Origin: a virus
Lineage: Duplodnaviria; Caudoviricetes
DNA: 64,000 nucleotides
Strand: one strand, 5' to 3'
IMG/VR virus record: IMGVR_UViG_3300010348_001841
Part shown: piece by piece, positions 1-64,000 of the stretch
Layout: each line of letters begins with the position of its first letter
How positions within the stretch are numbered: position 1 is the stretch's first letter
Position numbers and translations under genes: made by a program
The notes under the pieces: model-generated
What the model was told of the DNA's origin: nothing
The model's database searches: none
The model's input: only the letters and a program-made list of their open reading frames with translations

Positions 1-424
1 TTATTATAACTGATGATGTTGTCGGGCCGCCGCCAGCAGCTGATACTCTTGCAGTAGCCATATTACCAGAAGAGGTCCAACTTGTTCCATTGAATATCTC
101 TGTGGATGTTAGTGGAGAGGTTGGATTGCCACCGCTTACCATAGCCGAGGAACTACTTGCACCTCCGGATATATGATTAGCTCTGGCAGTAACCAAATTG
201 CCACCTGTAACCCAAACCGGGCCAGTTACTTTGGTCGTATTTCTGAAGGTACCCATACTAATTTGGCCGGAGGTAGCAATGGGACCGTAACCGCCATCTG
301 ATGTTCCAGAGGGCACATTTGCCCCTCCACGATAGTATGAACTTAAAGATACCGGGGCTGCTGGCCCGCCAAATTCCGTTTGAATTCCTGATTTTAGACC
401 AACGTTTGTAATAGGTACTGTCAT
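1..424 (-). CDS. Partial (runs off the window start) fibre-tip adhesin: gp38-like N-terminal adaptor followed by Kelch-like repeats
   Basis: Not in the ORF track. ATG at 424 overlaps the TAA of the upstream fibre gene (TAATG). Hand translation: MTVPITNVGLKSGIQTEFGGPAAPVSLSSYYRGGANVP...IATSGQISMGTF...WVTGGNLVTAR...STEIFNGTSWTSSGNMATAR, open to position 1. Confidence 0.75.
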   Translation of the reverse strand, partial: MTVPITNVGLKSGIQTEFGGPAAPVSLSSYYRGGANVPSGTSDGGYGPIATSGQISMGTFRNTTKVTGPVWVTGGNLVTARANHISGGASSSSAMVSGGNPTSPLTSTEIFNGTSWTSSGNMATARVSAAGGGPTTSSVII

Positions 425-3400
425 TAATTGCCCTTCAACAATAATATTTCAGACTTTAAATAAGAAATTTCGTCTTTAAGTTCCTTGATTGCTTCCACAA
501 GCAAACCAACCATATTGCCATAGGCAACGCCTTTCATTCCCGAATCAGACTCTGTTACTACCTCCGGTAATACCTTTTCAACTTCCTGCGCAATGACACC
601 TGCATGACGGTTTTGATTTGCAGAATCTTTTCTTGTAAATGTTACACCTCTTATTGAGGAAACTTTATCAAGGGCATTAGTAATTACTTCAATGTTATCC
701 TTTACTCTTATATCCGAGAATGCAGTAATATCTCCGGTGGCAACAATGGTTCCTGCAGTTGTGTTTGATGTTCCTACACCAAGAGCATTCATCTGATAAT
801 TATTACCGGTATTCAACGAATTTGCTGTTGTCGCAGTAGTTGCGGTTGTCGCAGATGTTGCACTGGTTGCTGTTGCTGCATTTCCCGTGACATTTATTGA
901 CCATGTACCCGATGCACCAGTACCTGTTAGTGTTGGGGCAAAAGAATTATAGTTTGCACTGTCAAGAGGTGTATTTCCTGCAAAACTTGGACGATGCTCA
1001 AACCACCAACGACTGCCGTTATCATTATATACACGAGATTGAAGTGCTAGGTCCGAGCGATTCAACGAAATTGAGTACGGGCCATTGCTGTTTGTTGTCA
1101 ACAACAATGGCAAAACACCACCGGAATTGATTGTAACCGTATTGGCCGCGCTAACAGTTCCGCCGAGGGAGATTGAACCATTACTTGCTCCTAATGCAAG
1201 AGGTCTAGCGGTAGTTGTTTCTGCAGCATCTGTTACATCAATTGCTACACCCGATCCTGCTGGCTGAGATGCAATTCTCAGTCTGTCACCTGTTGTGGAA
1301 AGAGCACGGAAGACATAGTTGCCAGGTGAAACACCGCCACCGGAGTAAACACCTCCGCTTAGAGTCGAAATTCCGGTAACACCAAGAGTGCTGTTTATCT
1401 GCAAGGCACCGGTCATTGTATCACCGGCTTTCAGCACGTTGTTTGTAGCTGTAGTTGCTGTGGCAGCATTACCCGAAATAGAAATGTTGTATGTACCTGT
1501 CAACCTTGCAACAGGAACAGTACCTGTACCTAATGTCGATGCATCAAGATTTGTTACAGGGATAGAAATATTTGCTGTTCCATCGAAGCTTGTTGCTGTA
1601 CCTGTTGCACCACCGGAAATCGCAATTGTTCTTGCGGTCTGCAATGCTGTTGCAGTTGTTGCATTTCCGCTAATTGCACCAGAAAAGCCTGTGGCAGTAA
1701 GAATACCAGTTGACGGGTTGAATGTAAGTTTTGTCGAAGAAACTTTTAGTGGATTATTTCCAGATGTAGCATCAACCCACGCTAGATATTTTGTTGCATT
1801 AGTGGTTGTATCATCGGTTATCGCTGTATTTGTTGCGTTAGTAGCCGATGTTGCTGTAGTAGCGGTTGATGCATTTCCTGTTAGACTACCGACAAACGTT
1901 GTAGAAGTTACAGAGGTCAATCCTGCAAGTGTTGTAGAAGTTCCACCGAGTGCAATGTTAGTTGTACCAATTGTGACAGAACTATTGTTCAATGCAGCAT
2001 TAGGAATTCCTGTGAAATTTGTACCGGTCAATGTAGGTGTATTAGACCAAGATGGTGAGCTTGCTCCTCCCACCAACACCTGAGATGTTGTACCAGCTGC
2101 CAAAAACGTTGTCGTGTTCGAAGCAGATTGATATGGTAATGATCCTGTTGCGCCACCGGCAATATTTGTTGCGGTAGTGGCCGTCGGAACCGATCCTGTT
2201 ACAGAAACTGTAATATTGCCAGTTGATCCAGATAAACCAATATTTGAACCTGCTGTTAGACTTGTTACACCGGTATTCGTAATTGTCACATTTCCTGTTG
2301 CTGACGAAACAGAAATGCCCGAACCCGCAACATTACTTAGAACTCCTGTATTAGAAACAACAAGACCAGTAATATCGATGCCCGACCCGGCAGTATATGA
2401 AGCTGAGCCAGAAATTTGGGTAAATGCAATCAGAGATGTTCCTACTGTTATAGGATTAGGTGTTGTCACTGCCCACTGTGTATTTGCAAGCGTGCCATTT
2501 ACAATGAATGTGTAATCTCCAGACCTTAGCTCCGATGCCGGAGAACCATCCATATCTGCACTTCTGGTCAATATCCAAGGTGTAGAAACAGAACCTAAAT
2601 CGGTAACGACATAGATACCATTTTCTACTTGGTTTGACTGATCTTTGACAAGAACTCTATCATTCAATGAAAGACTTGCATAACCGCCTACTGTACCAAG
2701 AGCGCCGTTTGCGTTAGCAGTCAACGTTGCACCGACACCCGATGCACCATTATTATATGTTGAGGCTGGTAAGGCTGCTGTGGTAGATGTAACACAGGAT
2801 GCATGAACATTTAGGCCCATTGCAACCAAGTCTACGTATTGCTTTGTTGCCGCACCGAGTGCTGCTACTGGATCGGCGTTCAGGATCAGATATCCTGTCA
2901 TTGTATCGCCGGCAACATCTACTGGAGTGAAACCAAGTGCAGTTGTAATATCTGTTGGTGTGACCGATGACGTTGCAGTTACCAGGCCTTTACCGTTTAC
3001 TGTTACTTTTCTAAATGCATTTGTTTGCGGCGATGCATTTACTGTTGCAAGTGTTAGTGTATCAGTTACATCTGCTGATCCATCAAAGAGCACCGACCAA
3101 GTGGCATCACCTGTTGCAGTAATGTTTCTTGCTGTTGTCAACGATGCTGCTGATCCGGTGAATGTACCTACAAAGGTTGTGGCAGAAACAGATGATAATC
3201 CCGATAGTGATGTAAGAGTTCCACCTAATGCTATAGTAGAAGAACCAATAGTAATTGAATTATTTACAAGTCCGGAATTTGGAATACCTGTAAAATTTGT
3301 TCCTGTTAGAGTTGGTGCATTAGACCACGAAGGCGAACTTGCACCGCCGATTAGGACTTGAGATGTAGATCCGGCACCAAGAAACGATGTTGTTGATGTT

Positions 3401-3888
3401 GCTGACTGGTAAGGTATTGCACCAGTTGAACCGCCGAGAATATTTGCTGCACTTCCGCCACCAGAAATAGAAATATTCGAAATGCTTGTAATTCTTCCCT
3501 TATCATCTACTGTAATAATAGGGACTTGAGATGCACTACCATATGTGCCCGGTGTGGCATTCACAGTTGCCAGAGTAACAGGAATGTTGCCGGAAGAGGC
3601 TACGCCTGTAGCATCACCAGAAAGAGATAGCGGAACACTAAATGTATAGGTATTTACACCAGGTGTGATAGTAATATTTTGTCCAGCAATAAATGCTGTA
3701 CTTAGATATGCTGAAATGTCAGCATTCAAGAATGAATTTTGCCATTCTTGGATTGTCGCATTATATCTTAGATATTGTCCTGTCTGTGGTGCGACAATAC
3801 TAACATCTGCGAGATCAGAAAGTCTCAATGACGATGGGCCGCCGCCCATATTACCCAATTGTACATTACCTGTTAGTTTGATAGGCAT
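424..3888 (-). CDS. Long tail fibre protein with C-terminal intramolecular chaperone (peptidase S74) domain
   Basis: T/G/S-rich repeats with GDTMTG and AATKQYVD fibre motifs. The C-terminal SDIRVKDNI...HAGVIAQEVEKVLPEVV...VAYGNMVGLLVEAIKEL is the S74 signature. Confidence 0.85.
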   Translation of the reverse strand: MPIKLTGNVQLGNMGGGPSSLRLSDLADVSIVAPQTGQYLRYNATIQEWQNSFLNADISAYLSTAFIAGQNITITPGVNTYTFSVPLSLSGDATGVASSGNIPVTLATVNATPGTYGSASQVPIITVDDKGRITSISNISISGGGSAANILGGSTGAIPYQSATSTTSFLGAGSTSQVLIGGASSPSWSNAPTLTGTNFTGIPNSGLVNNSITIGSSTIALGGTLTSLSGLSSVSATTFVGTFTGSAASLTTARNITATGDATWSVLFDGSADVTDTLTLATVNASPQTNAFRKVTVNGKGLVTATSSVTPTDITTALGFTPVDVAGDTMTGYLILNADPVAALGAATKQYVDLVAMGLNVHASCVTSTTAALPASTYNNGASGVGATLTANANGALGTVGGYASLSLNDRVLVKDQSNQVENGIYVVTDLGSVSTPWILTRSADMDGSPASELRSGDYTFIVNGTLANTQWAVTTPNPITVGTSLIAFTQISGSASYTAGSGIDITGLVVSNTGVLSNVAGSGISVSSATGNVTITNTGVTSLTAGSNIGLSGSTGNITVSVTGSVPTATTATNIAGGATGSLPYQSASNTTTFLAAGTTSQVLVGGASSPSWSNTPTLTGTNFTGIPNAALNNSSVTIGTTNIALGGTSTTLAGLTSVTSTTFVGSLTGNASTATTATSATNATNTAITDDTTTNATKYLAWVDATSGNNPLKVSSTKLTFNPSTGILTATGFSGAISGNATTATALQTARTIAISGGATGTATSFDGTANISIPVTNLDASTLGTGTVPVARLTGTYNISISGNAATATTATNNVLKAGDTMTGALQINSTLGVTGISTLSGGVYSGGGVSPGNYVFRALSTTGDRLRIASQPAGSGVAIDVTDAAETTTARPLALGASNGSISLGGTVSAANTVTINSGGVLPLLLTTNSNGPYSISLNRSDLALQSRVYNDNGSRWWFEHRPSFAGNTPLDSANYNSFAPTLTGTGASGTWSINVTGNAATATSATSATTATTATTANSLNTGNNYQMNALGVGTSNTTAGTIVATGDITAFSDIRVKDNIEVITNALDKVSSIRGVTFTRKDSANQNRHAGVIAQEVEKVLPEVVTESDSGMKGVAYGNMVGLLVEAIKELKDEISYLKSEILLLKGN

Positions 3889-3897
3889 TATGATTTC

Positions 3898-3958
3898 CTA
3901 CATAAGCCGATATGAGTTATCGGTGTTTCTATTATTTATCACCGATAACTCAATGTAG
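3898..3958 (-). promoter_or_regulatory. Late promoter GATAAATA (3933-3940) lying almost entirely in the loop of a 13-bp perfect inverted repeat
   Basis: tgagttatcggtg 3913-3925 pairs with caccgataactca 3940-3952. An outer ctacat/atgtag stem reaches the RBS. Confidence 0.7.
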
Positions 3959-3968
3959 CAATGTCTAA

Positions 3969-5411
3969 TCAGGATGTTGGGAATGCACCAGCCGGAACTG
4001 TAAAGTTTGCTGTATAACGGGCGTAACCTTTAGTAATTCGAATTTCGTCCATAAATCCAATAAAATCCACCGGGCCAGATGCCGGTAAGGTTCTTGATGG
4101 TCCGTAATAGTTGCCCATTGAATATGGAACTGCAATAGCAGCCCTGGTATTCGTATTGGTTGTTGTCGCTGTTTGTGTACCGTTGAGGAACATTCTAAAG
4201 GTGTTTCCACTTCTTGTTACCGCAATATGCTGCCATGTTCCTGCTGTAATTGAACCACCGGACATAATAATACCGGCACCGGGATCGGGGCCCCACAGGA
4301 ATTCAAGGCCACCGGCATTTGTTCTTAAGATAAATCCGACCAATGAAAGGGAAGATTGGTCCCATTGGGCTATCAATGAACGAACACCCGAAGTCTGCCC
4401 AGAAGTAAAATTGAACCACCCCTCAATTGTGAAATCACCTGTTAGAATGTTTCCTACTGTTGGAATTGGCGAATACACAGCACTGGTTTGTGTGGAAAGT
4501 GTTGTAAGCCACGAGCCAGTTGATGGGAAACTCAATGATCCCGAACCATACTTTACGGTACCCGTGCTAATCTGCATGCTGCCAGCAGTTACATAGTCGG
4601 ATTTCTTAGAATAATCAATAACACCTGCATTTGTATTTGTAAGAAGAATTGCAGTATTCGTAATATTTGTCAAAGGAGATGTAGAAGGTGTAAATGACGC
4701 GGTATATACAGCAGTACCATTTACTAATCTAAAATTAGAAATGTTACCGAATGCAAAACTTGCCGATGGAGATGCTCTATAACCCATTGCCGCACCATTT
4801 TGCGCAAATGCTACACCCGAAAATGTGGCAGAAGAGCTAATTAGATTTCCATTTAGGAATGCCCTTGTTGTACCTGATTGTCTCGAAACTGCTACGTGGT
4901 ACCACGTACCTGTGTTTACAGTTTGACCGGTAAAGGATGCTGTTGATCCACCTACCGCACCAATTTGAATCCCTGTAGGCGTTGCACCAAACCACATTGA
5001 TGTGCTACCAGGTGCTGTCAATGATGCATCAGATTGCCAAATAGGGAAAAAAGTGTTCGAAAACTGATTTACATAAATCCATGCTTCAACAGTAAAATCT
5101 GTTGATGCACCGATGGCATACGATGAAAAAGAAGGCATTGTTATGCAATCTAGGTTGCTTGTAGAATTGCCGCCGTTGAAGGCCATGGATGCCCAGCCGC
5201 TTGTTGTGTACGGAGCAAATGTACCAATTGTCGGTGCTCCGGTTCTCGTAATACTTCCCGAACCACCGGCAGTGAAAGTAAACGTATTGTTCTGTGATGC
5301 ATTTGCAGTACCGTTGCCATTGAGCAATGTAACCACATTGCTCCAATATGGATCAACGGATGGTACTGCACCAGTATAACCGGATCCCAATGTAGATTTT
5401 ACTGCGAACAT
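3969..5411 (-). CDS. Concanavalin A-like (LamG) double lectin-domain adhesin
   Basis: DPYWSNVVTLLNGNG, DFTVEAWIY, WYHVAVSR, GDFTIEGWF, GFMDEIRITKGYARYTANF motifs. Confidence 0.8.
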   Translation of the reverse strand: MFAVKSTLGSGYTGAVPSVDPYWSNVVTLLNGNGTANASQNNTFTFTAGGSGSITRTGAPTIGTFAPYTTSGWASMAFNGGNSTSNLDCITMPSFSSYAIGASTDFTVEAWIYVNQFSNTFFPIWQSDASLTAPGSTSMWFGATPTGIQIGAVGGSTASFTGQTVNTGTWYHVAVSRQSGTTRAFLNGNLISSSATFSGVAFAQNGAAMGYRASPSASFAFGNISNFRLVNGTAVYTASFTPSTSPLTNITNTAILLTNTNAGVIDYSKKSDYVTAGSMQISTGTVKYGSGSLSFPSTGSWLTTLSTQTSAVYSPIPTVGNILTGDFTIEGWFNFTSGQTSGVRSLIAQWDQSSLSLVGFILRTNAGGLEFLWGPDPGAGIIMSGGSITAGTWQHIAVTRSGNTFRMFLNGTQTATTTNTNTRAAIAVPYSMGNYYGPSRTLPASGPVDFIGFMDEIRITKGYARYTANFTVPAGAFPTS

Positions 5412-5420
5412 GTATTATCC

Positions 5421-6959
5421 TTAGAAATTCAATCCTGCAACAAAACCATACCAAGTGGTTCCATTATCTTTTGTAACTAGTGTAATGATATCTGCCTTGC
5501 CGTTTGCAGATGTCAATGTTGGAGCAGATCCGCCGGCCCATTTTACAGAAGCTGGCCATGTAACATTGAATGAACCTGTATACGCTAGGAAAAGTGTCAT
5601 GCTGTAAACACGGCCCGATGCTGGTACATTGGTAAACGACAATGTTGTAATGCTTGCGCCCATCGAAACAGTAAAGTTATTACCCAATGCGCAGTTGATA
5701 GAGGTAGATGCTGCTGCTGTAACTGCGGAATTCAATTCTGTGTAACGAGCACCAAAATCAACGCTTGTACCAGTTGCTGTTGTGATTGTTCCATCATTAG
5801 CAACACGCAATCTTTCTGTAACAGAACCAGTTACACCGGTCTGTAGCGCAATGTAGCCACCGACACCTACTGTGGTTGCAAAACCACCTGAAATAACAAC
5901 ATTTCCGCCGTTGCCTGATGTAGAACCGTTCTGTGAGTTACCGCCGCGAATTGTTACTGTACCACCATCGACTGAGTTTGTAGCTGTGTCGCCACCACGA
6001 ATATTGATTGCACCACCAACCCCCGCTCCAGATGCATCAGCGTGAATTGTAACTGTACCGGCTGTTGCACCAGGAGCACCAGGAGTTCCGCCACTTAATG
6101 TCAAGGCACCGCCGTTACCTGCCACAGACGAGGACCCACCAGTGACCGTCACCGAACCTGCTGCGGAAGCTGTATTACTTGTACCGCCGGAAATAAACAA
6201 TGCACCGGGTGTGCCGTTGGCAGGATTACCGGAACGAATTGTTAGACCGCCTGTACCATTGGTGCCGCCATCGGCACCTGCAAGAATACCTGCAAGATTT
6301 ACCTTATTTGTTCCGTCAAAAGTGAACGACGACGATCCTGCAAATGTACCCGATGAATTATACTGAATCTGAGTATCGGAACCACCAGGGGTACCACCTG
6401 TACTAATTGCCACACCGTTAATTGTTGGTGTTTGTTTGAAGTCTAAAACTCGTGTTGAGCGCGATACCGTAAACACCTGATTTTGTGTTGCACCGTTATC
6501 TGCTACAGCAGTAAATTCAAAATTGGTTCCCGAATTTGCGCCCGATTCTGCTACATTGTTTGCCTGAAGCAACCAACGATCGCTGCCCGCCGTTTGTAGC
6601 TTAATGGAACGATATGTGGCTGCCGAATTAGTTACAACCAATCCCTGATTGGTCAAGGTGCTTGTTGAAGTAATTGCACCAGTCGATTTATTTACTGTAA
6701 GAAATGCATTACCACCAAAAGTACCCGAATCGTTGTATTGGATCTGAGTATCAGATCCACCGGGTGTTCCTGCACCGATTGTGCTCCAGGAGACCACAGA
6801 GCCGTTTGTTGTTAGAACCTTTCCAGAATTTCCGGATTGTGTTGGCATCAATGCATTGATTGCATTTGGTGCTGTTGTCTGTCCGGTACCACCTTGCGAA
6901 ATTGGAAGTGGTCCGCCGTTTGATTGAACTAGAATATTGCCTGCAAATTGAACACCCAT
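5421..6959 (-). CDS. Tail fibre-like protein
   Basis: Duplicated PGGSDTQIQYN motif, Gly-rich GGxVxIxGG repeats and a C-terminal VTWPASVKWAGGSAPTLT...DIITL...WYG fibre-end domain. Confidence 0.7.
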   Translation of the reverse strand: MGVQFAGNILVQSNGGPLPISQGGTGQTTAPNAINALMPTQSGNSGKVLTTNGSVVSWSTIGAGTPGGSDTQIQYNDSGTFGGNAFLTVNKSTGAITSTSTLTNQGLVVTNSAATYRSIKLQTAGSDRWLLQANNVAESGANSGTNFEFTAVADNGATQNQVFTVSRSTRVLDFKQTPTINGVAISTGGTPGGSDTQIQYNSSGTFAGSSSFTFDGTNKVNLAGILAGADGGTNGTGGLTIRSGNPANGTPGALFISGGTSNTASAAGSVTVTGGSSSVAGNGGALTLSGGTPGAPGATAGTVTIHADASGAGVGGAINIRGGDTATNSVDGGTVTIRGGNSQNGSTSGNGGNVVISGGFATTVGVGGYIALQTGVTGSVTERLRVANDGTITTATGTSVDFGARYTELNSAVTAAASTSINCALGNNFTVSMGASITTLSFTNVPASGRVYSMTLFLAYTGSFNVTWPASVKWAGGSAPTLTSANGKADIITLVTKDNGTTWYGFVAGLNF

Positions 6960-6983
6960 TTTGTATCTCCAGCTGGTTTTTAT

Positions 6984-6991
6984 TATTTATC
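6984..6991 (-). promoter_or_regulatory. Late promoter GATAAATA
   Basis: tatttatc about 25 nt upstream of the 6959 start codon; same motif as at other structural genes. Confidence 0.6.
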
Positions 6992-7010
6992 TGTTATCAC
7001 GCATTAGATA

Positions 7011-7406
7011 TTAGATCACATTATATACATGGTTGGTTTGAACTACCACATCGGCAGTCGTGGTCTGATTTCCATTTCCTGTATCAGTAACGGTACATCT
7101 GAATGTTCCGTTATACTGATTTGATGTGCCAAGAACTGTAGGCGCGGCAGCAGTTCTTGTGAATGTCGTTGAAGCACTCGATGGTGAATTGATTGTGGCG
7201 TTTGTTCCAGATACAAATGTCCATGCATATGTAAAGGAGCCAACCCCGCCTGTAACGGAACAGGTACAAGATGAAGTTGCTACTGCCACCAGTCCACCCG
7301 AAACACTTGTAGTATTTGTACCAGTGACGGGATTAGGAGAATCGCTTGCCGAGAATGCCAGGGTGGCATTGGGCACCATAAGAAATGTCTGCAATATACC
7401 TGTCAT
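7011..7406 (-). CDS. Small Ig/PKD-like beta-sandwich protein, probable fibre-tip partner
   Basis: VTGGVGSFTYAWT...FRCTVTD Ig-like pattern; ATGA overlap with the upstream fibre gene. Confidence 0.55.
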   Translation of the reverse strand: MTGILQTFLMVPNATLAFSASDSPNPVTGTNTTSVSGGLVAVATSSCTCSVTGGVGSFTYAWTFVSGTNATINSPSSASTTFTRTAAAPTVLGTSNQYNGTFRCTVTDTGNGNQTTTADVVVQTNHVYNVI

Positions 7407-10400
7407 GTCAATCCTGCTCCGCTGATTACGAATTCATTGCTGGCAATACACAACACGGTACACAAACCTCTTTGTGCTAGTGTTCTATTTCCTGTACTTG
7501 CTGTTCCAGCAAATCTCAGTGTCACGCCGGATGCCTGTGTAATTGTTATATTTCCAGATGTATTGTTATAGATGGTTACTGCATCACCGATTGAGAATAC
7601 GCTTTGTGGGACTGTCACTCCAGAGGTAGCTGGTATGTGCTTACCCACATCAGATGCTGCAAGGTTTCCGCTTGTCGTCGATGATGCTGGTATTCTTTTC
7701 CATCCCAGTTCGAGGTTATTAGAATCGAGTATCTGCTTACCATCGGTCAATCTCAAGGCCTGTGCAAGAGAACCGCCGGCGGCCTTTGTGTAGAAAATCA
7801 TATCGCCGGCTTCGTTTCCCACCGAACCCGAAGTTGTTTGGCAATAGATTCTTGCCATCTGAACTTCACTGCTACTGTTGTTCCAGTTGGCAAAATTCAA
7901 TGCACCACCGTTTGTGCCCGTTGGGCCACCACGGAATACAACTTGCAAACCCTGACCACTGGTAGTCGACATACCGGTAAAACCACTGGTATCGTATCGG
8001 CCATATGGTGCGCCGCCTCCGGCCCAATAATCGCCGCCACCTTGGACAACTAATTGATCTGCTGCCGGTGCTTTTACTATTTGCCAACGGTGGCTATTAG
8101 CGACATCGGTAAATTGGATACCAGATGCATACCCATTTGCTGCTGCACCCACCCAGGCAATACCTGTCGATGTTTCGTATGTGTTCCAGGTGCCACGGGC
8201 CAACTGAACATCAAGTTTCTGTGCAGGTGTCTTACCAATTCCGAGTTGACCCGAAGAATCAAGTGTCACATGTGTAGTCGATCCGTTACCGGATAGCTCC
8301 AATGTGCTACCCACGACGCGTAGCTTGGCGCTGACACCTGTATCAGAATATCCAATGAGTGTTGCAGCAGAAGATTGAGATACTATTGCAGCATTCTGAT
8401 TTGTACCAACGCGCACAATGAACGGGACACTACCCAACGAAGGGGCGCCGGCACCGACCAATAATTGACCGGCGCTATCCAATTCCATATATTGGGTTAG
8501 TGTTGCACTGCCATTAGCGGTACCCGATGGACCATTGAACCAGCGGTGGCGTCCACTAATCTGCGAATACAATGTTGGTGCATCACCGGTGGTCAAATAA
8601 TTGAATGTATTCGTACCGCCTTCATATACACCGAATCCCAGGTTCGATGATCCGTTAGCCTGTGTCCAGAGGCTCACAAATGGACCGGTCTGTAGTGCAT
8701 ATGCGCCGGCGCGCCAATTTGCATTAGGCGTAACACCAATACCCACCATACCTGATGCAGCCTTAGTAAACTGAGTCGATGATCCCAAATAAACATTACT
8801 GTTCGATGCACCCAGAGTTAACGGTCTTGCTGTTGTTGTTTCGCCCGAATCAGTGACATCCATGCTAACACCAGATCCGGCCCCTAATGACGCGATGCGT
8901 AATCTATCACCGGTCGTACTCAGGGCACGCAGAACATAATTACCGGGTGCAATTCCGCCACCGATATTAGTTACGCCATTAAGCGTTGCTGTACCTGTTG
9001 CGCCTAATGTGCTATTAACCTGCAGGGCGCCGGTCATTGTATCGCCAGCTTTCAGTACATATGTTGAATTTACAAGTCCTGTGATATCACTTGCGACAAC
9101 TGCGGTTGTGCCCGAAACTCTGCCGTAAGAATCCCTAGTAAGTTTTAGAAATGTACCTGTTCCAGAATCAGTAACTGTTGCGAGATCAATATCATCAACA
9201 TTCACTACGATACGAGAACTGGATGCTGTGCCAACATTGAAAGTATTACCAGTCAGTGATAGACCAGCACCTGCTGTATAAGCACCTGCTGCTGAGAACT
9301 GCACGAATGTAATGGGATCAGTGCCCACTGTAACTACTGTTGCAGTTTCTGTCCAACCTGTATCGGACTGTGTTGATCCTGTGGTAACGAAAACCGCAGC
9401 ACCGTTGATTTCATCTATCGGTGTAACAGAATCAAAATCGGTTGCCCGTGTCCAGGAGCCCGACGCCGCAACATAGATACCATTTTGTGAAGTTGTATTT
9501 TGATTCTTTACAAGAACACGATTACCGGCAGTTACAGAAACACCATCGATTGTCTGAAGTCCCGAGAGAGTAATATTTGCTGTTGTGGCAACGAGAACAG
9601 GAGTTTTCCATGTTAAACCAGCGACTGCATTATCAACATATTGCTTTGTCGCAAAATTACTTGCTACGGTAGGATCGGCACCCACCACAGGATTATTGAA
9701 TGTCCAATTTCCTGTAATGGTTTCGTTAGAACCGACACGCGCTAGAATAGTACCGTCGGTAATTTGAGTTTCTGCAATCTGGATACTTGTGTTCGATGCT
9801 GCTGTGACAAGACCTTTGGCATTCACAGTAAATGTCGGTACCGACGATGCCGATCCCCATGATCCTACATTGCTGTTCACTGATGCGAGAGTAAGTCCTG
9901 CCGAAACATTTGTCGAACCATCAAAAGTAACTGTCCAATCGGCATCGCCGGTTGCAGTAATTGAACGACCGGTTGTGAGTGACGCTGCAGAACCAGTGGT
10001 ATTCTGATTTAAGGTTGGGAAATCACCGGCTACAGCGGCAACCATAGAAGTGCCATTGCCGCGTAGAATACCTGTTACCGTTGTTGATAATGTAATTGCT
10101 GGTGTAGAGGTTGATGTTGCTACCGAACCTGCAAAACCATTGTTTGTTACAACCGAAACACTTGTGACCGAACCTGCACCTGTAGTTGAAAAATATAAAT
10201 TACCTGCGCCGTCTGAAGTGAGAATTTCCCCGGAGGACCCTGTTGAGTTAGGAAAAGATAATGGACCCAATGATGGGGGCGTCCAGGAACCTGTGTCCCT
10301 AATCTTTAGTGCATTTGTTGCCGAATCAATCCATAGATCACCGTTCTGTACGGTGTATGAACCTGTGGGATCCGAACTACCCTGATATAGAGTAGTTCCG

Positions 10401-10459
10401 TTTTTGCCTATTGTGAAATAGGGAACCGATGTTCCCTTTGCATTTAGTGTCACTGCCAT
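7403..10459 (-). CDS. Long tail fibre protein
   Basis: ATKQYVD-WK..V..ATT-LSGLQTIDGV-NRVLVKNQ-NGIY module, GDTMTG, xxGIGxxP beta repeats and C-terminal SGVTLRFAGTASTGNRTLAQRG...FVISGAGLT. Confidence 0.8.
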   Translation of the reverse strand: MAVTLNAKGTSVPYFTIGKNGTTLYQGSSDPTGSYTVQNGDLWIDSATNALKIRDTGSWTPPSLGPLSFPNSTGSSGEILTSDGAGNLYFSTTGAGSVTSVSVVTNNGFAGSVATSTSTPAITLSTTVTGILRGNGTSMVAAVAGDFPTLNQNTTGSAASLTTGRSITATGDADWTVTFDGSTNVSAGLTLASVNSNVGSWGSASSVPTFTVNAKGLVTAASNTSIQIAETQITDGTILARVGSNETITGNWTFNNPVVGADPTVASNFATKQYVDNAVAGLTWKTPVLVATTANITLSGLQTIDGVSVTAGNRVLVKNQNTTSQNGIYVAASGSWTRATDFDSVTPIDEINGAAVFVTTGSTQSDTGWTETATVVTVGTDPITFVQFSAAGAYTAGAGLSLTGNTFNVGTASSSRIVVNVDDIDLATVTDSGTGTFLKLTRDSYGRVSGTTAVVASDITGLVNSTYVLKAGDTMTGALQVNSTLGATGTATLNGVTNIGGGIAPGNYVLRALSTTGDRLRIASLGAGSGVSMDVTDSGETTTARPLTLGASNSNVYLGSSTQFTKAASGMVGIGVTPNANWRAGAYALQTGPFVSLWTQANGSSNLGFGVYEGGTNTFNYLTTGDAPTLYSQISGRHRWFNGPSGTANGSATLTQYMELDSAGQLLVGAGAPSLGSVPFIVRVGTNQNAAIVSQSSAATLIGYSDTGVSAKLRVVGSTLELSGNGSTTHVTLDSSGQLGIGKTPAQKLDVQLARGTWNTYETSTGIAWVGAAANGYASGIQFTDVANSHRWQIVKAPAADQLVVQGGGDYWAGGGAPYGRYDTSGFTGMSTTSGQGLQVVFRGGPTGTNGGALNFANWNNSSSEVQMARIYCQTTSGSVGNEAGDMIFYTKAAGGSLAQALRLTDGKQILDSNNLELGWKRIPASSTTSGNLAASDVGKHIPATSGVTVPQSVFSIGDAVTIYNNTSGNITITQASGVTLRFAGTASTGNRTLAQRGLCTVLCIASNEFVISGAGLT

Positions 10460-10463
10460 ATTG

Positions 10464-10512
10464 TCTCCTGTTCAGACTTTCGTCTGTCTAGGCATAAGCC
10501 TAGTCATTGAGA
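10464..10512 (-). promoter_or_regulatory. Structured 5' leader: two hairpins closed by a short stem covering the RBS
   Basis: Minus strand CUAGGC-UUAU-GCCUAG and CAGAC-GAAA-GUCUG, enclosed by UCUC/GAGA (part of AGGAGA). Confidence 0.45.
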
Positions 10513-10519
10513 TTTTTAA

Positions 10520-11061
10520 TTACGAAATCTTGTAAATAAACAAATCCTTGTATATTCCGCTTGTATCATATACATATACACCATTCTTATAGATATATGT
10601 AAATCCATATTGCCAACCACCATACTCAAATGTAATAACATCACCCTGAGATAGTGTGATTGGCATAATTACTGTTTCATTTGCGTTGGTATCGGTAGTA
10701 ACTATATCACTATTTTCGTTGATGTATAATCCAGAACCTAATGCTGTTCCGCCGCCGTCAGAGCGTCCCATACCAAATTTCACATTACCCAGACCATTTA
10801 CTCCACCAATTAGAAAATCTGTTGCCATTGTAGGACTATAGGGATTTGGATCAAATGCCAGATAATGAAGACCCACTGACAGCAAAGAATAATCATTGTG
10901 CCACCGGTATAATCTGCCGTATCTGCTGGATTCCTAAAGGGACTATCACCGGGAAATGTACTACCGGGCGATGTAAGGTCGAAGACCAATGGACCAGCAG
11001 GTGTCGAGATCACAGACATTGTCACACCACGAATATTTGCACCACGAATATTTGCTACCAT
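10520..11061 (-). pseudogene. SPRY/lectin-like paralog of 11069..11773, split by a 1-nt deletion near 10896
   Basis: Track ORFs 10810..11106 and 10520..10885 join into one 180-aa protein if one A is added (ACA AAT GAT). N-terminus MVANIRGANIRGVTMS matches MVATMKGIQLQGVTFS; C-terminal GDVI...YIYKNGV matches GDVI...YFYKNGV. Confidence 0.6.
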
Positions 11062-11068
11062 GATTTCC

Positions 11069-11773
11069 TTATACTGAAATTCCGACCACATAGCCGGCGG
11101 TGGCAAATGGGAATGAAATAATTGGATCTAGAGGATTCTGAGGAACCCCGTTTTTGTAGAAATAGATAGTATTGCCGTCAACACCACCGTCGATGGTAAC
11201 AATGCCAATCACATCTCCGGCTGTAAAAGAAGATGCATTAAAAGTTCCGCCAATGAGGCCGTCATTCTGGTAATATGCAACATATGATAGATATGCATTC
11301 CCATCATAGGTATCGGGGTTAAAGCCATAAAGATTATCTGGCCCCATATAATCCGGTGATCCTGCCGAAAATGTCCCTACCATCGTTATGGCAGCAATCT
11401 GCCCTATAGTAATTTCTACTACCGAACCATTGGCTGTAAATGTGGTACCTGAACTCGATAATGCCGATGCTGATGCTGTTCCATCAAATGTTACAGTTTT
11501 ATTGCTATTCGTTAAGGTAGCATATGTCGAAACCCATGATCCGGGAAGCTGATCATTTGGCGGATTCGGATATGTTTCTCCACCGGGTGTTCCTGTTAAC
11601 CATGTTATTCCGCTATCTATTCCCACTATGCTTGGAAAATCTGCTTGATAATCCGTAAAATAGGCCATTGTACCGGAATTTCCATTTATGGATGTCTGGT
11701 ATGGGGACGGGGGCAAGGCTGTTGTACTAAAAGTTACACCTTGAAGTTGAATACCCTTCATTGTTGCTACCAT
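11069..11773 (-). CDS. SPRY/B30.2-like beta-sandwich virion protein
   Basis: TLTNSNKTVT...FTAGDVIGIV...IYFYKNGVPQ pattern; strong RBS AGGAGG; late promoter at 11797-11804. Confidence 0.55.
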   Translation of the reverse strand: MVATMKGIQLQGVTFSTTALPPSPYQTSINGNSGTMAYFTDYQADFPSIVGIDSGITWLTGTPGGETYPNPPNDQLPGSWVSTYATLTNSNKTVTFDGTASASALSSSGTTFTANGSVVEITIGQIAAITMVGTFSAGSPDYMGPDNLYGFNPDTYDGNAYLSYVAYYQNDGLIGGTFNASSFTAGDVIGIVTIDGGVDGNTIYFYKNGVPQNPLDPIISFPFATAGYVVGISV

Positions 11774-11799
11774 TTTATGATCCTCCTATAATCCTATAT

Positions 11800-12402
11800 T
11801 TATCTAAAACAGTTATCAGTGTTGGTGCTAAGATCGATATCCTTATGATTTTCTTTTAGTCCTAATATGTAATTTTTTGAATTCTGAATTGCTCGACCAG
11901 TATCAATCCAGCGGGCCGCACCATTTTCTGAAGGATACCATATGTACTGAATTCCCGGGTAATAATAATGACTATTGAATGCTAACCTTGTATAACACAT
12001 TCGTTCATGCCAATAACACCCCATTGGCCAATCCAAGGATTTTGCCATTTCTGTATTGCAGATTACTGCATGATGTAAAAGAAAAGGAAAATCAAACGCC
12101 CGATCTTTTGAAAATTCATAGCCCCTAAGGAGCATCGGGCCTGACATTTCATCGCCATATGAAATTGAAATATTTTTCTCATTCATGGTGTCTGTCATAT
12201 GCTCACACCGTTCGAGAAAATTTACAGGCAATGTATCGTTTCCACCATCTAAGAAACAAAAATATTTCTTTTTCACATTCAGCATCGCGTGAACTTTGGC
12301 GGCATACAAGGCTGCGGCGGTCGGTTTTGAATATGGATAAACAGAAAGATTAGGAATACCTTCTATATTATTTCCGAGTGATATGAACTCTATATCAAGC
12401 AT
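11800..12402 (-). CDS. Putative GT-A fold glycosyltransferase-like protein
   Basis: KYFCFLDGGND (DxD-like motif after a beta strand), ISYGDE, LHHAVI; size fits a minimal GT-A domain. Confidence 0.45.
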   Translation of the reverse strand: MLDIEFISLGNNIEGIPNLSVYPYSKPTAAALYAAKVHAMLNVKKKYFCFLDGGNDTLPVNFLERCEHMTDTMNEKNISISYGDEMSGPMLLRGYEFSKDRAFDFPFLLHHAVICNTEMAKSLDWPMGCYWHERMCYTRLAFNSHYYYPGIQYIWYPSENGAARWIDTGRAIQNSKNYILGLKENHKDIDLSTNTDNCFR

Positions 12403-12405
12403 TGT

Positions 12406-12423
12406 CTATTTATTGATAAATAG
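12406..12423. promoter_or_regulatory. Palindromic back-to-back late promoters
   Basis: ctatttat-tg-ataaatag between the divergent genes starting at 12402(-) and 12445(+). Confidence 0.65.
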
Positions 12424-12444
12424 TGCATTACGACAGGAAAATAT

Positions 12445-13695
12445 ATGCCACGCATTAGTCTATGGAATCCAGTCAAGGGAACCGATTATAATTTCGTCGA
12501 TCGCACTATTGGAGAAAATTTCCGTATTGCAGGTGACGGTATTCTTGTACACATGTACGAGGGTCCGACTACGGATGCCAAAGGTAATACTGATACAGAT
12601 GTTACAACTATTCAAGATGTATTATTCCTGGAGAACATCAATAGAAAATACAACCCGGATGTTATTGAACTTCGCGGACACTATACACCGCAGGATGTAA
12701 ATTATGATCTTTCGCAGTTTGGTATTTTTCTAAGCTCCGATGTTATTCGTATTCAGTTTCATTACAACGATATGGTAGATGCGCTAGGTAGAAAACTTAT
12801 TCCCGGTGATGTGCTAGAATTTCCTAACATGCGCGATGTTCCGTTGAATAGCGAGGTTGGCATCAATAGATACTATGTTGTCCAGGATGCCCTATACGCG
12901 GCCGGCGGCTACGGGCAAAAATGGTTCCCACATATCTGGCTGGTTCGTGCAAAAATGATTTCTGCAAGCCCAGAATACACTGAGATTATCAATCAGGCTG
13001 CTACAGGGCAGACTGCAGGCGGTGTCGGTCAGGGTATTGGTGTTATGCCAGAAGGTTTTACCGAAACATCAGATAAAAATGGCAATCCCGGAAACGGTTG
13101 CAATCCACAGATTATGAATGCATTAGACCTATTCTGTAAGATCACAAAAATCACAGACGAAGTTATTGTTGAGGCAGAGAAAAATGTTTTCTTTGATCCA
13201 AAGTTCTTCGAAAGTGCAAATCTTTACATTTACTTGGATCCAGAGACAGGTTACCCAATTATCGGCAGCAACTATTTCAGCGGCGACGGTGCACCACCTA
13301 ACCTCTCTACAGATAATGAAAAGAATCTAGTGCCTAGCGGACCACTTGTGGGTGCCGGGGTTCAGTTTCCACCCGGTATGCTTGATGGACAATATTATCT
13401 GCGTATCGATTATTACCCAGAGCGTCTATTTCAAAAGCAGGGCAATTGCTACAAACTTATTGAGGTAAATGTTTTGAAGAATTGGACCGCATACAACCGC
13501 GTGCTAGATACATTCATTGATAACAACAGAGATACAGTCCTATCCGACGGCACTGTTGTTCCTGAAAAACAAGCTGTCTCTCAAGTTGTGAAACAGAAAG
13601 TTGATCTTTATGCAGAGCGTAAGGTACAAGTTACTGCGGCAGAAGCTGCACGATCTGCAGTGGCCGACGAACGCGCAAAAAAGAAACCTAACTAA
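12445..13695 (+). CDS. gp14: Neck / head-completion protein (T4 gp14-like)
   Basis: MPRISLW...IQDVLFLENINRKY...DLSQFGIFL...LGRKLIPGDVLEFP; lies upstream of the gp15-like gene. Confidence 0.7.
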   Translation: MPRISLWNPVKGTDYNFVDRTIGENFRIAGDGILVHMYEGPTTDAKGNTDTDVTTIQDVLFLENINRKYNPDVIELRGHYTPQDVNYDLSQFGIFLSSDVIRIQFHYNDMVDALGRKLIPGDVLEFPNMRDVPLNSEVGINRYYVVQDALYAAGGYGQKWFPHIWLVRAKMISASPEYTEIINQAATGQTAGGVGQGIGVMPEGFTETSDKNGNPGNGCNPQIMNALDLFCKITKITDEVIVEAEKNVFFDPKFFESANLYIYLDPETGYPIIGSNYFSGDGAPPNLSTDNEKNLVPSGPLVGAGVQFPPGMLDGQYYLRIDYYPERLFQKQGNCYKLIEVNVLKNWTAYNRVLDTFIDNNRDTVLSDGTVVPEKQAVSQVVKQKVDLYAERKVQVTAAEAARSAVADERAKKKPN

Positions 13696-13703
13696 GGATA
13701 TAA

Positions 13704-14213
13704 ATGGTTATCTATAAACACACATGCATTATAACCGGAAAGTGTTATATTGGAAAAACTATAAAAACCATGGGGGAAAGATGGGCAGAACATTGTACAG
13801 ATGCTAAATATCATCCTCGTAGAAAATTTTTTGCCGCATTACATAAGTATGGTAAAGAAAATTGGATTCATGAAATTTTATTCGAATGTGATAATGAGGA
13901 ATTATTAGCAGACAAAGAAATTGAATATATAGATTTTTTTGACTCTGTGAAGAATGGTTACAATACACTCAGCGAACGAACACGAACATATACACATCGA
14001 GAAGATTCTATACAGAAAATGAAAATTTCACAAACATTACGGCATGCAATGAAACGATTAGCAGGTACCGAGGGTGGATGGAAAAGAAAAGACGGTGGCG
14101 CCATGCTTGGCAAACCTCATCCACGAAAAGGAAAAGAAAATAAAAAATGGGATACCAAAGGGACCCGAGGATGGCGATTAGAAGACGGTAAAAGAGTCTG
14201 GTTCAACAAATAA
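13704..14213 (+). mobile_element. Free-standing GIY-YIG (Seg-like) homing endonuclease
   Basis: MVIYKHTCIITGKCYIGKT...RWAEH...KEIEYI...NGYN; inserted between gp14 and gp15. Confidence 0.85.
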
Positions 14214-14224
14214 GGAGGAGAGGA

Positions 14225-15642
14225 ATGGATTTTTTTACGATTCACAACTAAGAAGATATCTTCTACAATTCATGAGAATTTTCTCTGACATAAAAATCAG
14301 AAACGGTCCAGATGCTAATGGATTGTATACCATCACAACCGTACCAATTTTATACGGTGATCCATCGTCTATGGTTGCTCAACTTATAAAGGGTGTTAGT
14401 GAAAATACAATGCTTCCTGCACCTATGTTCAGTGCGTGGATAAAAAATATCAAAATGGTGCCAGAAAGAAGGCAAGATACACAATTTGTCGGACAGGTGT
14501 CTACCATAGAAAGAACATACGATCCCCAAACACAAACTTATGGATCGGGCCCCGGCATTCGGTATGATGTTGAGAGATACATGCCTGTGCCATACGATAT
14601 TACATTTCAATTGGATGTTTGGACAACAAATACAACAAACAAGTTGCAAATTTTTGAACAAATTGGTGTTATTTTCAATCCCTCCATACAACTTCAACAG
14701 AATGCAAACCTGTTAGATTGGACTGCTATATTTGAAGTGTTTATGGAAAACTTTACCTGGACAAACAGAAGTATACCACAGGGTAGTGAAATTGAAAGAG
14801 ATGTAATGAGTTTTGAGTTCAAAGTACAGGCATGGATTAATCCACCAGCTAAAGTTAAGAAGAGTGGCCTCATTGCAGAAATTGTTACAAACGTTTTTGA
14901 GACTTCCGATATACCCGGCTTGGAGGCGGCACTGAGTAACGGTGATTATGATCCATTTAGGACATGCTTTAATGGTGTGCCAACGCAAATTATTACCACC
15001 GAGGGTAATTATAAAATTAATGTTTCGTCGGGGTTATTGGGTGACGAAATTACATTGCTACATGCTGGTGGTGAAGTTGATCCACCACTATATTGGCAAA
15101 ATCTTATCGATATCTATGGACAAATTACGCCTAATATTACTAAGATGAGGCTGAAGCTTGATCCTAATATTGAAGTAGATACCCTAGATATCATAGGCAA
15201 TATTGAATTAGATCCGTTAAGACCTAATGTGTTGTTATTCACCCCAGATATCGATACATTGCCGGCAAATACTATTTTACCTATCTCTGAAATTATTGAT
15301 CCCAAGGAAGTTTCGCCGGGAAATGGTCTACCACCTGCTGCATCAGGACAACGTTATCTCCTAACATCTAGCGATAGTACAGGAGAAGAACCTGCAATAC
15401 CACCGGGTGTATCTACAAGTCCTTGGGGCAATTCAATTGTAGCATATCCCAATGATATTATTGAATTTAATGGAATTACCTGGGTAGTAATTTTTGATTC
15501 ACGAAATTCCCCCGGACTAAATTATGTTGTAAATAATGCAAATGGCATTCAATATACGTTCGACGGTACACACTGGACCTATACGTATTTTGGTACATAC
15601 AGCCCGGGTTACTGGCGCATTGATAACATAATAAAACCATAA
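14225..15642 (+). CDS. gp15: Tail terminator / sheath stabiliser (T4 gp15-like); the N-terminus needs a -1 shift at 14230-14236
   Basis: VPILYGD, ERYMPVPYDITFQLDVWT, QIFEQIGVIFNP motifs. RBS AAGGAGG plus ATG 14225 is out of frame with the track ORF 14272..15642. Confidence 0.75.
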
Positions 15643-16094
15643 TGGAAAATTCATTACTCTCTGACAAAACTGGTGTAGGAACCATTTTTGTTTCTGTCGA
15701 CACCGGCAGAGTTCTTCTAAATCTTAGAGCACCACATAAAACACATTCAATGTGTTGGTCGCTCTGGGGCGGCATGATGGAAGAGGGCGAGCAGCCCAAA
15801 GATGCACTGTTACGTGAACTTACAGAAGAAATGGGTTTTGTACCGGATATAGAAAAAATTTACCCGTTTGATGTTTATCAGAGTAAAGATAAACATTTCA
15901 AATATTATAGTTTTGTCTGTGTAGTCGGGGAAGAATTTGTCCCTATACTAAATCAGGAAAGTTGTGGGTATTGCTGGATAGACCTTGGGCAATGGCCAAA
16001 ACCAATGCACCAAGGTGCTAAAATTAGCTTTTGCAATTCAAAAGCAATTGATAAAATTAAACTAATTCTCAATCAGCACATCAAAGATGCCTGA
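15642..16094 (+). CDS. NUDIX hydrolase
   Basis: Nudix box GGMMEEGEQPKDALLRELTEEMG; TAATG coupling to gp15. Confidence 0.9.
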   Translation: MENSLLSDKTGVGTIFVSVDTGRVLLNLRAPHKTHSMCWSLWGGMMEEGEQPKDALLRELTEEMGFVPDIEKIYPFDVYQSKDKHFKYYSFVCVVGEEFVPILNQESCGYCWIDLGQWPKPMHQGAKISFCNSKAIDKIKLILNQHIKDA

Positions 16095-16701
16095 CTTCGT
16101 AAACAATCTCGAAGTCCGGGCAATCGTAGAACATCTGTGGTGTTAAGTTTTTGTTCTCTTTAATCATTCGCTCAAAATTGGCGAAATTTGTCTCATAATC
16201 GGGCTCTGCCATTAGTGCTGTTCGTACAAGTTCAACACAGCTGAGAGCCTTATCGCTTGTTAGATCAAACAGAGAATCGTAAGGTTTTCCTAGTTCTGTC
16301 CTAGCCTTGTCCATTACCGCAGTCCAGTGTTCGGCTGACATATTCTTAGGTTTTAACAAAACGACACCATGAACCATGAATACTAAATCAAAGGGCGAAT
16401 AATGAACACCAGCACCGGTTGCTTCTACTAACCTAAAATCGTCGTCTGAATGTACATCATTTTCAAGGTTCATTAGAGCATGGGCCCAGTATGACCATTT
16501 TCCAGAAACTATCCAACTTGCTAAACCTACAAAGAAGGTAGATAAATGATTTTTTCTGTGCGTCAAAATAACATAATAGTTAGGTGTAAGATATTCTCTA
16601 ACCTTTGTTAATTCGGTCTCTGTGAGGCCATCACTATAGCCCCAATGAATTTTTCCGATTGTAATAACAACCCAATTTGCAAAAGATTTCCATAATGACA
16701 C
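16081..16701 (-). CDS. Permuted papain-like (YiiX/YebB, NlpC/P60 clan) amidase
   Basis: WAHAL (His) precedes GKPYD...LSCVELV (Cys). Probable GTG start at 16701 after GGAG; track start is 16737. Confidence 0.75.
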   Translation of the reverse strand: MSLWKSFANWVVITIGKIHWGYSDGLTETELTKVREYLTPNYYVILTHRKNHLSTFFVGLASWIVSGKWSYWAHALMNLENDVHSDDDFRLVEATGAGVHYSPFDLVFMVHGVVLLKPKNMSAEHWTAVMDKARTELGKPYDSLFDLTSDKALSCVELVRTALMAEPDYETNFANFERMIKENKNLTPQMFYDCPDFEIVYEVRHL

Positions 16702-16705
16702 AAAA

Positions 16706-17218
16706 TTATTCTCCGTAAATTGCAGGCCAACCAGCATAGGAATTATACGATGCAGGATCCTGACTTGCTGACATTTCTTGCCTCTTCTGTTCTGCTACTC
16801 CGAATAAAATTGCATCTGAAGTAGCCGCTGCCATAAAAACCTGCATTGCCAGGGTTTGTGTCATTACCACAAATGCACCCGACATTGTTTTCCAATTGAG
16901 ATTCTGTGGCAAATTGGCTCCCATCATTACCAGGGCGATTTGTTGAATCCGTGATGTTGTGTCAGAATGAAACCAATAATCAGTTCCATTCACATTTATT
17001 TTATATCCGCCATCAAGTTTACGGCGATCTCTCTCATTCTTTATCTCTTCCCATTTTATAAATCGTGTTTCTTCAAGAATTAGAGTATCTAGGTCTTGTT
17101 GAGAGGGTAACTGACCACCAGATATAACGTCTATATTTTCATAAATAGATCCATTGCCCGGAGCACTGAATGCAATTTCTGGGTAATATTTTGATAATAC
17201 ATCAACATATGTAATCAT
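16706..17218 (-). CDS. Tail fibre assembly-type protein (DUF4376-like)
   Basis: KWEEIKNERDRR...WFHSDTTSRIQQ...WKTMSGAFV...GWPAIYGE. Confidence 0.7.
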   Translation of the reverse strand: MITYVDVLSKYYPEIAFSAPGNGSIYENIDVISGGQLPSQQDLDTLILEETRFIKWEEIKNERDRRKLDGGYKINVNGTDYWFHSDTTSRIQQIALVMMGANLPQNLNWKTMSGAFVVMTQTLAMQVFMAAATSDAILFGVAEQKRQEMSASQDPASYNSYAGWPAIYGE

Positions 17219-17973
17219 AACAGGATCTCCTGAATAACATAGGTTCCGGAATTAGTTGTCGATCCGAAGGCCTGGCCGGTGACGCCTTGGCAGTAGAAGA
17301 CCGTGACTGCTGAATTAGGTCCAGCCCTAAAAGAATATGTTCTGGTTGTTGTTGATCCACTTGGAGCGGTTACTACCATACAGTAATTGTTACCATCACC
17401 TGTATCTGTTGTGAATCCTAGCATCTGTGATCCAATATTTGTTGTTCCTGAAAATATTGCACCCGAAGTAAACACATTGCTTGCAGAGTTCACGGTAAAA
17501 AATGAACTTACGGTAATAACAATTGTGCTATCAGCAGAAATAGGTGTAAACGATTGAGACCACAATTGAACACCTTCTGTACTTAATGGTGTTGTGTTGT
17601 CAAAGGGTATCTGCAGATTCGAAGATGTTGACGAAATAGTACCGACGACAGTCTGCAGAACTTTTCCTGTTGCTAACCATGCTGTACCATTATAGTATTC
17701 AAGGGCCGATAGGGTAGAATTGAATCGTGTCATGCCGGCGGCTGGCGAACCAGGGCGCTGCGCGGTAGTTCCAATGGGAAGTGTAAGTGATGCAGTGCCG
17801 GGTGCTATAAGATTATCGGCAAGCCCAACGGTTAATGATGGCAACGAACCTGTCACTGATGTTTGATTTGCGACACCAGAAACGGCATTAATGCCAGTTG
17901 TGGCTGTGAGGACAAGTACACCATTTACATCAGGTGTATCAAGAAAAGATAATGAACCAAGGACTTCTGCCAT
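17215..17973 (-). CDS. Short fibre / receptor-binding protein
   Basis: LPIGTTAQRP..P.AGMTRFNST...EYYNGTAW motif followed by a GKVLQTV...FTPISADS beta-sandwich ending in IQEI. Confidence 0.6.
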   Translation of the reverse strand: MAEVLGSLSFLDTPDVNGVLVLTATTGINAVSGVANQTSVTGSLPSLTVGLADNLIAPGTASLTLPIGTTAQRPGSPAAGMTRFNSTLSALEYYNGTAWLATGKVLQTVVGTISSTSSNLQIPFDNTTPLSTEGVQLWSQSFTPISADSTIVITVSSFFTVNSASNVFTSGAIFSGTTNIGSQMLGFTTDTGDGNNYCMVVTAPSGSTTTRTYSFRAGPNSAVTVFYCQGVTGQAFGSTTNSGTYVIQEILL

Positions 17974-17974
17974 A

Positions 17975-18688
17975 TTATTGTACCGGCCTTATATTTGAGT
18001 TTGCTATGGTGCTTGCATAATTGTATGTCAATGCTGTTCCTGCACCAGTATTTAGTAATGTATTTCCGTTGCCACTTACATCAGCACAAGAAACAACTGT
18101 TGAACCTTGTGCTAATTCATCAAATTCATATGATGCTAGAAGCCCATACGTGATTCCGTGACGGGCACCAAATGCAAGATATATAGATTGAATTTCTGGC
18201 TGTGTCAGTGCTCTTCCATAGTATCCATACCAATCTACCTGATATGCGGTTGTTTCATTTGTGGTTCCAGTAGGTGGATAACCATTTATATATACCTGTG
18301 TGAATGCATTTTCATTTACGGGTGCAACTACTGATGTCGCCAATAATGTATCATTTCTATATATCCTGCTTGTTGTTCCATCAAAGGTATATGTAACAAG
18401 AATCCATGTATTATCATAAGCGCCCATTGTGGCAGGACTATTCACGATAACAGAACCACCATACGTCCAAATAGATAAAATGTTTGCTCCGCGGGCGCCT
18501 ATCTGAAGCCCGACAGTCGGTGTGCCCGTCTCCGGAACACCATCATAGAGTCCGACGAAACTATAGGTATTTCCACTTGACCATACCGCATTTATCCATA
18601 CCGATATTGAATACGGAAGACCTGCAGACCTGAAATTTGTTCCGGTGCAATATAAATGACGATTTGATGCATTACACTGTATTGCCAT
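17975..18688 (-). CDS. LamG/ConA-like lectin domain protein
   Basis: YSISVWIN, WILVTYTFDG...IYRN, YGRALTQPEIQSIY, GLLASYEFDE...DVSGNGN. Confidence 0.75.
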   Translation of the reverse strand: MAIQCNASNRHLYCTGTNFRSAGLPYSISVWINAVWSSGNTYSFVGLYDGVPETGTPTVGLQIGARGANILSIWTYGGSVIVNSPATMGAYDNTWILVTYTFDGTTSRIYRNDTLLATSVVAPVNENAFTQVYINGYPPTGTTNETTAYQVDWYGYYGRALTQPEIQSIYLAFGARHGITYGLLASYEFDELAQGSTVVSCADVSGNGNTLLNTGAGTALTYNYASTIANSNIRPVQ

Positions 18689-19863
18689 TATGAAAATTCC
18701 ACTGTTAATTCAACCATTAAGAAATTGGCCGCCAAGTTTGTGCCGGTAACACCAGAAACTCTTCTTGTAAGTTCAAATTGATATGTATTACCGGCAGTTA
18801 ATCCAGCTGATGCCAATGTACTCGATGTCTGATAATATTGAAAATTAGCATTTGTAGGTATCGAGATGTTTGCCAATTCGGTGGCAGCCGACCATGCACC
18901 TACTGCTGCATTATTGGGTATTAATCTTGAATATATACGCGGCTGAACTACTGATGCAACGCCAGGCGCTGTTTGCGCTCTGCCTCGAATTTTATAGGTA
19001 ACCGTGGTTGCACCTGTAGGAATTGAAACCATAAAACCAACACCTTGTTCGACTGTGTTACTAAACAAACGAACATTCAGCGATGCATATGTAGGATCTG
19101 TCGCTACAGGTGCAATGGCATTTATTGCGAAATCCGAATTTGTCGGTGTGTCTAACGAATTTGCAAAATAAGTGAAGCGCGAACCAATTGTAATATTTGT
19201 TGTACCCGACCCTGCATCAACTACACCAACTGCTTGACCGGAAAAGTTTAGTTTTGTTGCTGCGGCCGAAATTGTTACACCATCTTTAGCGGTAATAACC
19301 GATGATGGGGTTGATCCACCAGCGACAATCGACTGCCCATTAGCAATAACGACAACCTTTAATGTCCTGGTATTACCAGTGACTGTAATTCTTACTGTGT
19401 TTGCATCTGTGGTTACGACATTATTTGCGGTCACAATTGCATTCGTGTTCGTATCCCACAGTGTCACTACGACATTTGTGGTACCTAAATTATGTACGAA
19501 ATCAGCCCTGTATGAACTACCGGAAATTAATGTCCAGGCAGTTCCGCCGCCGCTCGGAGAAACACCAATGTTACCGGCAGCATTTGCACCCATAACATTT
19601 GTGTTTACCCAATTTGTTCCATTATATGCAACAACCTGGGAAGCGGTCGGCGATGTTAGTACAACCGGTAGAAAATTTACCCATGTTGATTGATAAAATT
19701 CAATCTGTGCGGTTGTAGAATTATATCTTAGAAGTCCGGTAACAGGTGAACCCGGTCTCTGCCCGGTCGAGCCGGTAGGTAATACTAAACCACCTGTTCC
19801 CCCTATTGTTAAAGAGGATGTGGTGATTGGCGTAATTGTTTCAAGGCTGGTATCAAAATCCAT
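18688..19863 (-). CDS. Fibre-like virion protein (MDF family)
   Basis: MDFDTSLETITP N-terminus shared with the 19955 and 22602 ORFs; PTGSTGQRP...RYNSTT motif; HNLGT. Confidence 0.6.
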   Translation of the reverse strand: MDFDTSLETITPITTSSLTIGGTGGLVLPTGSTGQRPGSPVTGLLRYNSTTAQIEFYQSTWVNFLPVVLTSPTASQVVAYNGTNWVNTNVMGANAAGNIGVSPSGGGTAWTLISGSSYRADFVHNLGTTNVVVTLWDTNTNAIVTANNVVTTDANTVRITVTGNTRTLKVVVIANGQSIVAGGSTPSSVITAKDGVTISAAATKLNFSGQAVGVVDAGSGTTNITIGSRFTYFANSLDTPTNSDFAINAIAPVATDPTYASLNVRLFSNTVEQGVGFMVSIPTGATTVTYKIRGRAQTAPGVASVVQPRIYSRLIPNNAAVGAWSAATELANISIPTNANFQYYQTSSTLASAGLTAGNTYQFELTRRVSGVTGTNLAANFLMVELTVEFS

Positions 19864-19887
19864 TAGATAACCTTCTGCTAATTACAC

Positions 19888-19895
19888 TATTTATC
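19888..19895 (-). promoter_or_regulatory. Late promoter GATAAATA
   Basis: tatttatc between the terminator and the 19863 start. Confidence 0.6.
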
Positions 19896-19914
19896 ACATT
19901 CCATATATAAAGAG

Positions 19915-19939
19915 AAAAGCCCGGAATTTTCCGGGCTTT
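19915..19939 (-). terminator. Rho-independent terminator
   Basis: aaagcccgga-attt-tccgggcttt; U run follows on the minus strand. Confidence 0.75.
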
Positions 19940-19954
19940 ATTGGTAATTAGATA

Positions 19955-22507
19955 TTAGTTGGTTACCTGAGTCAAATAGCAGGTTGCAACCCAGCGATAG
20001 GTTTGTGCATTGTTACCTGTAACACGAACCCTTAATGATCCATTTGTTGTATCATTACCAACTACAGGATCATTGCCTGCAACAATACTACCGATACGTG
20101 CGACAGTAGTTTTGGATGTTCCAGAAATTGTTGTAGTTCCTGCTGTTGCATCTTTGTAGATCAATCCTTGGAAAATCCACGAACCAAGACTGCCGGTTGC
20201 GTCAGTTCTACGAGCAACAATCTTTAATGTGAATGTCCAGGCAGAGTTATTAGGAAGAACGAGCCTTTGTGTTGCACCAGTACCATCAAGGAACAATTCA
20301 GTCTGTGTGTTATTGGTTGTGGTATTTCGAAGAACACCAATGACCTCTTGTGCATCACCGGCAGTGGCGGTATTACCGTTTGCAATTGCCTTTGTGCCGA
20401 AAATATTTGCACTGGTGCCTTGACCTAAACCAATTGCGTTCGTGCCGCTGGCTGCTGATCCATTTCCGATAGCCACAGCGTTTGTACCTGTAGCCGATGG
20501 GGTAGTTGGTGTAGATGGATTTTCTCTATATAATGAAAGTCCACCATTAGTTAATGTTACCCATGTTGGTGCTGCGGCACCATTAGATTGTAGATATTGC
20601 CCGGAAGTTCCAGCAGCAGTGATAGCCATTGCTGTACCTGAACTGTATACCACACCTCCATTTACCGCTGTTAAACTAGCATTTGTTCCACCATTTGCAA
20701 GTGCAAGTGTACCTGCGACAGTCACTGCACCTGTTGTTGCGGTGTTTGGTGTTAAACCTGTGGTTCCAAAAGAAATGCTTGTTACACCGGCATTTGCAAC
20801 AGTAATTGAGCCAGAACCGTTGGTAATAGTAATACCTGAACCTTGTGTAAGGGTAGTTCTTGTAAATCCAGTTCCATTACCAATATCAATCTGACCGTTT
20901 GTTGGTGTACTTGTTAGTCCAGTTCCACCGTTTGCTACAGCAAGTGTTCCAGCAAGTGTGATTGCACCCGAAGTTGCGGCTGCTGGGGTAAGACCGGTAG
21001 TTCCGCCTGCAAAAGTAGTAACTGCTACAGATGAAAGTGCTGTCGGTGCATATGATGTACCTGCGGTCGAGTATAAGAATTGTCCGGCCGATGGTGCTGT
21101 TGTTGTGCCCGAACCGCCCAGTGTTGCAGAAACAGGACTTGTAAGTGAAAATTGATTGCCTGTGAGTGTTAGGCCAGTTCCTGCTGTATAGGATCCCGAA
21201 CCTGAGAATTGTGCCCAAACAATGTTTGTTGAACCAATAGTTATAGGTGCGGCAGTTGTTTGTGTCCAACCTGTATCAGCATTTGCTGTACCTTGATCGA
21301 CATAAACAGATGCACCAACTAATTCTGTGCCGGTGTCAGCATCACTGGAACGAACAGGGGCGCCCGAGGCTTGAACAATATAGATACCGTTTTCAGTCGG
21401 TGTTGTCTGATTCTTAATAAGAATTCTATCGCCTGTTGCAAGTGTCACGCCGTCGATTGTCTGGCCATTTGCAAATGCTGTAGCAAGAGTTCCGTTGGTA
21501 GTAGTTGCTGCACGAACAGCCTGTTTCCAAGATAGGCCTGCGATAGCCGCATCCACATAATTTTTTGTGGCCGCATCAGTGCCTGCCGATGGTGTATTAG
21601 AAATTGTAACACTGGCAAATGTAGGCGATGAGGATGTTGCAATATTCTGTGGCAAAGATAATGTTACCGCGCCTGTTGATGCTGAAACGTTTACTTGGTT
21701 TGCAGTACCTGTCAACGATGTTACGCCGGTGTTAGTAATTGTGACTGCGCCGGTTGCACCAGATACCGAAATACCTGTGCCTGCTACATTGCTTGTTACA
21801 CCTGTATTATTAATCTGAAATGTGCCAGAACCTGTAGTAGTCGAAATACCAGTGCCCGAGGTAACTGTGAAAGGTACATATGTGCCACCAGTCTGACCGA
21901 CAAGTAATTGACCAGCCGTAGGCGCGGTAGTTGTTCCTGTGCCGCCCGATGTGGCACCTAATGTACCTGCTAATGTTATTGCACCCGTTGTCGCCGTGGA
22001 AGGCGTCAGTCCCGATAATGAAGTCTGAAATGATGTTACAGAAACACCTGATAATGTTCCCCACGAAGGTGCTGAACCTGTTGTGGCAATAAGGACTTGA
22101 CCGGTAGTTCCTGCGGCAGTCGATCCTACTGCACTTGTACTGTTACCATACAGAACTCCATTTTGTGTTAGTGTTGTTGCACCTGTACCACCGTTTGCTA
22201 CAGCAAGCGTTCCTGTTAATGTTAGAGTACCACTTGTTGTAATTGGACCACCACTAAATGTTAGTCCTGTAGTACCACCAGACGCATTCACAGAAGTTAC
22301 AGATCCACCAAAATTAGACCAGGCAGACCCATTATAATACTCCATTTGTGTGGCGGTTGTATTCCAACGCATAGCACCGGCGGCAAGGCCCGATACCGGC
22401 TGCTGGCCTGTAGTGCCTGATGGTAACTCAAGGGCACCTGTACCACCAATTGTAAGTATATTCGTACTGTCCGGTGTTATCGTTTCCGTGGTAAAATCAA
22501 AATCCAT
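19955..22507 (-). CDS. Long fibre protein (MDF...VTN family)
   Basis: Repeated GTLAVANGGTG and GVTS motifs, ENGIY module and conserved C-terminal domain ending QVTN. Confidence 0.75.
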   Translation of the reverse strand: MDFDFTTETITPDSTNILTIGGTGALELPSGTTGQQPVSGLAAGAMRWNTTATQMEYYNGSAWSNFGGSVTSVNASGGTTGLTFSGGPITTSGTLTLTGTLAVANGGTGATTLTQNGVLYGNSTSAVGSTAAGTTGQVLIATTGSAPSWGTLSGVSVTSFQTSLSGLTPSTATTGAITLAGTLGATSGGTGTTTAPTAGQLLVGQTGGTYVPFTVTSGTGISTTTGSGTFQINNTGVTSNVAGTGISVSGATGAVTITNTGVTSLTGTANQVNVSASTGAVTLSLPQNIATSSSPTFASVTISNTPSAGTDAATKNYVDAAIAGLSWKQAVRAATTTNGTLATAFANGQTIDGVTLATGDRILIKNQTTPTENGIYIVQASGAPVRSSDADTGTELVGASVYVDQGTANADTGWTQTTAAPITIGSTNIVWAQFSGSGSYTAGTGLTLTGNQFSLTSPVSATLGGSGTTTAPSAGQFLYSTAGTSYAPTALSSVAVTTFAGGTTGLTPAAATSGAITLAGTLAVANGGTGLTSTPTNGQIDIGNGTGFTRTTLTQGSGITITNGSGSITVANAGVTSISFGTTGLTPNTATTGAVTVAGTLALANGGTNASLTAVNGGVVYSSGTAMAITAAGTSGQYLQSNGAAAPTWVTLTNGGLSLYRENPSTPTTPSATGTNAVAIGNGSAASGTNAIGLGQGTSANIFGTKAIANGNTATAGDAQEVIGVLRNTTTNNTQTELFLDGTGATQRLVLPNNSAWTFTLKIVARRTDATGSLGSWIFQGLIYKDATAGTTTISGTSKTTVARIGSIVAGNDPVVGNDTTNGSLRVRVTGNNAQTYRWVATCYLTQVTN

Positions 22508-22558
22508 AATTTATTGTCCTCTATGCAAAATTCTTATTTCTATTATTTATGCACATTA

Positions 22559-22587
22559 ATAAAAATACCCGGCTTGCCGGGTATTTT
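22559..22587 (-). terminator. Rho-independent terminator, followed by late promoter CATAAATA (22544-22551)
   Basis: aaaatacccgg-cttg-ccgggtatttt. Confidence 0.8.
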
Positions 22588-22601
22588 CAGTGTAGTTATA
22601 A

Positions 22602-25265
22602 TTAGTTAGTTACTTCTGTTGTCTGTACTGTTGCAACCCAACGAATTGTTTTAGCATTTTCGCCAGTTACACGAACACGGAATGCACCAGTTGCGGTATC
22701 AACTGATACTGCGGCATCCCATGCTGCATTTGTTTCTCCAAGAACTGTCTTTGAAGGTGTTCCCACAAAAGTAACAGATCCTGCAGTTGCATCCTTCTTT
22801 ACAACACCAACAAAGCGATAACCTGCGCCACCGCCAGTTGCATCTGTACGACGACCTGCAACAAGAATATCAAAGGTAAACAATGCGTTATCTGGAACAA
22901 CAATTTGCTCTGACGTACCATTAATAAACAATTCAGTTAGGACGTTTGTAGTTGTTGTATTTCTTACAACATAAACACCGTGCTGGGCAGAACCAGGAGT
23001 TGTGCTGAATTGGCCATTTGCATATGCCTTCATTCCGGTAATTCTTGCATCTGTTCCATTGCCTACTGCAAAACCATCAGTAGCTGATGCTTGTGATGCA
23101 CTGCCAATTGCTACGGCATTATTGCCGGTTGCGACAGGTGTGGTTGGTGTAACTGCATTTTCGGTATATAGCTGAAGTGCGCCCGACAGGTCATTGAACA
23201 CCAAGCCACGGAATGTTGGTTGTGCTGCTCCACCAGATGCAGGACCTGCAAATACTAGATTAGCAGATTGTGTATTTAAGGTAATTGTGGCAGCTACAGA
23301 ACCAGTTGTAGTTGTGGTAGGTGTTACTGTGTAGATTGGTGTTGTTGAATTGTCATTCAACGAGAATCCAGTTACACCAGTGTTCGCAATTGTTAGAACG
23401 TTTGCACCTGGTGTTACAGAAATGCCAGCACCGGCCGAAACTGTCTTGTATTCAAGTCCTGTAGCACCTGTATTGACTGCTAAGAATTGGTTAGCTGTTC
23501 CGATGGATGTTAGTCCTGTACCACCATTTGTTGTTGCAAGAGTTCCGGCAAGTGTTACCGCACCTGTTGTGGCAGTGTTTGGTGTCAATCCTGTTGTGCC
23601 TGCGTTGAAACTTGTAACTACTTCGGTGTTATCGATATCAATTGTGATTGATCCAGCACCATTTGTTACTGTAATACCTGTGCCGCCAGTGACTGTTCCA
23701 GCAACTGGAGGGTTTCCTGTAGAACCAATAAGAATCTGACCGTTTGTTAGCGCACCGGTTGATGTTACAAGACCACCTGTACCAGCATATAGAGCACCAT
23801 TAGGTGTTAGAGTATCAACAGTCAACGATGTTGTTACTTCAACCGAACCTGGAGCAATAAATGTCGATGGAACACTTAATGTTACTGCGCCTGTCGAAGC
23901 TGAGACAGAAACTTGATTAGCTGTGCCAGTTAATGAGGTTACGCCTGTATTCGAAATAGTAATCGAGCCGGCACCATTGGCTACAGAAATACCAGTTCCT
24001 GTGCTTAGAGTTGCTAGTGTGTAATCAACACCGTTACCAATTAGAATCTGTCCATTTGTTGGTGTAGATGTTGTGCCTGTACCACCATTTGTTGGAGAAA
24101 CAGGTGTAGTTAGGGAAAACTGATTACCAGTTAGTGTAAGTCCGTTTCCTGCTGTATATGCACCTGCACCTGCAAATTGCACGAATTGCAATGGGTCTGT
24201 GCCTAATGTCTGCACATCGTCAATCTGTACCCATGCTGTATCAGCATTTGCTGTACCCTGCTCAACGAATACGGCAGCGCCGTTAATTTCGTTAATCGGT
24301 GTTGTTGAATCCATGTCTGTGGATCTTGTTGGGGCACCAGAAACATTAACAGTATAGATACCATTTTCTGATTGAGTTGTTTGGTTCTTAATAAGGATAC
24401 GCATGCCGGTTACTAATGTAACACCGTCAATGACATCTCCATTTTCAAACGATGTGGCAAGAGTTCCAGGGCCAGTTGTGGCAGCGACCACAGACTGTTT
24501 CCATGAAAGTCCATTTGCAAGAGCATCGGCATAATCTTTGTTAACTGCATCGCTGCCATTAACAGGAGCAGCAAGACCAGTTACAGTGTTTGTGCCACCC
24601 ATATTTAGGTCACCGGTCATTGTATCGCCGGCTACGTTTACGTAGACGCTGTCAACAAGTGAAGTGATATCCGATTGAACTACTGCCGTATTTCCTGTTA
24701 CACGACCAAAACCATCTAATGTAACCTTAACAAAATTACCTGTATTTGCTTGCGTGACCGATGCAAGATCGATAGTTGGATCTGCTGCAATACCATCACC
24801 GTTTGTTACTGAAATATTTCCAGATGTGCCCTGAATTGTTCTTGAAGCCCATGTATTTGTGCCTGTAGCCACAAGAACACCAGTTGTGTTGAAAGTGCCT
24901 AATGCTTGTAGACCGGCATCAAGCGTAAAGGTGAAAGTGCCCGCAGATGTGATTGGGGAACCAGTGACTGTTAGGCTTGATGAATTCGAAACTGCTGCAA
25001 CAGATGTAACAGTGCTTGAAGATGTGGAAAGTGGTGACCATAGTGTACCGTTCCAGTATTCCAACAATGTTGTTTCTGTGTTATAGCGGAACATACCTGT
25101 ATCAGGTGTGCCTGGTTGTTCAGCAGTAGTTCCCTTAGGTACGGTAATAGCACCATTACCGATGACAGTTAAGACACCTGCTGTGCCACCCAATGGTGGT
25201 AAGGTTGTTACATCAAGGGTTTGAAGTCCACCAAAAATCGCACCCGTATCAAAATTGAAATCCAT
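22602..25265 (-). CDS. Long fibre protein (MDF...VTN family)
   Basis: Paralog of 19955..22507 with the same N-terminal, ENGIY and C-terminal EVTN domains. Confidence 0.75.
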   Translation of the reverse strand: MDFNFDTGAIFGGLQTLDVTTLPPLGGTAGVLTVIGNGAITVPKGTTAEQPGTPDTGMFRYNTETTLLEYWNGTLWSPLSTSSSTVTSVAAVSNSSSLTVTGSPITSAGTFTFTLDAGLQALGTFNTTGVLVATGTNTWASRTIQGTSGNISVTNGDGIAADPTIDLASVTQANTGNFVKVTLDGFGRVTGNTAVVQSDITSLVDSVYVNVAGDTMTGDLNMGGTNTVTGLAAPVNGSDAVNKDYADALANGLSWKQSVVAATTGPGTLATSFENGDVIDGVTLVTGMRILIKNQTTQSENGIYTVNVSGAPTRSTDMDSTTPINEINGAAVFVEQGTANADTAWVQIDDVQTLGTDPLQFVQFAGAGAYTAGNGLTLTGNQFSLTTPVSPTNGGTGTTSTPTNGQILIGNGVDYTLATLSTGTGISVANGAGSITISNTGVTSLTGTANQVSVSASTGAVTLSVPSTFIAPGSVEVTTSLTVDTLTPNGALYAGTGGLVTSTGALTNGQILIGSTGNPPVAGTVTGGTGITVTNGAGSITIDIDNTEVVTSFNAGTTGLTPNTATTGAVTLAGTLATTNGGTGLTSIGTANQFLAVNTGATGLEYKTVSAGAGISVTPGANVLTIANTGVTGFSLNDNSTTPIYTVTPTTTTTGSVAATITLNTQSANLVFAGPASGGAAQPTFRGLVFNDLSGALQLYTENAVTPTTPVATGNNAVAIGSASQASATDGFAVGNGTDARITGMKAYANGQFSTTPGSAQHGVYVVRNTTTTNVLTELFINGTSEQIVVPDNALFTFDILVAGRRTDATGGGAGYRFVGVVKKDATAGSVTFVGTPSKTVLGETNAAWDAAVSVDTATGAFRVRVTGENAKTIRWVATVQTTEVTN

Positions 25266-25279
25266 TTATAATTGTTCCT

Positions 25280-26461
25280 TTAGTTTGTGACTTCGACTGT
25301 CTCGACCAATGCGACCCATCGTATAATTTTGCCATTTTCGCCCGTCACAGAAATTTTTAGCGAACCATTTATGGCATCTGCAGATATATTTATATCCCAA
25401 CTTGGATTAGATTCAGCTAACACCGTCTTTTGAATCGATCCCTGAATTCCTGTAGTAGAAACACCAGATCCACGATAGATCACGCCTGCTGCTGTATACC
25501 CTGCATGACCGTCACCTAGATCTGTTCTGTGTGCTGTGACTGTGATCTTGAAAGTCCAGGTTGAATTATCCGGTAATACTACTCTAACCGAACCGCCCGT
25601 ACCATCAACAAAAAGTTCTTGTGGGGCATTATTAATTGTTGTGCCCCTAACCATATAACGACCTACTTGTGCATCGCCGTTATTCGAAAATCTGCCACTT
25701 GCTTGTACAACTCCGCCTGGAATTCTAGCCAGAGATTGAAGACCGATGGCTAAAGAATTATTTGCCCCCGTCTGAGTTTCTGCGCCAGAACCAATGGCAA
25801 CAGAATCAAGGGCTTGTGCTACGGGTGCGGTAAAACCATTAACCTTTTCACTATAAAGATTAGGTTTTGTTGCAATTACATTCCAACTTGAACCGTTATA
25901 TCTATAGATTGCATTCCCATTTGTGACTGCCTGGTCAATATAGATAGCGCCTAGTGATGCTACGCCAACCGGTGCCCCAGTACCTTCTTGCATACTAGGC
26001 GCGCCGCCGGCGTTAATTACTTGTAGTTGATTTGTAACATTTCCAAGGCCGGCTTGTGCAGGCGTAATAGAAATTGGTGCATTTGTTGCTGAGGTTATCT
26101 GGCCTTTAGAATTTACAGTGAAAGCGCCGACAATTGATGAGGAACCGTATGTTCCTGCAATTACCCCAGTTGGAGAAATAGTTGTTGTTACAGGAGATAA
26201 ACCGCTGCCTGTAACATCGCCTATAAGTGTTATCGATCCTGCTGATGGATTCTGCCAAGATAAAATTCCGGCGCCATTTGTTGTCAGCACTTGGCCAGAA
26301 GTTCCAGATGTTATTGGATAACTATTTCCTGTAATTACTACAGGATTACCGCCGTTGCTTATTGGAAAATTATTTGTATTTAGTGGACCACCGAGTGAGG
26401 GCGAGGTATCATCTACGACAAGAGTATTATGTGCTAATAACGAACTGACTTTGATAACCAT
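25280..26461 (-). CDS. Fibre protein with the VTN C-terminal domain
   Basis: DDTSPSLGGPL, GTSGQVLTTNGAG, YadA-like SVAIG repeats and a C-terminal RWVALVETVEVTN shared with the two preceding ORFs. Confidence 0.7.
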   Translation of the reverse strand: MVIKVSSLLAHNTLVVDDTSPSLGGPLNTNNFPISNGGNPVVITGNSYPITSGTSGQVLTTNGAGILSWQNPSAGSITLIGDVTGSGLSPVTTTISPTGVIAGTYGSSSIVGAFTVNSKGQITSATNAPISITPAQAGLGNVTNQLQVINAGGAPSMQEGTGAPVGVASLGAIYIDQAVTNGNAIYRYNGSSWNVIATKPNLYSEKVNGFTAPVAQALDSVAIGSGAETQTGANNSLAIGLQSLARIPGGVVQASGRFSNNGDAQVGRYMVRGTTINNAPQELFVDGTGGSVRVVLPDNSTWTFKITVTAHRTDLGDGHAGYTAAGVIYRGSGVSTTGIQGSIQKTVLAESNPSWDINISADAINGSLKISVTGENGKIIRWVALVETVEVTN

Positions 26462-26528
26462 AATGAATTCCCGTTACCCCGGTGTTTTCATTATTTATCA
26501 CATTTTCAATAATTTATAACCAAGGAGT

Positions 26529-27407
26529 TTATACCAATGGAACACCTCTCCAGGCCCCATTTATGTAGATATATAATGTGGACTCCGAGGTGTCAACGTA
26601 CATCGGTACCATACCGGGTATGGAATCGGGAGTACCAGATGGTGCGCCACCGGTAGATGCTGGTATATATATAAATCCGGCAGTCGAGGAATTTGTTATT
26701 GTCTGACTACCTACTGCCACACTTCCGTTTGCTGAAGTTAGAAATAAATTGGTATCGCCATCAACTGTAAGTGTTTGCCCAATCTCTGAAGAAATAAGAC
26801 CGGGGACCGCTGTTCCTAGAGTTAGTGTTGACGTAATAGAATCATAGACAAAATTTGCACTCGATGTAACAGTTCCGGGCGATGTATCACCAAACACAAC
26901 TTGTGTAGGGCTCACTGGCAACGGACCCGAACCACCACCTCCCATAATTCTCCATGTTGATGGTGCAACACATTCATATATAACTGTCGGCCCCACTACT
27001 CGCTGACCTGGTTGAATTGTAGGATATGCTGCATTCAGCTGTGGAACTGTCAGGGCATCATTTGCGGTAAAGTCAAGAGTAAATGGATAATATTCAAGAA
27101 CATTTAGTGCAGAAGCACCGATATACATTCCAACATCCGGGGTCACTAGGCCTGACGGCCATGCAGCATTATTGATGAGTAGGACACCACCCGACGATAC
27201 TGCAAGTTCAAGATTTCCGCCTGTGCCGGGAATAACATTTAGATCAATACCGGTAGGTGTAGTTATATTTCCTGCTGCAAGAGGGTCGTCACCGATATTC
27301 AATTGTCTTGAAACATTTGCTTGTCCGATAATACTAAAGTCCACAAATAAAGTGGGATCTGTAGCAGTATATCTAATTACACCATCTTGAACTTTTACTT
27401 TTTGCAT
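26529..27407 (-). CDS. Hypothetical virion protein
   Basis: 292-aa ORF; late promoter at 27429-27436; C-terminal VPMYVDT...LYIYINGAWR fibre-like motif. Confidence 0.5.
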   Translation of the reverse strand: MQKVKVQDGVIRYTATDPTLFVDFSIIGQANVSRQLNIGDDPLAAGNITTPTGIDLNVIPGTGGNLELAVSSGGVLLINNAAWPSGLVTPDVGMYIGASALNVLEYYPFTLDFTANDALTVPQLNAAYPTIQPGQRVVGPTVIYECVAPSTWRIMGGGGSGPLPVSPTQVVFGDTSPGTVTSSANFVYDSITSTLTLGTAVPGLISSEIGQTLTVDGDTNLFLTSANGSVAVGSQTITNSSTAGFIYIPASTGGAPSGTPDSIPGMVPMYVDTSESTLYIYINGAWRGVPLV

Positions 27408-27502
27408 AGAAGTACCTACCGTTTTCTATATTTATCAGAATTTTATAAAGTGCGATAGGCAATAAAATTCTAATAAATATGTAATAGAACTTCAGACTTA
27501 TT

Positions 27503-28159
27503 ATGAACTACAAAAAATTATATGAACAGATAATCAACGTTGCTAGAGAAAGATCTCTATTACCCGGTATATATTTTGAAACTCATCATATAGTTCCTAA
27601 GTCACTAGGTGGTAGTGATTCTGCATCTAACCTGGTAAAACTTACCGCTAAAGAACACTTTGTTGCACATCACCTTCTATGGAAAATTTATAGAAATAAA
27701 GAAATGACTCATGCATTTATGTTGATGTGTAACACTAAAAGAGGCGGTGAAAAGTTCAAAATCAATGCAAAAGAATATCAGCTACTAAAAGAAGACAATC
27801 GTAAGTTTAGAAGTGAATTTATGAATGGCAGACCTGGTAATAATTTAGGTAAGACATTGCCACAGGAATGGCGCGATAATATTTCTAAGGGGCAAAAAGG
27901 CAAACCTAAGAAAAAAGGAAATCCTTCTCCGTTCAAAGGAAAAACACACACAATTGAAACTAAAAGAAAGATTAGTGAAAAACGTAAAGGTATAGCAACT
28001 AGAACTGGTATTCCTTTTTCAGAAGAAACTAAGAAGATGATGTCTGAGAATAGAAAAGGTAAAACAAAACAACCCTGGTCGGAAGAACGAAAAGCTGCCA
28101 GATCAGAAATGATGCGAGAGTTACATAAGAAACGTAAACAAGAAAAAAGCCCCGAATAA
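27503..28159 (+). mobile_element. Free-standing HNH homing endonuclease with NUMOD3-type repeats
   Basis: ETHHIVPKSLGGSDSASNLVKLTAKEHFVAHHLL; KTHTIETKRKIS-type repeats; convergent on gp23. Confidence 0.9.
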
Positions 28160-28170
28160 CGGGGCTTTTT
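28143..28170. terminator. Bidirectional terminator between the HNH gene and gp23
   Basis: aaaaaagccccg-aataa-cggggcttttt. Confidence 0.85.
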
Positions 28171-28200
28171 AGTTTGTACCTTATAGTACCAATCTTTCGA

Positions 28201-29373
28201 TCAGTAAAATTTCAAGGTGGTCGAGTCGATACCAACCTTCGACAAGTAATCCGCTGCGTTACCGAACGAATTAGCTGTGTTGGTTAGCTCTAGATAGCCG
28301 TAACGTGTCATGAACGAAACGACTGGCTCGAATGTTTGTGGATCCATAACAGGACCAACGCTCATCAATGGGATGTATGGGCAGTAGTAAGCTGCGGCGT
28401 CAGTTTCTGTAGGTCCCTTGTATCCGATAAGAACTGGATCTGCATCGCTTGCGTATTGGTTAACATAAACACGCATTGTGCTGTTCAATGTACCAACAAA
28501 CTTTGTGTTTGTAGGTGCTTCGAATGTACCTTCTGTTGTACGTGCGAACGAAGATGTTGTTGCAGACTGAAGAATTGTCAACGCTGTTGGCGAAACAACT
28601 GCCCAGTTAGCAGCACCACGACGTGTACGTGCAGCGATAAGGTTAGCTTGCTGGTTGATCATAACTGCTAGAGCAGCCATTTCGTCACCAACGTATGTAG
28701 CTGTACCAGAAACCGCAGCTTGGTTGAATGTTGTCGGAGCAACAGGAACCAACGAACCAAGCTTGAATAGCATTTCTTGGTCGATTTCAACTGTAATTTC
28801 TTGTGCAAGAGCTTGCATGATTTCTGCTTCGATGTCGATACCGTGGATTGCGTTAGCATCTTGAGCAGCTTCGAAAGTCCAGCGAGCTGACAACTTACGT
28901 GTCTTAGCTTCAACTGTTTCCTTCAAAATTTGGATGCTCAACTTGTTACCTGGAACGCCTTCCATACGTGCTGTTGATGCTGCACCTGGGTCAGCAACAA
29001 CTTCGTTACCCGAATATGCCTTAGCAATTTCGAATGGACCAAGTGCTTCTGTACCAGCTGTTACACCAGCGGCTGTGTTAGCGTAGCGAACACGTAGAGT
29101 GTGGATCTGTCCTACTGGACCTGTAATAGGCTGAACACCCATGATTTCGTTAGCGATAACTGTAGGCATAACACGACGGATTAGGGGTAGCATTACCTTG
29201 TTTAGAACTGCAATGTTACCAGCTTGTGTTGCACCTGCTGTTGCCGATTCAGCCAAGTAACGACGTGTATTTTCAAATACAACGTCCATCGACTGACGAC
29301 GTGTGCCTGATAGGCCTTCTAGAAGGGCTTCTTTTGTTGCGCCCCAGTTTGATTCAAATAGCTTAGTTGCCAT
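28201..29373 (-). CDS. gp23: Major capsid protein (T4 gp23 family)
   Basis: LIRRVMPTVIANEIMGVQPITGPVGQI, VEAKTRKLSARWT, YCPYIPL, FMTRYG. Confidence 0.97.
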   Translation of the reverse strand: MATKLFESNWGATKEALLEGLSGTRRQSMDVVFENTRRYLAESATAGATQAGNIAVLNKVMLPLIRRVMPTVIANEIMGVQPITGPVGQIHTLRVRYANTAAGVTAGTEALGPFEIAKAYSGNEVVADPGAASTARMEGVPGNKLSIQILKETVEAKTRKLSARWTFEAAQDANAIHGIDIEAEIMQALAQEITVEIDQEMLFKLGSLVPVAPTTFNQAAVSGTATYVGDEMAALAVMINQQANLIAARTRRGAANWAVVSPTALTILQSATTSSFARTTEGTFEAPTNTKFVGTLNSTMRVYVNQYASDADPVLIGYKGPTETDAAAYYCPYIPLMSVGPVMDPQTFEPVVSFMTRYGYLELTNTANSFGNAADYLSKVGIDSTTLKFY

Positions 29374-29389
29374 TATAATTTCTCCTAAA

Positions 29390-30505
29390 TTACTTTCTGC
29401 CGGCTAGGGCTAAAATTCTTGCGAGATCCAACGATTCTTCTGTATCGCTGGGTTGAGCGACCTCCGCTCTGTTACCTGTTTTTGCAGACAATGTAGCTTC
29501 GTTCAACTGAGCCTTTGCAGGTGCAGGTTTACGGTCTGTAGCTTCATTTAGAACGCTTGGTAGATACTTGTTGTATGCACCTTGCAGATTCTTTGTCTGA
29601 ACTGATTCAAGTAATTCTTTCATAACCCCCTGCTTGTCCTTCGACAATGGTGCAAGAAGTTCATTCATAACCTTTTGTCTTTCGAGAAGGTCTTGGGATG
29701 TCTTGATTTTTGCATCCATTGATTCAACGATTCTCTGGCTCTTCTGGACTGTTTCCTTTAGGGCCTTCATTTCTTGATCCTTGGACTCAAGCATCTTCTG
29801 CATCTTCTTGATTTCTGTACCTTCATTTAGGTACGAAGTCATGAATTCAGCTGCAACGCTTTCAAAAATCTTACGACCAAAATCGTTTTCACGGGCGATA
29901 CGAATATCTTCCTTGAACTGTGTGATTTCGGAACGCAGAGTCTTCTCAATGTTAGACTCGATAATCTTAGCGGCGCGCTTTACAAATTGTGCCTTTGTTT
30001 CTTGTAGCTTTGCCTTTCCTTCTGCAACCATCTTAACCTTCTGCTCAACAAGAGACTTCTTGTCTGCGCGGAATTCGCGGATTTCTTCCGCTAGCTGCTT
30101 CAATAGGAAATTCTCAAGCTTAGAGAAGTTTTCCTTCATAGCCTTCTTCTCGGCATGGAATTCTTTCATCTCTTTTGCTACTGCTTCTGTAATGAACTTG
30201 TTTAGAAGTCCTGTGTGTTCAGTTAGCTTGCTCTTGTAGGCAATGCGTTCTGCGACAAGTTGTCTCTTGTCTTCGGCGAATTCTTCGAGTTCAGCGCGGA
30301 CTTTTTCTGTTAGAAAACGGTCCATTGATTCTACTAAGGTGCCTTTATCGTGTTCGAATTTACGTGCAAATTCCTCGCGGAGTGTTGCAGCTACTTCTTC
30401 ACGTGCTTCAGCAATCTTAGCTTCCCAAAGACCAACAATCTGGCCCCTAGTCTCTTCGGACAGTCCAATGCTTTCACTCAAGATCTCATCAATTTTCTTT
30501 GCCAT
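29390..30505 (-). CDS. gp22: Prohead core scaffolding protein (gp22-like)
   Basis: Coiled-coil E/K-rich protein between the protease and the capsid gene. Confidence 0.75.
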   Translation of the reverse strand: MAKKIDEILSESIGLSEETRGQIVGLWEAKIAEAREEVAATLREEFARKFEHDKGTLVESMDRFLTEKVRAELEEFAEDKRQLVAERIAYKSKLTEHTGLLNKFITEAVAKEMKEFHAEKKAMKENFSKLENFLLKQLAEEIREFRADKKSLVEQKVKMVAEGKAKLQETKAQFVKRAAKIIESNIEKTLRSEITQFKEDIRIARENDFGRKIFESVAAEFMTSYLNEGTEIKKMQKMLESKDQEMKALKETVQKSQRIVESMDAKIKTSQDLLERQKVMNELLAPLSKDKQGVMKELLESVQTKNLQGAYNKYLPSVLNEATDRKPAPAKAQLNEATLSAKTGNRAEVAQPSDTEESLDLARILALAGRK

Positions 30506-30517
30506 CTTGAGTTCTCC

Positions 30518-31162
30518 TTAAATTTTCAACTCGTTGATCAACTTCTGAACGTCTTTAAACAACTGTTTCTGGGCTGAAGCTTCGTACAGGGCACTTTTTG
30601 CAGTATCCATGACTCGGGCTCCACCCTTCATGTTGTATAGACTTTCATAGATTGTCCTAGGAAACGCATTAGGAGCACTTGGTTGCGCAACAATGTCAAC
30701 AGTCACGATTTCAAACTCTGAAACACGACCGCCGTCATCAACGTTTCCAGAACCACGGGATGAAACACCCAACTTTGCGCCCGACATCAACATTGTCTTT
30801 ACAATGCTACCCATCGGAGTTGGAATAATTTTCAACTTACCGTATCCGTCTGCACCTTCCATCCACATTTCTGTGATGAGGTGGCTAACGCGGTCAAGAT
30901 TGATAGAAAGCTCTTCCGGGTGGTCAAGCTCTCCCATAACACTCTGTCCCGCTGCTAATTTTTCAGTAATGGAATTTACAGCCCTAGCAATTTCACGAAC
31001 TGGATAAACACGTTGGTTCTGGTTTCTTACGTCACCCTGAATAAAGATCCCCTTCATGCAGAGATCTTTACCACCTGTCATCTTGTTATCTTCTTCGAAG
31101 AGCGTTGCATGAGCTCTGTCGAATGCGACAAATTCGTAAAGTTTATTTGACATGGCTATCAT
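30518..31162 (-). CDS. gp21: Prohead core protease (gp21)
   Basis: GIFIQGDVRNQNQRVYP, GELDHP, LGVSSRGSG, DIVAQPSAPNA. Confidence 0.95.
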   Translation of the reverse strand: MIAMSNKLYEFVAFDRAHATLFEEDNKMTGGKDLCMKGIFIQGDVRNQNQRVYPVREIARAVNSITEKLAAGQSVMGELDHPEELSINLDRVSHLITEMWMEGADGYGKLKIIPTPMGSIVKTMLMSGAKLGVSSRGSGNVDDGGRVSEFEIVTVDIVAQPSAPNAFPRTIYESLYNMKGGARVMDTAKSALYEASAQKQLFKDVQKLINELKI

Positions 31163-31170
31163 TTAAATCC

Positions 31171-32136
31171 TTACGCTGGCTTCTTGGTAAGTGGTGACTT
31201 TGTGAAGCCCTCACCGGATGCCTTGCCGCCTGTCCACTTTGCAGTAGTATCGGCCTTAACACCAGATGTCTTTGGCTTTACATTTACGTTGTCAGTAGGA
31301 GTGTCGTCCTTAGCTGAATCACCGTTGTACTTTCCATACTCACCGCCGGTTGCCTTGCTTCCCAATAGATTGTCTGGCTTTCCACCGTAGTCCTTCTTAG
31401 AAGGAGCTCTTGTGAATACTGACTTATCTTGTTCTGCACCAAGTGGAGTATCCTTACCAGTACCAACTAGACCTGCCTTACCCTTCTGACCGGTATCGCC
31501 TGTCTTGTTCAAGAACTTAGTTTCTTCATCCATCTTAGCCTTCTTGTCCATTTCTCCCTTCTTCTTCTCAGGAGCCTTGTCAAGCTTGCCGTCTTTCTTC
31601 TTCTCGTGCATTACTGCTACAACTTCACCGACAACTTGTTCGGTTCCGTCCATTGCAGGACCAGCTTCGGCGTCCATGCCGTCATCGCCAAAATCAGCAG
31701 CTAGATCAGCATGCTGTGGCTCTTGCATTTCTTCGCCCATTAGTGCATCAAATTCTGCACGAAGTTCAGCTAGTTGAGCTTCGAGGTCGTCGATGCGTTC
31801 TTCTGTACCTTCTTCACCAGAAGCAACTTCGTCGCCTACTTCATCTTCTGCTTCAGCGTCGTCGTCTTCGGCTTCGCCGTCGGCTTCTTCATCTGAGGCA
31901 ATTTCTTCTTTGTCTGTTGCGATTTCGTCTGTGAAATCTTTATTTGGTTCTCCGCCAACTTCGTCGGATTCGTCGATCTTTTCATCATCAGTCTCGTCGA
32001 CTTCTTCGTCAACGATACCTTCATAAATGACACGAGCTTTTTCAACGATAATTTGATGGAGAAGTTCAGCAGCTTGGTCTGACTCTTCCGATAGAAGTAA
32101 GTCCAGAACCTGTTCAAGCTTTTGTTGTTGTGACAT
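31171..32136 (-). CDS. Acidic prohead core/internal protein
   Basis: Very D/E-rich N-half and K/G-rich C-half; first gene of the head operon. Confidence 0.55.
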   Translation of the reverse strand: MSQQQKLEQVLDLLLSEESDQAAELLHQIIVEKARVIYEGIVDEEVDETDDEKIDESDEVGGEPNKDFTDEIATDKEEIASDEEADGEAEDDDAEAEDEVGDEVASGEEGTEERIDDLEAQLAELRAEFDALMGEEMQEPQHADLAADFGDDGMDAEAGPAMDGTEQVVGEVVAVMHEKKKDGKLDKAPEKKKGEMDKKAKMDEETKFLNKTGDTGQKGKAGLVGTGKDTPLGAEQDKSVFTRAPSKKDYGGKPDNLLGSKATGGEYGKYNGDSAKDDTPTDNVNVKPKTSGVKADTTAKWTGGKASGEGFTKSPLTKKPA

Positions 32137-32307
32137 GCCAATCTCCTTGATTAGTATAAAGTTCCAAAATCCATGATTTCATGGTATTCTAGGTATTTAA
32201 CTCGGAGACGGTTTATATAGGGGGAAATGGCCATAAAAGAGGCCATTTTTGAGTTTTGGGAAAGGCAGCTTTATTTAGTCTCGGTCAGGTCGAGATAAAA
32301 AACCGCT

Positions 32308-32526
32308 TTATAGGCCACCTTGATCTGGCGGCGGAACCTGACCATACATGTCTGGCAAGAAATTTAAATGTTGAGCTTTTTCATACTTTTCGGCATCGCG
32401 TGCCTTCCTCAACTTCTGAAGGTGGGTCATAGTTAGGCGAGGACGACGAGTATCATCCATTCTAGCTATGCCCAACTGGTCATCAGCTGGGTCATAAAAT
32501 TCAACAAGTAAGTCTTTTGCTTTCAT
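32308..32526 (-). CDS. Small protein downstream of portal
   Basis: 72-aa ORF DDTRRPRLTMTHLQKLRK...MYG; AATAAATA motif at 32532-32539. Confidence 0.6.
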   Translation of the reverse strand: MKAKDLLVEFYDPADDQLGIARMDDTRRPRLTMTHLQKLRKARDAEKYEKAQHLNFLPDMYGQVPPPDQGGL

Positions 32527-32537
32527 GTATGTATTTA

Positions 32538-34247
32538 TTATTGTTGACCAAAATTATCAATTTCGGAATCAGAAACACCCGGACCGCCATCGCTTGCAGG
32601 CATTTCTTCTTCAGCATCAGGCACCATTCCTTCAATGCCCGAACTTGTGATACCCACATCAGAAAGTCCTGCTGCTGGGCTGCTACCCGAGGTTTCTGGC
32701 GCAAAGGTCTTAGTAAGTCTGCTACGCTCTTCTTTCCACATGCGCTCGTTTTTCTCTAATTGAGCTTCGGTCCAACCTAAATATTCTGTAAGAATGTATC
32801 TCTTAGATACAAACGGAACGTCGAGCAATGCAGTGAAAGTGTTAATTCTTGCAGAGTCTAGTTCTAGCTTTCTATAATCTGAGAAAGATTGTGCTGGAGT
32901 AAATTTCAGGTTAAAGAGACTATTGTCAATTGTAATTCCACGACGCTTTAAGAAAAGCTTAAATTCTTCGTCAAGCGGTTCTACAACCTTATCTTGGTAT
33001 CTTGTCACAACCTTTGAAAAACGATATTCCTGCATGTATGCAGTGCCAAGTCTACCATCGTTTACTGTGGCTGTTCCATCCTCAGGGCCGGTCGGCAAAT
33101 AAGAACTCGGTACACCGAGGGCACGAAGCATCTTATTATTGAAATAGCGTAGATCGTCGATGTCTCCAAGATTTTCACCACCCGGAAGAACTTCAACCTT
33201 AGATCCACGCCCCTCGCTTGTTACAGCAAAGAAATAATCTTCAAGAATTGACATAGGATTATATGTCGAATCAACAATGTTTGCGCCACCACCGGTTCTG
33301 CTTGGAATACGTTTTTGTTGAACTTCATAACGAATACGTTCAAGGTACTGTTGAGCCTTGTTAGGAGGCATTGTACCGACGTCGATAAAGAAAACACGGC
33401 GTTCCGGAGCACGGTGTACACGATAAATCAAAATAGAATCTTCAAGCAATTCTTTTTGTTTGTAAACCTTGTAAATCTGTTCAAGGATACTCAAGCCAAA
33501 TGGCCAAGCAGCATTCATTCCATCTGTAAGGGAAAGATGAACAATGTGTTCAGCATCGACTGCCATTGCTCCACCATCTTGATAGTTTGCTGTTCCTGCA
33601 CCACCATAACCACCGGAAACATAATTCATATTTCCTTGCATAGGTGGAGAAAATACAATGCTGTTAGAACCAAATGCTTCGTTTGAAAGCTTGTTCAACT
33701 GGTTAGTTGCAACAAGGCTTTTCATGTTTAGATCAACATCCTTGATAAAATAACTTTCAATTTTTTTACCGTCGGACTCATTGACAATAACTTTTTCAAC
33801 CTTAGCCGGATCTATCCAGTAAAGTTCAAAAGTTTGCGGATCTCTTAGGAAAAACTGGTCTCCGTAAACCAATGTAGACCTAAACATTCCCCACAAACGC
33901 TTTGTTAGTTTGTTTAGTCTAATCCATTGCCCTAAAGATTTTTCAAGAATCTGAATTTCTGATGGTGTAGGTTCGTCGTTATATTCAATAACAAGTGGTA
34001 ACTTTGTTGTTTCGTCTAATTCGGTACCAAAGTCAGCAATTGTATCAAGGGCAGCGTGAATTTCATGATCAAAATTCATTTGATCATAAACTGCATATCG
34101 CTGTAATCTGTCGGGTGGGCCGGAATACACCTCCGGTAGCCAGTTGCTATATTTTGCAATAGATGCATAGGCAGATGTACTATCCACCACTCTCTGTTGC
34201 ACTGGTAGAACCGAATTTACCGGCTTGAAGAATTTTTTCCAGCTCAT
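32538..34247 (-). CDS. gp20: Portal vertex protein (gp20)
   Basis: LLEDSILIYRVHRAPERRVFFIDVGTMP, EDYFF, LPGGENLGDIDD. Confidence 0.97.
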   Translation of the reverse strand: MSWKKFFKPVNSVLPVQQRVVDSTSAYASIAKYSNWLPEVYSGPPDRLQRYAVYDQMNFDHEIHAALDTIADFGTELDETTKLPLVIEYNDEPTPSEIQILEKSLGQWIRLNKLTKRLWGMFRSTLVYGDQFFLRDPQTFELYWIDPAKVEKVIVNESDGKKIESYFIKDVDLNMKSLVATNQLNKLSNEAFGSNSIVFSPPMQGNMNYVSGGYGGAGTANYQDGGAMAVDAEHIVHLSLTDGMNAAWPFGLSILEQIYKVYKQKELLEDSILIYRVHRAPERRVFFIDVGTMPPNKAQQYLERIRYEVQQKRIPSRTGGGANIVDSTYNPMSILEDYFFAVTSEGRGSKVEVLPGGENLGDIDDLRYFNNKMLRALGVPSSYLPTGPEDGTATVNDGRLGTAYMQEYRFSKVVTRYQDKVVEPLDEEFKLFLKRRGITIDNSLFNLKFTPAQSFSDYRKLELDSARINTFTALLDVPFVSKRYILTEYLGWTEAQLEKNERMWKEERSRLTKTFAPETSGSSPAAGLSDVGITSSGIEGMVPDAEEEMPASDGGPGVSDSEIDNFGQQ

Positions 34248-36316
34248 GTTTGATTTCTTGTATATTTTAGAATGTCACTATTGACAGATACTAATTTGTT
34301 GGTTGCAAGTAAAAGTTGCTCTGTGAGAGCATTCTGAAACGCTAACATGCTATTTATGTCAGAGTTCTTAGGTGGTTTCTCTATTCCGGGACCTACAGGG
34401 GTCGATGGTGTTTCGGCTACTCCTGCCGATGTATCAGCTTGTTGTGCAGGTGTAGCTGGTACAGCAGATGGACTGTTTATAGTCGTCTGAGCTGGAGATT
34501 TAGGTACAGAAATTTTAGTAGAGCCAGTGATTTCTGCATCGGGAAAAAGTTTTTCTTTTAGACTATATAGAGCTGTTCCTAAAGTTTCACCCTTAGTACC
34601 TGTTATAGATTCCATAAGTTCATTTATTTTAGGATTTATAATTTTGTCACCAAACTCAAACCCTGCGACACCCGACGCTGCAAAACCCCCAGCAACACCG
34701 AGGAATCTAAGCAGACCACCCAAAGATGGTAAAATTCTACCAAACGCACCAGCTGTATTTGAAACAATACCCGCTAGTTTTGTGCCGGCGTTACCGAATA
34801 AACTTGTAAACGTAGAAATGCCCTTTATTGCACCTAATAAAGTCGCACCAAATCCCGTAATTATTAGACCTGTACCGATCCAACTTCTTGTTGATCCCGA
34901 TATGTTTTCGACACCAAATTTTACAGCACTATTGAAAGCTTCAATAGAAGTTGTTACTGCATTCAATTGTGCTTCGAGCGGATAAAATACTTTCTGTGTT
35001 GTGGCGGCAGCACTTTCCATTGCTGATTGCAATTTTGCAATAGAAGCCTGCGATTTGATTGCCGCATCGGTTTGCTCAGACGTTGCTTGAGATACAGGGC
35101 GACTTGCCTGATATAATTCATTTATAAGTTCAAGCGATTTACCAGCACTTGCATTACCTGCCTGAGCCTGTAATCTTAGAACCTTTAGTTGCTGATCAGA
35201 TACGTTTTGCATAATCTGATCTAACTGTTTTCTTGCTTCAACTGGATCAAGCTCAGGCAGTTTTCTTGAAAAATTCAAGAGTTGATTACCAAATGTTCCT
35301 AAACCAGATTTTGCCAAATCTTGAAATGTTGAGTTCAATGCAGGCACTGTGTCAGATGCCATTGCTGTAAATTGTCTTCCAAGATCTTGATTTTTGAATG
35401 CACTTGCAAATGCGGTTAGACGTTCGGCGCCTTCTTTTCCGTATTTTGCTGCCACAATTGCAATATCTGTACTAGAAGAAATTGCTTTATTGTTGGCTAA
35501 TAGTTGTTCCCTTGACATACCTACAGTCAAAGAAAGCTTTGTCATCATTGTGCCGAATCTTAGTGCATCATCAGCAAGTTCTTTTTCTGAACGCCTTCTA
35601 AGATCACTGTATCCTTGTGCAGACTCTGTATACGCACCGAGTAACTCTGCAGATTGCTTAGATGAATATCCTACCTCAGCAAGATTTTTTTGCGCCATTC
35701 CAAGAGATTTTGCAAATTTTGTAAATCCTACCGCATTTATACTACCTGAATACTTTTGCGCAACCTCTTGAAGATTTTCTAATCTAATACCGGTTAGATT
35801 TACGACCTGGTTCAAGGATTCCATGCTCTCGCGAGTAGAGTTGTTTCCAGAAAGTAAATTTACACCAGATTGAAATAATTCATCAGAAGTTTTGATATAT
35901 TGTTTGTCAACCTCTAATACGTGCTGACCTATCTTAGCAAGACCGCCAAGAACATATAAAACTTTTTCAGTGACACCCTGAAGCTTTTTACCTCTTACAA
36001 GACTTTTTTCATCTTCTTTATCGATGTCTTTTCTTTTCTTTCCTCTTTTTGTTTCTTCTTCGTTTGTCTTTGCAATTGTTCTAAACAACTTATCAAGAGC
36101 ATCTTGATTTTTCTTTTGACTACCTGTACCTTTACCTGCATTTCCAAAGTCATCAATTGCATCAAGCATTTCTTTTTGCAATTCAACACTCTTGGTAAGC
36201 AATTTAGCTATTTGTGCGGCGGTTTTCTGAGTAGCCCATGGCGGAATACCGTCAAGTGCATCCTTGAGTGCTCCGGATTCTGCCCCGGTAATATGTACTT
36301 GATTGATATCAGCCAT
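34244..36316 (-). CDS. Probable tape-measure protein
   Basis: 690-aa Ala/Leu/Gln-rich helical protein with a Gly-rich hydrophobic stretch; next to the gp26-like chaperone. Confidence 0.5.
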   Translation of the reverse strand: MADINQVHITGAESGALKDALDGIPPWATQKTAAQIAKLLTKSVELQKEMLDAIDDFGNAGKGTGSQKKNQDALDKLFRTIAKTNEEETKRGKKRKDIDKEDEKSLVRGKKLQGVTEKVLYVLGGLAKIGQHVLEVDKQYIKTSDELFQSGVNLLSGNNSTRESMESLNQVVNLTGIRLENLQEVAQKYSGSINAVGFTKFAKSLGMAQKNLAEVGYSSKQSAELLGAYTESAQGYSDLRRRSEKELADDALRFGTMMTKLSLTVGMSREQLLANNKAISSSTDIAIVAAKYGKEGAERLTAFASAFKNQDLGRQFTAMASDTVPALNSTFQDLAKSGLGTFGNQLLNFSRKLPELDPVEARKQLDQIMQNVSDQQLKVLRLQAQAGNASAGKSLELINELYQASRPVSQATSEQTDAAIKSQASIAKLQSAMESAAATTQKVFYPLEAQLNAVTTSIEAFNSAVKFGVENISGSTRSWIGTGLIITGFGATLLGAIKGISTFTSLFGNAGTKLAGIVSNTAGAFGRILPSLGGLLRFLGVAGGFAASGVAGFEFGDKIINPKINELMESITGTKGETLGTALYSLKEKLFPDAEITGSTKISVPKSPAQTTINSPSAVPATPAQQADTSAGVAETPSTPVGPGIEKPPKNSDINSMLAFQNALTEQLLLATNKLVSVNSDILKYTRNQT

Positions 36317-36337
36317 AAATTTCTTGATTATGTCCCG

Positions 36338-36374
36338 TGATAAATAAAAGAAACAATAGTATGACTATTTATCA
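36338..36374. promoter_or_regulatory. Face-to-face late promoters for the divergent tape-measure and gp26-like genes
   Basis: tgataaata 36338-36346 (+) and tatttatca 36366-36374 (-). Confidence 0.65.
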
Positions 36375-36395
36375 AAATATTTTCAGAGGTAATCC

Positions 36396-37241
36396 ATGGA
36401 ACAAAATTTACAGCAAAATCCACTGAAGCAATATTTCAGAGCGTTCAAAATTTGGATGAGATTGCCAAGCGGTACATCATATTACCCGGAAGGTTCAATT
36501 GCATTCTCTGAAAAAGGCGAAATTGGCATTATGCAGATGACTGGTAAAGACGAACTTATCTTGCAGAATCCTGATGCATTGCTAAACGGAGAATCACTAA
36601 TCGAGGTTATTCAAAGTTGTGTACCTGCAGTAAAAAATCCAAGAATACTTCTAAGTAACGACATTGATGCATTGATTACTGCTATTAGATATTGCACATA
36701 CAACGATAGTCTTGAAACAAACTTAATCTGTCCTTCTTGTGGCACCGAAAATACCTTCAAACTCAATTTGCAACATGCTCTCGATCATATGGAATATTTA
36801 GAGCCAGAATATGTTGTAAATCTCGACACCGGTGTTAGTGTTTTTGTAAGACCTTATGCATTTCCAGAAATTCTCGAAGGACTTCAGGTAAGATTCGAGC
36901 AGACAAAAATTACAAGAGCAATGGAAAGCTCAAATATGTCAGACTCACAGAAGTCAGCAATATTCAACACCACCTTCAAGAAGATTGCCGAGACTACGTT
37001 CAACCTAATGGCGAACTCTGTTATAAAAGTTGTCGATGAATCAAGAAATATAAATGTTACCGACAAGAAATTTATCAAAGAATTTCTTTATAACATTGAT
37101 AAAGGCAGTGTTGATAAAATTAGTGATCTAATCAAAGAAATCAACGACATTGGAATAAAGAGAACATTCACAGCCAAATGTACAAAATGTGAGCATGAAT
37201 GGGAAAGTGAAATTGACTTCAATCCGGTAAATTTTTCGTAA
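36396..37241 (+). CDS. gp26: Baseplate hub assembly chaperone (T4 gp26-like)
   Basis: NPLKQYFR...LPSG...MTGKDE...DIDALITAIR; two CxxC pairs (CPSC, CTKC). Confidence 0.75.
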   Translation: MEQNLQQNPLKQYFRAFKIWMRLPSGTSYYPEGSIAFSEKGEIGIMQMTGKDELILQNPDALLNGESLIEVIQSCVPAVKNPRILLSNDIDALITAIRYCTYNDSLETNLICPSCGTENTFKLNLQHALDHMEYLEPEYVVNLDTGVSVFVRPYAFPEILEGLQVRFEQTKITRAMESSNMSDSQKSAIFNTTFKKIAETTFNLMANSVIKVVDESRNINVTDKKFIKEFLYNIDKGSVDKISDLIKEINDIGIKRTFTAKCTKCEHEWESEIDFNPVNFS

Positions 37242-37468
37242 GGTCGCTAATCACGCTGCCTCCCGAAGAGTTAGCCGACCTAATTGACAAATACGGGAAA
37301 GACTCTCAAGCCCTAAAAAAGCAGATTGCAGAAATTTGTCTATATATGGAAGGCGGAGTCGAATGGAATACAGCCTGGGGTCTAAGTTACGAAGATAGAG
37401 AAATTTTAGTAAAGGTAATCAACGCTAAACTAAAAGCTGAGAACCCTGGCGCTAAGGAATATATGTAA
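37235..37468 (+). CDS. gp51-like C-terminal extension with no start codon of its own, reached by -1 frameshift from gp26
   Basis: The -1 frame is open from 37217 to TAA 37466-37468: FVRSLITLPPEELADLIDKYGKDSQALKKQIAEICLYMEGGVEWNTAWGLSYEDREILVKVINAKLKAENPGAKEYM. Slippery site A_AAT_TTT at 37229-37235. Confidence 0.7.
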   Translation, partial: FVRSLITLPPEELADLIDKYGKDSQALKKQIAEICLYMEGGVEWNTAWGLSYEDREILVKVINAKLKAENPGAKEYM

Positions 37469-37478
37469 GAGGTAGATT

Positions 37479-38051
37479 ATGCATAAAAAGACTGATATCC
37501 AAGATTTAGACATCCCTAAGGATGATATTGAATGCTGGGAAAGATATCCTAAACATCATTGGGTATACGATCTTTCAAGATTGCTCGATGCTCAAAATAT
37601 AAAATGGAGTCCTTATGAGACTGAATCTCTGCCTGATAGAGAACTAAACATGAGCTTAGAGACATCACAGACATGTGTTCGTCAGCCCGGTTATATCTTT
37701 GTAAAAAAGCCAAATTTAGAGGCAACTATAACAGAAGTGTATGTTACAAAGGGGGAGATAAAACTCATGCGTCATATCGATTCTCTTACACGAAAAGAGT
37801 TACCCGGAATCAATGGCGAAATAGAACTACGCATTAGCGCATTTGTCACAATTTATTTTCAGAAGTTCACAGGAGTCATCTCAGTAGAGTCATTGGGATC
37901 TGATATCTATTCAATGCGCCTAAAGCCATACTCAGACCTATCCCAAGAAACAAATGCAGAAGTTATAAAACTCATAAAGCGCATGTTCAAGAAGACTGAA
38001 ACAGTAATCGGTCTGAAAGACCGAGCCCTTCATGAATCACTCGCTTCGTAA
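37479..38051 (+). CDS. Hypothetical protein, possibly degenerate ATP-grasp-like
   Basis: 190-aa ORF with RBS GAGG; IPKDDIECWERYPKHHWVYD...YIFVKKP resembles the N-terminus of a phage ATP-grasp-like family. Confidence 0.4.
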   Translation: MHKKTDIQDLDIPKDDIECWERYPKHHWVYDLSRLLDAQNIKWSPYETESLPDRELNMSLETSQTCVRQPGYIFVKKPNLEATITEVYVTKGEIKLMRHIDSLTRKELPGINGEIELRISAFVTIYFQKFTGVISVESLGSDIYSMRLKPYSDLSQETNAEVIKLIKRMFKKTETVIGLKDRALHESLAS

Positions 38052-38545
38052 ACTACGCTCGCAATTCATTTCGTGCTGTTTAGGAGAAAGAGAAGTTTTT
38101 TAGAAAATAATATTGACGGTGGAGTCAGAGAAAGGGTATCGTAGCAAAGCCTAAAAAGACAGTGCTACGATACCCTTCATCTTAGATACTTGACAGCATC
38201 ATCAGAGACTGAAACAGACTATTTTAGAAGCATTGGATTGATTATGTCAGCTTCTCGCTATTAGCGGCCTGTTAGGGGGACGAGTAAGACTACTTACACA
38301 AATCCTCGTGGTATATCGCAATTCCTCTTCAGCCAGTAATTGCACCACCTGCGGGCCATACCTTTCTTTCACATACCCACAGCAAATTTCATTTCACTTC
38401 ACTTACGTAGGATGCATGGTACAGCCTGGTCAAGGGTCCGTCCTATTTCTTTGAAGTTTGCCATTGCACACCCAATGGACCTGGCTGTTGCGCTCCATTC
38501 CGAACGACACGCCGGCGAAATTATTACCTTGGCTCGCCAACCTTT
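38008..38545 (-). ncRNA. Candidate large structured ncRNA (may extend to ~38780)
   Basis: Lies in a ~730 bp gap without a credible ORF; at least 8 helices, several needing G.U pairs that exist only on the minus strand (see findings). Confidence 0.55.
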
Positions 38546-38722
38546 ATTGTGATTTAGTAATTAGAAAAATTTGGATTTTATTTTTGAGACTTGGGTTTTG
38601 TGTATATAGAAAATTTTTGTGTAAACCTATACGCTGATGTCCTTGTACGTTCACGGGTCGCGTCACTCCCGCTATCTATTTTGAGTTATTGTGCTTGAAC
38701 AACTTTTTGTTGTTACACTATT

Positions 38723-38778
38723 TTAGCCCTGCGAGCAAGACAGGGCTAATAATTTTGGTCACAGCATTGCACTGTGAC
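38723..38778. other. Twin hairpins directly downstream of the lysozyme stop
   Basis: ttagccctg/cagggctaa (38723-38749) and gtcacag/ctgtgac (38758-38778). No U tract follows on the minus strand, so this is not a classical terminator for the lysozyme gene. Confidence 0.5.
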
Positions 38779-39360
38779 TTAGAACTCTCTTGTAGGATCT
38801 GAAACAAATGCTCGAAGTTCGTTTACGCGCCTCATCCAGCCATTGATAAATCTAGACTGCGAAGGATCCTTTGCTACAATGTTATTGTAGAATTGTTCAC
38901 GTTGGAGACATACAGACTCACAAAGAAGAAAAACATCAGCTTCGTTTGCTGCTTTGAGCGTTACAGGACCGATAGAACCATCGTCTGTTAGTCCAAGGGC
39001 ACGCTGCAAGAATTTTGCTGCTCTACCAGGGCCGCTATTCACTGCAATATCAAAATGTAGTGCTGCATAACGACCGGGCAATTGGTCACACTTTGATGCA
39101 AGCCAGTATTTCTTGTAATAGACATCTTTTGCTTCTGCCCATGTAAGATTTGTAATATCTAACTCTGGATTTGCATTTTTTGCAACACCAAATTTAGTTT
39201 CACCGCCACGATCGAGTGGGTCGTTAACATATCCTACGGCTTTTTTCTGTGCAGGTGTGGAGATTAGACCGGCCTCAACCTCTGGTGTTAATTTCCAGAA
39301 GCCACCGACTTCATACAACATTGCATGATCTACTGCTTTTTCGAATGCGGCTGAATACAT
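38779..39360 (-). CDS. Glycoside hydrolase family 108 lysozyme with peptidoglycan-binding domain
   Basis: YEVGG...YVNDPLDRGGETKFGV, FDIAVNSG, DGSIGPVTL, FINGWMRRV. Confidence 0.9.
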   Translation of the reverse strand: MYSAAFEKAVDHAMLYEVGGFWKLTPEVEAGLISTPAQKKAVGYVNDPLDRGGETKFGVAKNANPELDITNLTWAEAKDVYYKKYWLASKCDQLPGRYAALHFDIAVNSGPGRAAKFLQRALGLTDDGSIGPVTLKAANEADVFLLCESVCLQREQFYNNIVAKDPSQSRFINGWMRRVNELRAFVSDPTREF

Positions 39361-39382
39361 CTTATTCTCCTTTGTTTCTACC

Positions 39383-39404
39383 TATTTATGGACCTAGATA
39401 AATA
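39383..39404. promoter_or_regulatory. Back-to-back late promoters (lysozyme / resolvase)
   Basis: tatttatg 39383-39390 (-) and gataaata 39397-39404 (+). Confidence 0.6.
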
Positions 39405-39422
39405 ATGAAAACAGGGGTTATA

Positions 39423-39989
39423 ATGCCATCAAAAAGTAAAGCAAAAGGTAATGCATGGGAATTAGAAGTTTCTAAATTTCTAACAGACACCTATGGTGAG
39501 ACGTTTATCAGAATACCGTCATCTGGTGCGTTTGTGGGTGGCAAGAATAATGTTCGAAAAGAGATGTTAGGCGACGCGCAACTACAGAGCAAGAAGGGTG
39601 ATATTCATCCACCACAAGATTGGAAACACTGGAATATAGAATGTAAAAGCTATGCCGATTTCCCATTTCATCAACTTTGGTATGCAGATGTAAAAATCCT
39701 CGACGCCTGGATTCAACAACAGAAGGACGTCGAGGATGAGGGGGATCTAAACTTGATCCTGATAAAAATTACTCGAAAAGAAAAGTGGATTGTGTTCCCG
39801 GCAACTCTAGAATTTCAAACTTCTCGCTCATTTCTATATAAGGGTTGGCAATTTGTTCATTGGGAAGATTTTTGGTCTCGTCCACAAAATCTGGCATTGG
39901 TGAAAAAATATTCGGTAGAAGGTGTGGATTTAACTGATAAAATTTCTCATCAGTCATCTGAGACAATTCATCAAATGAGTCCAGCCTAA
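39423..39989 (+). CDS. Holliday-junction resolvase-like PD-(D/E)xK nuclease
   Basis: MPSKSKAKGNAWELEV...GDI...IECKSY; probable start 39423 (track start 39405). Confidence 0.75.
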   Translation: MPSKSKAKGNAWELEVSKFLTDTYGETFIRIPSSGAFVGGKNNVRKEMLGDAQLQSKKGDIHPPQDWKHWNIECKSYADFPFHQLWYADVKILDAWIQQQKDVEDEGDLNLILIKITRKEKWIVFPATLEFQTSRSFLYKGWQFVHWEDFWSRPQNLALVKKYSVEGVDLTDKISHQSSETIHQMSPA

Positions 39990-40485
39990 ACTTTTCAAAC
40001 TGGTTAAAGTATCCAATCTTTGAATCTTTATATTTCTTTGGGCGCTTTTTACTCCAGGTAATAATGTAGCGTTTCTTACCTGCATTTTGCCCATAGCATT
40101 CTCTTGCCATGGACTTAGCATAATATTCTGGCAGATATAAAAAGGAAACCGCTTCGGGAGAAATAGGATTAAAAATAGTTAATCTAATAGATCCCATTTT
40201 ACCTTCTACATTTCCAATTTCAGCCTTGCCTGTTTTTATATTGACAGTTCCTGTCTTTGAATCCGAATTATCGATATCATTGAAGTCGCGACCAGCTTCG
40301 TCAACAAAATCAAATTTTCCAGATTTAGCAATACTATGCTCTATGAGATTTTCTACATCTAATGCCTTAGGATAATTTTCTAATATTTTCAATGCACATT
40401 CCTGCATTAATATATCTTTAAAAATATCGAGCTTCTTAAAGATAATCTCGCGCATTAGTATTTGATGTTTTGTTGTATTATTCAT
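39769..40485 (-). CDS. Hypothetical protein, possible nuclease
   Basis: 238-aa ORF coupled to the gp46 stop; VDEAGRDFNDIDNSDSK is weakly PD-(D/E)xK-like. Confidence 0.45.
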   Translation of the reverse strand: MNNTTKHQILMREIIFKKLDIFKDILMQECALKILENYPKALDVENLIEHSIAKSGKFDFVDEAGRDFNDIDNSDSKTGTVNIKTGKAEIGNVEGKMGSIRLTIFNPISPEAVSFLYLPEYYAKSMARECYGQNAGKKRYIITWSKKRPKKYKDSKIGYFNQFEKFRLDSFDELSQMTDEKFYQLNPHLLPNIFSPMPDFVDETKNLPNEQIANPYIEMSEKFEILELPGTQSTFLFE

Positions 40486-42256
40486 TTGTTTCTGTATTCT
40501 CGAGGCTTGTGAAACCGCCTTCCTTAACTACTTTCAGCACATTAGAAACTCTACCCACAAGTTCATCTCTGTGAGAGATTAAGAAAATATTTCTCTTATG
40601 CTCTCTACCCATCTTCTTCAAAATAGCCAGAGCCGATTCGACACCACTGGAATCAAGTCCAGAGTCAATAAGTTCGTCAATGAATAACAGATTGATTTTA
40701 TCATTCATTGATTCAAACACATCGCGGAACGACCAAGACAGTGATAGAATTAATCTTGTGCGTTCCCCTCTGCTTAGATTATCAAAGTCAAACTCTTTAC
40801 CGTACATTGTGATTTCTACTTCTAGGTCAGATTTGAACTTCACTGCGTGAGGTAGACCAATGTCTAGCAGATAATGTGCTAGTCTGTGATTTAGATAGGC
40901 TAGGTTTTGATCAATGATCTTCTTACGAATAAAGCTATCTTTGTTGGTTAGTAACTTCAATAGGAATTCTTGATGATCCCTAAGTTTTACCAATTCATTA
41001 AGCTTTGTAAAATCAATTTCTTGTAGACCGTTTTTCTGTAAGGATTCAATTTGATCTACAAATGGATTTAGTGTAGATAATTCCTGTTCAAGGCTATTGC
41101 CCAGGGTGCTGAGCGTACTCTTATGATTGTATGCCTCATCGAGAGTTTCATAGAAAGTGTCCGGCATTGTAGGAATCATTGATTTTACAGACTCCACTAA
41201 TGTCTTTACTTCATCCCTCTTTGCAATTTTTTCAGCAAGCTTTCTTGCTTCCTCTTCTTGTTGCTTTAGATACTCGTCATGAACTGCCTTATGAGTATCC
41301 TTATCCATTTCTTGACTACATGTAGGACAGATTTTTTGAACAGAGGATGTGAGCAACCTTGCAATCTTTGCATTATTTTTGGTTGAACTTTCGACATCTT
41401 TTTCGAGTGCGGCAAGTTCTTTTGCCAGCGAGCGATATTCTGATGTTAAGTCCTCAATGTCTTTCTTAGACTTGTGAGATTGAATTTCAACATCAATGTC
41501 TAACGAGAGTAACTCTGTAATAGACGCCCGGAGTTTATTGATTTTCTGTTCCTTGGACCTATCCCACGCCGATGACTTTGTAACCAGGCTTTGAATATTT
41601 GCCTCGATTCGCTTATTTGCCTCAGTGGCTGCAGAAATTCTAAACTCTTCCTCTTTAATCTCGTCTCGTGTAATCTTTGCTTCATCCTTTAGCTTTTCAG
41701 CTTTCTCAGAGAGTTTCGTAATACCGAGTAGTTGCTCAATAATCACACGCTGATCATTTGTCTTTAATGCAAGAAATGGCTCAACATAGGTATTCAATGC
41801 AAGAATGTGTTTGAACATGTCATGCGAAATACCGATAGTTCTCTCAATTTCTTCTTGGGTATGACGATTTTCGCCCTGTGCATCGTCAGTTTCGCCGGTA
41901 GTGTCGTCTTCTTTTTCTTCGCCGACAATGAACCTAAAGATACCGGGTTTGCGTCCGCGCTCAATTTTGTAAGATTGACCATTAATTTCAAACGTAAGGG
42001 TGACCAACATGTGCTTCATGTTGGACTTATTGATTAGGTTATCTTTCTTGATGTTGGTGAGCGCAGATCCAAACAATGCATAACTTAATGCATTTACAAT
42101 TGTGGATTTACCTACGCCGTTTCTGTTATCATTGCCACCAAGGTCAAGATTTTCACCAAGTACAAGAACAAGATCATCTTTACTGAAATTTATAGACTGA
42201 GTAACGTTACCGATACTCATGAAGTTTTTTATTGTTAACCCATTCAGTTTAATCAT
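40478..42256 (-). CDS. gp46: Recombination endonuclease ATPase subunit (gp46 / SbcC / Rad50-like)
   Basis: IKNFMSIGN, NGVGKST Walker A, CPTC zinc hook, LSRGE signature, LLFIDE, ISH. Confidence 0.95.
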   Translation of the reverse strand: MIKLNGLTIKNFMSIGNVTQSINFSKDDLVLVLGENLDLGGNDNRNGVGKSTIVNALSYALFGSALTNIKKDNLINKSNMKHMLVTLTFEINGQSYKIERGRKPGIFRFIVGEEKEDDTTGETDDAQGENRHTQEEIERTIGISHDMFKHILALNTYVEPFLALKTNDQRVIIEQLLGITKLSEKAEKLKDEAKITRDEIKEEEFRISAATEANKRIEANIQSLVTKSSAWDRSKEQKINKLRASITELLSLDIDVEIQSHKSKKDIEDLTSEYRSLAKELAALEKDVESSTKNNAKIARLLTSSVQKICPTCSQEMDKDTHKAVHDEYLKQQEEEARKLAEKIAKRDEVKTLVESVKSMIPTMPDTFYETLDEAYNHKSTLSTLGNSLEQELSTLNPFVDQIESLQKNGLQEIDFTKLNELVKLRDHQEFLLKLLTNKDSFIRKKIIDQNLAYLNHRLAHYLLDIGLPHAVKFKSDLEVEITMYGKEFDFDNLSRGERTRLILSLSWSFRDVFESMNDKINLLFIDELIDSGLDSSGVESALAILKKMGREHKRNIFLISHRDELVGRVSNVLKVVKEGGFTSLENTETNE

Positions 42257-42259
42257 GCA

Positions 42260-43276
42260 TTATAGCCTGTCGTAAATTTCTATCAGTTTATTTGTATCAA
42301 AAGAATCACTATCAATGTTTGTTAACTGTTCAATAACAATTTGATCAACGGTTTGAAAAGTAATATCTCCGGAATAATCTTTCTCGAGTTCGTCTTCTTG
42401 ATTGCGAATTAACTTAAATTCACGAACATCATATTGCTCAACAAATGTCTCTCTAAGAAATGTGGCCTCTTCGTAGGTAATATCTAAATCAAGCATTACC
42501 TGAAGGTATGTTTTGGGCTTTAGATATATCTCTGGATTTTCGAGAAGAGCTGATAGATTTATGTTGATGAATCGCGGACCATTTTCATAGTTCACGTATT
42601 CTGGTTCTTTATCCCATTCAAGGAACATTGCACCTCTATCAAAGTCCCAGACGTCAGAAAAGTTATGACCAAAGGGATTACCGATATATTCGATATTTGA
42701 TTTATTTTGTCTCTTATGAAAGTGTCCAGAAAAGACATAGTCCTGATGCTTAAAGTGAGATGTATTTAATGCACCATGGTCAGGCATTTCTACCATAGCA
42801 TTCATTTTGAAGCCGGGTAATTCAAGGTGTCCAAATAGATATTTGGTCTTAATCTCAGCCACTTCCTTCCATTCTTCATCTACGAGCCAAGGGATAAGTG
42901 CTACATCACCCTCAATGAATGGCTTATCAACAAGAACAATGTTTGGGAATTCGCTACCCACAACCATAGAGTGAATGTCACGCTTTTCTCTATAGAAAAG
43001 ATCATGGTTCCCCACCATGACGTATGTTTTCTTAAAGCCGGCATTAAGCTTTCGCAGTGCCTGCATCGTATAGTCGAGTGTAAGAATATTGATGTTTGAT
43101 CGGTGATGGTGCCAGTCACCTAAAAAGAGGCACGTTTCCGCACCCCTTGCTTTTGCTTCTGCAATCAGCCAGTCAATAAAATCAAGGCAATCTTGATTAT
43201 GCTGCTTCGAATTGTGTCTCAATCCAAAGTGTATATCGCTGAAGCATGCTACCTTCTGAAATAGATTAGTTGTCAT
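42260..43276 (-). CDS. gp47: Recombination endonuclease subunit (gp47 / SbcD / Mre11-like)
   Basis: SDIHFG, LGDWHH, VGNHD, GHLE, SGHFH metallophosphoesterase motifs. Confidence 0.95.
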   Translation of the reverse strand: MTTNLFQKVACFSDIHFGLRHNSKQHNQDCLDFIDWLIAEAKARGAETCLFLGDWHHHRSNINILTLDYTMQALRKLNAGFKKTYVMVGNHDLFYREKRDIHSMVVGSEFPNIVLVDKPFIEGDVALIPWLVDEEWKEVAEIKTKYLFGHLELPGFKMNAMVEMPDHGALNTSHFKHQDYVFSGHFHKRQNKSNIEYIGNPFGHNFSDVWDFDRGAMFLEWDKEPEYVNYENGPRFININLSALLENPEIYLKPKTYLQVMLDLDITYEEATFLRETFVEQYDVREFKLIRNQEDELEKDYSGDITFQTVDQIVIEQLTNIDSDSFDTNKLIEIYDRL

Positions 43277-44219
43277 CTCTTACGGAATCCTGTGCATCTT
43301 CACGAAGTCTTCTAATTTCTTCTTCAATTGCAAGTTGACGCGAGAAGCTCGGGCTTGCGCCACTGTCGATTAATAGATCATCGCGTAGATCTTGATTCCT
43401 TTTTTCAAGGTTAAGAACTCTGGTAAAACTGTTAGAAACACTTGCTGTATAGTACGAGAATGGATTATCTGATTTATATTCATCAAACTGTAGACCCATC
43501 TGTGCAAGTTGTAGCAATGCCTGACCCTTCATTTCTTCAAGATATGTATAGCCACGCCAGTTACTTCTTTGAGCATACTTATTGACCATAAGTATGAACA
43601 TTTTTGCAAGCTTGTTAGTAATAGATCCGCGTTCGAGATTGAATTTGCCATTCTTAGAATGCGATCTACCAACTTCCTTAGCTACTCCATTCTCAATGAT
43701 ATAGTGCTTGAATGGTGCAAAATTTAGCTTCATGTAATTATCTGCTTCACTCTTTGGATTCTTTTTTCTTCCAGGCGCCAAAGGAATGTGCTCAAATGTT
43801 AAGACTCTGAAAACTAAATCATCAACTGAGATAGTCTCGGGTTTAATTTTAAATTCAGCCAAGCGCGGCTTATCGGCCTTTGTTGTGATAACAGTATTGG
43901 CCAAGGCTGCCTCGAAAGCCAAAACTGCCAGACGCGATGCCCTTGATGCTTTTGCTTCTTCTTGCTTCTCGGGGACAAAAATATCCTCAAGCTTCTCTAC
44001 AATCAAGTCATAGTCGCCGTACTTCGGATCAATATATTCACTAAAAGAATTTTTACTTTTATGAATTTCGCGGAGCATGTCCTTGTTATTAAGATAATTG
44101 ATCTTCTTTACAGGAGCAGCTATGACAACCTCTGGTTCAATTTCAGGCTCAATATCTTTGTCTTCTTCAATATCCTCAATAATATCAAGGATATCTTCAT
44201 CGTTCTCATTGTCAATCAT
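43266..44219 (-). CDS. gp55: Late-transcription sigma factor (gp55-like)
   Basis: NYLNNKDML, RSNWRGYTYLEEM, FDEYKSDNPFSYYT; next to gp47/gp46. Confidence 0.9.
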   Translation of the reverse strand: MIDNENDEDILDIIEDIEEDKDIEPEIEPEVVIAAPVKKINYLNNKDMLREIHKSKNSFSEYIDPKYGDYDLIVEKLEDIFVPEKQEEAKASRASRLAVLAFEAALANTVITTKADKPRLAEFKIKPETISVDDLVFRVLTFEHIPLAPGRKKNPKSEADNYMKLNFAPFKHYIIENGVAKEVGRSHSKNGKFNLERGSITNKLAKMFILMVNKYAQRSNWRGYTYLEEMKGQALLQLAQMGLQFDEYKSDNPFSYYTASVSNSFTRVLNLEKRNQDLRDDLLIDSGASPSFSRQLAIEEEIRRLREDAQDSVRDDN

Positions 44220-44248
44220 TTAGAAATTCTCCAGAAATAGTTTTCGTT

Positions 44249-44277
44249 AGTATAGACGGTCTGTAACAATTCGTCAA
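44249..44277 (-). promoter_or_regulatory. Sigma70-type early promoter for the gp55-gp47-gp46 operon
   Basis: Minus strand TTGACG (44277-44272), 17-nt spacer, TATACT (44254-44249). Confidence 0.8.
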
Positions 44278-44311
44278 GGGTTTCAGGATAAAACCCTGTT
44301 TTATAAACCAA

Positions 44312-44319
44312 GATAAATA
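44312..44319 (+). promoter_or_regulatory. Late promoter GATAAATA for the baseplate operon
   Basis: Directly upstream of the AGGAG RBS and ATG 44337. Confidence 0.65.
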
Positions 44320-44336
44320 AGCAAAAGGAGACAAGC

Positions 44337-45020
44337 ATGCCACAACAAGACTTCCGTGCCCGCTTACAGCCAAAAGATATAAATTCTGCACAAGACATTC
44401 TTGGACCAAGGGATCCTTCTAACCTCCTGTTTCCTTTGTATCAAACAAATGGTGTCCTATTTCCTTATACACCATCAGTGACAACTGGTAACGTCGCCGA
44501 ATACGATCCGTCAAGCTTCATTCATTCGAACTACGGATACAATGCATATGTGAGATCATATCCTAAGCCAATCAGTATAACCGCCGAATTTACAGCGCAG
44601 ACAAATGAAGAGGCCCTTTATTTATTGGCGGTCTTGCATTTCTTCCGATCCGTTACGAAATCTTATTTTGGTATTAATCCATATAATAAGGCAGGAACAC
44701 CTCCCCCTGTTTTAATATTCAACTACCTCGGTGATTATCAATTTAATAATGTGCCGGTACTTGTAAAATATTTTGATTATACCTATGAAGCTAATATCGA
44801 CTATGTTGCTGTGAACACATCTACGACAGGTGCAACGACTATTGTCGAAAATCGCCGTGTAAGTCTTCCACCAGGTTCGTCGTCCGGATGGACTTATGTG
44901 CCGACACATATTACAGTTTCATTAGAATTAGATACTCAATATATTCCTATTCAGTTACGAAATGAATTTAATCTAGATGAATTTAGGACAGGCAAACTTA
45001 TAAACAAAGGATATATTTAA
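44337..45020 (+). CDS. Baseplate / tail-tube initiator protein (gp48/gp54-like)
   Basis: GVLFPYTP...HSNY...GTPPPVL.F...G...FNNVPVLV..F; first gene of the baseplate cluster. Confidence 0.55.
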   Translation: MPQQDFRARLQPKDINSAQDILGPRDPSNLLFPLYQTNGVLFPYTPSVTTGNVAEYDPSSFIHSNYGYNAYVRSYPKPISITAEFTAQTNEEALYLLAVLHFFRSVTKSYFGINPYNKAGTPPPVLIFNYLGDYQFNNVPVLVKYFDYTYEANIDYVAVNTSTTGATTIVENRRVSLPPGSSSGWTYVPTHITVSLELDTQYIPIQLRNEFNLDEFRTGKLINKGYI

Positions 45021-45307
45021 TGGCACAAAATTCAAAAGATACAAGTCAATATCTCTTGACGCCAATTCGCGACTGGTATCTTGATGTTTGGGTTCCGCGA
45101 AATGTGCCTAAAAGTGACTTTGATAAGATAATTAGAATTCCACCGGAATTCAATCAACGCCCAGATCTTTTAAGTCAACAAGAATACGGAACACCGAGGT
45201 TGTGGTGGGTATTTTGCATGAGAAATCCGGATCTGATGAACGACCCAATTGAAGATTTTCTAGCCGGTCTTGAAATTTATATTCCTACAAATATTCTAAA
45301 GCAATAA
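45020..45307 (+). CDS. gp53: Baseplate wedge LysM-like protein (gp53-like)
   Basis: RPDLLSQQEYGTPRLWWVFCMRN...IYIP. Confidence 0.75.
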   Translation: MAQNSKDTSQYLLTPIRDWYLDVWVPRNVPKSDFDKIIRIPPEFNQRPDLLSQQEYGTPRLWWVFCMRNPDLMNDPIEDFLAGLEIYIPTNILKQ

Positions 45308-45308
45308 C

Positions 45309-47999
45309 ATGGCTAACGATAAATCATTTATGAAGCCCGGCGGAGCAAGAAGGGGCGGAAGTGCTACTGAGCAACGCCTCAGTGCAAGAGTGGCCACAAG
45401 CGATGGCGCACCCAATGCGGCAGGATACGGCAGAGGATCCTATGTCGGATATAAGCCGCCGCAGGATAGCAACGAAACTAACGTTTACTCACACGAGGGT
45501 AAAAATTACAAAGACAATCCAGTAGAAGATACAGAAAAAATCATTATTGATTTCCAGCCTAATATTCTTGATCACTTTGATGCTGTAACATATCATTGGA
45601 AACTTTTTATTGTTTCGCCCGCAGCAGCATCAACAGGTGCTATTTTTACCAATACTAATCAAATTGTAATTGCTGAAAGCGGTGTATCGGACCTGACCAT
45701 CGATAAAGTAGAGATGAGGGGTGTGGCAGTACCATCGCTTGAAGCTGGCACTGGAACCCAGACAACATTCAAGTTTGAAATTGTTGAACCATCCGGCGCA
45801 GGCCTTATGGATAAAATTTTCTATGAGTCAGTCTCATTAGGAATTGGAAACTGGCTCGTAATGCCTTTGTATTTACAATTAGAATTTAGGGCAAGAACTC
45901 CGGACACATCGAATGCTGTAACAGATGGCGCACCTAGTGCCATAAGTGGAAAAAGATGGCTTTGGCCAATAAAGATGACTGGCACAAAGGCCAACGTTAC
46001 AACAGTCGGTACACGATATGAATTCGAAGCAGTATCCTACAACGAATACGGCCAGAGTAATACTAACTTCTCAATTCAACATAACGTTACTTTAACAAGA
46101 ATTGACACCTTTGGTAATGCCATGGAGGAGCTACAGAAAAAGCTTAACCAAGATCAATACCTAAAGCTCATCGATAACTACAGTATTCCTAACCAATATC
46201 GAATTGTTGTTGACCCTAGCCTACAGAACGAACCCATCACCCCTGTCAATAACAAACAAAACTCTATTCGTAGTAATTCATTTAGCACCTTTAGTGAAAA
46301 GTCGGCTACATTTAATAGTAGTACAGGTATAGATAAAATTATCGATACCCTTCTTGCGACAACAAAAAAGTATCAAGAAGAACTCCTTGGCGCAAGCACA
46401 CCCGGTGCGGAAGGATTGCCATTGAATGCCGAAACTAGTCAGATGAAAAAGTTTTGGAGAATTGTTACTGAAACTCGACCTATTGGGTACGATAAAAGAC
46501 GCGAAGATAATGCTATTGAAATTATTATCTATGTTATTCCGTATAACATTGGAATTCTTGATTCTAATACATTTCAAAATGCCCAGCCACCGTTTACTGA
46601 CGTTGCAAGCCTTAGGCGTTTCAAGACATATGTTAAAAATAACATTCTAAAGAAGAAATATAATTATATCTTTACTGGCCTAAATGATCAGATTATTTCC
46701 TTTGATCTAAATTTGAATTTCGCATTTGCATCAGCAGTATCGAGATACGGTGGTATTTACTTAAACTCGGCAACAGCTGACAAAGGTGTCGTTACTCAAG
46801 ATAACTCTGAAACAGAAAGACAAATTACTGAAAAGCTAAGAAAAGCCCTATCGTTTATTTTTGATCCACAGTCAACATCTTTCAGGACTGGTGAAAAAGC
46901 AATTGCTGATGCACAAGAGGCAATTAATAATTCAGATCTGTCACCTGAATTGAAAAATAGATATACTCAAATTTTAACTCATGCAAAGGCGCCGGACAAA
47001 TTAGTTAATGCAACAGTTCAGGCAAATAAGCAGAGCAATGACGGGACCCTATCGGGATATTCAAAGCTTGCTAATTCCTTGGCCCAACCCCTAGGCGACA
47101 ATATCCCGGCATTTGTATCAGATGTAAATCTAACATCGGCTGCAACCGCCGATGCATATAATGAATTCTTAGAAAATACAAAAACAAAAATCAGACCCAT
47201 CGCACACCTTGAACAAGTTCATGAAAAGTCGGTAGGTCAAGGCATTGAGGCAAATAGTAATTCTGGAATTTCAAAACTTGCTACCATGTTCTCAGTCGCC
47301 CTGCACTCGTCGCTTGATGCTAACCTGCAATCCATTAAGATGCAGATTAAGGGTGATCCTTTTTGGATTTTCCCGGGCCTTGTTGATAATACAAAAAATT
47401 CTATCTATATTTCCTCTTCGTTGTCTGACAGCGAGGCGTTAGATTATCTAAAGAACTATCATAATTTAGTACCAGACAGTGCTAATTATTATGGCACAGA
47501 CAATTTCATGGTATTAAGATTTAGGACACCGAGAATCTATAATCTTGAAACAAATGACGGAAATCTTGATCCCTATACACAGGTAGAAACATTTAGTGGT
47601 GTCTACAAGGTTGTAATGGTAAACAGCAGATTTGAAATGGGCAAATTTGTTCAGGAACTTGAATGTATTCTTGACCCTGTTATTAATATTTCCGATATAT
47701 CGAGGTATATTGAGGAAGAAGCAAAGAATCCACAAATTATTACAATTGAAAAGAATAGCACAGGGCTAGTGCCTATTACCTCAGAGAAAACTGATAGATT
47801 ATCAGTAAAATTACCAAGTCCTCCGGGCATCGTAAATACAATCAGAGACCAGGCAGGAAAAGCAGTCGAACTAGGTAAGGCAGCAATAGGTAGTGCTGAT
47901 AGGGCATTATCGAATATTCCCGCGCCTTCAAGTTTATCACCAGACGAAATTATTCTCAGGAGAAAAGCCGAGTTTACTAAGTCAAGGACATCTTCATGA
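45309..47999 (+). CDS. Baseplate hub protein (gp27-like)
   Basis: Located between gp53 and gp5; IKGDPFW and FSGVYKVVMVNSRFEMGKFVQEL hub-type C-terminal motifs. Confidence 0.55.
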   Translation: MANDKSFMKPGGARRGGSATEQRLSARVATSDGAPNAAGYGRGSYVGYKPPQDSNETNVYSHEGKNYKDNPVEDTEKIIIDFQPNILDHFDAVTYHWKLFIVSPAAASTGAIFTNTNQIVIAESGVSDLTIDKVEMRGVAVPSLEAGTGTQTTFKFEIVEPSGAGLMDKIFYESVSLGIGNWLVMPLYLQLEFRARTPDTSNAVTDGAPSAISGKRWLWPIKMTGTKANVTTVGTRYEFEAVSYNEYGQSNTNFSIQHNVTLTRIDTFGNAMEELQKKLNQDQYLKLIDNYSIPNQYRIVVDPSLQNEPITPVNNKQNSIRSNSFSTFSEKSATFNSSTGIDKIIDTLLATTKKYQEELLGASTPGAEGLPLNAETSQMKKFWRIVTETRPIGYDKRREDNAIEIIIYVIPYNIGILDSNTFQNAQPPFTDVASLRRFKTYVKNNILKKKYNYIFTGLNDQIISFDLNLNFAFASAVSRYGGIYLNSATADKGVVTQDNSETERQITEKLRKALSFIFDPQSTSFRTGEKAIADAQEAINNSDLSPELKNRYTQILTHAKAPDKLVNATVQANKQSNDGTLSGYSKLANSLAQPLGDNIPAFVSDVNLTSAATADAYNEFLENTKTKIRPIAHLEQVHEKSVGQGIEANSNSGISKLATMFSVALHSSLDANLQSIKMQIKGDPFWIFPGLVDNTKNSIYISSSLSDSEALDYLKNYHNLVPDSANYYGTDNFMVLRFRTPRIYNLETNDGNLDPYTQVETFSGVYKVVMVNSRFEMGKFVQELECILDPVINISDISRYIEEEAKNPQIITIEKNSTGLVPITSEKTDRLSVKLPSPPGIVNTIRDQAGKAVELGKAAIGSADRALSNIPAPSSLSPDEIILRRKAEFTKSRTSS

Positions 48000-50296
48000 C
48001 ATATTTGAATTCTAATTCGCGTACCGTTTCGACGCCGTTAAATGAGAAATTGCAACCAATTGGCCGCAATCCTTCTCTACATGGTGTTTTTCTTGGTTAT
48101 GTGAAGAAGGCAGATGATATTCAAACTATGGGAAGACTTATGGTCTGGATTCCAGAATTTGGATCTGCGCCAGAGGAAGAAGCCGGTTGGATTACCGTAA
48201 ACTATTGCTCACCTTTTGCAGGCGCAACAAACGTCGAAACAATTAGTAAATCCGAAATTCAGAAGTTCGAGGGTACACAAACCTCTTATGGAATGTGGAT
48301 GGTACCACCGGATATAAACAACCAAGTCCTGGTAATGTTCATCAACGGCGATCCTGCGCGCGGAGTGTGGATTGGATCATTGTTTAACCAGTTTATGAAT
48401 AACATGGTACCTGGAATGGCCGCAAGTACCAATAACTATCAGTACCAAGGAAAATATATACCTGTTGCTGAATACAATAAATGGGACACCAGGGTAACAC
48501 TACCCGACCAGGCTACAAAGCCATATCAGGCAACAAAATTTAAAGGTCTCGGGAATCAGGGACTAATTACAGATCCTAACAGAGGTGTGACAGATTCAAG
48601 TGCTAGAAGAGAAGCACCTAGCCAGGTCTATGGAATTATTACACCGGGTCCACCAATTGTTAATGATGTTGATGCAAATAAGGTGCGCAGAAAAGGTGGC
48701 TCGTCATTCATCATGGATGATGCTGTGGGAAGTGAATATATTCAATTAGCTACCAAGTCGGGCGCACAGATTAACATAAATGAAACTTCGGGGTTCATAT
48801 ATCTAATAAACCGTGACGGTACAGCATGGGTTGAAATGGATAAGAAGGGCAACGTGAATATCTTTGGTGCAACCAACGTATCAATGCGTGCGCAGAGAGA
48901 TATTAACCTTAGGGCTGACAGAAATATTAATATCGAAGCCGGTCAGAATATCTACATGAAGGCAGCTAAAGATACAATTGAGTCTACAACCACTTTCACA
49001 TATGATGTAAATAATGTTCCGCAAAATTCAACAATTCCCTATTGGAAATATGTTGGCGAAGGCGCCGGAGAAGGCGGAAATATTGTACTCCAATCACTAA
49101 ACAATTTACATACCACTGCACAAAAGAATATGTACCTAACAGTCAAGGAAAATAATCTTGAATTAAATGTTAAGGGGACCATTGATATAAGTGCAGAAGG
49201 TGAATATAATCTAACCGCACCATCAATTAAGAATGTCGGCTCTGTTAAGATTAGGGGCCCATTAGATGTAACCTCAGCGGTGCAATTTGGTAATTCCTTA
49301 AATGTCAGAAATGATATTCACGGAGCAAACGGTAGCTTCTCTGGTCAGGTTAGCGGATCAAATGCAAGCTTTGCCGGAAGTGTCTTTGGATTTTTCCAAG
49401 GAGTTCAAAGTGGTAATGGTGCAGGTGTTACTGGTCCGGCCGGAACCAACGGTCCTGCAATTAGCATTCCTGTTGCACCAGATGTAATAAAGGCAGAAAT
49501 TAAGCCAATGCTCAACAAGATGAATATATTGGCAACTTGGGCTGATCCAGAATCAAAATTCAAAAGAAATTCTGAATCGGTTGAAACAACTGTTACAACA
49601 TTCCCTACATATGAACCTTGTCCAGAACATGAGGCATTTACCTACAAGAGTATCTCTGGATATGTGCCTAAGCAAAACGAAGGCGATAAGACCTACGAAG
49701 GTTCGGGCGGTGCAGGCAATGAACAAAAGACAACACCTCCCACAAATACTACACCGGGTGCAAATAATACAGAAATAAAACAAGAGCCACCATCGGCAAG
49801 CATTGTTACGAAAGATTTCAATATGAATGCCTATGAATGCCAATTAAAAATTCACGAAGGTGTAAAATATGTGTCATACCTTGACAGTCTCGGATTGCCG
49901 ACAGGCGGTATCGGTCACCTGTTAAGAGCAAATGAAATTACTCAGTATCCTGTCCCCACACCAATTTCCGTAGAAACTGTATCAACATGGTTCAAGGAAG
50001 ATGCACAGACATCCATTAAGGCTGCACAGGTATTGCTAGGAATAGATGTCTGGGGAGATTTGAGCGATGTCAGAAAAAGAGCCGTTGCCGATCTCGCATA
50101 TAATTTAGGACAAGGAAGACTTGCTAAGTTTGTGCGTTTCCTTGCTGCCATGAAGGCAGGGGATTACAATGCGGCTGGAGAATCTTTAAGAAATTCAAAA
50201 TGGTTCACCCAGGTAGCAAGGCGCGGTCCTAATATCATCACCATGGTTGTACAGAATGTCGACCCGTTAGGATGCGATAAGAAATTCCCAGCATAA
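47996..50296 (+). CDS. gp5: Baseplate central spike protein with C-terminal T4-type lysozyme (gp5-like)
   Basis: OB-fold D...MGRLMVWIP and YGMWMVPPD, beta-helix region, and lysozyme LKIHEGVKYVSYLDSLGLPTGGIGHL...SKWFTQV. Confidence 0.88.
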   Translation: MTYLNSNSRTVSTPLNEKLQPIGRNPSLHGVFLGYVKKADDIQTMGRLMVWIPEFGSAPEEEAGWITVNYCSPFAGATNVETISKSEIQKFEGTQTSYGMWMVPPDINNQVLVMFINGDPARGVWIGSLFNQFMNNMVPGMAASTNNYQYQGKYIPVAEYNKWDTRVTLPDQATKPYQATKFKGLGNQGLITDPNRGVTDSSARREAPSQVYGIITPGPPIVNDVDANKVRRKGGSSFIMDDAVGSEYIQLATKSGAQININETSGFIYLINRDGTAWVEMDKKGNVNIFGATNVSMRAQRDINLRADRNINIEAGQNIYMKAAKDTIESTTTFTYDVNNVPQNSTIPYWKYVGEGAGEGGNIVLQSLNNLHTTAQKNMYLTVKENNLELNVKGTIDISAEGEYNLTAPSIKNVGSVKIRGPLDVTSAVQFGNSLNVRNDIHGANGSFSGQVSGSNASFAGSVFGFFQGVQSGNGAGVTGPAGTNGPAISIPVAPDVIKAEIKPMLNKMNILATWADPESKFKRNSESVETTVTTFPTYEPCPEHEAFTYKSISGYVPKQNEGDKTYEGSGGAGNEQKTTPPTNTTPGANNTEIKQEPPSASIVTKDFNMNAYECQLKIHEGVKYVSYLDSLGLPTGGIGHLLRANEITQYPVPTPISVETVSTWFKEDAQTSIKAAQVLLGIDVWGDLSDVRKRAVADLAYNLGQGRLAKFVRFLAAMKAGDYNAAGESLRNSKWFTQVARRGPNIITMVVQNVDPLGCDKKFPA

Positions 50297-50301
50297 AAGT
50301 C

Positions 50302-50344
50302 CTATATAATTTTCTTGATAAATAACAAAAAGGGAATTATATGG
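50302..50344 (+). promoter_or_regulatory. Late promoter (50317-50324) in the loop of a 15-bp hairpin covering the gp25 RBS and ATG
   Basis: ctatataattttctt 50302-50316 pairs with aagggaattatatgg 50330-50344 (3 G.U). Confidence 0.65.
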
Positions 50345-50760
50345 CAACAAATCAAAATGGTCTTGTTAAACAGGCTTTAAAACCAAGGAAGCCCTATTTT
50401 GTTGGATTCAATACAGTAGGGCAGCCTAATCCGCCTTATTCTCTTACCAATATTGAACTGGTAAAGAGGGATATCAATAACCATTTTGCAACACCGATAG
50501 GTTCTAGAGTAATGCTACCAACATTCGGTACAAATATCTACAACTATCTCTTTGATCCGTTTGACGAATATACAAAGAATGCCATTGTTGAAGATGCTGT
50601 AAGAGTAATTCAGTCTGAGCCGCGAGTAGAATTGGTAACTATTGATGTATTTCAAGAAGATCAGGCATTAACCGTTGCAATGGTGCTATTGTTTAAGCCC
50701 GAATCAGTTACAGATAATCTATTTGTTACATTTTCATTGAAGGATCGTGAGACTTTCTAA
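50341..50760 (+). CDS. gp25: Baseplate wedge subunit (gp25-like)
   Basis: LVKRDINNHFATPIGSRVMLPTFGTNIYNYLFDP...EPRV. Confidence 0.9.
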   Translation: MATNQNGLVKQALKPRKPYFVGFNTVGQPNPPYSLTNIELVKRDINNHFATPIGSRVMLPTFGTNIYNYLFDPFDEYTKNAIVEDAVRVIQSEPRVELVTIDVFQEDQALTVAMVLLFKPESVTDNLFVTFSLKDRETF

Positions 50761-50762
50761 AT

Positions 50763-51347
50763 ATGACATTTTATGCATACATTTACTACGATCCCTCTCG
50801 AAATAATGAACCCATATATGTGGGTAAGGGAAAAAATAATAGAGCTTGGAAACATTTGAAATCAAAGAAAAAGCATCCATTTATACAGAGATTACAATCG
50901 ATGTCAAAGGAAAATGTAGAGCCTATAATAGGACTTTATTCTGGGCTTGATGAAGAAATGGCGTTATTACTTGAGCAAGAACTTATTTCTAAAATTGGAA
51001 GAAAAGATTTAGGTAAAGGGCCATTACTGAATCTTACCGATGGCGGTGAGCAAGGTGCAAATAAGTCTTTAGAGACAAGAAGAAAAATGTCTAAAAATAA
51101 TTTAGGAAAAGTCTTATCTCAGGCAACAAAAGATAAAATGAGTATTTCAAGGAAAGGGCACAAAACATCTTTAGAAACAAGAAAAAAAATTTCTATCGCC
51201 CAAAAAGGATGTATAGGTCACATGACTGGGAAAACTCAGACAGAGGAAACTAAACTAAAAATATCAATTGCCCAAAAAGGTAAACCGCGAGGAAAACGTT
51301 TCTATAAAGAGGACGGTTCGTGGATTATGATAAAGGCAGGAGTCTAA
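50763..51347 (+). mobile_element. Free-standing GIY-YIG-like homing endonuclease with NUMOD3 repeats
   Basis: FYAYIYYDP...PIYVGKG...RAWKH...E..LI...GPLLNLTDGGE; ETRRKMS/ETRKKIS repeats. Confidence 0.85.
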
Positions 51348-51348
51348 A

Positions 51349-54300
51349 ATGTCAGAATCAATCCGCCAATCAAATTTATTTGCTGCTGAAGATTACAAGA
51401 AAGTCTTCAAAGCTTTCCAGTTTATTGATTACACTGCCTACGATTTCGATACACTGAAGCAGGCAATGATCAATTATATTCAAACATATTATCCAGAAGA
51501 TTTCAACGACTATATTGAAAGTTCGGAATTTATTGCAATTATTGAATTACTTGCATATTTTGGTACAAGTCTTGCATTTAGAACAGATCTAAATAGTCGT
51601 GAAAACTTTATTGATACTGCGGAAAGGCGCGAAAGTATTATTCGTCTTGCGCAGATGGTAAACTATGTTCCTCGCAGAAATATTCCTGCAAGTGGGCTAT
51701 TCAAGATTGCATCGGTACAAACAAATCAGCCACTAGTTGATGCTAATGGTGTAAACATCAACGACTTGACAATTTTTTGGAATGATCCAAACAATCCCGA
51801 TTGGTTCGATCAATTCATTCAAATTTGCAATGCAGCGTTCAGTCCGTTGAACCCCTTTGGACGCCCAACAAAGAGCGGTACTATTGGATCAATACCGACA
51901 GATTTATATCAGTTGAATAATATTCTTCGACTAAATGTTACGTATCCAACATCCGTTACAATCAATGGACAACAATATCCAATTGATATTTGTAATCCAG
52001 ATTTCGTAACAAATCAAACTATCTTTGAAAGAGATCCCGATCCTGCAAATGCTTTCAATTTTGTTTATAGAAACGATAGCCTTGGTGTAGGATCTTCGAA
52101 TACAGGCTTTTTCTTGTATTTCAAACAAGGTTCATTGATCAATGTTGATACAAATTTTGAATTTCCTGTGCCTAACAGACTCTTCCCTGTAACAATTCAA
52201 AACATAAACCAGGACGATGTTTATGTTCAAGAAACTGACCAGTCAGGTAATGTTATCACAAAATGGAAAAAAGTACCTGCACTAGCCGGTGAAAATATTA
52301 TCTATAATAGTATTCAGTTTGGTGAAAGAAACATTTTTGATGTAATTTCCGGAGCCAATGACACTATTACAATTCGATTTGCGGATGGTAATTTCGGCAA
52401 TGTACCAACAGGACTTTTCAGAACATGGATGAGAACAAGTGCAAATCAAGCACTTGTAATTAGACCCGATAATGCCCAAGGCCTGCAAATCAATATTCCA
52501 TATATCGGTGCAGATCAGCAAGAGTATACACTAAGAATTACATTCAATCTCGAAACTACTATCGGCAATGCGGCCGCTAGCGAGACAAATGAGCAAATAA
52601 AGCTAAGAGCGCCTGAAGTATTTTCAACTCAGTCAAGAATGGTAAATGGTAGCGACTATAATGTTCTACCACTAGTCTACGGAAACCAAATTGCTAAGAT
52701 ACAAGCAATTGACAGAACATACAGCGGACAGAGTCGTTACATCGATCTAAACGATCCGACAGGATTTCACAGAGATCTTATTATATTCGGAGAAGACGGT
52801 GCCTTGTATAGAGACAACCAAAATGTCCTTGAGGAAGTAATAAAAGATTCTTCCAATTCGTCTACAATTGAAACAATTCTTATAAACACTATTCAGGAGA
52901 TGTTGAGGAATCCCAACGTTTCTTCATTCTTCTACGACGAATACCTTGCACAGTTTGAACAAACAATTAGAGTAAATCCAACTATATCTGCACCTAATGG
53001 ATATTCTTTACTTGACCTAAATAATCCGTCAACTCTTCCGTTGTTCTGGAAAACAAGTCCTGCAAAGTTCAAGAACGATACAGGTTATTTTATCAACACA
53101 AAGAGTTCTGCAGCACCAGCAGTTGCACTTGAAAATTCATTTACGACAAATAATATACCACTTGGTACATATGAGCCATGGGGTTTCATTACTACCGGTT
53201 CCGTGCTACAACTTGCAAATTCCACACTAGTAGGACCAAATTGGGTATTTGATCCTGCAACTCTAAACAGTGCCTCAGTCAATAGTGTCATTCAGGCTGG
53301 TTTACCACTAATTGTAAACCCGCAGAATCCTAGTGCAAACGTGGGCCCTGTCGAATTAGGAAAAGAAGAACAGAACTATTATCAGGCAATTAAGGTATTC
53401 CCTGCATTCAGGAATGATCTGACAACCACTGAAATTTCTAATATAGTGGCGGCTATTAACGCTGGTATTTCTTTCTGGCTGTATTATGATTTATTGACAG
53501 ACTCTTGGGGAGTATCTACAACCGCAACACCTGGAATTTCAGATCAATCTCAGCAGCCGTTCCAGTATGCACCGCCAATTAATGTTTCACCTGGACTAGA
53601 TCAAATTTATTCAAATTGGGCACAATATCCTGCAAGTGGACTTCTATATGTGAATATTGCAAGTGATAACCAGCTAGGTACCACCACATATGATTTAACA
53701 GCCAGAGGTCGTGTCTATGTATTCGAATCATATCGAGATGTTAGATTCTATTGGGAACCTAATCAGGTAGTGATTGATAACACCACCGGATTAGCATTGC
53801 AAGATACTGTTGAAATTATGCCATTTGTCAACACAAATGAAAGCATTGATAATAATTTGCCTGTGATTGTTGATCCAAGCACTTCATTCCTCAGAGTACC
53901 GGTGGATTTCAATATCACTGGTGTATTTGTTCAAGATGATGGCTATCTCGATAACTCAAAGGTAGAAGTATCACTGGTTGACATCGACGGTGACGGTGTG
54001 CCAGATGATCCCGACGGATTTGATAAAATTGTGACACCAGAGGATAGAATTGTTTTTGAATTCTATAACAACGAGGTTGTCGGTTATCAGAGTACAAGAC
54101 CATGGATTTGTCGTTGGGGCACATTGCTATCTAACCTGTCTGGTAATTTGTATGTTTATTTCCCTGTAGATCCATTGGACAATACAAAACTCTACAGCTC
54201 ACCTTACATATCAAATACAATTGTTTCCGATCCTTTAGACCCAAGTTCTACTGTTGGTGCAATTTTTGAATATCTTGATGAATTTGATTTAATCTTCATC

Positions 54301-55293
54301 AACAATCTTGCACAGATTGAATTTGATGCAATTAATCCGGTAATTTCTATCTCTAATCAAGTTACTGCATTTTTCAATAATATCAATAACACGACCAATA
54401 CTGCATTGGGTGCGACATATCCTTGGCTGCAAGGTACACAATTTGTGAATGATAAGATTGATATAGTCAATAACTATTTTGCCAATAAGTCTTTCTTAAT
54501 TTCATCAATTAGTCCTCCGGGATTTGGTGTTTATAATATTCTTGAATTCCAGCCAACATCTAACCTCGGTGATTATCCTGCCGCTCAACTTATTGTTTCG
54601 GATCTAGACAAATATCACTTTGATAAAAATGGTAAGGTGTTTACTCAGAATACAACAATACCAGAAGGTGCTAGATTACCTCTATATTTCAAATGGAGTC
54701 ATTATTCTCCAGTTGACCAGAGAGTTGACCCATCTCCTTCAAATATTATCGATATGATTGTTATCACCGATAGCTATTATAGAGATATGGTAATTTGGAA
54801 AAATTCTAATGGAACAATTGCAACATTGCCTGCAGCACCTACAACTGAAGATCTAAGAATTCAGTTCCAGGATCTTGATCAATATAAGATGGTTAGTGAT
54901 GCAATGATTTGGAATTCGGGTACATTTAAGATTCTCTTCGGATCGCAGGCTGAGCCAGAATTGCAGGCAACCTTTAAGGTAGTAAAGGCTCCCTCGTCTA
55001 GCATCAGCGATAACGAAGTGAAGACAAAAGTTATTCAGGCAATCGATACCTATTTTGATATCAGAAACTGGGACTTTGGTGAGAAATTCTTCTATACTGA
55101 ATTGGCGGCATTTATTCACCAGCAACTTTCACGAGTTATTAGCTCTGTGGTTATTGTACCTAATAATGCTGATTCGCAATTCGGTAATTTGTTCGAAATC
55201 GTCGCAGGGCCTACAGAATTGTTCCTGTCAACTGCTACAGTGAACAATGTGCAGATTGTTGCCAACCTAACAGACCAAAATCTCCGAGTTTAA
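51349..55293 (+). CDS. gp6: Baseplate wedge protein (gp6-like)
   Basis: YDFDTLKQAMINY...FNDYIESSE...ENFIDTAERRESI, IRFADGNFGNVP, QSRMVNGSDY. Confidence 0.88.
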   Translation: MSESIRQSNLFAAEDYKKVFKAFQFIDYTAYDFDTLKQAMINYIQTYYPEDFNDYIESSEFIAIIELLAYFGTSLAFRTDLNSRENFIDTAERRESIIRLAQMVNYVPRRNIPASGLFKIASVQTNQPLVDANGVNINDLTIFWNDPNNPDWFDQFIQICNAAFSPLNPFGRPTKSGTIGSIPTDLYQLNNILRLNVTYPTSVTINGQQYPIDICNPDFVTNQTIFERDPDPANAFNFVYRNDSLGVGSSNTGFFLYFKQGSLINVDTNFEFPVPNRLFPVTIQNINQDDVYVQETDQSGNVITKWKKVPALAGENIIYNSIQFGERNIFDVISGANDTITIRFADGNFGNVPTGLFRTWMRTSANQALVIRPDNAQGLQINIPYIGADQQEYTLRITFNLETTIGNAAASETNEQIKLRAPEVFSTQSRMVNGSDYNVLPLVYGNQIAKIQAIDRTYSGQSRYIDLNDPTGFHRDLIIFGEDGALYRDNQNVLEEVIKDSSNSSTIETILINTIQEMLRNPNVSSFFYDEYLAQFEQTIRVNPTISAPNGYSLLDLNNPSTLPLFWKTSPAKFKNDTGYFINTKSSAAPAVALENSFTTNNIPLGTYEPWGFITTGSVLQLANSTLVGPNWVFDPATLNSASVNSVIQAGLPLIVNPQNPSANVGPVELGKEEQNYYQAIKVFPAFRNDLTTTEISNIVAAINAGISFWLYYDLLTDSWGVSTTATPGISDQSQQPFQYAPPINVSPGLDQIYSNWAQYPASGLLYVNIASDNQLGTTTYDLTARGRVYVFESYRDVRFYWEPNQVVIDNTTGLALQDTVEIMPFVNTNESIDNNLPVIVDPSTSFLRVPVDFNITGVFVQDDGYLDNSKVEVSLVDIDGDGVPDDPDGFDKIVTPEDRIVFEFYNNEVVGYQSTRPWICRWGTLLSNLSGNLYVYFPVDPLDNTKLYSSPYISNTIVSDPLDPSSTVGAIFEYLDEFDLIFINNLAQIEFDAINPVISISNQVTAFFNNINNTTNTALGATYPWLQGTQFVNDKIDIVNNYFANKSFLISSISPPGFGVYNILEFQPTSNLGDYPAAQLIVSDLDKYHFDKNGKVFTQNTTIPEGARLPLYFKWSHYSPVDQRVDPSPSNIIDMIVITDSYYRDMVIWKNSNGTIATLPAAPTTEDLRIQFQDLDQYKMVSDAMIWNSGTFKILFGSQAEPELQATFKVVKAPSSSISDNEVKTKVIQAIDTYFDIRNWDFGEKFFYTELAAFIHQQLSRVISSVVIVPNNADSQFGNLFEIVAGPTELFLSTATVNNVQIVANLTDQNLRV

Positions 55294-55295
55294 GT

Positions 55296-55358
55296 ATGTA
55301 GATAATTTTCCGGATAAATAGTAGATTGTAAACAATTTACTATTCCGGAAATCTACAT
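55296..55358 (+). promoter_or_regulatory. 63-nt hairpin containing late promoter GATAAATA (55313-55320) and masking the start of the giant ORF
   Basis: Stems atgtagat/atctacat, ttccgga/tccggaa and atagtagattgt/acaatttactat. Confidence 0.7.
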
Positions 55359-58300
55359 GACTCAGTTCGTAAAAAAGCTACCGGCGGTATTCCAAACCGT
55401 TACAGAGAAGAAATTCTTTGACGCCACCTTTGACCAAATATTTTCTAAGAAAGACAGTGACCTTCTTTCGGGATATCTAGGTCGTAGAGTTCCTGGCCAA
55501 TATAAGCCTATCACAGATTTTTATTTGCCCGAACCAAGTAAGGACAGAACCTGGTGGCAACTCGAAGCTACTGCTTTTGCACGAGACGAAGATACTACCA
55601 AGACAAACATCCTATTCTATCAGGACCTGTTGAATAGAATCGAATACTATGGCGGTAATACATTAAATCAAGATAGACTTTTCGAATCCGAATACTATAG
55701 CTGGGCACCGCCTATTGATTTTGATATGTTTATTAACTATCAGAATTATTACTGGATCGAACAGGGTCTTGTTACAATCACAATTACTGGTGTTATGGGT
55801 TCCGATATTATCGGTCAACCATCTTATACCACCCCGGGTACTGCGACACCGGCTAACCTTACCCTAACAACAGGTATGAAGATTATCCTTACAGATGATC
55901 CAGCATATCAAGAACCACATACAGTCGAGAACATTGGAAATTGCATTGGTATTCGCTTGGTACCGCAGTTTCCGGATTTTACCGCAGGCACAATTTTTGA
56001 ATTCTTGCCATGGGACGGAACTCTTGAGCTTGCTAACGGCCGCACAATTATCAATACCAACTGGGACGTTCAATCCTGGGATACGCAAGCTCAGCCAGGT
56101 AATGCAGATTACATTACCATCGAACGCGGTTCTGTAGATAGAAATCCATGGTCTCGCACAAATAAATGGTTCCACATTGAAGCAATTAACGCAACAGTTC
56201 AGGCAACTGGAACGCCTTTCCCAACAAACGCATCAAGAGCCCTAAGACCTATTATTCAGTTTACTGCTGATCTAGAATTATATAAATCAGGTACGCAATT
56301 TCTGTCTAACATCTCTTACGGTATTCGTGATGATGTTTTTGGAAATCCTATTCTACTATCAACATACCAGGGGCAAACCGTTAACTTTGTTGATGCCGGG
56401 TTAGACATCAGCATACAAGATGGTGATCTTGTTGTGTTCATGAATGATGAAACTCTTAGCGGAAACCCACCATACCTTGTAAATCAATATGTTTATTTGG
56501 TAAGCATTTCTGCAGGCATTGTTACATTCTCACCATACACTTCTTTTGCTACACCTGTTGTAGATGGTGACATTGTTTTTGTTCAATTTGATGCAGGGTT
56601 TGACGGCACACAAAGAGGACAGACATGGTATTATGATAACGCTGTATGGCAGCAGGCATATAACGATAAGGTTTCAACAAATCAACCACCATTGTTTCAG
56701 CTTTATGACCATAGCGAAATTCCATTAGATGATCCTATAAAATACCCTAATAGCAATTTCCGTGGAAATAAGATATTCTCTTATAAGGTTAATGATGAAC
56801 CGGGCGCAACAGTCGACCCTGTTCTAAAATTTCCACTTGTCTATACATCTTTAGGTCAGGCCTCTGATATTGTATTCCAGAACAACCTTATCACAGATAG
56901 ATACGTTTACGGAAATAATTTATTGCCTATTGACGGATACTATTACTATACTAATTATGAAGGTATTGTCTACTACAATAGCTGGAATTTGTATTCACCA
57001 TGCCCTTGCGATGACATTGTTCCACCTCCACCATGCAACTGCCTTGAAACAAGTAAGCAGAGAGTTATTGATAGGTATGTTGTAGGTTATGGTGCATCGT
57101 ATCAATTTAAGCTAAGTGTCGAACCATATGGATATCCAGCAAGTCCAGATCTCATTGTATCTGTAAACAGTACAGAAATTAAGAGTGCTGCTGAACAAGT
57201 TAACGGATATACATTTGTGGTTATCAACAACAGTATCTATGTTGACCTTTCAGCATATCTATCAAATCTTTTATTGACGACACAATCTCAGCCACCTGTG
57301 GTTGAAATTGCAACATATACTCAAGGATTGCTTGATCCAGCGGCCACCGGTTACTACGAAATCCCTCAGCAACTAGAGGCAAATCCTTCTAATGAAGAAA
57401 TTGGTGAAATCAGTGCAAGTAACCTAATTGAGCAATTCTCTTCTATCATTTCAAATCAAATTGGATTTACAGGTTCCCCATTTGGCGGTGGCAACAATTA
57501 CAGGGATTCAAGAAAGAACAGATCTCTGGGAGCCTTTATTCTACAGAATACTGCACCTTTACTAAAGACAATGCTAATTTCATCCTCAGATGATTTAGAC
57601 TTCATTGCAGGTGTAAGATTCAGCCAAGATGAATATACAAAATTCAAGAACAAATATGCAAGGACTGCACTTCAGTTAATCAATCAGGGATTCAATCCTG
57701 TACAGTATCAAAATAACACAATTGTAGTTAGTGCGTGGGTTGAAGAAATTCTAAAGATTGTAAATGTATCAAAGGAATTTTCAAACGCCTTTGCGTATTC
57801 CTACATGATTGCAAATGGCTCATCATTTGCAAACGAAACCCTGACTGTGCCGTTGTCGGGATTGGTGACATTAACAAACTATGTAGATCTTGCCGATCCA
57901 AAGAATGCACTATATATCTATGACCAGACTGGGCAAGAAAGATTGCTACTAATTGGTGTTGACTACGAAATTGTATCAACTAATTTAAGTATTGATATTC
58001 AATTTAATATTGGTACAAATGTAAACGTTGGTGATACCATATTTGTTGCATTCTATAAGAATCCACTACCTGCATACATTCCTTCAACACCTACAAAAGT
58101 AGGTGCGTATGGTGCATATATTCCAAGAATTGAACTCGATGAATCATACGCTATTCCGACAAATGTTATCATCGGACACGATGGCTCGAAAACCATTGCA
58201 TATGGAGACTATAGAGATCAACTTATCCTAGAACTCGAGAAAAGAATTTATAATCTTTTGCAATATAGATTCCGCAATCAATATGCATTACCTCTACGCC

Positions 58301-61300
58301 TTGAATCTGTAAAATCGGGCTATTTTAGACAGACAAGATATTCAATTGAAGAATTTCTTGATATTACTGAATCTTATATTAACAAATGGTCTGCAAAAAA
58401 TAAAGCAAATTACAGAGTAAATGAATTTGCTAAATTTGCACCTACAACGCCGTTATCGGAGTTGTGGAAACTCTACAACTATACAGATGCAGAAGACGTA
58501 AACGGAAATAAACTAAATCTTCCCGGTAACTGGAAAGGCATTTTCCAATATTACTACGATACCTATTCTCCCGATACTCGTCCGTGGGAAATGCTTGGAT
58601 TTAGCCAAGAACCATCTTGGTGGGTTTCTCAGTACGGCACAAATTGGTCATCAACAAATGCTGCACTATGGGCAGACCTTGAGGCAGGTATTATCCGTCA
58701 AGGACCATCGGCAATTTTTGATCCAATTACCTTGCAACCACAACCTCAGGAAATGTGGGCTCGCCCTGGATTGTCGGCAATTATTCCTGTCGATGCTCTT
58801 GGACAGATTATTCCTGTTACAACACTATTTGGTGTTGCCACATCGGGTAATCCGTATGCACCGTTTGATGGATTTGATAAAGACTGGGTTTACGGTGACG
58901 GTGGGCCAGTTGAACAAGTTTGGATGTCGTCTTCTGCATATCCATTTAGTGTGCAAGAATTCTTATATCTAATGAGACCGGGCCCATTTGGTGAATATCT
59001 CTGGGATACAATCGGTACTGAGCTCTCGCCTGGTATGCTAACAGTGCCCGGCGTGGATAGCCCTGTACAATCAAATACAAACTGGCAATATGTTCAAAAT
59101 GACAATTATACAAATTCAGATCCATTCTTTGCATGGATGCGTCCAAAGAATGCCGATCAGGTAGTTCATGCCGAATCTATTGATGGAGAAATTCAAGTAA
59201 AATTTGGATATCAACGCTGGATCAGTGATAGAATTTTATTCTTAGGGAAAGACGTTGGTACTACATTCGGCCAGAAGGTAAGGACCTTAGAAGTAAATCT
59301 AGCAAATAAATTAGCAGGCTTTACAAATAAAGACACAACCAACATCTATATTGAATCGGTAACACCGGGTGCCAGCACGTCAAATCTTATTGTTCCTACA
59401 AACAATTTTGATGTGAAACTATATAAGGGACAGCCTGTCAAGACATACGCATACAGCGGCGTAGTAATTAGGGCGCTAGTTGACGGAACTTTTGCTGTCT
59501 ATGGATACGATTTACTGAATTCTGAATTTATTGTACTAGACAGATCTAACGAAAAGAATATTGACGTTACAATCGGCGGAACACCTGCTGAGTTTCAATA
59601 TTTTACACCTGGACAGACCTATAACCCCGGCGATATTGTTCGATACAACGGCGTTTATTATCTAAGTCAGGGTACACAGACTCCTCAAAAATTTGATCCT
59701 GCTGCTTGGCAGAAGCTAAAGGCATTACCAATAATCGGTGGTATTTCTGTAAACTACAGACCAGTTTCTCTAGAATCCTATACAAAAGTGCCTTACGGAA
59801 CAATTCTCAAGTCGCCTCAAGAAGTGTTTGACCTTCTTATTGGTTGGGGTGCATACCTCGAAACACAAGGTTGGAAATTTGAGGATGTAAATACCGATAC
59901 AAATCAAATTAGCGATTGGCTATATTCTGCAAAACAATTCCTATTCTGGCTAAACACAAATTGGGCGCCGGATGCATCTATACAGTTGAGCCCGGCAGCC
60001 AACAGATGCACACTTGTTGTTGAAGCAGGATACCCCGATGATGTCGAATCTATTTCAAATGGCGTCTACAGTATTCTTGACAAATACGGCGTTGCAATAG
60101 CACCTAACAACACCATGACTGATAGAGATGGCCCTGCCATTTCTGTCGAACCAAGTAATTTGGCCGCCGGTGGAATTTATTTCTTGCAGGTAAATGCATC
60201 AGAGACGGAACACGTATTGATTTTTGATAATGTCACAAGTTTCAATGATGTGCTTTATAGCCCATTGTTGCGTGCAAGGCAACAACGCTTGCGTTTCTAT
60301 GGATTTAGAAGCAATGGCTGGTATGGAAAAATGGAAGCACCTGGTTATCTAATTATCGATAATCAGCTTGTACCAAACTTCGATACAATTGTCGACGAAA
60401 TGCGTTATTACTACGATCCGGACGTAACAATTGATAACCCAAGTCTTGAAGACCTCGGTAGACACCTCATTGGTTACGAAAGCAAAAACTATCTCGATAA
60501 CCTGCAGGTATCAAACGATGTACAATACCTATTCTACCAAGGTGCAATAAGACAGAAGGGAACTATTCAGGCACTTGATAAGTTGTTTAGATCTACAAAG
60601 GTACAAAGCAACGAAACAATTCAGGTATTTGAAGAGTGGGCACTAAAATTAGGCGATTTCGGTAATACAGTCGAACAGGTGTCAACTGAATTTATTTTGC
60701 GTCCGGAACAAAATGCCGGTGAAGTAATTGTTTCTAGATTGAATTTTGTTCCATCGCCAATTGGATTTGTAAAACAGATCAATATCTTGAATTCTGAAAA
60801 CACATATCAAAATGTGCCTAAAGTCGTAATTTCAATGCCAGATGTTGATCCGTTGGATCCAAATTTGACAGATATACCGAGAATAGCAAAAGCATATGCA
60901 GTGCTGGATGCATTAGGCCGTGTTTCGAGAATTGATATAACTGATCCGGGGTATGGTTACACATCGGCACCAAGCGTAACGCTAGACTCGGGTGCTGAGC
61001 CTAATAACCTTGACAAATTCTATGCAGTATGGCAGGGCTCTATTGTAAGAGATCCTACACTCGAAAATATTGTAGAAATTGATATTGACGATACAGAAAA
61101 ATGGATTGTTAGACCAACTGATCCAGAATTTTCTCTAGAATTTCCTACAACAAATCTAATCGATTATCCGATGCCTAACGCCGGATATATAAATTTCAAC
61201 GATGTAGATTGGTATTCGTTCGATGTTGATCAAACAGTCCTTTCCTGGGGAAATACTTCTCTAAATCCTATCAAGGATCAATCAGTTTGGATTGCAAAAA

Positions 61301-64000
61301 CATGGACAGAAGATTGGGCAGTTTACAAAATGTTCGACGTCACATCTTCTTCTGGCTTTGATGTCATTGAGGGTGCAAATGGTCTACAACTAAGAACAGA
61401 CCCTTCGTATCTCATCACTCCGGAATTTTCAACAAGCGGAAATACAACAGATTTTGGAAATCTTATTACATTGTACATCAATGAAGCACAGGCTACAGCA
61501 ACGGTTTCGGCAGGAAGTGTCTCATCCTTGACTATTACAAAGACAGGTATAAATTATTCTTCTGTCCCCGAAGTAACAATTACAGGAGATGGTATTGGTG
61601 CAACAGCAATTGCGCTTATTGCTGGCGGTCAAGTTTCTGATCTCATCATCACAAATCCGGGTTCCGGATATACATTTGCAAATGTGACAATCACACCACC
61701 GGGCTCTGTGTTGGGAGAAGGAAATTATTGTGTTGCATTTGAGTTCAATCAAAATGATACAAATACAGATCCTACACATAATTATTATGATTTGTTGACA
61801 TTAGACGGAACACCAATTTCGGCAACAGATATTTCTAACTACCCAAATTTTACAAATCTCTGTTTGTTCAAGACGCTAAGATTCGAAACTGAGCCTGCAC
61901 CTGGCACACCTTCGTATGTGACCGTAGGTGATCGTATCTGGGTCGATAATGTTTCGAATAAATGGGAAGTTTTTGATGTAATTACACCTACAATTTCTAT
62001 CCCATCGGGTCACCAACCACTACGTGTACAGGGCCCGATGATTGATACCTTCTTATTCCAGAGTGCAGAAGTATTCAACGCTAGAACAAGAACCGAGCTT
62101 GTAAGATTGCCTGTCTATGACCCATTCAAGGATATACTACCGGGACTTGCAAAACAGAATATCACATATATTTCTATGCAGGATCCTGCACGTTATAATG
62201 TGTCTGGTAATACAAGACTATTCAGTGAAAATATTACCTTTGGAGAAGCACAGGTAGGTAAACTCTGGTGGGATACATCAAACACCAGATATGTATATTA
62301 CGAACAACCACAGGCGCTAAATGGCTCCGAAACTTCTACAGACAATCTTGTTTACAGAAGAGATCATTGGGGTCAACTATTCCCCGGTAGTGCTGTAGAA
62401 ATTTATGAGTGGACAAAGAGTTCTGTGCCACCTGCTGAATATACAGGTACCGGGACACCACGTAGTACAACCGAATATGTTCAAATTGTAACCTCTAACA
62501 GATTCACGAACATACAAGAAGTGAATTACTATTTCTGGGTCCTGACCCCTACCGATAAACCTAATATCGAAAATAGGACAATGGCGGCGCTTGATGTTGC
62601 AAGACTGTTGCAGAATCCTAAGGGACAAGGATTTGCATTCTTTGCGCCAATACAACAAACCAGTAATAATAATTCATACATGTTCTACAATGTGCAAGAA
62701 ATTCTTGCATATCAGGGCGACAACATTCAAATCAAATATCGCATTGGCCTCAGAGACGACCAAGAGCATACTCAATGGAAATTTTTCAGAGAGGGTGATC
62801 CTGCATCAATTGTTACCGATCAATATTGGAATAAACTTGTCGATAGCTTGTGCGGATATACAAAGGTATTGCCACCAAGTAATGAATGGAGCAACAGTAT
62901 CTTTGTAGGTAGCGATTTGCCGTGGGACATCTATGGCTGGGACATTGCACCATGGGACGATGCAACTGATACAAATTCGGCCATTTACGGTGAAATTTTA
63001 CCAGTGCCAGATCCTGCCCTAAGCAGCGCCGAGAAGTATGGTATTCAATATCGTCCAAGACAGGGGATGTTTGTAGATATCTATGCGGCAAGAAAAATCT
63101 TTGTTCAAGCCGGAAATAGCTTGTTGAAGCACATTCCTATTAGGGATGATAACCCAAGTTGGAATACAGGTGTTTCGACAGACATCTATTGGACCTATAC
63201 CACATGGTATGAAGTGGGTTACGAAAATGTTACACCTACTGTTGTATTTGCAACATTGAGTGCAGCAAATGCAGCACTTGTCGCAGGAGAACTAACCAAC
63301 GGCACAATAGTACAGGTAACCAACGGAACACCGGATAATAGATTTGTAATGTATGCAGTCGAACAATTGAACCCAAATATTCCTACACAAAGTTTCAAGG
63401 AAGTGGCAATTGAGAACAGCGCAATCAAATTGCTTGATACAATCTATACCACAAAAAATCTATATGGATTATCTGTAGAAATACGAGAACTTATGAATGC
63501 CTTTAGGACTCAGGTATTCATCAATGACAACATTGTTGATCAGAATGAATTGTATTTCTCAATGCTCAATTATGTTTTGAGTGAACAGAAAGATCCTGAC
63601 TGGGTATTCAAATCTTCATATATCTATGTCAAGGAAAATAATATTCCGTTGACACAAGATCCGTTGTATATTCCAGATCAAATCGACAATATCATCGAGT
63701 ACATTATGGATGCAAAACCATATCATACTCAGATCCGTGATTATACAAGTACATACCTGACATCGGATATCGCTATAGGTACAGCATCTGATTCTTACCT
63801 TGGTAAATTTACACTAACCTTTGGCCCTCAAACCTTTACCGGCCCGGATTATGAAGAAAATCTCCTTGATGCGATGGCTGGCTGGGATTTGAATCAAGGT
63901 CAATTCACATCACCGTGGGATACCTTCAATTGGGACACATACAATATTGCCGATGTAATAGACCAATTTATTTCAAGAAATCCTGTATTGCCTGCCTATA
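55357..64000 (+). CDS. Giant virion structural protein (>2880 aa, runs off the window end), probably a baseplate wedge (gp7-like) protein
   Basis: Absent from the track, presumably because no stop falls inside the window. ATG 55357 gives MTQFVKKLPAVFQTVTEKKFFDATFDQ...; the frame read open at each spot check to the last line (...DQFISRNPVLPAY); follows gp6. Confidence 0.85.
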   Translation, partial: MTQFVKKLPAVFQTVTEKKFFDATFDQIFSKKDSDLLSGYLGRRVPGQYKPITDFYLPEPSKDRTWWQLEATAFARDEDTTKTNILFYQDLLNRIEYYGGNTLNQDRLFESEYYSWAPPIDFDMFINYQNYYWIEQGLVTITITGVMGSDIIGQPSYTTPGTATPANLTLTTGMKIILTDDPAYQEPHTVENIGNCIGIRLVPQFPDFTAGTIFEFLPWDGTLELANGRTIINTNWDVQSWDTQAQPGNADYITIERGSVDRNPWSRTNKWFHIEAINATVQATGTPFPTNASRALRPIIQFTADLELYKSGTQFLSNISYGIRDDVFGNPILLSTYQGQTVNFVDAGLDISIQDGDLVVFMNDETLSGNPPYLVNQYVYLVSISAGIVTFSPYTSFATPVVDGDIVFVQFDAGFDGTQRGQTWYYDNAVWQQAYNDKVSTNQPPLFQLYDHSEIPLDDPIKYPNSNFRGNKIFSYKVNDEPGATVDPVLKFPLVYTSLGQASDIVFQNNLITDRYVYGNNLLPIDGYYYYTNYEGIVYYNSWNLYSPCPCDDIVPPPPCNCLETSKQRVIDRYVVGYGASYQFKLSVEPYGYPASPDLIVSVNSTEIKSAAEQVNGYTFVVINNSIYVDLSAYLSNLLLTTQSQPPVVEIATYTQGLLDPAATGYYEIPQQLEANPSNEEIGEISASNLIEQFSSIISNQIGFTGSPFGGGNNYRDSRKNRSLGAFILQNTAPLLKTMLISSSDDLDFIAGVRFSQDEYTKFKNKYARTALQLINQGFNPVQYQNNTIVVSAWVEEILKIVNVSKEFSNAFAYSYMIANGSSFANETLTVPLSGLVTLTNYVDLADPKNALYIYDQTGQERLLLIGVDYEIVSTNLSIDIQFNIGTNVNVGDTIFVAFYKNPLPAYIPSTPTKVGAYGAYIPRIELDESYAIPTNVIIGHDGSKTIAYGDYRDQLILELEKRIYNLLQYRFRNQYALPLRLESVKSGYFRQTRYSIEEFLDITESYINKWSAKNKANYRVNEFAKFAPTTPLSELWKLYNYTDAEDVNGNKLNLPGNWKGIFQYYYDTYSPDTRPWEMLGFSQEPSWWVSQYGTNWSSTNAALWADLEAGIIRQGPSAIFDPITLQPQPQEMWARPGLSAIIPVDALGQIIPVTTLFGVATSGNPYAPFDGFDKDWVYGDGGPVEQVWMSSSAYPFSVQEFLYLMRPGPFGEYLWDTIGTELSPGMLTVPGVDSPVQSNTNWQYVQNDNYTNSDPFFAWMRPKNADQVVHAESIDGEIQVKFGYQRWISDRILFLGKDVGTTFGQKVRTLEVNLANKLAGFTNKDTTNIYIESVTPGASTSNLIVPTNNFDVKLYKGQPVKTYAYSGVVIRALVDGTFAVYGYDLLNSEFIVLDRSNEKNIDVTIGGTPAEFQYFTPGQTYNPGDIVRYNGVYYLSQGTQTPQKFDPAAWQKLKALPIIGGISVNYRPVSLESYTKVPYGTILKSPQEVFDLLIGWGAYLETQGWKFEDVNTDTNQISDWLYSAKQFLFWLNTNWAPDASIQLSPAANRCTLVVEAGYPDDVESISNGVYSILDKYGVAIAPNNTMTDRDGPAISVEPSNLAAGGIYFLQVNASETEHVLIFDNVTSFNDVLYSPLLRARQQRLRFYGFRSNGWYGKMEAPGYLIIDNQLVPNFDTIVDEMRYYYDPDVTIDNPSLEDLGRHLIGYESKNYLDNLQVSNDVQYLFYQGAIRQKGTIQALDKLFRSTKVQSNETIQVFEEWALKLGDFGNTVEQVSTEFILRPEQNAGEVIVSRLNFVPSPIGFVKQINILNSENTYQNVPKVVISMPDVDPLDPNLTDIPRIAKAYAVLDALGRVSRIDITDPGYGYTSAPSVTLDSGAEPNNLDKFYAVWQGSIVRDPTLENIVEIDIDDTEKWIVRPTDPEFSLEFPTTNLIDYPMPNAGYINFNDVDWYSFDVDQTVLSWGNTSLNPIKDQSVWIAKTWTEDWAVYKMFDVTSSSGFDVIEGANGLQLRTDPSYLITPEFSTSGNTTDFGNLITLYINEAQATATVSAGSVSSLTITKTGINYSSVPEVTITGDGIGATAIALIAGGQVSDLIITNPGSGYTFANVTITPPGSVLGEGNYCVAFEFNQNDTNTDPTHNYYDLLTLDGTPISATDISNYPNFTNLCLFKTLRFETEPAPGTPSYVTVGDRIWVDNVSNKWEVFDVITPTISIPSGHQPLRVQGPMIDTFLFQSAEVFNARTRTELVRLPVYDPFKDILPGLAKQNITYISMQDPARYNVSGNTRLFSENITFGEAQVGKLWWDTSNTRYVYYEQPQALNGSETSTDNLVYRRDHWGQLFPGSAVEIYEWTKSSVPPAEYTGTGTPRSTTEYVQIVTSNRFTNIQEVNYYFWVLTPTDKPNIENRTMAALDVARLLQNPKGQGFAFFAPIQQTSNNNSYMFYNVQEILAYQGDNIQIKYRIGLRDDQEHTQWKFFREGDPASIVTDQYWNKLVDSLCGYTKVLPPSNEWSNSIFVGSDLPWDIYGWDIAPWDDATDTNSAIYGEILPVPDPALSSAEKYGIQYRPRQGMFVDIYAARKIFVQAGNSLLKHIPIRDDNPSWNTGVSTDIYWTYTTWYEVGYENVTPTVVFATLSAANAALVAGELTNGTIVQVTNGTPDNRFVMYAVEQLNPNIPTQSFKEVAIENSAIKLLDTIYTTKNLYGLSVEIRELMNAFRTQVFINDNIVDQNELYFSMLNYVLSEQKDPDWVFKSSYIYVKENNIPLTQDPLYIPDQIDNIIEYIMDAKPYHTQIRDYTSTYLTSDIAIGTASDSYLGKFTLTFGPQTFTGPDYEENLLDAMAGWDLNQGQFTSPWDTFNWDTYNIADVIDQFISRNPVLPAY

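Follow-up and report, generated by a model that had tools for sequence, protein, structure and literature searches.

A predicted 0.7-kb structured non-coding RNA from uncultured T4-like jumbo phages

Introduction

To our knowledge, few bacterial or phage RNAs longer than ~400 nt are as dense in covarying helices and invariant unpaired nucleotides as the one considered here: rRNA, RNase P, group I and II introns, tmRNA, OLE, GOLLD, ROOL, raiA and HEARO. Nearly all such large RNAs are catalysts, the cores of ribonucleoproteins or, as recognized recently, RNA-only cages. Cage formation is by homo-oligomerization in both ROOL (RF03087) and GOLLD (RF01998), which assemble from RNA only (PMC12286853). 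In the phage PA5oct, RNA-seq has defined untranslated transcripts of 236–619 nt (ncRNA001–ncRNA004), for which no structure has been described (PMC7318152). The 2023 IMG/VR catalogue holds motifs of 29–151 nt only, and fragments of the RNA described below could be among them.

The 64,000-nt stretch of viral DNA analysed here (the window) very probably contains, at ~38000–38725 on the minus strand, a stand-alone gene for a highly structured non-coding RNA of ~0.7 kb. The predicted RNA resembles ROOL and GOLLD in being large (~600–800 nt), ornate, multi-helical and pseudoknotted, with highly conserved unpaired nucleotides, and in lacking a tie to a downstream gene; ROOL and GOLLD, too, are frequently found in phages or prophages. 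It differs from them in that it matches neither the RF03087 nor the RF01998 model even at E ≤ 10, that no tRNA genes adjoin it, as they often do ROOL and GOLLD, that it has an A/C-rich unstructured linker and a co-varying direct repeat, and that its carriers, T4-like jumbo phages, are relatives of the PA5oct lineage. A preliminary reading of the letters of the window (the sequence-only reading) had proposed at this place either an undescribed, large, ornate phage RNA of the GOLLD/ROOL size class on the minus strand or an R-loop primer at a replication origin; the Rfam searches and the covariation reported below support the former.

Results

A gap shared by related phages

The RNA gene lies after the endolysin gene of an uncultured T4-like giant phage, in a neighbourhood that encodes a baseplate hub, a 190-aa protein, a GH108 endolysin and a PDDEXK protein. 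The gap at 38052–38778, described earlier as gene-free and packed with helices, is real: no ORF there exceeds 70 aa. When loci were located through the adjoining 190-aa protein (48–66% amino acid identity), the homologous gap was present in 21 of 21, at 65–85% DNA identity. In IMG/VR, ~45 contigs from related T4-like jumbo phages share it, four of them complete genomes of 363–385 kb; DNA patterns identified 42 + 2 viral contigs, the second pattern giving two members among 40 new loci. At least 10 metagenome loci carry the RNA in a 17-mer scan, some of them repeats of the viral contigs, and no bacterial genome with the RNA was among the matches listed in that scan, which were swamped by chance. 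The carrier phages are all uncultured. In all 13 comparisons made, the RNA core was the better conserved, at 73–84% nucleotide identity against 66–72% for the adjacent protein gene.

Three of the four complete genomes contain a second, divergent copy (type 2) beside phoH, near NUMOD3 homing-endonuclease-like genes and a clamp loader, and these copies end facing phoH, which is convergent. They are devoid of the leader, the promoter-like element and the A/T tract described below, and they keep all core domains. Because the paralogues retain the core in this form, the RNA core appears to work without the leader.

Absence from isolates and from known families

When 50,697 isolate phage genomes were searched by blastn, neither the window region nor a short-form homologue had a match, and tblastn with the 190-aa protein found none in isolate phages. 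The nearest isolate is PA5oct, whose portal protein is 58% identical. Its syntenic region is 1.5 kb holding just tiny ORFs, and it lacks both the 190-aa gene and the RNA: no homologue was found with two covariance models (R1, middle domain; R2, 3′ domain) over the whole PA5oct genome or with an nhmmer profile over the syntenic locus. The PA5oct transcripts ncRNA001–ncRNA004 lie at other genome positions.

Rfam 15 gave no match at the gathering threshold anywhere in the window or in seven homologue loci. At E ≤ 10, the RNA region, the L013 variant and seven homologue loci matched no family, with isolated miRNA and sRNA hits at chance level only, which supports the novelty proposed for the RNA. 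ARAGORN found no tRNA or tmRNA in the 64-kb window or in six homologue loci, and neither covariance models nor ARAGORN matched the RNA to RNase P RNA, tmRNA, 6S RNA or phi29 pRNA. The omega RNA of IscB/TnpB (HEARO, RF02033) had no covariance-model match and no IscB/TnpB gene was found among the neighbours. A literature search yielded no description of this RNA. The RNA matches no described RNA family, and the family is so far known only from uncultured T4-like jumbo phages.

Compensatory changes and the RNA strand

The curated structure, which has a pseudoknot at the 5′ end, comprises 17 helices with 87 base pairs. Across 29 distinct sequences it was 95.8% paired, as compared with 34–44% when partners were slid, and none of 500 shuffles reached the observed value. 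Compensatory double changes affected 67 pairs in 384 cells, a cell count that overstates independent events because the sequences fall into few clades. RNAalifold gave 79 pairs, of which 52 were compensatory. The covariation that the sequence-only reading had proposed to look for in syntenic regions is thus massive in both analyses. Within the middle domain, 27 of 33 pairs showed double changes and pairing was 95.2%, against 35–46% with slid partners. Models R1 (113.6 bits) and R2 (101.7 bits) match the window on the minus strand only.

Non-Watson–Crick pairs, read on the minus strand, were 279 G.U against 31 A.C in the family (10 against 1 in the window), and the minus strand is therefore the RNA strand; the polarity noticed earlier, G.U on the minus and A.C on the plus strand, holds. 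Folding of the window gap gave a z score against shuffles of −4.2 for the minus strand and −2.2 for the plus strand. We infer that the RNA is expressed from the minus strand.

That the gap is a protein-coding region or a pseudogene missed by ORF calling is hardly credible. Some relatives do have plus-strand ORFs of 90–119 aa in the gap, with stop-free runs of up to 155 codons, but these ORFs differ in place and frame, the stop-free stretches (42–155 codons) lie at positions that differ between relatives, and no ORF is conserved across the family. Conserved blocks show no 3-periodicity, indels are frequent and not in threes, and the conservation is explained by helix covariation. The locus has the general features of a structured non-coding RNA gene, namely compensatory helices, strand-specific wobbles and the lack of a conserved frame.

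Anatomy of the predicted RNA

Table 1. Predicted elements of the RNA locus in 5′ to 3′ order on the minus strand (window positions)
Element	Position	Strand	Remarks
Post-endolysin hairpin GUCACAG-UGCAAUG-CUGUGAC	38758..38778	-	directly after endolysin stop codon
Promoter-like element CAAnAUUrUn, 20 variable nt, (g/a)(c/a)TAAAATA	38719..38757	-	invariant 39-nt span
H1, 5′-terminal hairpin AACAA/UUGUU	38698..38714	-	G-C to A-U exchange in 8/29
H2 hairpin (38668-72/38653-57) and H-type pseudoknot	38631..38672	-	compensatory changes
A/C-rich, G-poor linker, variable length, conserved AAACCCAAnUCU	38547..38630	-	predicted unpaired
5′ core, H3–H8	38388..38546	-	covariation
H3	38533-37/38515-19	-	5′ core
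H4	38511-13/38483-85	-	5′ core
H5	38502-06/38491-95	-	5′ core
H6	38473-78/38461-66	-	5′ core
H7	38452-57/38396-401	-	5′ core
H8	38441-45/38409-13	-	5′ core
Middle domain: H9, long H10, H11 with variable apical hairpin	38275..38391	-	covariation
3′ domain: three-way junction H12, H13, H14, then 3′ hairpin	38107..38281	-	covariation
H12	38267-72/38214-19	-	3′ domain
H14	38227-38254	-	invariant 18-nt loop UGACAUAAUCAAUCCAAY
Direct repeat copy 1, UCUCUG-AUGAUGCU-GUCAAG	38189..38208	-	sequence
3′ hairpin, long form, 20-bp stem	38127..38182	-	short forms: UAUCC/GGAUA only
Direct repeat copy 2, UCUCUG-ACUCCACC-GUCAAU	38112..38131	-	sequence
3′ tail, antisense to last ~17 codons of 190-aa ORF	37996..38111	-	terminator-like site

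The predicted elements are collected in Table 1. At the site of the post-endolysin hairpin, relatives have a G+C-rich hairpin and a U-run, which is therefore likely to be the end of the endolysin transcript. The element next to it includes a −10-like TAAAAT (38720–38725); the pattern occurs once per locus and always at this site, in ~20 distinct sequences with the span fixed in every matched locus, and was not found elsewhere in the 64-kb window. We infer from this pattern that the element is a promoter. Transcription would start ~7 nt past the conserved TAAAAT, near 38718 and just downstream of the endolysin terminator. The 5′ boundary thus moves from where the sequence-only reading had put it: the A-rich tract at 38545–38625, taken there for an upstream leader, is the internal linker, and a hairpin and a pseudoknot lie 5′ of it. 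In H2, one pair was compensatory in 13 of the 29 sequences; the loop ACGC (38660–38663) pairs with GCGU (38631–38634), a pseudoknot that becomes AUGC/GCAU in four.

After the linker, a core of ~440 nt with at least 14 helices and invariant loops is predicted. Its 5′ part has a subgroup-specific insertion at ~38414–38440, the apical region of H9 is invariant (GUAUGUGAAA...GGUAUGG), and the 3′ domain has, beyond the 3′ hairpin, an invariant GAUACCCUU..UCUGACUCC.

Several stems first seen in the window survive comparison with relatives. Those at 38349-55/38376-82 (H9), 38308-23/38338-48 (H10) and gtaag/cttac at 38284-97 (the apical hairpin of H11) are all kept by compensatory changes. Others needed redrawing. 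From 38421-31/38478-88 the inner ccattg/caatgg is retained, by compensatory changes, as H6, whereas the 11-bp stem uses the subgroup-only insertion and competes with H4; from 38511-19/38533-41, 5 bp remain as H3, but GGC (38511-13) pairs, by covariation, with GCC (38483-85) in H4. The perfect 15-bp stem at 38132-46/38163-77 corresponds to a conserved short 3′ hairpin (UAUCC/GGAUA, with C-G to U-A exchanges in short forms), its length of 15–20 bp (38127-46/38163-82) being lineage-specific.

Some candidate pairings were dropped as they had no covariation support: a GUU/GGC extension of H3 from the sequence-only reading, a long-range CGC/GYG from RNAalifold and, in the 3′ domain, a P7-like GAGUC/GACUC, UCAGA/UCUGA and a pairing of the 3′ hairpin, CUUGGU/GUCAAG. 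As these 3′-domain pairings lack covariation, the fold drawn for the part of the RNA that is best conserved is provisional.

These features bear on the possibility, which we consider very improbable, that the RNA is a group I-like ribozyme, degenerate or free-standing, or the remnant of a mobile intron, with the repeats as former splice or insertion junctions. Group I introns are abundant in T4-like phages, and the RNA shares with them its size, lineage, multi-domain fold and invariant junction nucleotides, as well as a motif, GGUUCAGAGUCU / GGUUCAACGUCU, that we take to resemble the group I ‘R’ element. The NUMOD3 genes near the type-2 copy and the short direct repeats around a hairpin-bearing segment would also fit. 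Nevertheless, no group I (RF00028), group II or ribozyme model of Rfam matched the window or the seven homologues at E ≤ 10; there are no exons and no interrupted host gene, the RNA lying between a terminator-like hairpin and the end of a convergent ORF. No P3/P7 pseudoknot is supported either, the P7-like pairing having no covariation and the P3-like partner UCGCC covarying with a strand of H3.

The 3′ end and the convergent gene

The stem at 38008-14/38018-24, proposed earlier, is conserved, with compensatory changes and a U-rich run after it. Of 28 relatives, 25 retain this terminal hairpin (38008–38024, CGGUCU-UUC-AGACCG), and pairs in it have switched from C-G to U-A and from U-A to C-G although it lies inside coding sequence. 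Given its conservation, compensatory changes and U-rich run, it is likely to be the terminator of the RNA. The transcript would end there, within the 3′-terminal part of the 190-aa gene, which converges on it. The candidate stem at 38032-40/38061-69 falls where the 190-aa ORF ends. Nearby, an ACGAA/UUCGU hairpin occurs in most relatives and is broken in the window (UUCAU).

This overlap raises the question of whether the RNA acts in cis, being a long structured 3′ UTR of the lysis transcript or an end processed from it, or as an antisense regulator of the 190-aa gene. The antisense tail with its shared, conserved hairpin, the co-occurrence of gene and RNA (PA5oct being without both) and the ends of the type-2 copies, which likewise face convergent phoH, speak for such a role. 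Complementarity would suffice for an antisense, however, whereas 17 helices and invariant loops are conserved well away from the overlap. The RNA is set apart from the endolysin gene by a terminator-like hairpin and a promoter-like element of its own, and the type-2 copies lie beside different genes and retain the same core. We regard either role as quite improbable.

Repeat arms around the 3′ hairpin

A direct repeat of ~20 nt stands on both sides of the 3′ hairpin, in two copies only, 85–130 nt apart, which vary in parallel. Within genomes the arms agreed at 5.41 of 6 positions, against 4.43 ± 0.11 across genomes, and none of 5000 shuffles reached the within-genome value. No consistent internal complement was found for the variant arms (CCCAAA, GGUGGC, GGCAAG and others).

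Discussion

ColE1 RNA II and the T4 oriE and oriF transcripts are pre-primers, and T4 has several origins. The present RNA resembles them in being an untranslated, folded RNA of several hundred nucleotides with a dedicated (here predicted) promoter, replication and recombination genes near it and an A/T-rich tract downstream. The locus might then be an origin with a structured pre-primer RNA: the promoter would fire into the A/T-rich tract, where unwinding occurs, the folded RNA would remain hybridized, and an initiator protein would recognize the repeats as iterons. The promoter-like element is indeed followed by a tract of ~85 bp with ~75% A+T, the repeats evolve in concert as iterons might, genes for gp46/47 and a RusA-like or PDDEXK resolvase are nearby (for type 2, the clamp loader), genomes can carry more than one copy, and in the complete 385-kb relative G001 a major switch of coding strand lies ~5 kb from the type-1 locus. 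An origin is nonetheless improbable. Selection on intramolecular RNA helices extends across ~600 nt, far beyond the needs of a primer, and conserved helices are far more numerous than in those primer RNAs; no antisense partner like RNA I was seen. Conservation is lowest in the A/T-rich tract, whose length and sequence vary, and only two repeat copies, 85–130 nt apart, are present. Cumulative GC skew of G001 is monotonic, tracks the coding strand and does not inflect where the two RNA copies lie, and the type-2 copies have neither promoter element nor A/T tract. The R-loop primer proposed by the sequence-only reading near gp46/47 thus gains nothing from these analyses.

We tentatively favour instead an RNA that acts in trans, as a folded particle, scaffold or RNA–protein machine, rather than as a regulator of neighbouring genes. 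Its invariant single-stranded loops would form the functional surface, and the two arms that flank the 3′ hairpin, identical and varying together, may bind a single kind of co-evolving partner in two copies, as a protein dimer or a nucleic acid. Such a particle could be a new catalytic ribozyme or could multimerize as RNA only, in the manner of ROOL and GOLLD. A bolder proposal, which we hold to be doubtful, is that giant phages possess a novel type of large functional RNA that works as a machine. It would be a ribozyme, or else a particle that assembles by itself or scaffolds proteins, and its two identical, co-evolving, single-stranded arms would allow two copies of one target to dock. The phages would maintain it in two specialized versions, one in the late region, equipped with a promoter and leader, and the other beside phoH, among genes of nucleotide metabolism.

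Another class of large RNA, unrelated to those above, restricted to T4-like jumbo phages and in many cases present twice in a genome, would give RNA structural biology something new to study and would hint at an unrecognized step in giant-phage infection. The alignment, the two covariance models, the predicted ends and the arms that covary in parallel should permit synthesis of the RNA and direct tests without a cultured carrier.

The neighbouring 190-aa protein belongs to no family in NCBIfam, Pfam or PHROGs. Its structural model is of low confidence (pLDDT 66), and the Foldseek matches, all above E 1e-3, were weak ones to ATP-grasp enzymes (TM 0.3–0.4). Its gene occupies the gp51 position, convergent to the RNA, and co-occurs with it.

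A minus-strand structured RNA beside the endolysin gene

The gap between the 190-aa ORF and the endolysin gene (38052-38778) had been described as gene-free, and no ORF longer than 70 aa lies inside it. Most of the inverted repeats listed by the sequence-only reading are present at their coordinates. The minus-strand RNA of the gap folds to -204.8 kcal/mol (z = -4.2; none of 20 shuffles as good), as compared with z = -2.2 for the plus strand. Using the 190-aa protein as query (48-66% aa identity), 21 viral-contig loci were recovered, all of which have a gap of 620-960 bp between the 190-aa and endolysin genes with 65-85% DNA identity to that of the window. An invariant 21-mer of the gap identified 42 IMG/VR loci and a second pattern 2 more; 10 metagenome loci were confirmed. 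Among the carriers, four genomes of 363-385 kb are complete and have direct terminal repeats. At the nucleotide level, conservation was higher in the RNA core (73-84%) than in the adjacent protein gene (66-72%) in 13 of 13 comparisons.

In an RNAalifold consensus of 29 non-redundant sequences, 52 of 79 pairs show compensatory double changes. The curated structure has 17 helices, one of them a pseudoknot, and 87 pairs, with standard pairs in 95.8% of 2482 cells; when the 3' partners were slid by 1-3 columns, pairing dropped to 34-44%. Both sides change in 67 pairs (384 cells), and none of 500 shuffles reached any of these measures. In the middle domain alone, 27 of 33 pairs are compensatory. 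The wobble polarity claimed for the minus strand holds in the family (279 G.U versus 31 A.C) as in the window (10 versus 1); the RNA is assigned to this strand because G.U outnumbers A.C. Covariance models built here for the middle domain (R1, helices H9-H11) and the 3' domain (R2) match the window on the minus strand only, with 113.6 and 101.7 bits. Codon periodicity is absent from the conserved blocks; the stop-free stretches of gap homologues (42 to 155 codons) do not fall at homologous positions, and indel lengths are not multiples of three. The gap thus encodes a non-coding RNA on the minus strand.

Anatomy of the RNA

Coordinates of the RNA, its divergent copies and neighbouring genes (window positions unless a related locus, L, is named)
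Feature	Coordinates	Strand
Hairpin directly past endolysin stop	38758-78	minus
Promoter-like element (39-nt span, invariant)	38719-38757	minus
H1	38698-38714	minus
H2	38668-72/38653-57	minus
A/C-rich, G-poor linker of variable length	38547-38630	minus
Core, ~440 nt, helices H3 to H14	38107-38546	minus
Tail, about 110 nt: terminal hairpin, then U-rich run	38008-38024 (hairpin)	minus
Type-2 copy, L049	8949-9396	
Type-2 copy, L313	~1330-1762	
Type-2 copy, L314	1338-~1790	
gp20 portal	32538-34247	minus
gp26-type baseplate hub	36396-37241	plus
190-aa ORF, position of T4 gp51	37479-38051	plus
GH108/PG_binding_3 endolysin	38779-39360	minus
PDDEXK/RusA-like nuclease	39405-39989	plus
gp46/gp47 SbcCD-like recombination nuclease		
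gp55-like late sigma factor		

We infer a transcript of roughly 720 nt, from about 38718 to 38000, which nearly coincides with the interval originally marked (38008-38778). At the hairpin past the endolysin stop, relatives have a G+C-rich hairpin with a U-run. The promoter-like element, CAAnATTrTn followed by 20 variable nt and (g/a)(c/a)TAAAATA, occurs once per locus, in the same place each time, and its motif was not found elsewhere in the window. The H2 loop, ACGC, forms a pseudoknot with GCGU at 38631-34, replaced by AUGC/GCAU in four sequences. The A-rich tract, which had been taken to lead the element, is internal to the RNA.

Within the core, the 9-bp stem proposed at 38511-19/38533-41 survives as a helix of 5 bp, while its GGC part pairs instead with 38483-85 (variants GAC/GUC, GUC/GAC and AUC/GGU). 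The outer 11-bp stem at 38421-31/38478-88 needs a subgroup-specific insertion and competes with the GGC/38483-85 helix. The 18-nt loop of the H12-H13-H14 three-way junction, UGACAUAAUCAAUCCAAY, is invariant in type 1 (the copy beside the endolysin gene) and nearly so in paralogues; near-invariance extends to the apex of H9 (GUAUGUGAAA...GGUAUGG) and to the 3' segment GAUACCCUU(K)(N)UCUGACUCC. The 3' hairpin has a long form, with a 20-bp stem, in the window's subgroup and the paralogues, and elsewhere a short form of 5 bp (UAUCC/GGAUA), in which four sequences belonging to different subgroups have U-A in place of C-G.

The 190-aa ORF is convergent with the RNA, and its final ~17 codons (G-L-K/T-D region) contain the terminal hairpin, which is kept in 25 of 28 relatives, passing from CGGUCU/AGACCG to UGGUCU/AGACCA to UGGUCC/GGACCA. 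These paired changes comprise one amino-acid change and one synonymous change; selection at the RNA level therefore overlaps coding sequence. Regulation of the 190-aa gene, in cis or by antisense action, would account for this overlap but leaves the core unexplained, and we consider it very unlikely. Tandem ACGAAGCG(A/G)GU copies, the GCGAGCG...GAAGCGAG end of the sequence-only reading, straddle the stop codon of this ORF (38030-38051, coding; 38052-38090, just outside); the copy within the ORF is part of a small ACGAA/UUCGU hairpin that most relatives share.

Identity

Neither the window nor seven homologue loci matched any of the 4227 families of Rfam 15 at the gathering score, and lenient searches of the window region (E<=10), a variant locus, L013 (E<=5), and seven further loci (E<=10) returned nothing recurrent. 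No tRNA or tmRNA gene was detected. One motif resembles a group I intron element; a group I-like remnant failed every test applied, and such an origin is extremely improbable. INPHARED isolate phage genomes gave no match, and a search of the literature found no description of the RNA; an IMG/VR catalogue (10,006 candidates) covers motifs of 29-151 nt only. With a strand-specific covarying fold and no Rfam family, the main proposal of a large structured phage ncRNA is supported, and the RNA represents a new class of such RNAs.

Pseudomonas jumbo phage PA5oct has no homologue by R1 or R2, nor by nhmmer at the syntenic locus, and its four published ncRNAs are at other positions. Its syntenic region (L068:6529-8041; NC_071039.1 about 75.7-77.2 kb), bounded by a hypothetical gene past the baseplate hub and a RusA-like resolvase, is ~1.5 kb long with annotated ORFs of only 38-50 aa; it is neither homologous to the RNA nor among the four published ncRNAs.

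Divergent copies

Three of the four complete genomes carry a second, divergent copy (type 2; R1 75-89 bits, R2 52-62 bits) distant from type 1 and in conserved synteny: nucleotide-metabolism genes, namely an NT5C-like nucleotidase and/or a 162-aa ORF, the RNA, a small ORF (two of three), then convergent phoH. The 162-aa ORF is P-loop kinase-like in L049 and has no Pfam match in L314; NUMOD3 endonuclease-like genes and a clamp loader lie nearby. Type 2 keeps all core domains without the promoter element, H1, H2, pseudoknot or linker, from which we conclude that the core does the work and that the leader is an accessory found with the stand-alone copy. At L013:4574-5367 (minus), the promoter-like element, H1, H2/pseudoknot and linker are as in type 1, followed by a ~450-nt body recognized by neither R1 nor R2 and lacking an Rfam match. 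This body, although it could not be aligned, has a similar end (GAUACCC...UGACUUCAAUAUCAGG) and contains a direct repeat of its own (two copies of CAGGCAAAGU). It could represent a third type that has diverged strongly, or a case in which the cargo downstream of a common leader was replaced.

A co-varying repeat and possible function

The 3' hairpin lies between the two copies of a ~20-nt direct repeat, in which UCU(C)UG and (C)nGUCAAG are separated by 7-8 variable nt. The copies vary in parallel: GUUAAG twice (L063, L034), CCCAAA twice (L054), GGCAAG/GGCAGG (L065) and GGUGGC/GGUGUU (L048), with paralogue left halves of UCUGUG twice (L049), UCUAUAU twice (L313) and UCUAUGG twice (L314). Six-base arm identity is 5.41/6 within genomes versus 4.43 +/- 0.11 between them (0/5000 permutations), and no internal segment follows the changes by complementarity. 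Such parallel, non-complementary covariation would be expected of two sites for one co-evolving partner, which could be RNA-binding or, as with iterons, DNA-binding.

The iteron-like repeats, the promoter-like element with its A/T-rich tract and the replication genes in the neighbourhood would suit an origin with a primer RNA. Nevertheless, selection acts on intramolecular helices over some 600 nt, the A/T tract is variable and missing from type 2, and the cumulative GC skew of a complete relative (G001, 385,394 bp) falls monotonically genome-wide, following the coding strand; we therefore regard an origin as improbable.

The sequence has putative transcription-unit signals of its own and is duplicated in most complete genomes; we infer expression and action in trans. 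Our best, though tentative, reading is that the RNA forms a folded particle (scaffold, RNP core or catalyst), whose invariant loops would be the working surface and whose two identical arms would dock two copies of one partner. We favour this because unpaired nucleotides are the most conserved, because the core recurs in different genomic contexts, because no gene lies downstream for the RNA to regulate, and because nearly every known RNA of such size and complexity is a machine or an assembly (for ROOL, GOLLD and OLE, see PMC12286853).

Genome setting

The window comes from the genome of a T4-like myovirus. Judged by the portal protein, its nearest isolates are those of the PA5oct group (58% aa), followed by Atu_ph07 and Phosso. 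The 190-aa protein, always found with type-1 RNA, falls in no family of Pfam, PHROG or NCBIfam, and tblastn against isolate phages returned no match; its AF2 model is of low confidence (pLDDT 66), with weak, ATP-grasp-like Foldseek rows. No IscB, TnpB, reverse transcriptase or integrase is among the neighbours of the gap. In G001, the sole large plus-strand block (200-240 kb) starts ~5 kb from the type-1 RNA. In the window, the PDDEXK/RusA-like ORF and the next ORF (238 aa; 39769-40485, minus), which run on opposite strands, share ~220 bp; one start or end is probably miscalled.
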